Origin: an uncultured Clostridia bacterium | GTDB lineage: Bacteria > Bacillota > Clostridia > Christensenellales > Borkfalkiaceae | Direction: 5' to 3' | DNA: 31,193 nt | Assembly: GCA_964598045.1 (NCBI GenBank) | Contig: CAZRAS010000001.1 | Span: 1 to 31,193 of the forward strand | Shown: one piece after another, positions 1 through 31,193 of the stretch | Layout: each line of letters opens with the position of its first letter | Position numbering within the stretch: the stretch's first letter is position 1 | Notes under the pieces: model-generated | Databases searched by the model: none | Told to the model about the DNA's origin: nothing | What the model saw: the letters and a program-made list of their open reading frames with translations, nothing else | Made by a program: the position numbers and the translations under genes

Positions 1-2
1 TA

Positions 3-1058
3 CGTGCCTCCACGACGAAAATGGCACAATCACGCAGACTTGCCTTAGAAAAAATGGAGCTGATCGAAAAACCCATGCTTCCCCCTCCGCCCCCTCGTTT
101 TTCTTTCGGCTACGCCGATAAACCTTACGAACGCGTGTTGGAAGTCAACGATATGCAATTACGCGCAGGCGAAAAAGTTCTTTTGGAAAAGGCATCTTTT
201 TCTTTAACGCGAGGAGAAAAATGCGCCGTCGTCGGAGATAACGGCACAGGCAAATCCACCCTCATCAAAGAGCTTGTCAAAGGGAAAAATCCTGCCATAC
301 GATTGGGCAGATTTGTTAAAATCGCCTGCTACGATCAAGAAAACGCCAACCTCGACCTTAATGAAACGGTACTCGGCGAGCTTTGGGGAAGACACGTCGG
401 TTGGGAACAAACACGCATCCGAAATATTTTGGCACAAGCGGGGTTGGTCGCCGAAGATATGGACAAAAAAGTACGTATGCTTTCGGGCGGCGAACGAGCA
501 AAACTCGCCCTTGCCGTATTTGAATGCGAAAACGGAAACTTTCTGGTTTTGGACGAACCGACCAACCATCTCGACCTCGCAGCAAAAGAAAGCCTCGAAG
601 CTGCATTAAAAGCCTTTGACGGCACCATTCTGTTCGTGTCGCACGACCGATATTTCATCCGTGCTTTAGCGGGGAAAATTTTAGAGTTCGAAGACGGCAA
701 GCTCAATTCTTTCACAGGCTCCTACGACGAATACACCGCGCAAAAACAATCGGCAAAATCTCAGGACCGAAACGGTAATTCAACCCCGATCCCCAACCTT
801 TCGACAAAATCCAACAAAGCGGACGGATATTATCGAAGCAAAGAAGAGCGAGCCGCCGATGCGCGCAAGCGTACTCGTATTAAAAAAATAGAGGAAGAAA
901 TCGCCTCCCTCGAAGAGGAAGACGTGACCCTCAACGAGCAGTTGTCCGATCCTCTCGTCACCGCCGATTTCACCCGCCTCACGGACATATGTAATCGCAT
1001 CGAAAAAATCAAAAACGAGCTCGACGCCCTCTACACCGAATATGAAACACTCATCTAA
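3..1058 (+). CDS. ABC-F family ATPase (Uup/YdiF-like), 5'-truncated by the window edge
   Basis: Frame is open from base 3 (RASTTKMAQSRR..., the inter-NBD linker). Walker A GDNGTGKS, signature LSGGE, Walker B LVLDEPTNHLD, C-terminal coiled coil, no TM segments. Confidence 0.92.
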   Translation, partial: RASTTKMAQSRRLALEKMELIEKPMLPPPPPRFSFGYADKPYERVLEVNDMQLRAGEKVLLEKASFSLTRGEKCAVVGDNGTGKSTLIKELVKGKNPAIRLGRFVKIACYDQENANLDLNETVLGELWGRHVGWEQTRIRNILAQAGLVAEDMDKKVRMLSGGERAKLALAVFECENGNFLVLDEPTNHLDLAAKESLEAALKAFDGTILFVSHDRYFIRALAGKILEFEDGKLNSFTGSYDEYTAQKQSAKSQDRNGNSTPIPNLSTKSNKADGYYRSKEERAADARKRTRIKKIEEEIASLEEEDVTLNEQLSDPLVTADFTRLTDICNRIEKIKNELDALYTEYETLI

Positions 1059-1088
1059 AAAATAATTTCAAAAATTTTGTAAAAACCC

Positions 1089-1117
1089 TTGACAAATTCC
1101 TCACAATATGATATCAT
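1089..1117 (+). promoter_or_regulatory. sigma-A promoter of the SPFH operon, with palindrome ATGATATCAT over the -10
   Basis: TTGACA (1089-1094), 17 nt, TATCAT (1112-1117), extended TG at 1109-1110; palindrome at 1108-1117. Confidence 0.8.
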
Positions 1118-1151
1118 TTATATATCAAAAACATATTTGGAGGTACATAAT

Positions 1152-2177
1152 ATGCAAGAAGTTATTTTAACCAACAAAAAACACGGTATGGCAGTATTAG
1201 TCAGCTGTATTCTTGTTTTGTTTCTCGCCTTCGTCGGATTTCTCAGCGGCATCATCATAAACGAGAACGCCGATTCCGGCTCAAACGACGGAGTAGCGCT
1301 CATCATCGTATCCTTGGTCGTCTTGTGCTTGGCATGGATTCCCCTCGTCGGTCTCCGTGTCTTAAAGCCGCAAGAGGCACTCGTTTTGACCTTATTCGGC
1401 AACTATGTCGGCACGTTGAAGGGAGAAGGTTTTTACGCCATCAACCCTTTCTGTGTCTCCGTCAATCCTGCCGCAACGACCAAACTCAATCAAAGCGGCG
1501 ACGTAAAAAATGTAACAGCTCTTTCCTTGGAAGATGCCGTGAATACAGCCATGGTACGTCCCAATAAGAAAATTTCTCTTAAAATCATGACGTTGAACAA
1601 TAACCGCCAAAAGATCAACGATTGCCTTGGCAATCCCGTAGAAATCGGCATTGCGGTAACGTGGAAGGTGGTTAACACCGCAAAAGCGGCGTTTAACGTT
1701 GACAACTACAAGGAATATCTTTCCTTACAATGCGACAGTGCTTTAAGAAATATCGTACGCATTTATCCCTACGACGTGGCGCCCAACGTCGATACGACGG
1801 GAGACGGAATTGCAGACGAAGGAAGTTTGCGAGGTTCGAGCGAAGTGGTTGCTTCCCGCATTCGCAACGAAATTCAAGCACGCGTAAACGATGCAGGTAT
1901 CGAAATCGTCGAAGCGCGCATCACCTATCTTGCTTATGCACCCGAAATCGCAGCGGTCATGTTGCAACGCCAGCAAGCTTCCGCCATCATCGACGCAAGG
2001 AAAATGATCGTAGACGGTGCGGTAGGTATGGTGGAAATGGCACTCGAACGCTTAAACGAAAGCGGCATGGTACATTTGGACGAAGAAAGAAAAGCGGCGA
2101 TGGTTTCCAATCTCTTGGTCGTCCTCTGCGGCAATCACGACGCGCAACCCGTCGTCAACACAAGCAGTTTATATTAA
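1152..2177 (+). CDS. SPFH/band-7 (stomatin-prohibitin-flotillin-HflK/C) domain membrane protein
   Basis: Two N-terminal TM helices, then SPFH core (KIND..GNPVEIG..VTW, ARITYLAYAPEIAAVMLQRQQA). Start moved to ATG 1152 after SD GGAGGT (1139-1144). Confidence 0.92.
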   Translation: MQEVILTNKKHGMAVLVSCILVLFLAFVGFLSGIIINENADSGSNDGVALIIVSLVVLCLAWIPLVGLRVLKPQEALVLTLFGNYVGTLKGEGFYAINPFCVSVNPAATTKLNQSGDVKNVTALSLEDAVNTAMVRPNKKISLKIMTLNNNRQKINDCLGNPVEIGIAVTWKVVNTAKAAFNVDNYKEYLSLQCDSALRNIVRIYPYDVAPNVDTTGDGIADEGSLRGSSEVVASRIRNEIQARVNDAGIEIVEARITYLAYAPEIAAVMLQRQQASAIIDARKMIVDGAVGMVEMALERLNESGMVHLDEERKAAMVSNLLVVLCGNHDAQPVVNTSSLY

Positions 2178-2255
2178 TAAAAGGGTGAAACACGCCGAAA
2201 AAACAGAAAAAATATAAAGATAAAACCATAAAATAACGAAGGCAGGTATGAGATT

Positions 2256-2459
2256 ATGGACGAAAATGAAAAAAAGCAAGTCCCCTTACGCTTATCTAAA
2301 AAACTATATAATGCAATCGCGGCGTGGGCGGAGGACGACTTTCGTTCGGTAAACGGTCAAATCGAATATCTACTGTCGGAGTGCGTGCGCCAACGCAAGA
2401 AAAACGGCAAATATGTTTCCGACGAAATAGACGTTCCGCCCGATCTAAACATCGAATAA
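2256..2459 (+). CDS. Arc-like ribbon-helix-helix DNA-binding protein
   Basis: KQVPLRL beta-ribbon followed by helix-helix ending RSVNGQIEYLL, typical of the Arc/Mnt family; directly downstream of the SPFH gene. Confidence 0.85.
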   Translation: MDENEKKQVPLRLSKKLYNAIAAWAEDDFRSVNGQIEYLLSECVRQRKKNGKYVSDEIDVPPDLNIE

Positions 2460-2472
2460 CCGATAAAAGAGA

Positions 2473-2504
2473 AAAACACCTTGCGAGCTCTCGCAAGGTG
2501 TTTT
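2473..2504. terminator. Bidirectional intrinsic terminator
   Basis: AAAACACCTTGCGAG-ct-CTCGCAAGGTGTTTT perfect inverted repeat between convergent genes. Confidence 0.85.
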
Positions 2505-2516
2505 ATCATCTACTTT

Positions 2517-3530
2517 TTATTTGCTTTCTGCATACTTATAGGCATAGATATGATAACCGGAGGTGAATTTCCCGAAAATATACTTATTGCAGGCAGATTC
2601 ATTCATGATATAAATCTTGCCGTCCAAATAGACGAGTTCTTCAGACATAGGAGGCGCCTGAATCGTATCCACGAGGCTTGCGCTGTCCAAATAGGAAACG
2701 GAAAGATTTTCAAAGCTAAACGCTTCTCCGCCGCTCGTCTTCCCAGCAAAGGTGTATCCCGTATAAACGCTCACTTTATCCAAATCGTACACAAGCAAAC
2801 GGGAAGCGGAAAGTCCGTAGGAGGTCGAAAGCACGATTTTATTGTCATCCGTAAAACACATCCCCTGCACGCAATCTGTTGTGGAAATAACTGCAACGGG
2901 GGTAGGATTCACACCAAATCGGCTTCCTTCATTCATCTTAAACACGGTAATAACGGACGTGTTTTTATCTCCGCCCGGCGTTTCCATACGTTCGTGCGCA
3001 GGCGTTTCATAATCTTCTGCAATGTAGAAAGTACCTGCGTACAAATACCCCTCTTGAATATAGCAATGAGCAGGCGTATTATACGTATTGATAAGTCCGA
3101 GCATTTTCGCACTCTTCCCGGAACGAATATCCGCATACGAGAATACGGCAAGTCCGCCCGTGTGGGTGATATATACGTATTCCCCGTCACATTCGATGCC
3201 GCCGACGTGTCCGTTATACACGCTGCCGTCTTCATTCAAAAGCTCGGTGTAAAAGGATTTCCCTTCCTCATCCACTACGTATACGCGAGAAGACTTCGTA
3301 GCGTCTGTCATATAGCTCGTCACGAGGAACACCTTATCTTTCTCCACGTAGTCGAATCCCTGCTGTACGGCACCGTCGTTGGAACCGGGGGTCGCGAAAG
3401 TCTTTTCGCTGTTGGAATAGAAGTCTTTCATCCAAATACGTTCTCCAAAGTGCACAACGCCAAGGACGAGCACAACGAGACATATAAGTATGACGACGAT
3501 TTTTAAAATTCCTTTCAAAAATTTCTTCAT
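2517..3530 (-). CDS. Secreted or membrane-anchored hypothetical protein, probably beta-propeller-like
   Basis: N-terminal basic plus hydrophobic segment, repeated short beta-strand pattern. SD AAAGGAAAGG; promoter TTGACA-N17-TAGTAT at 3595-3567. Confidence 0.7.
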   Translation of the reverse strand: MKKFLKGILKIVVILICLVVLVLGVVHFGERIWMKDFYSNSEKTFATPGSNDGAVQQGFDYVEKDKVFLVTSYMTDATKSSRVYVVDEEGKSFYTELLNEDGSVYNGHVGGIECDGEYVYITHTGGLAVFSYADIRSGKSAKMLGLINTYNTPAHCYIQEGYLYAGTFYIAEDYETPAHERMETPGGDKNTSVITVFKMNEGSRFGVNPTPVAVISTTDCVQGMCFTDDNKIVLSTSYGLSASRLLVYDLDKVSVYTGYTFAGKTSGGEAFSFENLSVSYLDSASLVDTIQAPPMSEELVYLDGKIYIMNESACNKYIFGKFTSGYHIYAYKYAESK

Positions 3531-3771
3531 ATTGTTTTTACCTTTCCTTTGGTATTTTGTGCCTTTATACTATCACTTTCTCTCGTAAATGTCAAGTAAA
3601 TCGTCGGCAATAAAAAATTAAACGGGCATACCATGTATGCGTTCAAAAAAATTTCTCCATTTTTTCACAAATATATTATCGATTTTTCTCTCGACTTTTG
3701 CTTTTTTTTCGACAGCGTATCCCCTCTTTCGAGCGCGTTGGACAAAATCTTGCATTTTCATAATCCATGCG

Positions 3772-3801
3772 TTGACAAACAATCGACGAGTGTGTTATAA
3801 T
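3772..3801 (+). promoter_or_regulatory. sigma-A promoter of the decarboxylase gene
   Basis: TTGACA (3772-3777), 18 nt, TATAAT (3796-3801) with extended TG; only 9 nt before ATG 3811. Confidence 0.75.
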
Positions 3802-3810
3802 ATTTTTACT

Positions 3811-4989
3811 ATGGAAGATTTTTGGAAACCGAACTTAAAAGAATACACCGAACAGCTCAAATCGAACGCCACTGCCAAGGAAGCGGCTGCCTTTTACGAC
3901 AAAAACCGTCAAGCCGCGCGGTATATGTTCGGGTACCCTGCTTATTTCAACCCCATTTCTCCCCTGACGCAACATCTGTTGCTCATGCACTATGCCTCCC
4001 CGTTCTCCAACAATTGCGGAGACATCGAAGAGCGCGGCAACTACGCCATGGATACGAAAGACATCGAACGTCGTATCGTAGAATTATACGCAAAAAAATT
4101 CGGCATGGGCAAAAATTTCTGGGGCTACGTCACAAGCGGCGGCTCGGAGAGCAACTCCTGCGGCATCGCTTTGGCATTCGCTAAAAATCCAAACGGGATT
4201 TTATACTACTCAGCATCTGCCCACTATTCCGTGGAAAAATATGCCGATCGTTACCCCCACGTCGAAATTCCCACAATCGGGAAGGATGTCATGGACTTAC
4301 CACGACTGTTCGAACGCATTGAAAAAAACTATCGCGTGAAAGGTGCCGCCGCCAATCTCGTACTCACCCACGGTACGACCAAATACGGGGTGTGCGACAA
4401 CGTGGACGCCGTCGTCGATTTCCTTCGCGAGAAGAATATCCCCTATTATATCCACGTAGACGCAGCACTGTTCGGGGGAATCCCCAACAACCAAACGGAC
4501 GCCCCTTTATTTTTGAACGCAAAGGAACGCGGCGTCAATTCCGTTTGCGTGAGTATGCATAAATACGTGGGTTTTCCCGACGTTCACTCGGTATTTGTCG
4601 CCTCGGAGAAGCCACAGGGCAGAAACGTCGCCTACATCGGGCAAAAGGACACCACCGTTTCCGGTTCCCGTTCCATCCCCGCCTTTGCACTCTATAACCA
4701 TATCGTAGAACAGATGAATCAGCCGCAAACAGACCTTTATAAACGCAACATTGTCTTCTTTGAAGGGCTTTTGAAAGAGTACGGCATCAAATTTCACCGC
4801 GCGCCTCTTTCCAACATCTTCGTCATTGCAGAGCCGAGCGAGCAAACAGCGAAAAAATATCAACTCTCCTGTTTTGAAGAAATGGAAAACGGGGAGTTTA
4901 TCCCTAAGGCGCATATCATCGTCTTTCCCACCCATCGGGAAGGGGAAATGCGAGAGTTGGTTACAGACTTACAACGGGATTTTTCTTAA
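3811..4989 (+). CDS. Group II PLP-dependent amino-acid decarboxylase, histidine/serine decarboxylase family
   Basis: GYP..NNCGD, WGYVTSGGSESN, HYSV, GTT, HVDAAL, PLP-lysine motif SMHK, DTTVSGSR. 392 aa from ATG 3811; the longer ORF-track start at 3637 runs through the promoter. Confidence 0.88.
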   Translation: MEDFWKPNLKEYTEQLKSNATAKEAAAFYDKNRQAARYMFGYPAYFNPISPLTQHLLLMHYASPFSNNCGDIEERGNYAMDTKDIERRIVELYAKKFGMGKNFWGYVTSGGSESNSCGIALAFAKNPNGILYYSASAHYSVEKYADRYPHVEIPTIGKDVMDLPRLFERIEKNYRVKGAAANLVLTHGTTKYGVCDNVDAVVDFLREKNIPYYIHVDAALFGGIPNNQTDAPLFLNAKERGVNSVCVSMHKYVGFPDVHSVFVASEKPQGRNVAYIGQKDTTVSGSRSIPAFALYNHIVEQMNQPQTDLYKRNIVFFEGLLKEYGIKFHRAPLSNIFVIAEPSEQTAKKYQLSCFEEMENGEFIPKAHIIVFPTHREGEMRELVTDLQRDFS

Positions 4990-5020
4990 GCCATCGACTT
5001 TAATCGAGAAAAAAAAATGA

Positions 5021-5063
5021 AGGACTGATAAGCGTTCAACGCTTACCTGTCCCTTTCTTTTTT
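5021..5063 (+). terminator. Intrinsic terminator after the decarboxylase
   Basis: GGAC..TAAGCG-ttcaa-CGCTTA..GTCC followed by a T-rich tract. Confidence 0.6.
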
Positions 5064-5143
5064 ATATTCATCGCAAACATCACACTTCCAAAGCGACAGC
5101 CGCATACAGCTCGCTCCTACGGGCAAAGCATCCTCGAATGAAA

Positions 5144-5869
5144 TTATACGTCCTTGACGTGATCGAAATAGAGTTGATTCACCTCATCGCAAAAACGCTG
5201 AGCAATCTGATATCTGTCCAATCCCTGTTTGACAAAATCCTGCACGAAGAGTGCTCTACCGATCACCATGATTCGTTTTTTAATGCTGTAATACACAGGA
5301 TAGACGGGCAAATCCTCTTTTGACACTCGATGATATTTTTCGGCAAGCATTACAAACCCGGGGAAAAATTCCGTCAGCACGTCTTTATATCCTTCGTTGG
5401 AATTTTCGGGAAAGATCATCACCGACATATCCGCATTCAACACCTGCACACTCTCACGAAGCGTCAAAGCAAAACGAGCGTCGGGATAGGTCGGAAGCAT
5501 ACGCATTCCGCGATAGACGAAAGGATTGAAAATCGCCATGAACGCAGTCTTGAAAGAGTTGATAAATCCGGGTTTTTTACCGCACTTTTGAATATAGAGC
5601 ACGTCACGAAGATACGCCATTCTGCTTTTGAACCCCTCGAACATTTGATACGCACCCCATTTTGCACAAGTCACCGGATAGTACAAATCAAAGCTTGGCG
5701 GACCGCTCTTTGCCGAATGGTTGGCAAGAATAATACTCTTTTTCGGTAGTTCTCCGGCGAGGTTGATAATCTTGGGTTTTCTAAAAATCAAACGCATCAC
5801 GGTATTTTTGAATGCAGCATAAAGTTTACTCGTTTTCGTCGGCACTTGAAATTCTTTTTTCTTTTCCAC
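5144..5869 (-). CDS. PlsC-fold (lysophospholipid/glycerol) acyltransferase-like protein with non-canonical motif I
   Basis: ILANHSAKSGP (HX4G instead of HX4D), MIFPEN block, PVYPVY. GTG start directly after the DegV stop with SD GGAGG. Confidence 0.72.
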   Translation of the reverse strand: MEKKKEFQVPTKTSKLYAAFKNTVMRLIFRKPKIINLAGELPKKSIILANHSAKSGPPSFDLYYPVTCAKWGAYQMFEGFKSRMAYLRDVLYIQKCGKKPGFINSFKTAFMAIFNPFVYRGMRMLPTYPDARFALTLRESVQVLNADMSVMIFPENSNEGYKDVLTEFFPGFVMLAEKYHRVSKEDLPVYPVYYSIKKRIMVIGRALFVQDFVKQGLDRYQIAQRFCDEVNQLYFDHVKDV

Positions 5870-6766
5870 TTAAACCTCCGCATTCTCCGTCACTTTGGAA
5901 CCGTAATAATAGAAACTCATAACGCCGGGACCGCAAGTAGCACCGATGATAGGACCTATGCGATCGATTCGCACGAGGCTTTCGTCCACGCCGAGCGTCG
6001 CAATGGCCATCTCTTTCAGTTCCTTCGCTTCCTCTTCGCAATCCCCGTGCGCAACGACGATTTCAGGATATTTCCTTCCGTCATACGTAGCTTTCATACG
6101 TTCCACCAAACGTGTGAAAGCCACCTTTCTGCCCTTAACCTTTTCCACGGCAAAATTCTGTCCGATTGCATCCGAAATAATAATCGGCTTTACGTTGAGC
6201 AAACCGCCGAAGAAGGCACTTGCCGCACTGACTCTGCCTGCTTGTTTGAGCCAGGTAAGCTTTTCCACCGTCGCCTCCTGATGGAAATTCAATTTATTTT
6301 CTTCCACCCAAGCCGCCACTTCTTCCAGACTCTTCCCTTCGCTGCGAAGCTTGGAAGCGTTGATACAAATCATACCCAAACCGGCGCAAGAAATCAATGA
6401 ATCGATGCAATAAATTTTTGCCTCGGGATAACTTTTCAAAATCTCCTCACGAGCTTGCTCGCTGGCTCTGACGGAAGCGGACAACTTGGATGAGCAAGAA
6501 ACGGAAAGGATTCCGAAGCCTTCTTTTACGTATTTTTCAAACACTTCCTTATACTGCGAAACGTTTACCTGTGCCGTAATGAAACGTGTGCCGTTTCTCA
6601 TTTTATTATAATAATCCGAGAAAGAAATTTCTCCCCAATCGAGATCGGCATCATAATCCTTCCCGTTTTCACTGAAATGCATGGGAAGATATTCGATTTG
6701 ATATCGTTCGCGCGCCGATTTATCCAAGTCGCTGCAAGAATCTGTCAAAATAATAAATTTTTCCAT
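5870..6766 (-). CDS. fakB: DegV family fatty-acid-binding protein (fatty acid kinase subunit B)
   Basis: ILTDSCSDL, TAQ, SSKLSAS, IDS, L..AGRVS, VKPII, IGATCGPG DegV motifs; downstream of fakA. Confidence 0.88.
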   Translation of the reverse strand: MEKFIILTDSCSDLDKSARERYQIEYLPMHFSENGKDYDADLDWGEISFSDYYNKMRNGTRFITAQVNVSQYKEVFEKYVKEGFGILSVSCSSKLSASVRASEQAREEILKSYPEAKIYCIDSLISCAGLGMICINASKLRSEGKSLEEVAAWVEENKLNFHQEATVEKLTWLKQAGRVSAASAFFGGLLNVKPIIISDAIGQNFAVEKVKGRKVAFTRLVERMKATYDGRKYPEIVVAHGDCEEEAKELKEMAIATLGVDESLVRIDRIGPIIGATCGPGVMSFYYYGSKVTENAEV

Positions 6767-6795
6767 ATTTATTTCCTCCTGTTTGTCTTTTCTCT

Positions 6796-8463
6796 TTATT
6801 CAATAATCAACAAGAAGTCGTACACGTCCTGACCACCGTCGATTGCATACCTTTCCACATTCGGATAAGTAGCACCCATGTATGCGTTGAGCTCTTCTTT
6901 TTCTGCTTCTGTTACCGTTTTTCCATAGACGACGATCAGAAACTCTTTTTCCCTTACGCCAAGCTTTTCCGTAAGTGCGCAAACAGCCGCCAACTTGCTT
7001 TCCTTGCAGACGTACATGGTATGGTCGGTAAAGCCCATGTATCCGTCTTTCTTCACTTCCACACCGTTAAGCTCGGTGTCGCGTACGGAGCGCGCAACCA
7101 TACCCGTAATCGTATCTTGCATGCTCTCCGTCAAGATTTTTTCGATCTCTTCCGGATCGTCGGACGCATAATCGAGCATCGACAACGCCGAATACCCCTG
7201 TCCCACGTTCTTACTCTCGATGACGTGGATTTTAGAGGTCTCGTAAATATTCGCAGCTTGTTTTGCCGCCATCACGACGTTGCCGTTGTTGGGCAAAACA
7301 AAGACGTGATCCGCATTCACTTCCTCAAACGCCGTCAAAAAGCTCTCCGCCGAAGGATTGTTGGTTTGACCGCCCGCAATCACGTAATCGGCGCCCATTT
7401 CCTTGAACGTCGTTGCCAATCCCTCACCAGAAGCCACTACGACGGTTGCGTATTTTCTGCGCGCCCGTTTGAATTTCTTAAACGTCCTTTTCTTTTCTGT
7501 CGTATCGTTGTGTTGCAAGGTCATATTTTCGATTTTCACCGTCAAGAATTCCCCGAACTTTTGACAATATTGCAACACTTTCCACGGCTCCATCGTATGT
7601 ACGTGAATTTTAATCACCGTGCCCGTACGGAATGCCACGATGGAATTTCCTACACTCTCCAAAAAGGCAGTCAATTCCTCCACGGAAAAAGCGTCCACAT
7701 CCGTTTTGCAACGTTGCAGCTGCAACAACGTTTCGGTGCAATACCCGAATTCCATCACGGAATTTTCGTTAAACTTGGACAAATCCAATGTCTTTACCGT
7801 ATGTACGGAGGAAAGCGCAAGCTCGTGCTCCGTCTCCTCGCCGCCGAGTGCTTTACAAAATCCCTCGGTGATATAAACAAGTCCTGCGCCGCCGCTGTCG
7901 ATCACGCCGGCTTCTTTCAACACTGCCAACAGATTCGGCGTCTTTTCCAAGGACGTTTTCATCTCGGAAAGATATCCGGAGAAAAACTCCTCTATGCCTA
8001 CGTCGTGACTACATTTTGCACAAGCGTTTTCCACCGCTTCGCGTGCCACCGTCAAAATTGTGCCCTCCACGGGATGCGCAACCGCTCCGTATGCGCATTT
8101 CACCCCTTGTTTGAGTGCGGAACCGAACTGACGAACGTCTGCTCTTTCCAAACCAAGCAACCCTTCCGAAAGTCCGTAAAAAAGCTGGGACAGAATTACC
8201 CCGGAGTTTCCTCGCGCGCCAAGCAACATCCCTTGCGCCATCGCGCTTGCTTTGTCGCAAAGAAGAGAACTTTTTTCTCCTTTCAAACGTTCCAAGCCGC
8301 CCCGTAAAGTCAAATACATATTTTCACCCGTGTCTCCGTCCGGAATCGGGAATACGTTCAAATCGTTTACCTCTTGCAAATTATCCTGCAAATTTTTGGC
8401 ACCGCCGAGCACCATCTTCACAAACAACTCGCCGTCGATCATTTTTCTTTCCGTTGAAACCAA
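6796..8463 (-). CDS. fakA: DAK2-domain fusion protein, fatty acid kinase catalytic subunit
   Basis: LNVFPIPDGDTGENM, GARGNSGVILSQ, EGTILTVARE, VIDSGGAG, YCTE, KIHVHT, GGQTNNPS. Likely TTG start at 8463, 7 nt after SD AAGGAG. Confidence 0.9.
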   Translation of the reverse strand: MVSTERKMIDGELFVKMVLGGAKNLQDNLQEVNDLNVFPIPDGDTGENMYLTLRGGLERLKGEKSSLLCDKASAMAQGMLLGARGNSGVILSQLFYGLSEGLLGLERADVRQFGSALKQGVKCAYGAVAHPVEGTILTVAREAVENACAKCSHDVGIEEFFSGYLSEMKTSLEKTPNLLAVLKEAGVIDSGGAGLVYITEGFCKALGGEETEHELALSSVHTVKTLDLSKFNENSVMEFGYCTETLLQLQRCKTDVDAFSVEELTAFLESVGNSIVAFRTGTVIKIHVHTMEPWKVLQYCQKFGEFLTVKIENMTLQHNDTTEKKRTFKKFKRARRKYATVVVASGEGLATTFKEMGADYVIAGGQTNNPSAESFLTAFEEVNADHVFVLPNNGNVVMAAKQAANIYETSKIHVIESKNVGQGYSALSMLDYASDDPEEIEKILTESMQDTITGMVARSVRDTELNGVEVKKDGYMGFTDHTMYVCKESKLAAVCALTEKLGVREKEFLIVVYGKTVTEAEKEELNAYMGATYPNVERYAIDGGQDVYDFLLIIE

Positions 8464-8518
8464 AGATATACTCCTTTTTTTGCATAGTTGCAAAATAAAT
8501 TTCTTTGTCGATAGGATG

Positions 8519-8547
8519 ATTGTAACATATTTTTATGACTTTTTCAA
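8519..8547 (-). promoter_or_regulatory. sigma-A promoter of the fakA-fakB-acyltransferase operon
   Basis: TTGAAA-N17-TACAAT with extended TG on the minus strand. Confidence 0.65.
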
Positions 8548-8568
8548 CTGTTTTACAGGACAAAAATA

Positions 8569-8607
8569 AAAAAACTCGTCAAACGGAGTCCTTTTGACGA
8601 GTTTTTT
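8569..8607 (-). terminator. Intrinsic terminator overlapping the end of the CrtO-like gene
   Basis: 15-bp perfect arms AAAAAACTCGTCAAA / TTTGACGAGTTTTTT with a 9-nt loop; U-tract on the minus strand. Confidence 0.75.
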
Positions 8608-9139
8608 GTCGTTCGAGAAGCTTGATAAGCCTCGGTCGATTGAATCTTTGTAAAATCACAAAAACGCTGTCTATAAGCGCCGAACCGACAGACGTACCCA
8701 AAAACACAAAGAAAGCACCAAACGGAATGGCAAACAGGAGGGGAACAAAACTCAGCAACATGATAATCTCGTGTACGAGTTCTGCCTGACAAGTTGCCTC
8801 GACGATCTCCTCTAAGGAATGTTCTTCGAGGGAAAACGTATCGGGATGAAACGTAGGCATATATTTTTTCCACTTTTTCACCCGTAAAAAACGATAAAAT
8901 TTTTCTTCCCATCCATGCAAACGAAACCAACGTTTTTTATAATCCACGTGATTATGCAGCCGCATATCGACGCATTTCCCCACCGCCAACCGCATGAAAA
9001 GGTGATAGGAAAAGGTTCCGAACACGATACCCATGGTCAAGACGCATGCATTTTTCGTCACCCCATAGAGGACAGACAGCCCCGCTGTAAACGAAAGCAC
9101 TATTGCCGATAAAATAATCATTCTTTTCGCCATTTTCAT
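8579..9139 (-). CDS. CrtO-family (glycosyl-4,4'-diaponeurosporenoate acyltransferase-like) membrane protein
   Basis: FYRFLRVKKWK, TCQAELVH and QRFNRPRL motifs characteristic of the family; several TM segments; promoter TTGTGA-N17-TATACT at 9188-9160. Confidence 0.72.
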   Translation of the reverse strand: MKMAKRMIILSAIVLSFTAGLSVLYGVTKNACVLTMGIVFGTFSYHLFMRLAVGKCVDMRLHNHVDYKKRWFRLHGWEEKFYRFLRVKKWKKYMPTFHPDTFSLEEHSLEEIVEATCQAELVHEIIMLLSFVPLLFAIPFGAFFVFLGTSVGSALIDSVFVILQRFNRPRLIKLLERQKTRQKDSV

Positions 9140-9231
9140 CTTCCTACCTATTCCTATCTAGTATACCACACTTCCCCTCCGATCACAAGCGAATTGCCTT
9201 GCCTCGCAAAAAAAAATATATAAACAAAACC

Positions 9232-9260
9232 TTGACAAAAAATTGATATAATGATATAAT
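9232..9260 (+). promoter_or_regulatory. Consensus sigma-A promoter of tldD-tldE
   Basis: TTGACA (9232-9237), 17 nt, TATAAT (9255-9260), extended TG. Confidence 0.85.
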
Positions 9261-9295
9261 ATAATCAAAATATTAAATCATAGGAGTGAATGCTT

Positions 9296-10699
9296 ATGGC
9301 TTTTTCTACATTTTTAGACAGCAAGCGCGGAGAAATTAAGCAGCTCATCGCTGAGTTGTCCCCCTATTTTTCCTACGTGAGCGTGTTAGCAACGGACGTA
9401 AAGTCCTCACAAGTAATGGCAAATCGAATGAACTCCGCCATCAACGAAGGCTCTGCAAACGAGTGCGGATTCGTAGTGAAGATGAATGACGGACGGAGCT
9501 TTTTCGAATATTCCACCGACGACATCGGCGGAGACAAGAAAGCGCTCGCACAGGAAATTTTGCATTCTTTGGAAATCAACCCCGTCCTTCAAAAGGACAT
9601 GATCGAGGTAAATCCCATTGCGGACGAACCCCTGGTGCAATCCTTTGAACGCCCCTGCGATTTCGACGATTATCCCACGGAACAACTCATCGACTACTGC
9701 AAAGACGTCAAAGATAAACTTCTTTCTATGGATCAAGGAGTGGTAAACGCGATCTGTTCGCTGAACTATTTCACCGTTTCCAAGCTCTTTATTTCCAACA
9801 ATAAAGAGCTTGACCAGTTTTACAGCTGGGCAAACGCTTTTGCCGTAGTCGTATATAAAAACGGCGATAAGATGGTGCAAGCGCGCGAGGGGAGCTATTC
9901 CAATCTTATGAGCGAAACTTTGGACGCACTGCCCGCGTTGCTCGAAAAGCTGGTGACGAAAGCAAAGAAGCTCACCACCGCAAAGCCTATCGAACCGGGC
10001 GTATACGACTGCATCACCGACCCGTCCATCACGGGATTGATCGCACACGAAGCATTCGGACACGGCGTGGAAATGGATCAGTTCGTCAAAGATCGCGCGC
10101 TCGCCAAAGAATACGTAGGCAAATACGTTGCCTCCCCCATCTGCAATATGCACGACGGCGCGGCAGCGGCTTTCTCCACCGCCTCTTATTTCTTCGACGA
10201 CGACGGCGTGTTGGCACAGGATACCCAAATCATCAAGGACGGCATTCTCGTCAACGGTATCAGCGACCTCACCAGCGCAAGCGAACTGAAAACAACGCCT
10301 ACTGGCAACGGAAGAAGACAGAGCTACAAACGTAAGGCATACGCTCGTATGACCAACACCTTCTTTGAAAAAGGAAAAGATAAACTCGAAGACATGATCG
10401 CCTCTATCAAGCACGGCTATATGCTTTTCGAAACAAACAACGGCATGGAAGATCCCAAAAATTGGCAAATTCAATGTACGGCGGAATACGGCATCGAAAT
10501 TATCGACGGAAAACTGACGGACAATTACGTAGCGCCCGTGGTCATGAGCGGCTACGTTCCCGACGTGTTAAAATCCATCTCCATGATCTCCGACGATTTC
10601 AAAGTAATCGGTGCGGGGAGCTGCGGAAAAGGCTACAAAGAATGGGTGAGAGTATCAGACGGAGGGCCCGCACTTAAAGTTCGGGTTAAATTGGCGTAA
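9296..10699 (+). CDS. tldD: TldD metalloprotease (catalytic subunit)
   Basis: HEAFGH zinc motif, GNGRRQSY, RMTNT, C-terminal GSCGKG. ATG 9296 is best spaced from SD AGGAG (9282-9286). Confidence 0.9.
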   Translation: MAFSTFLDSKRGEIKQLIAELSPYFSYVSVLATDVKSSQVMANRMNSAINEGSANECGFVVKMNDGRSFFEYSTDDIGGDKKALAQEILHSLEINPVLQKDMIEVNPIADEPLVQSFERPCDFDDYPTEQLIDYCKDVKDKLLSMDQGVVNAICSLNYFTVSKLFISNNKELDQFYSWANAFAVVVYKNGDKMVQAREGSYSNLMSETLDALPALLEKLVTKAKKLTTAKPIEPGVYDCITDPSITGLIAHEAFGHGVEMDQFVKDRALAKEYVGKYVASPICNMHDGAAAAFSTASYFFDDDGVLAQDTQIIKDGILVNGISDLTSASELKTTPTGNGRRQSYKRKAYARMTNTFFEKGKDKLEDMIASIKHGYMLFETNNGMEDPKNWQIQCTAEYGIEIIDGKLTDNYVAPVVMSGYVPDVLKSISMISDDFKVIGAGSCGKGYKEWVRVSDGGPALKVRVKLA

Positions 10700-11970
10700 T
10701 GAAAAAAATTATCGAGATCATCAAAGAATACAACGAAATCAGTGATTACAAAATCACGCAGGTAGGCACGCAATCATACGAACTTTTCTTCGTACACACC
10801 GACCTCGAAACGGTGCGCAGCACTTACACGACGGCCAAGAAGGTGACCGTCTACGTCGATCACGACGGCAAACGCGGCGACAGCACGTTCTGCGTGTATG
10901 CCTCCACGACGGAAGAAGAAATTCACCACAAGATCGAGCTTGCCATTCAGCGAGCAAAGCTCGTCAACAATCAAAGCTATACCCTGCCCGAAAACGAGAC
11001 GCTCAACGAAACGATCGAATCCAACATGAGTGCCTATGCACCCAAAGACCTGGCACACGAGATCGCAAAAGCTTGTTTTGCGGCAAACGAGGAAGAACAC
11101 GGTTCCATCAACGCTTTGGAAATTTTCGTAAAAAAGATCTCCGTACGAATCGTCAACAGTCGCGGCGTGGATAAACAAGAACACAAATACAATGCCATGG
11201 TGGAAGCGATCCCCACTTGGACGGAAAACAAAGAATCGGTGGAACTGTACGAATGTTACAACTTCTCCTCTTTCGATCACGAAACCGTCAAGGCGGAAAT
11301 TCGAGAAAAAATGCAGGAAGTGAAGGACAGATATTTCGCGACAAAGCCCGCGCTCAACCCCACCTGCCCCGTAATTTTGAATGCGCCCGAAATCGGAGAA
11401 CTGCTTTGGGAGCTTGTTTCCCAACTCAATTACGCAACGGTCTACTCCCACTCCAACGCATTTAAGAAAGGAGACGTTTTGCAGGATTCGAACTGCGACA
11501 AACTGTCCGTCACCATGCGCGGCAAAATCGAAGGCGGCAGAGACAACGCCCTGTTTGACGGCGACGGCGTCACCCTCCTCGACACGAAAGTCATCGAAGA
11601 CGGCAAGGTAAGCAACTATTACGGCTCCAACCGTTTCGGACAATACTTAGGTGAAAAAGTCACGGGAAACCCGAGCTGTCTGCAATTGGAAAAAGGAAGC
11701 GTTTCGGTGGCTGAAATGCAAAGCAAACCCTATTTCGAATGTGTTTCCATGTCCGGTTTGCAAGTGGACGTCTACAACGATTACATCGGAGGCGAAGTAC
11801 GTCTTGCCTACTATTTCGACGGCGAAAAACGCATTCCGTTGACAGGAATTTCCATCAGCGGTAAACTTTCCGAAGCACTCAATCACCTGACTTTGAGCAC
11901 GGAAGAAAAAACGCATAACTACTATCGCGGACCGCAAAAAGCTCTTTTCGAAAAAATCAGCATTATTTAA
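10699..11970 (+). CDS. tldE: TldE/PmbA-like non-catalytic partner
   Basis: TAATG-coupled to tldD; FDGDGV motif, no HExxH, TldD/PmbA-like C-terminus. Confidence 0.8.
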   Translation: MKKIIEIIKEYNEISDYKITQVGTQSYELFFVHTDLETVRSTYTTAKKVTVYVDHDGKRGDSTFCVYASTTEEEIHHKIELAIQRAKLVNNQSYTLPENETLNETIESNMSAYAPKDLAHEIAKACFAANEEEHGSINALEIFVKKISVRIVNSRGVDKQEHKYNAMVEAIPTWTENKESVELYECYNFSSFDHETVKAEIREKMQEVKDRYFATKPALNPTCPVILNAPEIGELLWELVSQLNYATVYSHSNAFKKGDVLQDSNCDKLSVTMRGKIEGGRDNALFDGDGVTLLDTKVIEDGKVSNYYGSNRFGQYLGEKVTGNPSCLQLEKGSVSVAEMQSKPYFECVSMSGLQVDVYNDYIGGEVRLAYYFDGEKRIPLTGISISGKLSEALNHLTLSTEEKTHNYYRGPQKALFEKISII

Positions 11971-11997
11971 TCTTGCTTGAAATTTTTGTTAAACCTA

Positions 11998-12029
11998 TTG
12001 ACAAGAAAATATTTTTATAGTATACTATA
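11998..12029 (+). promoter_or_regulatory. sigma-A promoter with a 14-bp palindrome over the -10
   Basis: TTGACA (11998-12003), 17 nt, TATACT (12021-12026); TATAGTATACTATA palindrome at 12016-12029. Confidence 0.7.
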
Positions 12030-12115
12030 AGAAAATAAAAAAGTACTTCTCTCTCCCCCTCACTGCAAAAGCTTGTAATGGGGAGGGGGAGAAATATAGT
12101 AAAGGAGTAAAAAAA

Positions 12116-12745
12116 ATGAAACACGCAAAAACTCTTATCGAGGCCATCTTTTGGTTCATCATTGCCGCAACTGTAGGACAACTCGTTTGGGCGATTCTGT
12201 ATATGATCATTTATCATCAGAACGCCTACGGAAGCCTTCCACTCAATATCGTTGCCTACGGATTGCCAATACTCCTCTCCGCTTGGGCATGCCGCGAATG
12301 GAAAAAGGAACAACCTCGTTGGCATACGGAAGATAACGTGTTGGGTGGATTGTTGACAGCAAGCTTTGTTGCTATGGTCATTCACGTCACCGTCGAAGCG
12401 TTTCTTTCGGATATTATAAACAGTTATTTCAATCTCCCTCTTATCTACACAATCCCCATCGCTCTCTTGGGGTTAGCTTGGTGGATGATAAGAATGAAAC
12501 CAACGGCAGATACCGATCGACTCGGAAAAATTTTATTTGCATTGCCGCCTCTTGCAATATGTGCCATGATTGTGCATTGTTCCATCGCTTGCATTATCGA
12601 GCTTTTTAGAGAGCCTTTCACCACAAGCTTCCCTTGGTGGACAATGCCTCTGCTTATCGGCTTGATTTATCTTGTCGCTACCCTGTTGCTTTTGATCCCC
12701 TATTTGGTTTACACCGCCATTCAAAAGCGTAAAAACGCAAACTAA
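12116..12745 (+). CDS. Hypothetical multi-pass membrane protein
   Basis: About six hydrophobic helices; SD AAGGAG; own promoter. Confidence 0.8.
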   Translation: MKHAKTLIEAIFWFIIAATVGQLVWAILYMIIYHQNAYGSLPLNIVAYGLPILLSAWACREWKKEQPRWHTEDNVLGGLLTASFVAMVIHVTVEAFLSDIINSYFNLPLIYTIPIALLGLAWWMIRMKPTADTDRLGKILFALPPLAICAMIVHCSIACIIELFREPFTTSFPWWTMPLLIGLIYLVATLLLLIPYLVYTAIQKRKNAN

Positions 12746-12882
12746 CCGTTTGGTTGACAGAAAATCAACAAGCAGTTGACACAACTAAACAAATAGTCGC
12801 TGTTCTTTCGTCTATCCTTGTGTTATAATGGTATCACAATGAAAGTCCGTTCATTGACTATTAAAAAAGGAGAACTCGTAAC

Positions 12883-13377
12883 ATGAGCGAAAGTTTAGGA
12901 CAAAGATTACAAAAGTTTAGAAAAAGAGCAAATCTCACGCAGGAAGACGTGGCAACAAAGCTGAACATCACGCCGCAAGCCGTTTCCAAATGGGAAAACG
13001 ACGTTTCCGCCCCCGACATTTCTTTATTATCGGAGCTTGCCGATACGTACGGCGTCACCGTAGACGAATTGTTGGGCAGACAACCGCAGACGATGTATTT
13101 ACCCGAAGGGCAAACCAAACCGCTTGAAAGTTTGATGTTAAAAATCAAAGTATTGAGCAGCGACGGCGACAAAGTAAACGTCAATCTCCCCTTGGCACTT
13201 GTAAAAATGTTTACCCAAAACGGCATAGACATACCACAACCACAGATCAACAACAGCGACGTACTGAAAAATCTCGATTTTAATCAGATTTTATTGCTGT
13301 GCGAACAAGGTCTACTCGGCAAAATCGTAGACGTGGAATCCGCCGACGGCGATCTCGTGGAAGTTTGGGTGGAATAA
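12883..13377 (+). CDS. XRE (Cro/C1) HTH regulator fused to a C-terminal SHOCT-like/YvlB-type domain
   Basis: LTQEDVATKLNITPQAVSKWENDVSAPDI HTH; C-terminal LKIKV..DGDKVNVNLPLAL..IVDVESADGDLVEVWVE. Extended -10 TGtTATAAT at 12821-12829. Confidence 0.85.
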   Translation: MSESLGQRLQKFRKRANLTQEDVATKLNITPQAVSKWENDVSAPDISLLSELADTYGVTVDELLGRQPQTMYLPEGQTKPLESLMLKIKVLSSDGDKVNVNLPLALVKMFTQNGIDIPQPQINNSDVLKNLDFNQILLLCEQGLLGKIVDVESADGDLVEVWVE

Positions 13378-13733
13378 TGAACATTCAAATTCAAGAAAAG
13401 AGAAAGACCATTCTCAATCTATGGCTGCCGAACTTATTGCTGACAAGCAAATTTGCGACAAAAATGTTTCTCAAAGCAACCCGTCCATCCAAAGAAAATA
13501 TTCAAATGGCGCAAGCGAACCCGGAAATCATAGATCCGTCGTTGAAGGAGCAGATCAAACAGCAGAGCAAAGCAGACGTAAAGGCACTTAAAGACACGGC
13601 GAACTTCTCTCAAGAAGAAATTCAAAATGCACGAGCGTGCATGGCGACGTTGAAAAAATACATCAAAAAGCACGGACACTTCACCCTTGTGGAAGTCCAC
13701 TCCGCCGATACCTACGTACGTATCCGCGTATAA
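13377..13733 (+). CDS. Small protein resembling the SHOCT-like domain of the upstream regulator
   Basis: Starts at the TAATG overlap (MNIQIQEKR..LWLPNLLL..FTLVEVHSADTYVRIRV), 118 aa; followed by a terminator. Confidence 0.78.
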   Translation: MNIQIQEKRKTILNLWLPNLLLTSKFATKMFLKATRPSKENIQMAQANPEIIDPSLKEQIKQQSKADVKALKDTANFSQEEIQNARACMATLKKYIKKHGHFTLVEVHSADTYVRIRV

Positions 13734-13760
13734 CAATCACGCCTATTCCCTTACGAACGA

Positions 13761-13794
13761 AAACGTCCGACGTTGATCCGTCGGGCGTTTTTTT
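13761..13794 (+). terminator. Intrinsic terminator
   Basis: AAACGTCCGACG-ttgatc-CGTCGGGCGTTT plus T-tract. Confidence 0.85.
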
Positions 13795-13840
13795 GCGGAA
13801 TTTTATAAAGCAAAAAATGATTTTTTTCCTTTTCAAATCG

Positions 13841-13869
13841 TTGACTTTTCATCTTTTCCGTGCTATAAT
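13841..13869 (+). promoter_or_regulatory. sigma-A promoter of mgtE
   Basis: TTGACT-N17-TATAAT with extended TG; about 265 nt of leader before mgtE. Confidence 0.85.
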
Positions 13870-13875
13870 AAAGAA

Positions 13876-14090
13876 AAATTAAGCAAACAAGGAGGTGAAC
13901 GTAATGGCGAGTGGCGACAATCCCGGGGCAAGTGGACGATTATGCAGAGATCTATTCAAGATGAGAACGTCGGCGACTCTTTGCCGTTTACGTTCCATAT
14001 AGCAGACTGACGCGAGCAAAACAGGCTCGCCAATATCTCTATACTCTGAAAACATCCGTATTGCCTCACGCACTACGGTATTTTTATGCC
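13876..14090 (+). promoter_or_regulatory. Structured 5' leader/attenuator of mgtE (candidate Mg2+-responsive element, not M-box)
   Basis: Three-way junction (13946-51/14035-40 closing hairpins 13961-98 and 14012-30), terminator-like hairpin 14056-78 plus T-tract, competing helix 13925-36/14055-67. Confidence 0.6.
13904..14002 (+). CDS. Putative leader peptide MASGDNPGASGRLCRDLFKMRTSATLCRLRSI
   Basis: Perfect 10-nt SD AAGGAGGTGA (13889-13898), 5 nt before ATG, just downstream of the promoter. Confidence 0.5.
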   Translation: MASGDNPGASGRLCRDLFKMRTSATLCRLRSI

Positions 14091-14140
14091 CATTTGTTCC
14101 TTCTACACAATGAACAATCAACGAAAAGGAGGACAAAAAC

Positions 14141-15565
14141 ATGGAAAACAAAGAACTTATCACAACGGAAAATGTGGCGGTAAAACCCGATTACACCGCC
14201 GAAATCGTGGCACTCATTCAAAGAAACGACACTCCGAAAACGATTCTGACCAAGCTGGAAGATTATCACGGTAACGATATTGCCGACGCACTTGACAGGC
14301 TGACGCTCGGAGAAAGAAAAAAATTCTATCGGGTGTGCAACGTGGAATTGCTTGCAGACGTGTTCGAATACATCGAGGCTGCGCAAGCCGGCACTTACCT
14401 CCGTGAAATGGAGATCAAAAAAGCGGTGTCGATTATCGCAAAGCTGGACACGGATACGGCGCTCGAAACGCTGAGAGCCATTGAAAAGGAAAAGCGTGCG
14501 TTGATGATCGATATGCTCCCCGACGAGATCCAAAAAGAGATCCGCATCATCGCTTCCTTCGACGAGGAGGAGATCGGGAGCAGAATGACCACGAATTGCA
14601 TCGTCATTCACGAAGGCATGACGGTGAAACAGGCAATGAACGAACTGATTCGACAGGCGGAAGACAACGACAACATCTCCACTCTTTTCGTCGTAGACGA
14701 GGAAAATGAATTTTGCGGCGCCATCGATCTCAAAGACTTGATCACCGCAAGAAGCAGCACGCCATTAGAAGAGCTGATCGCAAGCTCCTTCCCCTACGTA
14801 TACGCAAACGAACAAGTTTCCGATTGCATCGAAAAATTGAAAGACTATTCCGAAAGCATTATTCCCGTCCTCGACGACTCCAACAAATTGCTCGGAGTTA
14901 TCACCTCGCAAAACATTATCGAGGCAGTAGACGATGAAATGGGCGACGATTACGCAAAGCTGGCAGGTTTGACAGCAGAAGAAGACATCAACGAAACTTT
15001 GCCGCAAAGCATTAAAAAGAGAATCCCGTGGCTTATCGTCTTGCTCGGACTCGGCATTCTCGTTTCCGCCGTCGTGGGGGCATTTGAAAAGGTAGTGGAA
15101 CAGCTCACCATTATCATGGCATTCCAATCCTTGATTTTGGACATGGCAGGCAACGTCGGTACACAATCCCTTGCCGTCACGATTCGCGTGCTGACCAACG
15201 AACATCTTTCCTTGCAACAGAAATTCAAACTCGTTTTCAAAGAAGTCCGCATCGGTTTGTGCAACGGCGTATTTTTGGGCGGGATTTCTTTCGGCTTAAT
15301 AGGACTGTATATACTCCTGTTCAAAAGCAAAACGGCACTCTTTGCCTTTTCCGTCTCGGGCTGTATCAGCCTCTCCCTCCTTCTTGCCATGCTGATCGCA
15401 AGCGCAGTGGGCACGCTGATCCCCCTTTTCTTCAAAAAGATCAAGGTAGATCCTGCCGTAGCCTCCGGACCGCTGATCACCACGATCATCGATCTCGTCG
15501 CCGTCGTCACCTATTACGGCATGAGCTGGCTCTTTTTGATCAATCTCTTACACTTAGCCGCATAA
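14141..15565 (+). CDS. mgtE: Magnesium transporter MgtE
   Basis: N-domain, tandem CBS domains, KKRIPWL, DMAGNVGTQS, DPAVASGPLITTIID; SD AAAGGAGG. Confidence 0.95.
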   Translation: MENKELITTENVAVKPDYTAEIVALIQRNDTPKTILTKLEDYHGNDIADALDRLTLGERKKFYRVCNVELLADVFEYIEAAQAGTYLREMEIKKAVSIIAKLDTDTALETLRAIEKEKRALMIDMLPDEIQKEIRIIASFDEEEIGSRMTTNCIVIHEGMTVKQAMNELIRQAEDNDNISTLFVVDEENEFCGAIDLKDLITARSSTPLEELIASSFPYVYANEQVSDCIEKLKDYSESIIPVLDDSNKLLGVITSQNIIEAVDDEMGDDYAKLAGLTAEEDINETLPQSIKKRIPWLIVLLGLGILVSAVVGAFEKVVEQLTIIMAFQSLILDMAGNVGTQSLAVTIRVLTNEHLSLQQKFKLVFKEVRIGLCNGVFLGGISFGLIGLYILLFKSKTALFAFSVSGCISLSLLLAMLIASAVGTLIPLFFKKIKVDPAVASGPLITTIIDLVAVVTYYGMSWLFLINLLHLAA

Positions 15566-15573
15566 TTTTTTTC

Positions 15574-15601
15574 GAATGAGTTCCCCACACGGAACTCATT
15601 C
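15574..15601. repeat. 11-bp perfect inverted repeat between convergent mgtE and pnuC (possible terminator, no adjacent U-tract)
   Basis: GAATGAGTTCC-ccacac-GGAACTCATTC. Confidence 0.5.
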
Positions 15602-15666
15602 ATCTTATACATACCCCCTTCGTTTTATAAAAACCTTTATACGTGCAAAAACAAACGGACAATCCC

Positions 15667-16353
15667 TTATGATTCGGATTGTCTGTTTTTCATACGTTTC
15701 CAACTGAGATACCCGTAAAGATCATTCAACAAAAACACGACGAAACAAACGACCACGGAAAGATAACGAATCTCGGAAACGCTCGCCAACGTCCATAACA
15801 CGATCAAAACGACGTCATTCGCAGCATACGCCAACGCATACGTCGGAGAACGGCGAAACGTGAGATAGACGGCAAGAAAACTCGTAGTCACCGAGACGGT
15901 ACTCGGAAAAATATTCGCCGTATCGAACGCTTTCAAAATGAAATAGAACACCGCCGTCACCACGGCTGTCAGAAGATACATCGCCACGCGTTCCCCCTTG
16001 CCGATCGTGTTCACTTTCACCTCCGCCTTATTCCCTTGATAGGGATTTTTCAGCCAAGATACCAACGCAAAAATCGCCATCGGCATCGTCATTCCGAGAT
16101 AGGTAAACATCTCCCCGTAATAGGCAAACGTGTAAGAAATAATGCCGTACAACAAACTAAACGCAATCATGAGCGCCTGTCCGATCGGATTGCCTTTTGC
16201 ATTAAAAATGAGCGACGTCACCCCGACGAGCGAGGCAATCAGCGTTATGTAACTTTCACGATCGAAAAGACAAAAAGACAAAACAATCGCAAGAACAGAT
16301 ATCGACCATAAAATCAGCTCCTGTTTCGAGAAATAGGCAAATAATTTTTTCAT
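15667..16353 (-). CDS. pnuC: PnuC-family (nicotinamide riboside/vitamin) transporter
   Basis: Seven to eight TM helices, LIFNAKGNPIGQ, YYGEMFTY, YAANDVVLIVLW, LYGYLSW. Start ATG 16353 after GGAAG. Confidence 0.85.
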   Translation of the reverse strand: MKKLFAYFSKQELILWSISVLAIVLSFCLFDRESYITLIASLVGVTSLIFNAKGNPIGQALMIAFSLLYGIISYTFAYYGEMFTYLGMTMPMAIFALVSWLKNPYQGNKAEVKVNTIGKGERVAMYLLTAVVTAVFYFILKAFDTANIFPSTVSVTTSFLAVYLTFRRSPTYALAYAANDVVLIVLWTLASVSEIRYLSVVVCFVVFLLNDLYGYLSWKRMKNRQSES

Positions 16354-16363
16354 AGAAACTTCC

Positions 16364-16460
16364 AAAAAAATAAGCATCCGCATACACATCTTCCAAGACC
16401 TAACGATGTGTAAACGAATGCAAACGCATTATGCTACCCGGTGGCAACCATTCATTTTAT
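16364..16460 (-). promoter_or_regulatory. Attenuator/riboswitch-like leader of pnuC
   Basis: About 16-bp terminator (16421-16374) plus U-tract (16373-16364) right before the SD; competing 9-bp helix 16457-49/16420-12 enclosing hairpin GUUGCC-ACCG-GGUAGC. Confidence 0.65.
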
Positions 16461-16464
16461 AAGC

Positions 16465-16493
16465 AGTATAGCATAACAACTCGAAAATGTCAA
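16465..16493 (-). promoter_or_regulatory. sigma-A promoter of pnuC
   Basis: TTGACA-N17-TATACT with extended TG. Confidence 0.85.
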
Positions 16494-16618
16494 ACGATTT
16501 GCAATGCAAAACAGGCGAATTTCCAAACACAAAGATACACGGCGATGTCTTTATACGTCGGAAGATCGAGGAAGACATGACGTCCTCCTCCGAATTTCTT
16601 CCGTTGCCTTATAAGCCT

Positions 16619-16711
16619 TTATGCTTCCACGGTGATTTCATATTCGGTCGTCACGCCTGCAAAAGTAACGAGAACAGTTTTCGTGCCGACTTCGTCTGCC
16701 GTGAATACGTA
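16619..16711 (-). pseudogene. Orphan 3' remnant resembling the C-terminus of a bacterial Ig-like domain
   Basis: Reads YVFTADEVGTKTVLVTFAGVTTEYEITVEA-stop with genome-like codons; in-frame TGA shortly upstream and no start codon. Confidence 0.45.
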
Positions 16712-16914
16712 TGGTATTCTTCAAAAAACTCTAAAAATCGTCTTTTTTCCCTCTTAAAAACATTTTTCATCCTGTCCTTCTCTAAAAACGACGAAGACGG
16801 GCATACCATGTCCGCGTTGAATCATTTTTTTATAAAAATGAAGGCGCCATGTACGAGTTCATTTTTTTCTTTCTCTCTTTATTCGCAAAAATCGAACTTT
16901 TTAATCCGCTAAGC

Positions 16915-16957
16915 AAAAAAAGAAGAGTTTCGTATAACGCGAAAGCTCTCCTCTTTT
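16915..16957 (-). terminator. Terminator of the ABC exporter operon
   Basis: Imperfect AGAG-TTTCG / CGAAA-CTCT stem followed by a U-run on the minus strand. Confidence 0.6.
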
Positions 16958-16994
16958 CAGTTTTTTTCAACCGTTCGATCGCCGATAAAGGATA

Positions 16995-18806
16995 TTAGGC
17001 GAATTGACTGTAATAAAGCGCCGCATACGCTCCGTTTTGTTCAAGCAATTGTTTATGATTGCCTTGCTCCACGATGTTGCCGTGTTCCATATACAAGATC
17101 ACGTCCGCGTCTCGAATGGTGGAAAGGCGATGCGCAATGACAAAACTCGTTCTGCCCTTCATCAATTTTTTCATCGCTTTGCTGATTTCCATTTCCGTCC
17201 GCGTATCCACGCTCGACGTTGCCTCGTCCAAGATGATGACGGGAGGATCGCAAAGGAAAACGCGTGCGATCGTGATCAACTGTCTTTGTCCGACGGAAAG
17301 CGTATCCGATTCATTGTCCAAAATCGTATCGTACCCCTTCGGCATCGTACGGATAAAATAATCGACCTTCGCCGCCTTTGCCGCCGCCTGAATTTCCTCC
17401 ATCGTGGCGTCAGGCTTTCCGTACGCGATGTTTTCGGCAACCGTGCCGCCGAACAGCCACGTATCTTGCAACACCATGCCGAAATTATGCCGTAATTCTT
17501 TTCTTGTCATGTTCGTCGTCGGCACTCCGTCCAAAAGGATTTGTCCGCCGTTCACCTCGTAGAATCTCATCAACAGATTGATAAGCGTTGTTTTTCCTGC
17601 CCCCGTCGAACCGACAACGGCAATCTTCTGTCCGGGGTTTGCCCTAAAATCAATATGCTTCATCAACACCTTATCGGGCGTATAACCAAAGCTTACGTTT
17701 TGAAACTCAACCTCTCCCGTTGCTTTCTCCACACAAACGGGCATCGCCGTATCGGGCACTTCTTCCTCCGCATCGATAAAGGCAAAGGTGCGTTCAGCCG
17801 AGGCAAGCGCCGATTGCAAGGAGTTGAGCATATAGGACGTTTCCGTCAAAGGTTCTCCTGCCATATTGATATACTGGAAGAACGCCTGCACGACACCGAT
17901 CGTCATTTTGCCGCTGAGGATCCAAGAGCAAGCGATCAGCATGATCACCGCCTGCGACACACGAGAAAGCAATCGAATCAAGGGATTGACGCACGTTTGT
18001 AAAAAGTCCGTTTTTCTCGTCCCTTCGCGAAGTTCGTCAACGGCATCGTCGATTTTGTCAACACTCTCTTTTTCGTGATTGTACGCGCGAATGACATCCC
18101 GTCCCGTATAATATTCCTCCACAAGTCCCGTAAGAGTCGCAAATCCCTCTTGCCGTTCCATAGAGAAAAAGAGATTCTTTTTTGAAATCAATTTCGTAAT
18201 CAACAAGCTGACCGCGGTAAACACAAGGAAGGCAAGTGTCAAAACGGCACTGTAATAGAACATAAAAGCAAGTGCCCCGACGAGCGTTCCGATCGCCGTA
18301 ATCAATTTCAACAACCCCGTTTGCAACGTCTCCGAAACTTTATCCAAATCGTTGGTAACTCGGCTTAAAATTTCGCCCGGCTTATTCCCGTCAAAAAACT
18401 TCAACGGAAGTTTATTCAGCTTATGACTGATCTGCGTACGCAATGTCAAAATCAGTCTTTCCGCAACACTCGCCATCAGGTATCCTTGCAAATGATAGAC
18501 GACCGCCGACAATATATACATGATGCACAAAGACAGCATCTGTATGCCGAGCGTATCCCAAGGCATCGTAAATTTCGTTCCGTTTTCCACGGCATTCTTG
18601 ATCGTCGCCAACAACAAGTCGATCACGCCTGCGCTGTAATAAGGAGTATACACGCTCAAAAATACATACAACAGAATGCAAATTCCGACAAAGAGTAAGC
18701 GGATTCTTTGATTTTTTAATTGTCCGAATAATCGAACGGCTGTTTTGAAGGTATTCTCAGGCACTTCTTCGTTGAAGTTTTCCTGCTTTTCTCGATCCTT
18801 GCTCAT
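16995..18806 (-). CDS. Heterodimeric multidrug ABC exporter, subunit B (consensus ATPase site; TM288/EfrB-like)
   Basis: TMD plus NBD, GSTGAGKT, LSVGQRQL, IILDEATSSVD, IAHRLST. Confidence 0.92.
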   Translation of the reverse strand: MSKDREKQENFNEEVPENTFKTAVRLFGQLKNQRIRLLFVGICILLYVFLSVYTPYYSAGVIDLLLATIKNAVENGTKFTMPWDTLGIQMLSLCIMYILSAVVYHLQGYLMASVAERLILTLRTQISHKLNKLPLKFFDGNKPGEILSRVTNDLDKVSETLQTGLLKLITAIGTLVGALAFMFYYSAVLTLAFLVFTAVSLLITKLISKKNLFFSMERQEGFATLTGLVEEYYTGRDVIRAYNHEKESVDKIDDAVDELREGTRKTDFLQTCVNPLIRLLSRVSQAVIMLIACSWILSGKMTIGVVQAFFQYINMAGEPLTETSYMLNSLQSALASAERTFAFIDAEEEVPDTAMPVCVEKATGEVEFQNVSFGYTPDKVLMKHIDFRANPGQKIAVVGSTGAGKTTLINLLMRFYEVNGGQILLDGVPTTNMTRKELRHNFGMVLQDTWLFGGTVAENIAYGKPDATMEEIQAAAKAAKVDYFIRTMPKGYDTILDNESDTLSVGQRQLITIARVFLCDPPVIILDEATSSVDTRTEMEISKAMKKLMKGRTSFVIAHRLSTIRDADVILYMEHGNIVEQGNHKQLLEQNGAYAALYYSQFA

Positions 18807-20536
18807 GCTTCTTCCGCCTCCTTTGTTTGAGAATCATAAATTTCTTTATATACCGAACAGCTTTCTAAAAGTTCCTCGTGCGTTCCTATGCCGACCGGTT
18901 CCCCTTCGTTCAGCACGATAATGTTCTCCGCATGCAAAATCGTGCTGATTCGCTGCGCGATGATCACCACCGCCGCCTCTCTCGTTTCGGGGCCGAGTGC
19001 CTTTCTAAGCGCCGCGTCCGTCTTAAAATCGAGCGCCGAAAAACTGTCGTCGAAAATGTAGAGTTCGGGCTTTTTCACAAGCGCCCTTGCGATCGAAAGA
19101 CGTTGTCTTTGTCCGCCCGAGAAATTTGTCCCCCCTTGCGCGACAAACGCCTCCAAGCCCTCGGGGAGCGCTTCCACAAATTCTTTTGCCTGCGCGATCT
19201 CGAGGGCATGCCAAAGCTCCTCATCCGTCGCATTCGGGTTGCCGTAACGAAGGTTTTCGGCAATCGTGCCGGCAAACAACCACGCTTTTTGTTGCACGAA
19301 AGATAAATGCTCGCGAAGCTGGTATTGCGGCATATCGCGAAGATCCACGCCGTCCAAAAGAATTTTTCCCTCCGTCACTTCGTTAAATCTCATCATCAAA
19401 GAAGCAATCGTAGATTTTCCGCTCCCCGTGCCCCCGATGATCGCCGTCGTTTGTCCGCGCTTACAATCGAAGGTTACGTTTTTCAATGCGTATTCGTCCG
19501 AATCGGCAAAACGGAAAGACACGTTTTGAAAAGAGAGTACGTTTTCGTCTTTTTGCTCCTCCACACGACCTTCCACCCGATCGTAAATCGTCGGATTGTA
19601 TTCCAGCACTTCCCCGATACGATCGCAGCACTCCAACGCACGAGGCAAGGTTAAAATAACCGATTGCGCCATCATCAAAAAGAAGAGCGCAAGCATCGCA
19701 TACTCGATGATTGCCGTGATGTCCCCGATTTCAAAACGCCCCGCCGTAATGCGTGCGCCGCTCAAATAATAGACAAGAACCACGAACATATTGACGGCAA
19801 AAAAGGAAATACTGTCAATAAAGACAAATTGTTTATTCACTTTGATCGACGTTTTGGCATAGCTTTGAAATTCGCCGTTTAAGCGGTTTTCTTCGTGTTC
19901 TTCCTTGTTGAAAGCACGAATCACGCGCACGCCCGTAATATTTTCAAGCAACACCTTGCTCATGCGATCGAGCTTTTTTTGAAGAACTCGAAAGATCGGA
20001 GAGGCGGAACGCATCACGAAAAGGAACACGACCAAAATAACCACGAGCACGCCGAGCAAGATCAAACCGAGCAAACAATCGATGCGGAAGGCAAACACGA
20101 GGGATACCACAAAGATAAACGGCACGGGAAAGAGCATTTGGAAACAATAGCTGAGCGCAAATTGAATGTTCGTGATATCCGACACCGTTCTCGTCGTAAG
20201 CGAAGCCGTACCAAACGAACGGAAATCCGCAACGGATAAACGCATACTCTTTTCATACAATGCCTTTCTCATATCCGCGCCCACTTTCGAGGTCAAATCG
20301 GCACAGACGTACGCCCCGAGAATCATTGCCGCGCCCGATATGACGGCGGCAATCAACATTTTGATACAGATCGTCAGAAGGGCAGAAAATTCCGCGCCAG
20401 CCGTCGTCCCGATATTCAACATATCCGCCGCATACGTAGGAATGACAAGCGCCCCGATTACGTCAATAAAGGACAATAAAATCGTGATTACGCACAATTT
20501 CCAATGCGGCTTCAAAAAACGTAAAATTGTTTTCAT
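18803..20536 (-). CDS. Heterodimeric multidrug ABC exporter, subunit A (degenerate site; TM287/EfrA-like)
   Basis: GGTGSGKS, FSGGQRQR, YIFDDSFSALD (catalytic E to D), IAQR (H to Q); ATGA overlap with subunit B. Confidence 0.92.
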   Translation of the reverse strand: MKTILRFLKPHWKLCVITILLSFIDVIGALVIPTYAADMLNIGTTAGAEFSALLTICIKMLIAAVISGAAMILGAYVCADLTSKVGADMRKALYEKSMRLSVADFRSFGTASLTTRTVSDITNIQFALSYCFQMLFPVPFIFVVSLVFAFRIDCLLGLILLGVLVVILVVFLFVMRSASPIFRVLQKKLDRMSKVLLENITGVRVIRAFNKEEHEENRLNGEFQSYAKTSIKVNKQFVFIDSISFFAVNMFVVLVYYLSGARITAGRFEIGDITAIIEYAMLALFFLMMAQSVILTLPRALECCDRIGEVLEYNPTIYDRVEGRVEEQKDENVLSFQNVSFRFADSDEYALKNVTFDCKRGQTTAIIGGTGSGKSTIASLMMRFNEVTEGKILLDGVDLRDMPQYQLREHLSFVQQKAWLFAGTIAENLRYGNPNATDEELWHALEIAQAKEFVEALPEGLEAFVAQGGTNFSGGQRQRLSIARALVKKPELYIFDDSFSALDFKTDAALRKALGPETREAAVVIIAQRISTILHAENIIVLNEGEPVGIGTHEELLESCSVYKEIYDSQTKEAEEA

Positions 20537-20577
20537 ATCTTCACCTCATTTGCTTGATTTTTTTCACAACATACGCT

Positions 20578-20608
20578 ATTATAGACTATATAGTAACTAT
20601 ACAGTCAA
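20578..20608 (-). promoter_or_regulatory. MerR-type promoter with 19-bp spacer and dyad operator
   Basis: TTGACT (20608-20603), 19 nt, TATAAT (20583-20578); GACTATATAGT-A-ACTATACAGTC dyad at 20584-20606 with one mismatched pair. Confidence 0.88.
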
Positions 20609-20620
20609 GAGTATTTGCCT

Positions 20621-21439
20621 ATGTTTTCAAAAAAATATTTAACAATTTCAGAGTTTGCGAAAATTTCGGGCGTCAGCAGACAAACGCTCATCTATTACGA
20701 CCGCATCGGGCTCTTCTCCCCTGCCCATATCGCAAACAATCAATATAGAATGTACTTGCATAAACAAGTGGATACAATCGGCATCGTCACCATTTTAAGC
20801 GATTTGGGCGTCCCCTTGAAGAAGATTAAAGAGGTTTTAACCGACATCTCCGTTGACACCATGGAACAAACGCTTGGATACCAATTAAACGTCCTTCAAG
20901 AAAAAATCGAAAAGCTTACAGCCTTAAAGGAGATGACGCAAATTCGATTGGAACAGATCGAAGAAGGAAAGGCGTTTTTTAACGACGGCGTTCCCTTTAC
21001 AATCAAAGAAATCACAGAGGACGTTCCCGTTCGCACGGGCGAAAAAATCGATTGCAAACAAGGCTGCATCGACGATGACACCGTCGTCCGATTTTTCGAC
21101 GATATCGAAAGGCACAATCTGCCTTTAATTTTCACTTTCGGATATATGAAAAACGCGGAAGATATTTTGCAGAACATCCCCGACTTCGTTTCCCGCATGT
21201 GGTTTCGTCTGAAAGATAAAAAATATGCCAACGGATTTATTACGAAGGGTAGGTATTTATTCGGATATGCCAGAGGCGATTACGGAAAAGCCAATTATAT
21301 TTACGACGACCTCGTCCGATACGCAAAAGAACACGACCTAACCATTGTCGGAAAGGTGTACGAAGAATATTTAATCGACGAGCTGTATGAAAAAAATCCG
21401 AACGATTTTCTTTTACGGATTTTCGTAAAAATACGCTAA
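20621..21439 (+). CDS. MerR family regulator with C-terminal GyrI-like domain (BltR/BmrR type)
   Basis: LTISEFAKISGVSRQTLIYYDRIGLF HTH, NQYRMY, coiled coil, VYEEYLID C-terminus; divergent from the exporter. Confidence 0.92.
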   Translation: MFSKKYLTISEFAKISGVSRQTLIYYDRIGLFSPAHIANNQYRMYLHKQVDTIGIVTILSDLGVPLKKIKEVLTDISVDTMEQTLGYQLNVLQEKIEKLTALKEMTQIRLEQIEEGKAFFNDGVPFTIKEITEDVPVRTGEKIDCKQGCIDDDTVVRFFDDIERHNLPLIFTFGYMKNAEDILQNIPDFVSRMWFRLKDKKYANGFITKGRYLFGYARGDYGKANYIYDDLVRYAKEHDLTIVGKVYEEYLIDELYEKNPNDFLLRIFVKIR

Positions 21440-21484
21440 ACAAGTCACCACCTCGTCGATAACAAAAATATACAAGAATATAGC

Positions 21485-21525
21485 AAAAAAACAGCCGATG
21501 GAGTTACCATCGACTGTCTCTTTTT
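21485..21525. terminator. Bidirectional terminator
   Basis: ACAG-c-CGATGG-agtta-CCATCG-a-CTGT flanked by A and T runs between convergent genes. Confidence 0.7.
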
Positions 21526-21622
21526 ACTTACTACGCGGTAAGTGTTGAATTTAATTGCATTTCTGCACGATTGTATACGTTCTTACCCATCGGTTAATAA
21601 CCGAATGCCGAACGAAACGTTA

Positions 21623-23389
21623 TCACGAGAAACTTACGGAAATCGTGCCGTCTGCGTTCGTCCAAGTACCGGTTGCATCGCAATTGGCGAAAGGTCCGAA
21701 ACCGTCCACGTGCAATTTCGCACTGCCGTCTGCCAACAATTCCAAAGTACCGGTAATCGCTTCATTCATGCCGCCCAAACCGGCTAACGTATACGAATAG
21801 GTGGAACCTGCCGTTGCCGTTGCTTTCAAGGTACCCGTCAAATTAGAATTATTATTCATGAAGTTAATTCCAACGCTGATAGATGCAGCACCTGCCGTGA
21901 AGGAAGGAGTCGTTGTAGGCGTAATGGCCATATTGCTGCCTCCGCCACCGCCGCCTTGGTTGTTGCCGCCGCCTTGGTTGTTGCCGCCGCCTTGGTTGTT
22001 GCCACTGCTAGTGTTCTTCCAATTAGCATCCACTTCGGAATACAAGGAAGCTCTGCCGTTCAATTCTTCGACGGGCCGATAATCCCCTTCGTATGCGTTG
22101 GTCGCATCGAAGCTGAGGGTATACGTGCCGTCCGATTCTACGTGATAGAAACCTTCGCAAATAACGTCAGGGCAGTAATATACGCCTGCGTTCATTGAGT
22201 CCGTCTTGAAATACTGATATTCGATTTCCAATTCGAACGTGCCGTCGGCGAAGAAGTCGAGCTGGCCGAACAAGATGGGCGAGTTGCCGCTTCCGGGAGA
22301 TTTCTTCGGCGAAGCAACGATGTTGGAAGTACCTTTAATACGTACGTCGAAGGAGTAAATCGCACCCGTCTTCGCCGTGTATCCCTTTTCCGTCCACAAA
22401 GGATAAGCTCTAAACGTACATTTATTATTGTTCGTGGTCGACGAACCGAATTCAACGCCGTCTTCGAGTTTCACTTCCGCATAGGATTTATCGGTGGGCA
22501 CGTCGGTAGGTTTGAATCCCGTAAATACGAAGGGAAATTCAAACTTATTGAAGATGCCGCAAGTGTAGCTCGTACCCTCACTGATCATGTTCTTCTTTCC
22601 GTCTACGGAAATCTCGCCTGCGCTCATCGTCATCGTGGGATTGGTAACGTACTTTTCATCCCATTGACAATCGAGGGAAATCGAATAGTCTGCCGTGGTT
22701 ACAGGCAACGTAGCGGTGATTTCCGTGGAGGAAGAGGTCAATTTGCCCGTATCCACGCTCACCTTCGCATTCGTCGACTTATTGGTCAACGTAACCTTGA
22801 CGTTGGTGGGATATGCGGTCTTTCCGTAATCGAAGCCTTTCAACGTAAGTGCGACAGTTCCGCCGTGCACGTTCCAAATGTACTGATTGGAAATGTTGGC
22901 TTTTTCGACTGCGCCTTTCACCGTATAAGTCGTGAAACCTGCATCCGATTCTTCGAGCGTGCCGCCTTCTGCGGGATAAGCCACGACACGGACGAACCAA
23001 TCCTGATAGGAATATTCCTGTTTAAGATCGGTCATGTTGCCGGTGTAGTTTTCACTGCCGTCCTCTTGTACGGTAACGCTGCCGAGCGCGTCCAACGAAC
23101 CGATCGTTTCATACACGGAAACAACGTAGTGATCTGCGTTTGCCACCTTATTAAAGGTATATTTTCCGTTTTCGATGCTGATCTCAGGGGCATCCAACGC
23201 GTTTTCTCTCTTCGTCGTCGTGCCGCCGTTGATCGCGTCATTGTAGTTTTTGAAGTTTTCGATTACCGTTTTAATGGAATCGAAATAGATTTTGGATTGT
23301 TCGCTCAAACGAGAGCTGCATCCCGCAAGCATCGGTACGCATAAGCAACCTGTGATTGCGAGTGCGATAATTTTCTTAGATTTTTTCAT
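21623..23389 (-). CDS. Lipoprotein with an Fn3/Ig-like N-terminal region, G/N/Q linker and duplicated beta-rich module
   Basis: Signal peptide with lipobox LAG-C (Cys24); Fn3-like LDAP..ADHYVVSVY..VRVVAY segment; last gene of the GH3 operon. Confidence 0.8.
   Translation of the reverse strand: MKKSKKIIALAITGCLCVPMLAGCSSRLSEQSKIYFDSIKTVIENFKNYNDAINGGTTTKRENALDAPEISIENGKYTFNKVANADHYVVSVYETIGSLDALGSVTVQEDGSENYTGNMTDLKQEYSYQDWFVRVVAYPAEGGTLEESDAGFTTYTVKGAVEKANISNQYIWNVHGGTVALTLKGFDYGKTAYPTNVKVTLTNKSTNAKVSVDTGKLTSSSTEITATLPVTTADYSISLDCQWDEKYVTNPTMTMSAGEISVDGKKNMISEGTSYTCGIFNKFEFPFVFTGFKPTDVPTDKSYAEVKLEDGVEFGSSTTNNNKCTFRAYPLWTEKGYTAKTGAIYSFDVRIKGTSNIVASPKKSPGSGNSPILFGQLDFFADGTFELEIEYQYFKTDSMNAGVYYCPDVICEGFYHVESDGTYTLSFDATNAYEGDYRPVEELNGRASLYSEVDANWKNTSSGNNQGGGNNQGGGNNQGGGGGGSNMAITPTTTPSFTAGAASISVGINFMNNNSNLTGTLKATATAGSTYSYTLAGLGGMNEAITGTLELLADGSAKLHVDGFGPFANCDATGTWTNADGTISVSFS
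21948..22001. repeat. 3 x 18-bp perfect in-frame tandem repeat encoding (NNQGGG)3
   Basis: ccgccgccttggttgttg repeated exactly three times. Confidence 0.95.
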
Positions 23390-23391
23390 GA

Positions 23392-23832
23392 TTAGTTCTC
23401 CTTTCCCTTAAAACAAGAGATGATGCCGCAAATACAAGCGATCAAACCTACCACGATGATAATTGCAGGCAATACGGGACCGCCTTCGGAGTTGAAGAAG
23501 TTGAACGTACCGAACAAAACGCCGTTCTGGGAAATGTTCCCCCACGTATCTGCCCATACGTTGTAGCTGTTGGTGATGAAAAGTCCCAAACCGAACGCTG
23601 CGCACAATTCGCCGGCAAGCCCGAACCATGCCGTCACTTTATTATACGCAATCGCAGGGATCACCCAAAGAACCGCACCGATTCCCAACGTAAGGATAAC
23701 TGCGATATCAAAATACTGGCTATACATACTGCCGTGGATAAAGGCGAGAACTGCCGTTACCACTGCCAACAATGCTGCGAGCAAAGTGGGTGCATTACTT
23801 TTTTTAGTTACTTCTTGTACACGTTCTTTCAT
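23392..23832 (-). CDS. Small 4-TM membrane protein of the GH3 operon
   Basis: Four hydrophobic helices; TAA-TC-ATG junctions on both sides. Confidence 0.82.
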   Translation of the reverse strand: MKERVQEVTKKSNAPTLLAALLAVVTAVLAFIHGSMYSQYFDIAVILTLGIGAVLWVIPAIAYNKVTAWFGLAGELCAAFGLGLFITNSYNVWADTWGNISQNGVLFGTFNFFNSEGGPVLPAIIIVVGLIACICGIISCFKGKEN

Positions 23833-23834
23833 GA

Positions 23835-26690
23835 TTATTTCCCCCTTGCTTTATTTTTTCTTTCGTCCTTCTTTTCGAATGCAACCGCACAAGCGATCGT
23901 ACCCGCAAGACCTACTACAAAGAGCACTGCAACAACTACATTCGCAACCAACACTGCCATTTCCCAAGCGGGAACGACTTTGACAATTCGTGCACCGTTA
24001 CCCAAACCGTTCATGGCCGCACTCTGCGTCATAACGTAAAGGTTACGTTTTGCCGCAAGACGCATGCACTGAAGGATATATCCGTCGCCGCCTTGGATTG
24101 CTTTCAAAATACGATCTGCGTTTGCACCTGCAGAGTCGCAGCAGCTATAATCCATACCTGCAACCAATTCTTCCAACGTATTGTTGTAGTAACCGGTGTT
24201 TACGTAACCGTCGGAGGTAACGTGACCCTTGAAGCCCCATTCGTTACGAAGTACGGTGGTCATCATAGGCGCATAGTTCTTACCGAGCTGCGTACCTACA
24301 CGGCCGGTGGTAGCCATAACGCTGAGTGCGCCGCCGTCAAACGAACCTTCGAACGCTCTCAAATAAATTTCACGCAAAGCTTGTTCTTCGACAAACACCG
24401 TCAAACCGGTACGATAGGTTTCCTGATCGTTACAGCACATATGTTTTACACAAATGATGCCGCCGACTGCCTTAGCTGCTTTACATTCATAATAACCGAC
24501 GATAGACGAAAGGTTTGCGTCTTCCGACCAATACTGACGAATACGTCCGCCGTAAGGAGTACGATGCAAGTTGCCTGCGCCATACCAAATTTCATCCGTG
24601 CCCTTCAAGAATGCACAGAGTGCGGAATATTTACCGCGAAGTTCTGCCATTTCGGTGTTCCAAGTACGAGCGGTGGAAGGATGGCTGATAAAGGTGATTT
24701 TGCCGCCTGCCGCGTTCGTATCGTCGTCCCCTTTCGAGGTGCCGGGAACGTCCAAATCGGAGATAACGTTCTTCGACTTAGAGTCGGTCATCGTTGTACA
24801 AAGTTGTTCGATCGTAAGCTGATCAAGGAATTTATTCCAGATTTCGTCGTCATCGAAGTCGACGTCTACCATGTCGGAAAGTTTCAATCCGTTATCCACG
24901 CCCTGCGTAAAGCTGTCCACGCTGGGAGCGTCTTCGGGGGTTTCGTAGTAGTAGTTGGAAAGTGCGTCCATCATCTGTTTGGTTGCCGTCAACTGCGTCG
25001 CAACGGGCCAAGTACCCTGCCAATCGTTACGAGTCATATAGGTGTATTCGTAACCGTCATAGTAGTTAAGACTTGCATCTTCGAAAACGTTTTCTACTTC
25101 ATAGCCTGTCTGGGTGGAAACGCTATACGTAGTTTTATCGATTTCGGACTGCGTCCACTTATGAACGAGTTCCTTATTGCCGTTTGCGGTCATGCCGTCT
25201 GCCGTCGAATATCCCTTTGCTGCCAAGATATTGTTGAGGGCATCGTGTGCGCCGTTACCGAGGGCGAGATAGTAATCGCCTGCGCTGAGGATATACGTAC
25301 CTGCGCCGTTCGTATCATAACTTGCAAGATAATATTCACGTACGTCTACGGTATAATCCTTGCTTTCGCCGGGTTGCAAAAGATCGGTCTTGGTGTATCC
25401 GACCAAGTTCACGGAAGCTTTTTCAACCTTGTTCTGAATTTCATACGTGCCGTAAGGGGTCTGTGCGTACACTTCGACAACGTCTTTACCTGCTACGTCG
25501 CCGATGTTCTTCACGTTAACCGTCATCACGTATTTCTTGTTTTCGGAATCGAACTTCACGTTTTTAATCGTCTGTTCGAAGGAAGTGTAAGAAAGACCGT
25601 AACCGAACGAGAAGCACATTTCATCCGAATAATCCCATGCAGCGCCGTCGGTGGAACCGTTGGTACCGTTTGCGTTTCCGTTGCCCATAACGACGTCTTC
25701 GTAACGGGTTTCGTAATACTTATACCCAACGTAGATACCTTCGGAATAAATTACGTAGTAACCGATGTTCTTTACGTTGTTGATCTTGTCGTATTCGCCC
25801 ATTTCGTCGTAGTTGCTCCACTGATAGGTGTTATCGTTTGCATTGACGATTGCGGGAGAGGAAAGGGAGTTGGAAGCATACGTATCTACCGTTTTACCGG
25901 AAGGATTTACTTTACCGGAAAGACATTCCGCAACACCCTGACAACCGTAGTCGCCGAAGTGACCTGCAAGAACGCATGCGTCTACGCCGTATTTATCCAA
26001 GAAATCGAGTTCCATCGCGAAGTCGTTACCGACGATCACGATGATCTTACCGAGTTTGCCTGCGTTTTTTAATTCGTACAGGCTGCTCATCATCGTTTCT
26101 TCGGAAGCCGTCAACGCCAAATAATGACGACCGTTATTCATGAATTTCGGGTCGCTGCCTTCGCCGCCGTCTCTCGAGAACGTAACGATGGCAACGTCGT
26201 CGTAACCGGTTGCAGAACCTGCGTCCGCTTCTTTCACGATGGTGGGATTTACATTAGCCGCGCCGAATTCGGACTGCATTGCTTCGAGCAAAGAAATAGG
26301 ACCGAATTCCAAATTATTGCTACTGTTGCTGTGATTGATGTTGCCCGTCGTGCCCGATCCGTAAAGAGTGATTTTGGATCCGCTCTTAAGAGGCAATGCG
26401 TTGTTTTTGTTCGTCAACAACGTAACGGCTTCTTCCGAAATCGTGATGTTTGCTTTTGCGGCATCTTCATACGCCGCATTCAACGCCTTCGAATCATAAC
26501 CGTATTCATTTTCCCAATAAATCGCGAATTGACCGTCGTCTCCGCCGATTTTCTCTGTTTCGGCTATACCTAAGTTGGTATTGATCCATGTTGTGTTGCC
26601 CAACGTCAACGTCGTCAATGATAAGCAAAGCATCAAAACCAATGACATCGCAGACGTAAAGCCACGAAAGATGTTTGTGAGTTTTTTCAT
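23835..26690 (-). CDS. Membrane-anchored, domain-permuted glycoside hydrolase family 3 (GH3_C, Fn3-like, GH3_N)
   Basis: N- and C-terminal TM helices; RDGGEG acid/base loop; VNPSGKTVDTY; YSEGIYVGYKYYET; GKDVVEVY; NLHRTPYGGR; KH..NDQE; WGFKGHVTSD nucleophile. Confidence 0.92.
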   Translation of the reverse strand: MKKLTNIFRGFTSAMSLVLMLCLSLTTLTLGNTTWINTNLGIAETEKIGGDDGQFAIYWENEYGYDSKALNAAYEDAAKANITISEEAVTLLTNKNNALPLKSGSKITLYGSGTTGNINHSNSSNNLEFGPISLLEAMQSEFGAANVNPTIVKEADAGSATGYDDVAIVTFSRDGGEGSDPKFMNNGRHYLALTASEETMMSSLYELKNAGKLGKIIVIVGNDFAMELDFLDKYGVDACVLAGHFGDYGCQGVAECLSGKVNPSGKTVDTYASNSLSSPAIVNANDNTYQWSNYDEMGEYDKINNVKNIGYYVIYSEGIYVGYKYYETRYEDVVMGNGNANGTNGSTDGAAWDYSDEMCFSFGYGLSYTSFEQTIKNVKFDSENKKYVMTVNVKNIGDVAGKDVVEVYAQTPYGTYEIQNKVEKASVNLVGYTKTDLLQPGESKDYTVDVREYYLASYDTNGAGTYILSAGDYYLALGNGAHDALNNILAAKGYSTADGMTANGNKELVHKWTQSEIDKTTYSVSTQTGYEVENVFEDASLNYYDGYEYTYMTRNDWQGTWPVATQLTATKQMMDALSNYYYETPEDAPSVDSFTQGVDNGLKLSDMVDVDFDDDEIWNKFLDQLTIEQLCTTMTDSKSKNVISDLDVPGTSKGDDDTNAAGGKITFISHPSTARTWNTEMAELRGKYSALCAFLKGTDEIWYGAGNLHRTPYGGRIRQYWSEDANLSSIVGYYECKAAKAVGGIICVKHMCCNDQETYRTGLTVFVEEQALREIYLRAFEGSFDGGALSVMATTGRVGTQLGKNYAPMMTTVLRNEWGFKGHVTSDGYVNTGYYNNTLEELVAGMDYSCCDSAGANADRILKAIQGGDGYILQCMRLAAKRNLYVMTQSAAMNGLGNGARIVKVVPAWEMAVLVANVVVAVLFVVGLAGTIACAVAFEKKDERKNKARGK

Positions 26691-26757
26691 GTCTTCCTCC
26701 TTTAGCTGGAAATTTTTTTAAGCGAGCCACCCTTTCTCTCGCCTTAAACTCTTGAGT

Positions 26758-26786
26758 ATTATAACATAGAAAAACTTCACTTTCCA
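26758..26786 (-). promoter_or_regulatory. Activator-type promoter of the GH3 operon
   Basis: Extended -10 TGtTATAAT (26763-26758) with a weak -35 TGGAAA at 17 nt. Confidence 0.65.
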
Positions 26787-26838
26787 TAACTTTTCACAAA
26801 CGACAAAAAAATAGAAACCAATAGAGAGCTCGTAGAAA

Positions 26839-26895
26839 AAAAAGTACCGTTCGTGTCCGAAAGATAAAAAACTATCGGTACGAACGGTACTTTTT
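26839..26895 (-). terminator. Long hairpin, likely terminator of the HK-LytTR unit
   Basis: 16-bp perfect arms AAAAAGTACCGTTCGT / ACGAACGGTACTTTTT; U8 on the minus strand. Confidence 0.7.
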
Positions 26896-26909
26896 CCGTA
26901 ACAAACGGA
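26880..26909 (-). promoter_or_regulatory. LytTR-type direct-repeat binding site
   Basis: TCCGTTTGT-N12-ACCGTTCGT; both boxes match the LytTR consensus [TA][AC][CA]GTTN[AG][TG] at 9/9 with the canonical 12-nt spacer. Confidence 0.65.
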
Positions 26910-26959
26910 AGTATGCAATTTTTTTTGAATTATTCGCTCATATTTTTTTTACTATTTCA

Positions 26960-29026
26960 CTAATCGATCACGGTCATGCCGTTATCTTCAAACCAAGCGA
27001 GGAATTCCTCCTTCACCTGCCGCAATCTTGCACGCCCGACGGGAATTTGCTCTCCGGTGCGCATTTCGATGATCAATTCGAAACGAATGAGGGAAATAAA
27101 GCCGCAATTGACAAGGAAACCTTTATGACATCGAATAAACCCTTCCTCCTTCAACTTCTCCTCCAAGGAATCCATTGTCGAACGCACGATCACGGTGTCT
27201 TGCTTATTCATATGCACGATCTGGTCCTTTTTGCTTCCCTCGATGTACACGATGTCTTTGATCGGCAAAAGGATCATGCCCTCGCCCGGAACTTGCAAAG
27301 AGATCGTCCGAGAAATATTGTCCTCTTTTTTCAACCATTCTTCGAACACGGACGCAATGTCCTTTAAGAACATGCTTTTCCGTACGAACCCGAAAGGATG
27401 CACGCTGAACGCATCGAATACTCGATCCTCTCGATTGGAAACGAAAATGATATCCGGTTCTTGATATTTTGCTCGAATTTTTTTCGCAAGCGTAATGCCG
27501 TCCATATCAGGCATATCGATATCCAAAAACAGGAGCGCGTACTTCTTTTTCTCCAATGCACGCAGCAATTCCTTTGCGGAAGAAAATCGATCGATTTCCC
27601 CGATGCACTCCTTTTGTGTCAAAATATCCTTTACGGAGCCTGCAATCACCCGTAAAATCATGTCCTCGTCATCGCAAATGCCTATTGATATTTTCGCGCT
27701 CATATACCCCCCCCGTTCCAATTGTTCATTTTCTGCGTTTTTCTTTCCTAAATATAACGATAAATGGAATTTTCGATCCTGAACGTTGATTTTCAATGTT
27801 CCGTTATATTTTTTCACGACCGAACGAATAATCTTCATTCCGTAACCGTGTACTTCATGATTCAGCTTCGTCGTGGGAATATGCGAACTGATTTTCCCTT
27901 CCGTGAATTTATCGGTGGCGTTGACGCATTGAATCAGGAAATTATTGTCCTTGTATTTCAAATTCAATTCCACCGTCTTATTCTCCATTTTCGACGCCGC
28001 TTCGATTGCATTGTCCAAAATATTCGTCAGCAAACTGCATAAATCCTTATCCTCAAAGGGCATTTGCGGCGGCACGAATATTTTATAATCGATCCTCACC
28101 CCCAACGAGTTTGCTCGTTTAATTTCAAAATTCAAAATATAATCGATGACGTAGTTTCCGCAAAGAGAAAACGGAAGCGCATCGTAAAGCTCGGTCGAAT
28201 ATTTCTCCAAATATTCCTTCAACTCCTCCGTTCTTCCCTCGTTCACCAGATAGGACATGAACGTCAAATGATTTTTCATGTCGTGACGGAGCTCTTTAAT
28301 CTTCTCGATTTCGCTGTGCGCAATCTCCATGACGTAATTTTCTTTTTCCTGTTTGAGATAAAGAATATTCAGCTTGGTCTTCTCGTCATACATTTTCGAA
28401 ATGCTATAATACAAATGAAAGGACACCAGTTCGATGACGACAAATCCGATGTCGATATAAAACCGAACATTTCCCGTACCCAAACTATGCTCGTGCTCGA
28501 ATATGTGAATGCAGGAAATCAAAATAATCAATGCACTGCAATATTTGGGCGCACTGCCGAATTTTTCCAGTCGCAAAAGACGGATATACGACGGAATCCC
28601 TACAAGCATTACGATCTGTACGGCGGTCGTAATAAAATTTTTCATTTCGATTTCAGCGCCTGAAATCGTACCGAGCCAAGATGAGATTGAAATACTGGAC
28701 ACAAAAACGGCATAATATAAAAATCCGTACACCGCACGCAAATCCCATGGAAGTTTACTTCGAAAAAGAGCATACAATAAAATGATGCTCGGGATGAGCA
28801 CGGATATTTTCACCGTCCAATCGAAATATTTTTCGACCAATCCCGCACCCATCGTCAAAACCAACCATACAACGAAAAAATCGACGGCTCGCCCAATGAC
28901 GTCCCGTCTATTCTTTGTCTTAGGTGCAAGAATGAGCAAAACCCCGATCACATAGGCAATTTCCGTCAACGGAAACGCAATGCCGTACTGCATTTTCACG
29001 TAATGCGTGACAAAATATTCCCACAT
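26960..29026 (-). CDS. In-frame fusion of an AgrC/VirS-like GHKL sensor kinase and an AgrA-like REC-LytTR response regulator (internal RR start at 27703)
   Basis: Six to seven TM helices, ELRHDMKNHL H-box, NILDNAIEAA, HGYGMKII; then ICDDE, FLDIDMP, FIRCHKGFLVN. Junction is a G8 tract at 27707-27714. Confidence 0.88.
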   Translation of the reverse strand: MWEYFVTHYVKMQYGIAFPLTEIAYVIGVLLILAPKTKNRRDVIGRAVDFFVVWLVLTMGAGLVEKYFDWTVKISVLIPSIILLYALFRSKLPWDLRAVYGFLYYAVFVSSISISSWLGTISGAEIEMKNFITTAVQIVMLVGIPSYIRLLRLEKFGSAPKYCSALIILISCIHIFEHEHSLGTGNVRFYIDIGFVVIELVSFHLYYSISKMYDEKTKLNILYLKQEKENYVMEIAHSEIEKIKELRHDMKNHLTFMSYLVNEGRTEELKEYLEKYSTELYDALPFSLCGNYVIDYILNFEIKRANSLGVRIDYKIFVPPQMPFEDKDLCSLLTNILDNAIEAASKMENKTVELNLKYKDNNFLIQCVNATDKFTEGKISSHIPTTKLNHEVHGYGMKIIRSVVKKYNGTLKINVQDRKFHLSLYLGKKNAENEQLERGGYMSAKISIGICDDEDMILRVIAGSVKDILTQKECIGEIDRFSSAKELLRALEKKKYALLFLDIDMPDMDGITLAKKIRAKYQEPDIIFVSNREDRVFDAFSVHPFGFVRKSMFLKDIASVFEEWLKKEDNISRTISLQVPGEGMILLPIKDIVYIEGSKKDQIVHMNKQDTVIVRSTMDSLEEKLKEEGFIRCHKGFLVNCGFISLIRFELIIEMRTGEQIPVGRARLRQVKEEFLAWFEDNGMTVID

Positions 29027-29057
29027 AGATAAACAAGTTCCCCCTTCCTTTTTTTCG

Positions 29058-29086
29058 ATTATAGCATAAAAAGAAAAATATGTCCA
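29058..29086 (-). promoter_or_regulatory. sigma-A promoter of the HK-LytTR gene
   Basis: TGGACA-N17-TATAAT with extended TG. Confidence 0.75.
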
Positions 29087-29321
29087 CTGTTTTTTGTTAA
29101 AAATTTGACGATTTGTGAGACAAAATATCTTTCGATATCAAGAATATTTTTCCTTTTTCTCGCCCATAAATTATTTCCGTATGATCGAAAATAGAAAAAA
29201 ACACCGTCCGTATGTTTACTTTCATACGGACAGCATTGCCTCTCTTTATTATGAATCGTGCGATTCCAGTACCTGCGTATTACGCCATGAAATCACGTAA
29301 ACGACGTGACGGCACCACCTT

Positions 29322-30791
29322 TTATTCTTCTTCGTTCTGCTGTTCAAAATATTTTTGAATGTACGCAACCAGTTTTGAATCCTCCTGAATTTTATAGGGG
29401 CCGTCATTCGTCCCGTCGTCCGTATATTGATTTGACCACACTTCATAGATCTCCTCATAACTTGCGGTGCGAAGGTCAAGTTTCAAATCGTACTCCTCGA
29501 TCGGCGTATCGGCACCGTTTTGAAGATCCATCCTATAAACAACCATTCCCCAGGTGTTATCCCACCAACCGACGGAAGCAATCTTATAATTCCAAATCGT
29601 CCAGCCCATTCCGCTTTGATCGTAAACGTCCAAAAACTCCATCCATGCGTCCTCGTCGTCAAAGAAGGTGAATTCTCCCATAAGTTTCGGAACGTCGTAG
29701 TCGGCAAACGCCAACGTCGCGTACATATAGTCATAGAACAACCAGTTGGGCAACGTACTCGAATTCCAGTTATACAAATGATATTGATACAACACGTTTT
29801 CCCAACCATATTTATCGGGATCGGGAAGAGAACCTAAATCCCAAACGCCCTCGATGGAAATGACGTGTTCGGTGTCCACTTCACGAATGGCGTCGTACAA
29901 TTTATCCATCACCTTCCATTGTTTGGAACCCGTCCCGAGCTCGTAACGATTCGTCGGCTCGTTTACAAGGTCATAAGCAAGGATCGTCGAAGCGAGATCG
30001 GCACGTTCCGTCTTATAGTGTTCGGCAATGCTGCGCCAAAGATTGCACATAAATTCAATATATTCTTCGGTATCCCAGAAATCGATGTCGCGCGTACCGC
30101 TGTGTTCGAATCCGCTTTGTCCGCCCATCACGCCGTGCATATCCACGATGACACGCAAATCTTGCTTCTTTGCCATGGCAAGGAAGGTATCCAATGCCTC
30201 AAAATCGAGGGTAATGTCTTCAAAATTCCTCTCGCAAAGCTGCTCGTCCGTGGTTCTGTATCTGTCGTGCGTTGTCAAAAATGTTCGATAATACACGGGA
30301 ACACGCACCGTGTTCAAACCCATGCCTTTTATATTTTCAAAATCGTAATCGGTGCAATAGGAAGAATAATACGCATCATTCAACGCTTCGAGCTGTTCGT
30401 CCGTGAATCGCGAGGCAAGAAGCTCGTCCATTTCTTCTTGAAAGATTTCCTCGTATTCCTCGACGATTCCGTCCTCGTTTACCTTTACGAAAGAACCGTC
30501 TTCATTGTACAACGCCCCGATGGAATTCACCGTCATCCAACCTTCCGAAATAAAGAGATTGCCGAAATTGACACCCTTGATTTCAAAAAGATCTCCGTTC
30601 TCGTCATACAATGCCTTTCCGTGCGCGACCACCGTGTTCGCACCGCTTTCACGCCTGATTTCCGAAGGCACTTCATACGAATAGCCCACTCGATAAACAT
30701 GCCACCGCCCTACGAGCAATCCGGCGACAGCCACTATGCCCAAGACAGAGACTCCGACAATTTTCGAAACTTTTTTGATGATTTTTTTCAC
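29322..30791 (-). CDS. Membrane-anchored glycoside hydrolase family 5 (exo-beta-glucanase-like)
   Basis: N-terminal TM; GVNFGN..EGWM, NTVRVP, VDMHG..GGQSG, DLVNEP (acid/base), YQYHLY, MGEF (nucleophile); GTG start. Confidence 0.9.
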   Translation of the reverse strand: MKKIIKKVSKIVGVSVLGIVAVAGLLVGRWHVYRVGYSYEVPSEIRRESGANTVVAHGKALYDENGDLFEIKGVNFGNLFISEGWMTVNSIGALYNEDGSFVKVNEDGIVEEYEEIFQEEMDELLASRFTDEQLEALNDAYYSSYCTDYDFENIKGMGLNTVRVPVYYRTFLTTHDRYRTTDEQLCERNFEDITLDFEALDTFLAMAKKQDLRVIVDMHGVMGGQSGFEHSGTRDIDFWDTEEYIEFMCNLWRSIAEHYKTERADLASTILAYDLVNEPTNRYELGTGSKQWKVMDKLYDAIREVDTEHVISIEGVWDLGSLPDPDKYGWENVLYQYHLYNWNSSTLPNWLFYDYMYATLAFADYDVPKLMGEFTFFDDEDAWMEFLDVYDQSGMGWTIWNYKIASVGWWDNTWGMVVYRMDLQNGADTPIEEYDLKLDLRTASYEEIYEVWSNQYTDDGTNDGPYKIQEDSKLVAYIQKYFEQQNEEE

Positions 30792-30870
30792 TTTTATTAC
30801 CCCTTAGCAGAATGTTTCCGCAAGTTACGTCAACGGTATGCAACGCCGTTCAACCCTAAACCCTATGTTT

Positions 30871-30899
30871 ATTATATCATAAAAAAAGAAGAATGTCTA
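30871..30899 (-). promoter_or_regulatory. sigma-A promoter of the GH5 gene
   Basis: TAGACA-N17-TATAAT with extended TG. Confidence 0.75.
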
Positions 30900-30967
30900 T
30901 AAAAATACGCGGCTAAATTTCTATTTGACGGCACAAGAAATCGTTTTTTTCCGTCCTTCTTCTTTCG

Positions 30968-31011
30968 AAAAATCCCCCGCAGACAGACATTCGTCTATCC
31001 GCAGGGGATTT
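30968..31011 (-). terminator. Probable terminator of a minus-strand unit lying at or beyond the window end
   Basis: AAATCCCC..AGAC-attc-GTCT..GGGGATTT with a U-run on the minus strand. Confidence 0.55.
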
Positions 31012-31193
31012 GTGTGTCATTCGATTTTAATACAATTTGCACATACCCTTAATTTGGAATTCTTTGTCTGTTGTAAGTCTTAGAACGAGGATCAACGCAA
31101 AGCGTTTCTCCCACTCCTTATAGAAAGTAAAACGTTAAGCAATACTTCATACATAAAGGACAAACAACCTACGCACATAAAAATTATAACCAT

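Follow-up and report, generated by a model that had tools for sequence, protein, structure and literature searches.

A probable leader-peptide attenuator upstream of an mgtE magnesium channel gene in rumen and gut Clostridia

The M-box riboswitch is the usual explanation for the regulation of Mg2+ uptake in Gram-positive bacteria, and the mgtE genes of Firmicutes are typically riboswitch-controlled (M-box/ykoK). An mgtE gene was present in a stretch of 31,193 nucleotides from an uncultured Clostridia bacterium (contig CAZRAS010000001.1, referred to as the window), and the original prediction for its leader was that it is not an M-box. This raises the question of what kind of device precedes the gene. 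The negative part of the prediction was borne out. No Rfam match at gathering score covered the leader when the whole window was searched, and a search of positions 13730-14200 at E<=10 gave nothing relevant, neither the M-box (RF00380, gathering score 44 bits) nor the Mg_sensor (RF01056). As a positive control, the M-box model scored 106.4 bits before another mgtE from a genome of the same order (L017), and an identical Rfam search of six orthologous mgtE leaders gave no match. A literature search gave no description of such an mgtE leader device, which is thus undescribed as far as we could find. The "mgtE motif" of the Breaker laboratory is another element, restricted to Thioalkalivibrio and unrelated.

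The features of the locus are collected in Table 1. All sequence features listed in the original prediction could be read off the sequence where it had placed them, including the consensus promoter, which matched at 11 of 12 positions. Transcription is predicted to start near 13876, giving a leader of about 265 nt driven by a strong promoter. A promoter with at least 9 of 12 matches was found in 72 of 74 related leaders, and the distance from its end to the start of the upstream open reading frame (uORF) had a median of 39.5 nt (IQR 34-42).

Table 1. Positions of the mgtE leader features in the window
Feature	Position	Strand	Remarks
Sigma-A type promoter	13841..13869	+	TTGACT 13841-46, 17-nt spacer with extended TG, TATAAT 13864-69
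Leader ORF Shine-Dalgarno (SD), AAGGAGGTGA	13889..13898	+	5 nt upstream of ATG 13904
Leader ORF, 32 codons + TAG 14000-02, MASGDNPGASGRLCRDLFKMRTSATLCRLRSI	13904..14002	+	frame conservation among relatives
Peptide core, codons 1-8, here M-A-S-G-D-N-P-G	13904..13927	+	family M-[AT]-N-[GS]-D-S-x-G
Region 1, predicted antiterminator 5' strand, codons 8-11, GGGGCAAGTGGA / GGGGCAAGUGGA	13925..13936	+	complementary to 14055-67
P1, variable structured domain, multi-branch in the window	13945..14048	+	closing helix CAGAG:CUCUG (CAGAG 13945-49, CTCTG 14044-48)
AGAGAT and ATCTCT	13946-51 and 14035-40	+	
P1 hairpin GAACGT/ACGTTC	13965-95	+	
P1 helix	13998-14006:14036-43	+	
P1 hairpin GCGAGC/GCTCGC	14012-30	+	
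Predicted intrinsic terminator	14055..14087	+	stem 14056-64/14070-78 (CCGTA-T-TGC / GCA-C-TACGG), loop CUCAC
Terminator U-rich tail, TATTTTTAT	14079-87	+	
Conserved block 2, AUGCCCAUUUGUUCCUUCU, predicted anti-SD/anti-start	14086..14104	+	14093-14104 pairs with 14127-37; conserved in relatives (blastn)
mgtE SD GGAGG and start codon	14128..14143	+	SD 14128-32, start codon 14141-43
mgtE, 474 aa	14141..15565	+	MgtE_N, 2 CBS domains and MgtE membrane domain; Pfam PF03448, PF00571, PF01769

Orthologous mgtE genes (the best 80 of roughly 500) came from rumen and gut Ruminococcus, Oscillospiraceae and Lachnospiraceae, and the orthologs of 60-89% identity all carried the leader. The SD, the start codon and the N-terminal motif were found at about 75 of the 77 orthologous loci having enough upstream DNA. 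The SD was retained as GGAGGTGA or GAGGTGA with unchanged spacing. About 43 metagenome contigs also carry the uORF, and the next gene belonged to the mgtE clade wherever downstream sequence exists; metagenome pattern matches possessing an SD all preceded mgtE. Pattern scans of genomes gave only mgtE-type matches (one true match in 401 Clostridia and two in 101 genomes of one family). The recurrence of the features of the window in orthologous leaders shows that they are more than chance. The protein collection has no entry for the leader ORF of the window, which is therefore unannotated; of five leader ORFs looked up there, four were absent and one was misnamed. The family motif provides a defined handle for annotating these leader ORFs.

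In 74 of 74 unique orthologous leaders the uORF frame ran for 26 codons or more without a stop, compared to 34% and 8% for the other two frames. Variation favoured third codon positions, with synonymous swaps among GGG/GGC/GGT/GGA, AGT/AGC, CGA/CGG/CGT and GAC/GAT, and indels of -1 and +2 codons were in frame. For the whole uORF pN/pS was 0.44 (control frames about 1), and for codons 2-7 it was 0.29 (control frames 0.84-0.92) at a high synonymous divergence, pS being 0.63. Asp5 was invariant (64/64) despite the GAC/GAT swaps and [GS]4 was retained across GGY/AGY changes; Gly8 (61/64), Ser6 (60/64) and Asn3 (53/64) were also conserved. As judged from this divergence pattern, selection at the peptide level was shown for residues 1-8 (M-[AT]-N-[GS]-D-S-x-G), and the leader ORF is probably translated. 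Selection on the peptide encoded by codons 2-7 would be compatible with a putative nascent-chain arrest. The D-N-P-G segment emphasized in the original prediction turned out to be a local variant of a family motif D-S-[C/H/Y]-G, the Pro being confined to the window and its nearest relative, L032.

Beyond the first 8-12 residues the uORF varied in sequence and in length (26-60 aa), tolerated a frameshift (L031 compared to the window), and the peptide is not hydrophobic. These properties speak against the leader ORF being an independent small-protein gene with its own terminator and a 32-aa product working in trans, e.g. on MgtE. Such a gene would fit the strong promoter, the strong SD and the terminator shortly past the stop codon, and has precedents in MgtR, MgtS and MgtU, small proteins regulating enterobacterial Mg2+ transporters. 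However, no separate promoter for mgtE was evident within 14088-14140, and this explanation is considered improbable in the extreme.

Some of the constraint on the uORF was seen at the nucleotide level. AGT (58/62), GGG (53/61) and CGA (50/53) were strongly preferred, although in the genes of the window AGT and GGG belong to the minor codons. In two leaders, L040 and L041, a +1 insertion after Gly8 left the RNA intact and altered the peptide. The constraint on codons 9-12 therefore acts mainly through the RNA, and only about eight residues carry a signal at the peptide level. Both observations would be expected of a peptide-independent translation gauge, in which the uORF reports the efficiency of initiation and elongation, e.g. 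as a measure of ribosome-available Mg2+, the amino acids are irrelevant and the apparent peptide conservation results from RNA constraints and codon choice. The GUG or UUG start codons of 59 of the 64 leaders may likewise make initiation sensitive to conditions. Codons 2-7 are nevertheless located outside the antiterminator strand and combine their low pN/pS with high synonymous divergence. Together with the constancy of Asp5 and [GS]4 through synonymous and GGY/AGY changes and with the in-frame indels, this makes a gauge that ignores the peptide unlikely.

Folding of 13876-14145 with RNAfold gave -71.2 kcal/mol (z = -2.26), and the minimum free energy (MFE) structure included the 13925-36:14055-67 helix, two hairpins and the SD-masking helix between block 2 and the mgtE ribosome binding site (RBS). 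Segments equivalent to P1 in the relatives had a mean z of -3.0 compared to shuffles, with 72% below -2. Sequence, length and branch number of the P1 domain varied freely, and no conserved junction or loop nucleotides were observed. The 3' half of the leader ORF, including its stop codon, lies within this domain. It had been proposed that the junction is closed by AGAGAU:AUCUCU, with CAGAG as part of a register-shift switch. The ATCTCT partner is not retained in L032, and both the MFE structure and the consensus obtained by folding the three closest relatives use CAGAG:CTCTG plus TATAG:CTATA, so neither the helix nor the switch was retained as a conserved feature.

An RNA-only riboswitch, with direct binding of Mg2+ or some other ligand by the leader and an incidental reading frame, could account for the structure of the leader and of P1 and for the classical terminator/antiterminator expression platform, and would agree with the usual control of mgtE in Firmicutes and with the M-box found at L017. 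Upstream of the terminator, however, the only conserved sequence consists of the SD, the start codon and 8-12 codons; the frame is always open and P1 lacks constancy. The direct RNA sensor offered in the original prediction is opposed by the same facts, since no conserved aptamer-like core was found and the conserved block is periodic by codon, carries indels that keep the frame and is under purifying selection specific to that frame. A riboswitch of this kind is very unlikely. The original interpretation thus held for the absence of an M-box and, as far as sequence comparison goes, for a conserved attenuator coupled to the uORF; it was not supported for the RNA sensor, for the emphasis on D-N-P-G and for the AGAGAU helix with its register shift as conserved features.

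Two of the helices were supported by covariation. The terminator stem was 83.5% paired in 38 leaders, with double changes at 10 of 11 pairs and 62 compensatory cells, and none of 500 shuffles was as high. Pairing of block 2 with the mgtE RBS across the family was -12.45 kcal/mol for cognate and -11.0 for non-cognate combinations (p 2e-4), which shows that the RBS-masking helix covaries. For the antiterminator, fixed-column covariation was weak (0.19 vs 0.17, matched or exceeded by 57/500 shuffles). One of its strands is coding and nearly invariant, and support for this helix therefore comes from conserved complementarity and an energy permutation test: the fixed columns were 78.3% paired compared to 31-46% when slid, and codons 7-12 paired with the terminator 5' arm at -15.2 kcal/mol in cognate, -12.5 in non-cognate and -9.6 in shuffled combinations, the difference between cognate and non-cognate having a permutation p of 5e-5. 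A few relatives without the terminator have RBS masking only, and region 1 pairs with the anti-SD. Across the family, the energy of region 1 with block 2 (anti-anti-SD pairing) was -14.3 compared to -10.35 for shuffles, with a p of 0.26 for cognate specificity.

Three further candidates were rejected. A long-range pairing of the uORF RBS with block 2, obtained by RNAalifold from the four closest relatives, gave -11.0 in the family and -11.0 when shuffled. Pairing of codons 4-6 with the anti-SD did not covary, as judged by eye, with the Gly/Ser change at codon 4. A second uORF starting at ATG 14086 (MPICS...) has no SD, is inconsistent in frame and length, has TTG in place of ATG in some relatives and contains a 1-nt deletion in L038; an anti-SD/anti-start role accounts better for this block.

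The general features of a leader-peptide attenuator, i.e. an SD-bearing leader ORF, an intrinsic terminator and an overlapping antiterminator, can all be recognized in the predicted leader. Since the conserved first eight codons and the terminator-competing RNA recur before about 75 mgtE genes, control looks ribosome-based. Recurrence, the open frame, covariation and pN/pS all point to the coupling of terminator and antiterminator to the uORF that had been predicted, and we regard the mgtE leader as quite probably a ribosome-mediated (leader-peptide) attenuator of a Mg2+ channel gene. When region 1 is free, it would capture the 5' arm of the terminator during transcription of that arm, and the polymerase would read into mgtE. 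A ribosome positioned on approximately codons 6-18 would cover region 1, the terminator hairpin would form and transcription would stop. In the relatives without a terminator, region 1 would compete with the anti-SD instead; this reuse suggests that the same logic persists in the control of translation.

Masking by a ribosome footprint was simulated in 44 leaders, with results in accord with this model: with the P-site at codons 6-18 the terminator formed in 93-100% of them. In the window the terminator formed in 100% with the ribosome at codons 6, 12 and 18, and in 0% when the RNA was free or the ribosome was at the last sense codon. The two conformers of the window were near iso-energetic (-57.3 vs -56.2 kcal/mol). 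The MFE structure of the free RNA was the terminator and not the antiterminator in 86% of the leaders, which implies that the decision must be kinetic; the default state is left undecided by thermodynamic modelling alone.

From the exclusive linkage of the leader to mgtE, we infer that cytoplasmic Mg2+ is the signal, which would be sensed via ribosome behaviour at the conserved nascent peptide. At high Mg2+, longer dwell or continuous ribosome occupancy would turn mgtE off; at low Mg2+, poor initiation at the mostly GUG start, faster clearance or drop-off would turn it on. It is possible, though we put it forward only tentatively, that the octapeptide M-A-N-G-D-S-(C/H/Y)-G represents a new arrest or destabilization peptide with a sensory function, with dwell at codons 8-16 depending on free Mg2+ and with the ribosome as the sensor replacing the M-box in these Clostridia. 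The peptide would then act inside the exit tunnel, another metal might be sensed via the Asp, Ser and Cys/His side chains, and one 12-nt RNA strand would drive two expression platforms, one transcriptional and one translational.

The architecture of the leader resembles that of trpL, hisL, pheL and the Corynebacterium ilvB uORF (PMC11109978), where the 5' end of the transcript carries a leader ORF with a strong SD that overlaps an antiterminator strand competing with an intrinsic terminator. The mgtE leader differs from these by the conservation of the peptide itself, by the lack of a regulatory run of codons for one amino acid and by the extra RBS-masking helix. A classical amino-acid attenuator, reporting the supply of charged tRNA by pausing at hungry codons (Gly, Ser, Asn, Asp, Cys, Arg), would match the trp/his-like architecture and the conserved minor codons AGT, GGG and TCA. 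Yet tandem runs of one amino acid are absent, the regulated gene is a Mg2+ channel in all cases, and in the window and most relatives a pause at these codons would be expected to promote termination and not read-through, opposite to starvation-induced attenuators. This alternative is considered highly improbable.

The ribosome-mediated attenuator would be analogous to enterobacterial MgtL in logic, and not homologous to it. In the mgtA leader of Salmonella and E. coli (RF01056) a short leader ORF also precedes the gene for a Mg2+ importer, the behaviour of the ribosome on the ORF selects between alternative RNA structures and thereby whether transcription reaches the transporter gene, and peptide conservation is likewise found near the N-terminus. 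The sequences are not similar: MgtL, the translation of which is sensitive to Mg2+ and Pro, is rich in Pro and acidic residues (MEPDPTPLPRRR...), whereas the peptide described here is M-A-N-G-D-S-C-G, and its family consensus contains a single acidic residue and no conserved Pro or EPDP-type segment. As judged by its composition, the mgtE leader peptide is without the features known to make MgtL Mg2+-sensitive. Furthermore, termination in mgtA is Rho-dependent and not by an intrinsic, covarying terminator, the gene encodes a P-type ATPase in Enterobacteria and not an MgtE channel in Clostridia, and ribosome occupancy is predicted to mean OFF in the mgtE leader. The arrest peptides ErmBL/ErmCL, CatA86L, TnaC and SpeFL are likewise conserved short peptides upstream of a regulated gene, and as in these the conserved segment would fit the exit tunnel while the ribosome covers the regulatory strand, but there is no sequence resemblance and stalling by the mgtE leader peptide is putative. 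The M-box (RF00380) shares the position in the 5' leader of Firmicute mgtE, the intrinsic terminator at its end and presumably the physiological purpose; it is a three-helix metal-binding aptamer, in contrast to the coding sequence that forms the conserved core here. In Mycobacterium tuberculosis (PMC12810186), a conserved small uORF in a Mg2+-related leader reportedly helps to control downstream genes; the leader there has a bona fide M-box sensor and Rho-dependent termination, while in the mgtE leader the M-box is absent and the uORF itself is the conserved element.

A clade of rumen and gut Clostridia is thus predicted to have the same channel gene under a different, ribosome-based device, and "no riboswitch found" should not be equated with constitutive expression. 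If translation is made Mg2+-sensitive by the peptide, MgtL would be joined by a second, independent case in which the ribosome serves as the Mg2+ sensor. Eight residues and a 12-nt competing strand would then form a compact, mutable system, in which the reading of Mg2+ by ribosomes, a question of long standing, becomes directly testable.

RNA sequencing runs were searched for the organism of the window, and none contained its DNA. A hint at the transcript level was seen in R. albus 8 (L101), in a low-depth metatranscriptome assembly that is suggestive only and represents RNA of a relative, another organism than that of the window. The 5' end of one contig was located 10 nt past the -10 box, and this contig extended from the predicted start to about 10 nt beyond the U tract of the terminator. 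A second contig continued through the terminator into mgtE.

Every element named in the original prediction, which had described a uORF within an RNA that switches between a terminator and an antiterminator, was read off the sequence of the mgtE leader at the coordinates given there. The features are listed in the table below. mgtE itself encodes a full MgtE with MgtE_N, CBS and MgtE domains.

Features of the mgtE leader and its surroundings in the window
Feature	Position	Strand
Upstream gene, HTH_3 protein	12883-13377	
Upstream ORF without Pfam match	13374-13733	
Promoter, near-consensus TTGACT-17-TATAAT with extended TG	13841-13869	+
SD AAGGAGGTGA	13889-13898	+
uORF, 32 codons (MASGDNPG...)	ATG 13904, stop TAG 14000-14002	+
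GGGGCAAGUGGA, uORF codons 8-11, complementary to 14055-14067	13925-13936	
Hairpins	13965-13995 and 14012-14030	+
Terminator-like stem, followed by UAUUUUUAU	14056-14078	+
mgtE	14141-15565	+
pnuC (NMN transporter), convergent with mgtE	15667-16493	-

Folding of 13876-14145 with RNAfold gave -71.2 kcal/mol (z -2.26), and the optimum included the helix between 13925-13936 and 14055-14067 together with both hairpins. The SD of mgtE was masked in this optimum by a helix of 14093-14104 with 14127-14137. The junction had been proposed to close by AGAGAU:AUCUCU, but was instead closed by CAGAG:CUCUG (13945-13949 with 14044-14048) and UAUAG:CUAUA; the former helix was rejected, as its AUCUCU partner is not kept in the close relative L032. 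In the window optimum the uORF start and codons 1-4 (13903-13916) also paired over 12 bp with 14069-14082, the terminator 3' arm and U tract, so that both terminator arms are held by the 5' region of the uORF. A GC-rich hairpin at 13767-13790, flanked by a T run and, on the opposite side, an A-rich run, lies at the end of the upstream genes and resembles a bidirectional terminator.

Rfam 15 gave no match in the whole window at gathering scores and nothing relevant in the leader at E ≤ 10, and six orthologous leaders were likewise without an Rfam match. As a positive control, the same search detected an M-box (106 bits) at L017:1000-1156, upstream of an mgtE homolog in a genome of the same order (G026). 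The negative result is therefore meaningful, and the leader is not an M-box, as had been proposed. No M-box or other Rfam match was found upstream of the roughly 560-aa MgtE paralogs of the window's genus (L007-L012, L016, L020, L025). A glmS ribozyme (95 bits) was located at L055:3037-3196, just downstream of an mgtE ortholog in a Lachnospiraceae MAG.

A blastn search with the leader revealed two conserved blocks in many orthologous loci. Conservation of the uORF N-terminus in related leaders, which the original prediction had named as a check, was confirmed: about 75 of 77 loci with enough upstream DNA had the same arrangement of GGAGGTGA or GAGGTGA, five to seven bases, a start codon and GCA AAC GGC GAC AGT TGC GGG TCA AAC GGR CGA. 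The start codon was GTG in 57, ATG in 5 and TTG in 2 of 64 leaders. A near-consensus promoter ended a median of 39.5 nt before the uORF start in 72 of 74 leaders, so the uORF comes first in the transcript. Such leader ORFs are essentially unannotated.

The frame was open for at least 26 codons from the start in all 74 distinct leaders (median 34.5), compared to 34% and 8% of them for the other two frames. Variation fell at third positions (GGC/GGT, GAC/GAT, AAC/AAT, TGC/TGT, CAT/CAC), and divergent members carried synonymous swaps at otherwise fixed codons (GGG to GGC/GGT/GGA, AGT to AGC, CGA to CGG/CGT). Length changes were in frame: L061 lacks one codon, and the L071 group has two extra. By pairwise Nei-Gojobori counting over 81 distinct sequences, pN/pS was 0.44 for codons 2-12, versus 1.01 and 1.06 for the shifted frames; the values were 0.29 for codons 2-7 (controls 0.92 and 0.84) and 0.66 for codons 8-12 (controls 1.07 and 1.28). 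Judged by these substitution patterns, the conserved leader block is coding sequence.

The consensus peptide was M-[AT]-N-[GS]-D-S-[C/H/Y]-G-[S/A]-x-G-R, with Asp5 invariant and Ser6 and Gly8 nearly so. Beyond codon 12 the peptide was unconserved, 26-60 residues long and tolerant to frameshifts. The emphasis originally placed on a D-N-P-G segment could not be upheld, since it occurs only in the window and L032 and its proline is no family feature; given the consensus D-S-[C/H/Y]-G, it is a lineage-specific variant. In two leaders (L040:508-560 and L041:1298-1350) a single extra base follows the Gly8 codon (GGGGTCAAACGGAC), which alters the peptide to G-V-K-R-T and preserves the pairing of the RNA strand with the terminator arm. 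The peptide signal therefore spans about eight residues, and the constraint on codons 9-12 acts mainly at the RNA level. The Ser at codon 6 was encoded by AGT in 58 of 62 leaders, although AGT is among the minor Ser codons, at 9% in the genes of the window; codon 6 (13919-13921 in the window) lies outside the antiterminator strand, and AGT is fixed there at the nucleotide level. The window has AAT (Asn) in place of the family's AGT.

In most leaders a hairpin with a U tract followed the start codon by 100-150 nt and the uORF stop by a median of 14 nt. Across 38 leaders aligned with MAFFT, the terminator stem was 83.5% paired, 10 of 11 pairs had changed on both sides, and 62 compensatory cells were counted, values reached by none of 500 shuffles. 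The terminator 5' arm was complementary to codons 7-12, with a mean duplex energy of -15.2 kcal/mol for cognate pairs, compared to -12.5 for non-cognate pairs (permutation p 5e-5), -9.6 for shuffled arms and -6.4 to -7.8 for other 19-nt leader pieces. Changes at codon 9 were matched in the terminator arm (UCA/UGACC, GCA-A/UUGCCUC, GGGCA/UGCCC, GGU-ACA-AAC/GUUUGUAUC). The antiterminator helix was 78.3% paired in fixed columns versus 31-46% when slid, and its covariation score was marginal (0.19 versus 0.17 for shuffles, matched by 57 of 500), as expected because one strand is coding. On these results the complementarity is conserved, with modest compensatory support. P1, the hairpin domain between these codons and the terminator, varied freely in sequence and branching, yet its stability consistently exceeded that of shuffles (mean z -3.0).

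The second conserved block (AUGCCCAUUUGUYCCUYC), 3' of the terminator, pairs with the SD and start codon of mgtE (-12.45 for cognate versus -11.0 for non-cognate pairs, p 2e-4). In the terminator-less leaders L050, L082, L092 and L100, codons 7-12 were complementary to this anti-SD segment instead (L050: -19.2, shuffled -9.9), and the same strand would there drive a translational platform.

Ribosome occupancy was modelled in 44 leaders, each truncated where the terminator stem ends, by masking a footprint from -12 to +15 nt relative to the P site. When codon 6, 12 or 18 occupied the P site, the terminator formed in 93-100% of leaders, including the window. It formed in 50% with a ribosome at the start codon and in 68% with one at the last sense codon; the window formed the antiterminator in both cases, as in free RNA, and its conformers were 1.1 kcal/mol apart (-57.3 versus -56.2). 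Since free RNA had the terminator as its optimum in 86% of leaders, the choice must be kinetic. Codons 7-12, made first, could capture the terminator 5' arm before the 3' arm appears; a ribosome on the conserved codons would then turn mgtE off, and vacant codons would turn it on. At precisely the time when the ribosome covers codons 7-12, the exit tunnel would be filled by the conserved peptide, a geometry that would suit regulation by pausing or drop-off. Mg2+ is the proposed signal, since mgtE is the only gene to which the device is linked and the leader takes the usual place of the M-box. High Mg2+ would favor occupancy and the OFF state, the direction that homeostasis calls for.

The leader falls into the broad class of leader-peptide attenuators, with a conserved peptide in place of the regulatory codon runs of amino-acid attenuators. 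Its closest functional analogue is the enterobacterial MgtL/mgtA leader. The two share no sequence similarity, RF01056 gives no match, the transporter family differs, the terminator is intrinsic and not Rho-dependent as in mgtA, and the occupancy logic is probably opposite. No description of this leader was found in the literature searched, and the published 'mgtE motif' is limited to Thioalkalivibrio. The mgtE leader is real and conserved, and represents an apparently undescribed variant of a regulatory principle that is already known.

The device is narrow in distribution. A pattern scan gave one true match in 401 evenly drawn Clostridia genomes and two in 101 genomes of one family. Metagenome contigs gave 50 matches, about 43 with SD and ORF, and all of these with downstream sequence preceded an MgtE ortholog (60-72% identity); the six or seven without SD equal the number expected by chance. 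The 80 listed of 502 confirmed orthologs from species-representative genomes (63-89% identity) came almost all from rumen or gut MAGs of Ruminococcus, Oscillospiraceae and Lachnospiraceae, and included R. albus 8, R. albus KH2T6 and Ruminococcus sp. YE71. This mgtE was present in only 2 of 25 searched genomes of the window's genus, G022 and the window's own (a MAG of 1.09 Mb, 68% complete), and most others had the roughly 560-aa paralog, about 25% identical. Because the cassette is patchy in the genus and the nearest orthologs belong to other families, lateral spread of gene and leader together is suggested.

None of the RNA runs searched contained the window's organism. For the relative R. 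albus 8 (L101), low-depth metatranscriptome assemblies gave one contig spanning 1189-1401, which starts 10 nt after the -10 box and stops about 10 nt downstream of the leader terminator's U tract. mgtE has a contig of its own, and one from another run extends through the terminator into mgtE, which fits a mixture of terminated and read-through transcripts.

Follow-up and report, generated by a model that had tools for sequence, protein, structure and literature searches.

The leader of ~95 nt between a promoter and a PnuC-like gene (16458-16364, minus strand) is, with high probability, a guanidine-IV riboswitch that would control the gene via transcription attenuation. The class is already known. 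It was published in 2020 under the names GGAM-1 (Lenkeit et al. 2020 NAR, PMC7736828) and mepA motif (Salvail et al. 2020, bioRxiv 10.1101/2020.10.21.349134), and PnuC-like genes are among its three main published partners. A sequence-only reading of the same DNA had proposed a transcription attenuator of the riboswitch type, which the conserved and covarying leader bears out. Its idea of an unrecognised, new aptamer did not hold, as the leader is typical of guanidine-IV.

The window analysed is a stretch of 31,193 nt of contig CAZRAS010000001.1 (GCA_964598045.1), numbered along the forward strand; leader and gene are read on the minus strand. The promoter, the leader of ~110 nt, the long terminator and the hairpin that the sequence-only reading had listed were all recovered on the minus strand at the coordinates it had assigned to them. 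The features of the locus, in the direction of transcription, are as follows.

16465..16493, minus strand: sigma-70-type promoter, with -35 TTGACA at 16493-16488 and extended -10 TGcTATACT at 16473-16465
16449..16457, minus strand: AAAUGAAUG, proposed upstream antiterminator strand, complementary to 16420-16412 and outside the conserved motif
16433..16448, minus strand: P1 hairpin GUUGCC-ACCG-GGUAGC, with the loop ACCG at 16442-16439
16417..16430, minus strand: linker hairpin AAUGC-GUUU-GCAUU; the 3' arm coincides with the first five nucleotides of the terminator left arm
16374..16421, minus strand: intrinsic terminator hairpin, with left arm 16421-16405, 14-nt loop GUUAGGUCUUGGAA at 16404-16391 and right arm 16390-16374
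16364..16373, minus strand: terminator U-tract UUAUUUUUUU, which directly abuts the Shine-Dalgarno sequence
16351..16363, minus strand: Shine-Dalgarno sequence GGAAG (16363-16359) and start codon ATG (16353-16351), the latter set by alignment with relatives
15667..16353, minus strand: PnuC-like transporter gene, 228 aa (PF04973, E = 8e-34; TIGR01528, 72 bits)

The promoter scored 11 of 12 matches, with a spacer of 17 nt and a TG upstream of the -10 element TATACT (16470-16465), suggesting a transcription start near 16458. In the terminator, GCAUUCGU..UACACAUC (16421-16405) pairs with GAUGUGUA..GCGGAUGC (16390-16374) over 17 bp. The folding energy of the 118-nt leader was -34.6 kcal/mol (z = -3.76), and none of 200 shuffled sequences was as stable. 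A further hairpin, GAGAGCUUUCG...CGAAACUCUUC followed by U7, was seen by eye at ~16905-16950 on the minus strand of the window and is absent from the pattern-scan list. It sits just past the end of the ABC-transporter gene (16995) and is probably the terminator of the ABC-transporter operon; pnuC would then be transcribed as a unit of its own.

Protein relatives of the PnuC-like transporter were collected as 80 loci with 68-80% identity, mostly from Clostridia metagenome-assembled genomes and a few labelled Negativicutes or Erysipelotrichia. The same leader was located directly upstream of the PnuC-like gene in ~76 of these 80 loci. An alignment of 73 distinct PnuC leaders revealed two near-invariant loops, that of the first hairpin (ACCG) and that of the terminator (GUUAGGUCUUnGAA). 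The P1 loop ACCG was identical in all 73 sequences, and the letters C, U, AGGUC and GAAG of the terminator loop were likewise invariant, with one free position (UCUU-n-GAAG). Stem cells were paired to 97.7%, a value matched by none of 500 shuffles and far above that of slid registers. Changes on both sides of a pair were observed in 16 of the 22 stem pairs (4/6 in P1, 12/16 in the terminator).

A blastn search with the leader against 40 relatives gave only three weak matches, so that a covariance model was needed; it was built from PnuC leaders only. This model found exactly one copy in the window's own genome. An even sample of 151 genomes from the class contained the motif in 36 cases, and 8 of 41 genomes of the same genus had it, the window's genome included; a phylum-level sample contributed only five additional members. 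The leader is a real, widely conserved structured RNA, and such an RNA with invariant loops carries the signature of a ligand sensor.

The two loops can also pair with each other: A16442, C16441 and C16440 of the P1 loop are complementary to G16400, G16399 and U16398 of the terminator loop. Covariation of this pseudoknot was counted over 44 distinct matches of the covariance model outside the seed. The A-U pair occurred as A-U in 34 sequences, as G-C in five and as G.U in three, with a mismatch in two, and both C-G pairs were invariant. In five loci, mostly MatE-linked (L107, L110, L111, L119 and L122), the P1 loop reads GCCG and the terminator loop AGGCC, a compensatory exchange of A-U for G-C. 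As judged from these sequence changes, the covariation-supported pseudoknot of the published guanidine-IV model is reproduced here. The real sensor comprises two loops, ACCG in P1 and the conserved one of the terminator. In the anatomy proposed earlier, the small hairpin at 16448-16433 was correctly recognised, and the conserved terminator loop, which is part of the sensor, had gone unflagged.

These loops bear on another explanation of the locus, a plain intrinsic terminator without sensing which might, for example, insulate pnuC from the upstream ABC-transporter operon. Hairpin and U-run have a standard appearance and the upstream genes lie on the same strand, but a strong promoter is situated between the upstream operon and the hairpin. 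The reading is contradicted by the loop conservation, as a plain terminator has no need for a 14-nt loop and a P1 loop that stay near-invariant across many families, nor for a loop-loop pair that covaries. We regard it as highly improbable.

The leader had looked new because Rfam gave no match. A cmscan of the whole window against Rfam 15 at gathering scores returned no matches, and the E-value mode applied to 16300-16560 (261 nt) returned only noise at E up to 10 (snoZ159, mir-4703, frnS, sno_ncR3). The MatE-linked and other loci likewise gave no Rfam match at E up to 0.1. The motif is dominated by a terminator, the kind of feature that discovery pipelines tend to ignore (Salvail et al., 10.1101/2020.10.21.349134). 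The absence of Rfam matches also agrees with the sequence-only reading in its exclusion of the TPP, FMN, NAD+-II and purine classes.

Besides PnuC leaders, the covariance model matched the leaders of nine MatE genes, three PNPOx/NimA-like genes and a few others. This gene set pointed to the guanidine-IV literature, in which GGAM-1 is associated with PnuC- and MATE-family transporters in addition to SugE (PMC7736828). The genes downstream of GGAM-1 comprise SugE with 31%, PnuC-like with 25.2% and MATE with 22.6%, followed by NimA (PMC7736828, Supplementary Table S4). A SugE-linked copy was not encountered among the sampled genomes, those of the phylum-level sample included. The mepA motif was described as P1, a linker of variable length and a terminator with a 'remarkably well-conserved' loop, joined by loop-loop pairing (10.1101/2020.10.21.349134).

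The class was assigned from the text of the papers and the construct sequences, the window being compared by eye with 95 Lla and 95 Csp as given in the supplement text. The validated guanidine-binding L. lactis construct 95 Lla consists of ACUCC-ACCG-GGAGU, UAA, the hairpin AUCGU-AUGA-ACGAU, whose 3' arm begins the terminator, and the terminator loop AGUAGGUCUGAGAA (PMC7736828 supplement). Its architecture of P1, small hairpin and terminator is that of the window, in which AU joins P1 to the linker hairpin. The P1 loop ACCG is identical in both, and the core UAGGUCUnnGAA of the terminator loop is common to them. Guanidine binding of 95 Lla is abolished by the exchanges G66C, U67A and G72C; G62 is the fourth mutated position (PMC7736828). 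G66, U67 and G72 correspond to G16399, U16398 and G16393 of the window, all three of which are invariant in the alignment of PnuC leaders. Three of the four binding-critical positions are thus present in the window, and the equivalent of G62 is ambiguous, since UAGGUC is preceded by AG in the L. lactis construct but by GU in the window. P1 loop, terminator loop, pseudoknot pairing and gene association, four features of the guanidine-IV class, were all found in the window.

This identity weighs against a new riboswitch class or a protein-dependent antiterminator responding to a vitamin such as nicotinamide riboside or NMN. In favour of a vitamin, the gene passes the TIGR01528 cut-off ('nicotinamide riboside transporter PnuC'), and the lack of an Rfam family could be read in the same direction; sequence and structure, however, are those of a published class with a validated ligand. 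The same RNA is also found before genes without any connection to NAD (MatE efflux, PNPOx-like), and the transporter is devoid of both tryptophans of the Pnu ligand motif. A vitamin-sensing leader of a new kind is accordingly very unlikely.

A closer relative is Gd4v, a look-alike of guanidine-IV with a different, as yet unassigned ligand; drawing a line between the two is reported to be difficult (Lenkeit et al. 2022, PMC9788692). Gd4v and the window leader have the same overall fold, in which the ACCG loop of P1 forms a pseudoknot with the loop of a terminator hairpin; Gd4v is over-represented in gut bacteria and also occurs before MATE genes (PMC9788692). Two strict discriminators have been given: a loop position, D1, occupied by G throughout guanidine-IV but only by other bases in Gd4v, and D2, an extra hairpin within the terminator loop of Gd4v (PMC9788692). 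The Gd4v constructs read GUAGGUA-(hairpin)-UUACAAG and CAGGUAA-(hairpin)-UGAAAG, with C or A at the position of G72 (PMC9788692). Gd4v thus shows GGUA, an inner hairpin and a non-G at D1, whereas the window has GGUC, a 14-nt loop without inner hairpin and G16393. GGUC, the missing inner hairpin and the G at the G72-equivalent position place the window on the guanidine-IV side. Gd4v is furthermore linked to transaminase genes and never to SugE, and PnuC was not reported among its main partners (PMC9788692). An identity with Gd4v was rejected, as the window displays none of its discriminating features.

The PnuC-linked leaders might still form a specificity variant of the guanidine-IV fold and sense another small cation or a guanidine derivative, which would be the true substrate of the transporter. 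The fold has already given rise to Gd4v, and the substrate site of the PnuC-like transporter is remodelled. PnuC is essentially never linked to guanidine-I, -II and -III (0.09%, 0.02% and 0%, respectively; PMC7736828 supplement), so that the tie between PnuC and guanidine comes from the guanidine-IV class alone. RNAs tested for guanidine were those before sugE/emrE (L. lactis, R. timonensis) and before mepA (C. botulinum), plus a representative from L. brevis; in the literature we found no report of a PnuC-linked representative tested biochemically for guanidine binding. Against a specificity variant, both loops of the window are identical to those of the MatE-linked members found with the covariance model, and at positions shown to matter they agree with the validated sugE-linked member from L. 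lactis. At both discriminators the window has the guanidine-IV state (G at D1, no D2 hairpin), and PnuC leaders were counted as GGAM-1 by Lenkeit et al. (PMC7736828). A change in specificity appears improbable, though less so than a plain terminator or a vitamin sensor.

Several further matches of the covariance model deserve mention. In two weak ones (L124:264-357 and L125:408-501, 43-45 bits) the loops are changed (AGCCG; GUCAGGUUUCAUGAG), and the only ORFs downstream are small and lack a Pfam match; these could be another variant of the fold or decayed copies. One genome (G118) carries two guanidine-IV copies 2.9 kb apart (L116:1048-1142 and L116:3938-4032), one before a 176-aa ORF without Pfam match and the other before a PnuC-like gene. 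Two matches each were also found in genomes G104, G167, G078 and G126. Candidate switches with partly degenerate loops were located before a NUDIX gene (L123:313-399) and 112 nt upstream of a pseudouridine synthase gene (L109:1501-1592).

Both discovery papers, a 2024 single-molecule study and a 2025 review describe guanidine-IV as a transcriptional ON switch, as measured on other members than the window leader. In this literature, guanidine favours the pseudoknot between the two loops before the terminator has fully formed and thereby prevents terminator completion. Guanidine binding and ON-switch behaviour of the window leader are carried over from those measurements and would take the following form. 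In the absence of guanidine, the full 17-bp terminator (16421-16374) and the U-run would form, and transcription would stop just before the ribosome-binding site. In its presence, the pseudoknot between the P1 loop (ACCG) and GGU of the terminator loop would form, creating or completing the guanidinium pocket. ACC and GGU would be presented by P1 (16448-16433) and by the upper terminator stem (16412-16405 with 16390-16383), and the outer terminator stem (16421-16414 with 16381-16374) would have to stay open for read-through.

The segment AUAAUGCGUUUG, previously read as single-stranded, in fact contains a conserved and covarying linker hairpin. A hairpin of at least 5 bp (5-7 bp) was present in 70 of 72 leaders versus 20% of shuffled linkers. 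Pair 1 was CG in 52, UA in 3 and UG in 12 leaders, and pair 5 was AU in 49, GC in 13 and GU in 5. A few members, e.g. L101, L104 and L115, are devoid of the hairpin, which argues for an accessory role. It would sequester the first 5 nt of the terminator left arm, probably assisting antitermination as a small conventional antiterminator helix. The published guanidine-IV models show a single-stranded linker, whereas the PnuC-linked subset has this hairpin overlapping the terminator left arm; the validated 95 Lla construct likewise possesses a small hairpin of the linker type. Neither the linker hairpin nor the change in the transporter binding site was found described in the literature descriptions of the class.

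An upstream antiterminator had been proposed instead, formed by 9-bp pairing of AAAUGAAUG (16457-16449) with CAUUCGUUU (16420-16412). This pairing is real, includes one G.U pair and constitutes the minimum-energy fold of 3'-truncated transcripts of the window; it requires a transcript start at or before 16457. It is not conserved: at least 8 bp were reached in only 2 of 76 loci (9 bp in the window, 8 bp in one relative), and it was rejected as a conserved feature on these grounds. The remaining loci have 3-7 bp, no more than we would expect from A/U-rich sequence, an expectation stated without a shuffle control. The upstream pairing is at most a lineage-specific extra.

The protein encoded downstream belongs to the same fold family (PF04973) as the nicotinamide riboside transporter PnuC of N. 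mucosa (PDB 4QTN) and PnuT (PMC5749112), and aligns to 4QTN over its full length (E = 2.4e-15). Given its score above the TIGR01528 cut-off, the gene would probably be named 'nicotinamide riboside transporter PnuC' automatically, as this model is used by NCBI. The Pnu ligand-binding motif WxxW(x)3D/N is located in TM6 (PMC5749112). At the corresponding site the window protein reads YALAYAAND (residues 172-180), aligned to WALWIVVN of 4QTN, and the motif F/Y-A-x-A-Y-A-x-N-D is shared by ~73 of 77 relatives (L005-L084). The loss of both tryptophans across the riboswitch-linked clade fits a non-vitamin substrate. Together with the guanidine-type regulation and the missing link to guanidine-I, -II and -III, it argues against applying the name 'nicotinamide riboside transporter' to this clade.

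The most likely function of the PnuC-like protein is guanidine-related transport rather than import of nicotinamide riboside; the substrate itself we infer. The sequence-only reading was right in expecting that the ligand of the leader would inform on the substrate of the transporter. A role of PnuC-like proteins in guanidine transport, with export as a guess, was a speculation of Lenkeit et al. 2020 (PMC7736828), and no later paper testing guanidine transport by PnuC-like proteins was found in the literature. The Pnu-family members characterised to date are facilitated-diffusion transporters (PMC5749112), and how such a protein could export a cation is difficult to envisage. In the window's own genome, which is 68% complete, neither an SMR/SugE gene (PF00893) nor a guanidine-I riboswitch (RF00442) was found; within this incomplete genome, the PnuC-like gene might be the sole transporter responsive to guanidine.

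A more specific proposal can be made, for which we see the chances as evenly balanced: the clade would be a guanidinium transporter with a remodelled substrate site (WxxW to F/YxxA, Asn/Asp kept), and the linker hairpin would add an antiterminator helix to the 'taut linker' model. If true, the Pnu/SWEET-like family would gain in guanidinium its first substrate that is not a vitamin, raising the question of how a family of facilitated-diffusion transporters moves a cation out of the cell. For annotation, we suggest guanidine-IV riboswitch for the leader and guanidine-IV-regulated PnuC-like transporter, substrate unproven, for the gene.

Among known systems, guanidine-IV comprises a P1 with ACCG loop, a variable linker, a Rho-independent terminator with the loop UAGGUCUnnGAAG and an ACC-GGU pseudoknot; all of these are present in the window, and no difference of kind was noted. 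The NAD+-II riboswitch (pnuC motif) is likewise found upstream of a PnuC-family gene, in Streptococcus, but has an unrelated fold, in which two stems flank an internal loop and the ribosome-binding site takes part in a pseudoknot, and acts as a translational OFF switch binding nicotinamide moieties (PMC7749635, PMC8632094). It was rejected as a candidate for the window leader on account of its different fold and the lack of an Rfam match, both at gathering scores and with E up to 10. A similar contrast applies to the transporters. The Pnu vitamin transporters carry WxxW(x)3D/N and are repressed by a vitamin, whereas the riboswitch-linked clade carries Y/FxxA(x)3N-D, with both tryptophans gone and the Asn kept, and is predicted, by analogy with the guanidine-IV members measured elsewhere, to be switched on by guanidine.

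What the first reader, a model, noticed from the sequence alone, without database searches (positions are those of the whole stretch)
27695..27720. G8 homopolymer toggles a sensor kinase and LytTR regulator between fusion and separate genes
Seen: the minus strand reads GAA CGG GGG GGG TAT ATG AGC. With G8 the HK and RR are one 688-aa ORF. With G7 the HK ends ERGGI-TGA with the stop overlapping the RR start in the classic ATGA arrangement. With G9 the HK stops a few codons into the RR. The G-run also doubles as an SD for the RR ATG (27703). Established: AgrC/AgrA-type pairs are normally separate proteins, and homopolymer tracts mediate slipped-strand phase variation. Inference: either a phase-variable switch between a membrane-tethered hybrid and a free regulator, a recent fusion allele, or a one-base sequencing/assembly error.
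Basis: partly seen in the sequence, partly recalled or inferred. Interest (0 to 1): 0.72.

Follow-up and report, generated by a model that had tools for sequence, protein, structure and literature searches.

The report
One-base G-run slip fuses kinase and regulator
A run of eight G's at the join between a sensor-kinase gene and its regulator gene merges them into one reading frame in this genome only; relatives carry 9 or 10 bases there and keep two genes, so this is a one-base slip or assembly miscall at a slip-prone site, not an established fused protein or a shown switch.

Summary
The minus strand has G8 at 27707-27714, and 26960..29026 is one 688-aa frame holding an AgrC-type kinase (HATPase_c_5), a receiver domain and a LytTR domain.

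The fusion is a singleton. Every ortholog contig examined keeps two genes. The nearest strain (97.4% nt identity over 6.7 kb) has G9. A second lineage, seen in 8 runs, also has G9. A third has GAGAGGGGG (9 nt). In all three the 452-aa kinase ends 35 nt inside the regulator gene, in another frame. A fifth lineage has GA+G8 (10 nt) and an ATGA stop/start overlap. More distant orthologs have GGAGG-type ribosome sites and ATGA.

The run is the regulator's ribosome-binding site turned into a homopolymer. Its length drifts among lineages (8, 9, 10 nt), and all three frame states leave both proteins' domains intact. The window is one base shorter than its nearest relative.

I could not reach the source reads, so I cannot separate a real slip (about 55%) from a consensus miscall (about 30%). 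A quality check found no genes broken at homopolymers elsewhere in this MAG. Reversible, selected phase variation is untested (about 12%).

Modest interest.

The parts
27707..27714 (-). G8 homopolymer (C8 on the + strand). It is the last codons of the kinase tail and the Shine-Dalgarno region of the regulator. It is one base shorter than the G9 of the nearest strain.
26960..29026 (-). 688-aa fused reading frame (kinase + receiver + LytTR) as assembled.
27704..29026 (-). Kinase part (residues 1-441). It has hydrophobic N-terminal segments up to about residue 205, an H-box LRHDMKNH at 246-253, an N-box NILDNAIEA at 335-343 and a G-box HGYGMKI at 393-399.
26960..27703 (-). Regulator part (247 aa from its own ATG): receiver domain containing the motif FLDIDMPDMDG (residues 500-510 of the fusion), then a LytTR DNA-binding domain. 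It is 246/247 identical to the separate regulator P0126 of the nearest strain.
29058..29086 (-). Promoter-like site (TGGACA, 17 nt, TG-TATAAT; 11 of 12 matches) ahead of the kinase start. This is a consensus match only.

Best explanation
The G-run is the ribosome-binding site of the LytTR regulator gene, and it lies inside the unconstrained 3' tail of the AgrC-type kinase gene. In this group of gut Clostridia the usual GGAGG has become a long G homopolymer that is prone to slipped-strand changes.

Its length differs among related lineages (8, 9 and 10 nt), which puts the kinase stop codon in three places: at ATGA, 35 nt inside the regulator gene, or nowhere. The window carries the 8-nt form, a one-base contraction of the G9 seen in its nearest strain. 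That removes the kinase stop and gives a 688-aa kinase-receiver-LytTR frame.

I take this to be a real, recent slip carried by the sampled population. It would be tolerated because all catalytic and DNA-binding domains stay intact, and because the regulator keeps its own ribosome site and ATG, so a free regulator can still be made beside the fusion.

Shown: the anatomy, the singleton status of the fusion, the tract lengths in relatives, and purifying selection on both genes. Inferred: that the base count is real, that the regulator still initiates internally, and that the fusion is functional or neutral.
For: - All close kinase homologues among 5.8 billion proteins (61-91% identity) are 431-463 aa and kinase-only.
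- The 688-aa protein sits in a 90%-identity cluster whose 7 other members are separate regulators of 231-256 aa on 23 contigs.
- The nearest strain, L206 (97.4% nt over 6.7 kb; kinase 427/437 aa, regulator 246/247 aa), has G9.
- L207-L214 (8 runs) have G9. L022-24 have GAGAGGGGG. L039 has GA+G8 (10 nt) with ATGA. Contigs of four runs laid on the window show one extra base at the tract as their only indel in 801 nt.
- The other four indels between the window and L206 are all intergenic, and three of the four sit at homopolymer runs. Run-length change is therefore the normal kind of difference between these strains.
- pN/pS is 0.21 for the kinase and 0.09 for the regulator, so there is no decay.
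- Homopolymer quality check of the MAG: 43 of 204 long runs lie inside intact long frames. Of 9 candidate junctions, 7 were tested and none is a broken gene.
- Orthologs carry GGAGG/GGAGA at the position of the run.
Against: - The base count rests on one consensus contig of a fragmented MAG (218 contigs, 68% complete), and no raw reads were available.
- A G8/G9 run is the kind of site where consensus errors concentrate.
- The fused form was seen once among 24 contigs of the 90% cluster.
- Nothing shows that the fusion protein or a free regulator is made.
Confidence: 0.55

Rival explanations
1. Assembly or sequencing miscall. The organism really has G9, like its nearest relative, with a 452-aa kinase and a separate 247-aa regulator. 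One G was lost in the consensus.
For: The nearest strain and two further lineages all have 9 nt at this site. The fusion is unique to this contig. The MAG is fragmented and probably of low coverage. Long G runs are the classic place for single-base consensus errors (established knowledge). Another lineage shows the same sporadic pattern: 2 contigs with fused 465/466-aa forms against 6 contigs with separate regulators in one 90% cluster.
Against: No general homopolymer problem was found in this assembly: none of 7 tested candidate junctions is a broken gene, and 43 long runs sit in intact frames. There are no coding indels against L206 other than this one. Related lineages really do differ in tract length (8, 9, 10 nt), so a true change is not unlikely.
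Confidence: 0.3
2. A selected, reversible contingency tract. Slippage toggles the two-component system between three forms: ATGA-coupled, overlapping, and covalently fused. This would change kinase:regulator stoichiometry or tether the regulator to the membrane, and so change expression of the neighbouring glycoside hydrolases.
For: An uninterrupted G9 is kept in two lineages about 10% apart in nucleotide sequence. All three frame states occur among natural relatives. No state destroys a domain. The genome holds other long G/C runs in promoter-like spacers. Homopolymer phase variants of the related agr system are documented in S. aureus (PMC6686034).
Against: There are no within-sample length data. 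Every G9 lineage is G9 in all 9 contigs seen. Two lineages interrupt the run with A, which stabilises it. G/C runs of 8 are not enriched in the genome. The same data fit neutral drift at a site that tolerates all three frames.
Confidence: 0.12
3. An established hybrid kinase-receiver-LytTR protein: a one-polypeptide architecture conserved by selection.
For: The frame is open and all domains are intact. One-polypeptide sensor-regulators exist in other families (Bacteroides hybrid two-component systems; established knowledge).
Against: None of the ortholog loci is fused. In an exhaustive search of 1.84 billion representatives, only one of the best 150 hits spans both halves, and its own cluster is mostly separate regulators. 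The regulator keeps its own ribosome site and ATG.
Confidence: 0.02

Closest known systems
Agr phase variants of Staphylococcus aureus: poly(A) tract changes in agrA/agrC (Gor et al. 2019, PMC6686034; Traber & Novick 2006, as cited there)
   Same: Same protein families (AgrC-type HPK10 kinase, AgrA-type receiver-LytTR regulator). A homopolymer inside the operon changes length by slipped-strand mispairing and alters the reading frame.
   Different: In S. aureus the slip lies inside agrA, inactivates or delays the system, and reversion was measured (0.12% in one isolate). Here the run is at the gene junction, the slip fuses rather than truncates, no reversion or heterogeneity has been measured, and no agrB/agrD genes are adjacent.
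Overlapping ATGA stop/start junctions of two-component operons (translational coupling)
   Same: Orthologs at 61-81% kinase identity, and L039, have exactly this arrangement, with GGAGG-like sites 7-10 nt upstream. Such 4-nt overlaps turn into fusions or longer overlaps with a single-base indel.
   Different: In the window's closest clade the overlap is 35 nt (9-nt run) or abolished (8-nt run), and the ribosome site is a homopolymer.
Hybrid two-component systems of Bacteroides (sensor, kinase, receiver and AraC-type DNA-binding domain in one membrane protein, next to glycan-degrading genes); from my own knowledge
   Same: As assembled, this is one membrane polypeptide with kinase, receiver and DNA-binding domains, flanked by GH5 and GH3 glycoside hydrolases.
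   Different: Those are conserved architectures with periplasmic sugar-binding sensors and AraC outputs. Here the fusion is a singleton, the output is LytTR, and the relatives are split.
Bordetella pertussis bvgS poly(C) frameshift phase variation (Stibitz et al. 1989); from my own knowledge, not checked here
   Same: A G/C homopolymer in a sensor-kinase gene whose length change alters the two-component system.
   Different: There the frameshift truncates BvgS and switches the regulon off. Here no state truncates a domain.

Membership tests
AgrC/AgrA-type (HPK10 kinase + LytTR regulator) two-component system | GHKL ATPase domain of the HATPase_c_5 type, with an H-box histidine upstream | tested here: met
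   PF14501 E=3.5e-23 at residues 325-425. LRHDMKNH at 246-253, with N- and G-boxes present.
AgrC/AgrA-type (HPK10 kinase + LytTR regulator) two-component system | Polytopic membrane sensor at the N-terminus | tested here: inconclusive
   A simple hydropathy scan gives 5-6 hydrophobic segments between residues 16 and 205. No dedicated topology predictor was run.
AgrC/AgrA-type (HPK10 kinase + LytTR regulator) two-component system | Cognate regulator with receiver + LytTR domains encoded next to the kinase | tested here: met
   PF00072 E=1.3e-16 and PF04397 E=7.3e-19. The pair is adjacent in every ortholog locus.
agr-type peptide quorum-sensing locus | agrB/agrD (peptide precursor and processing protease) adjacent | tested here: not met
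   The neighbours are a GH5 cellulase and a GH3 enzyme. The small frames beside the pair have no Pfam hit. The GH5 - kinase - regulator - GH3 order recurs in several relatives, and the GH3 gene downstream in most. AgrB was not searched for in the whole genome.
Slipped-strand phase-variable (contingency) locus | Simple repeat whose unit number sets the reading frame or expression | tested here: met
   G8; the effects of G6-G11 were simulated.
Slipped-strand phase-variable (contingency) locus | Repeat length varies between closely related strains | tested here: met
   8 nt (window), 9 nt (L206; L207-214; L022-24) and 10 nt (L039). Each is a consensus contig, and two lineages have A interruptions.
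Slipped-strand phase-variable (contingency) locus | Length heterogeneity within one population, and reversibility | not testable with these tools
   No run holds the window (best share of words 0.11 and 0.07). Read laying gave only contigs of a relative.
Hybrid (fused) kinase-regulator protein | Fused architecture conserved among orthologs | tested here: not met
   No ortholog locus is fused. The cluster-mates are separate regulators. Only one spanning hit appears among the best 150 of 1.84 billion representatives.

The most novel reading that the evidence does not exclude
The G-run is a true three-state contingency tract at the kinase/regulator junction. Slippage would move the system between ATGA-coupled (7 or 10 nt), overlapping (9 nt) and covalently fused (8 or 11 nt) forms, none of which destroys a domain. 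The switch would tune signalling stoichiometry or membrane tethering of the LytTR regulator, and through it the neighbouring GH3/GH5 genes, rather than turning a gene on or off.
Probability: 0.12. Interest if true: 0.7.

Novelty: new variant of a known kind. Interest (0 to 1): 0.33.

Why it matters
If the base count is real, this is a natural example of how a one-base slip at an overlapping gene junction makes a one-polypeptide sensor-regulator from a classical two-component pair. It would also show that such a junction can sit in all three frame states in wild relatives without losing a domain.

That bears on how hybrid signalling proteins arise. If switching were shown, it would be a form of phase variation that rewires a system rather than silencing it.

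If it is a miscall, the lesson is practical: singleton fusions at G8/G9 runs in MAGs should not be annotated as hybrid kinases.

Tried and rejected
- **Raw reads.** Two run searches listed no holder with more than 0.11 of the sampled words, and no RNA holder. Read laying could only lay Logan contigs of the L022-type relative, so the tract-length distribution in the source sample remains unknown.
- **Source identity.** A contig of exactly 31193 nt (WRLS01000002.1 / Ga0099364_10002209, loci L071/L162) looked like the window. It has no blastn match to the window or to G000 and has 54% GC. The equal length is coincidence, and I name no source.
- **Close relatives in other collections.** Scans of JGI metagenome contigs and GTDB genomes gave only L039 as a close relative. 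Of the 123 other genomes of the genus, none has an ortholog; the best matches are 30-41% identical.
- **Natural fusions.** L055 and L122 looked like candidates but are regulator-then-kinase pairs in separate frames.
- **Homopolymer error test.** 9 candidate junctions where run length minus one would join two frames were examined, and 7 were tested. All 7 are complete neighbouring genes. C83, C119 and C133 were not tested.

Full report
**What is there.** On the minus strand the window reads GAA CGG GGG GGG TAT ATG AGC, with G8 at 27707-27714 and an ATG at 27703-27701. The frame 26960..29026 (-) is open for 688 aa. Pfam finds an AgrC-type GHKL domain (HATPase_c_5, residues 325-425), a receiver domain (450-557) and a LytTR DNA-binding domain (583-673). 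The kinase H-, N- and G-boxes and the receiver motif FLDIDMPDMDG are intact. The N-terminal 205 residues hold 5-6 hydrophobic segments. A promoter-like site lies ahead of the kinase start and a terminator-like hairpin after the upstream cellulase gene, so the pair looks like its own transcription unit. The neighbours are a GH5 cellulase upstream and a 951-aa GH3 enzyme downstream.

**Effect of run length.** With G7 or G10 the kinase ends ...ERGG(G)I, with its TGA inside ATGA. With G9 or G6 the kinase is 452 or 451 aa and stops 35 nt inside the regulator gene in another frame. G8 or G11 gives the fusion.

**Is the run unusual?** Not by itself. The 1.09-Mb assembly (218 contigs, 68% complete) has 8 G/C runs of 8 or more, four of them exactly 8, against an iid expectation of about 10 runs of exactly 8.

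**What relatives have.**
- In a search of 5.8 billion proteins, the 12 close homologues (61-91% identity) are all 431-463 aa and kinase-only.
- An exact look-up shows the 688-aa protein on one contig only. It sits in a 90%-identity cluster whose other 7 members are separate regulators of 231-256 aa on 23 contigs.
- I fetched 26 ortholog loci (plus L039), and none is fused. The GH3 gene follows the pair in most of them, and the GH5 gene precedes it in the closest ones.

Junction types seen:

| Lineage | Relation to window | Run at the junction | Kinase stop |
|---|---|---|---|
| Window | - | G8 (8 nt) | none: 688-aa fusion |
| L206 | 97.4% nt over 6.7 kb; kinase 427/437 aa, regulator 246/247 aa | G9 | 35 nt inside regulator; kinase 452 aa |
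| L207-L214 (8 runs) | about 90% nt | G9 | 35 nt inside regulator |
| L022-L024 | about 89% nt | GAGAGGGGG (9 nt) | 35 nt inside regulator |
| L039 | kinase 79% aa | GA+G8 (10 nt) | ATGA; kinase ends ...ERGGGI |
| Orthologs at 61-81% kinase identity | - | no long run; GGAGG/GGAGA 7-10 nt before the ATG | ATGA |

Contigs of four further runs laid on the window show one inserted base at the tract as their only indel in 801 nt. A kinase tree places the window with L206 (100/99), then L022. The junction type does not follow the kinase tree strictly: L207 pairs with ATGA-type L025, and L039 with ATGA-type L026. The 3' end of the operon therefore probably has a partly separate history.

**Reading.** The G-run is the regulator's ribosome-binding site, embedded in the poorly conserved tail of the kinase, and it has become a homopolymer in this group. 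Its length differs among lineages (8, 9, 10 nt), and all three frame states exist in nature. None removes a domain, and the regulator always keeps its own site and ATG. The window's state is a one-base contraction relative to its nearest strain. Both genes are under purifying selection between the window and L206 (pN/pS 0.21 and 0.09), so nothing suggests decay.

**Real or artefact?** I could not obtain reads. No indexed run holds the window, and the laid runs are contigs of a relative.
- *Indirect evidence for a real change.* The other four indels between the window and L206 are all intergenic, and three of the four sit at homopolymer runs. Run-length change is therefore the normal kind of difference between these strains. 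The MAG shows no general homopolymer problem: 43 of 204 long runs lie in intact long frames, and of 9 junctions where one base fewer would join two frames, the 7 tested are complete neighbouring genes.
- *Evidence for an artefact.* The fusion is a singleton in a fragmented MAG, at the kind of site where consensus errors concentrate, and three related lineages agree on 9 nt. An unrelated lineage shows the same sporadic pattern: two contigs with fused 465/466-aa forms against six with separate regulators in one cluster.
- *My odds.* About 55% real slip, 30% miscall, 12% selected reversible switch, 2% established hybrid architecture.

**Comparison with known systems.**
- The proteins belong to the AgrC/AgrA families, but the locus is not an agr quorum-sensing locus, because no agrB/agrD genes are adjacent.
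- The closest documented phenomenon is poly(A)-tract phase variation in S. aureus agrA. There the slip disables the system and reverts at a measurable rate (PMC6686034). An adenine insertion at the end of agrA is also the commonest agr frameshift across S. aureus genomes (PMC8768832).
- Here the slip lies at the gene junction and fuses rather than truncates.
- As assembled, the product resembles the one-polypeptide hybrid two-component systems of Bacteroides in layout and in its glycoside-hydrolase neighbourhood. It fails the test of conservation among orthologs.

**Verdict.** This is an ordinary mutational or assembly event at a slip-prone, frame-tolerant junction. The evolutionary lability of the tract, with three lengths and three frames among relatives, is the one feature worth a read-level check.

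Noticed in passing
G000 contig C121 3158-3167 and C89 4178-4187 (not in the window): Two G10 runs sit inside promoter-like spacers. C121 reads TTGACG, then 9 G plus 8 nt (a 17-nt spacer), then a TG-extended TATAAT. C89 reads TTGACA, 9 nt, G10, TATAAT (a 19-nt spacer; G8 would give 17). They are candidates for spacer-length control of promoters.
   Followed up: no
G000 contigs C21 8463-8474 (C12), C107 1105-1113 (G9), C173 208-215 (C8): Further long G/C runs outside long reading frames. Runs of 10 and 12 exceed the iid expectation for a 1.09-Mb genome.
   Followed up: no
window 21623-30791 and loci L022, L026, L028, L201-L207: The gene order kinase - LytTR regulator - 951-aa GH3 enzyme is kept in orthologs down to 61% kinase identity, and a GH5 cellulase precedes the pair in the closest ones. 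This points to the hydrolases as the regulated targets.
   Followed up: partly
L030 3859-4601 and L029 19-2151: In contigs of one relative, the regulator is split into 142 + 105 aa and an ABC transporter into three frames. These are frameshifts or contig errors in those assemblies.
   Followed up: no
proteins P0130 / P0277 (other lineage, 32% identity): Two contigs encode a 465/466-aa protein with HATPase_c_5 + receiver + LytTR but no membrane part. Six contigs of the same 90% cluster encode a separate 247-aa regulator. This is the same sporadic kinase-regulator fusion pattern in another lineage.
   Followed up: partly
kinase tree of 16 orthologs: The junction type does not track the kinase tree. 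G9-type L207 is sister to ATGA-type L025, and 10-nt L039 is sister to ATGA-type L026. The regulators of L207-type contigs are 95% identical to the window's while their kinases are only 82% identical. This suggests recombination within the operon.
   Followed up: no
L071 / L162 (WRLS01000002.1 = Ga0099364_10002209): A termite-gut MAG contig has exactly the window's length (31193 nt) but unrelated sequence (no blastn match, 54% GC). This is a coincidence that could mislead attempts to name the source.
   Followed up: yes
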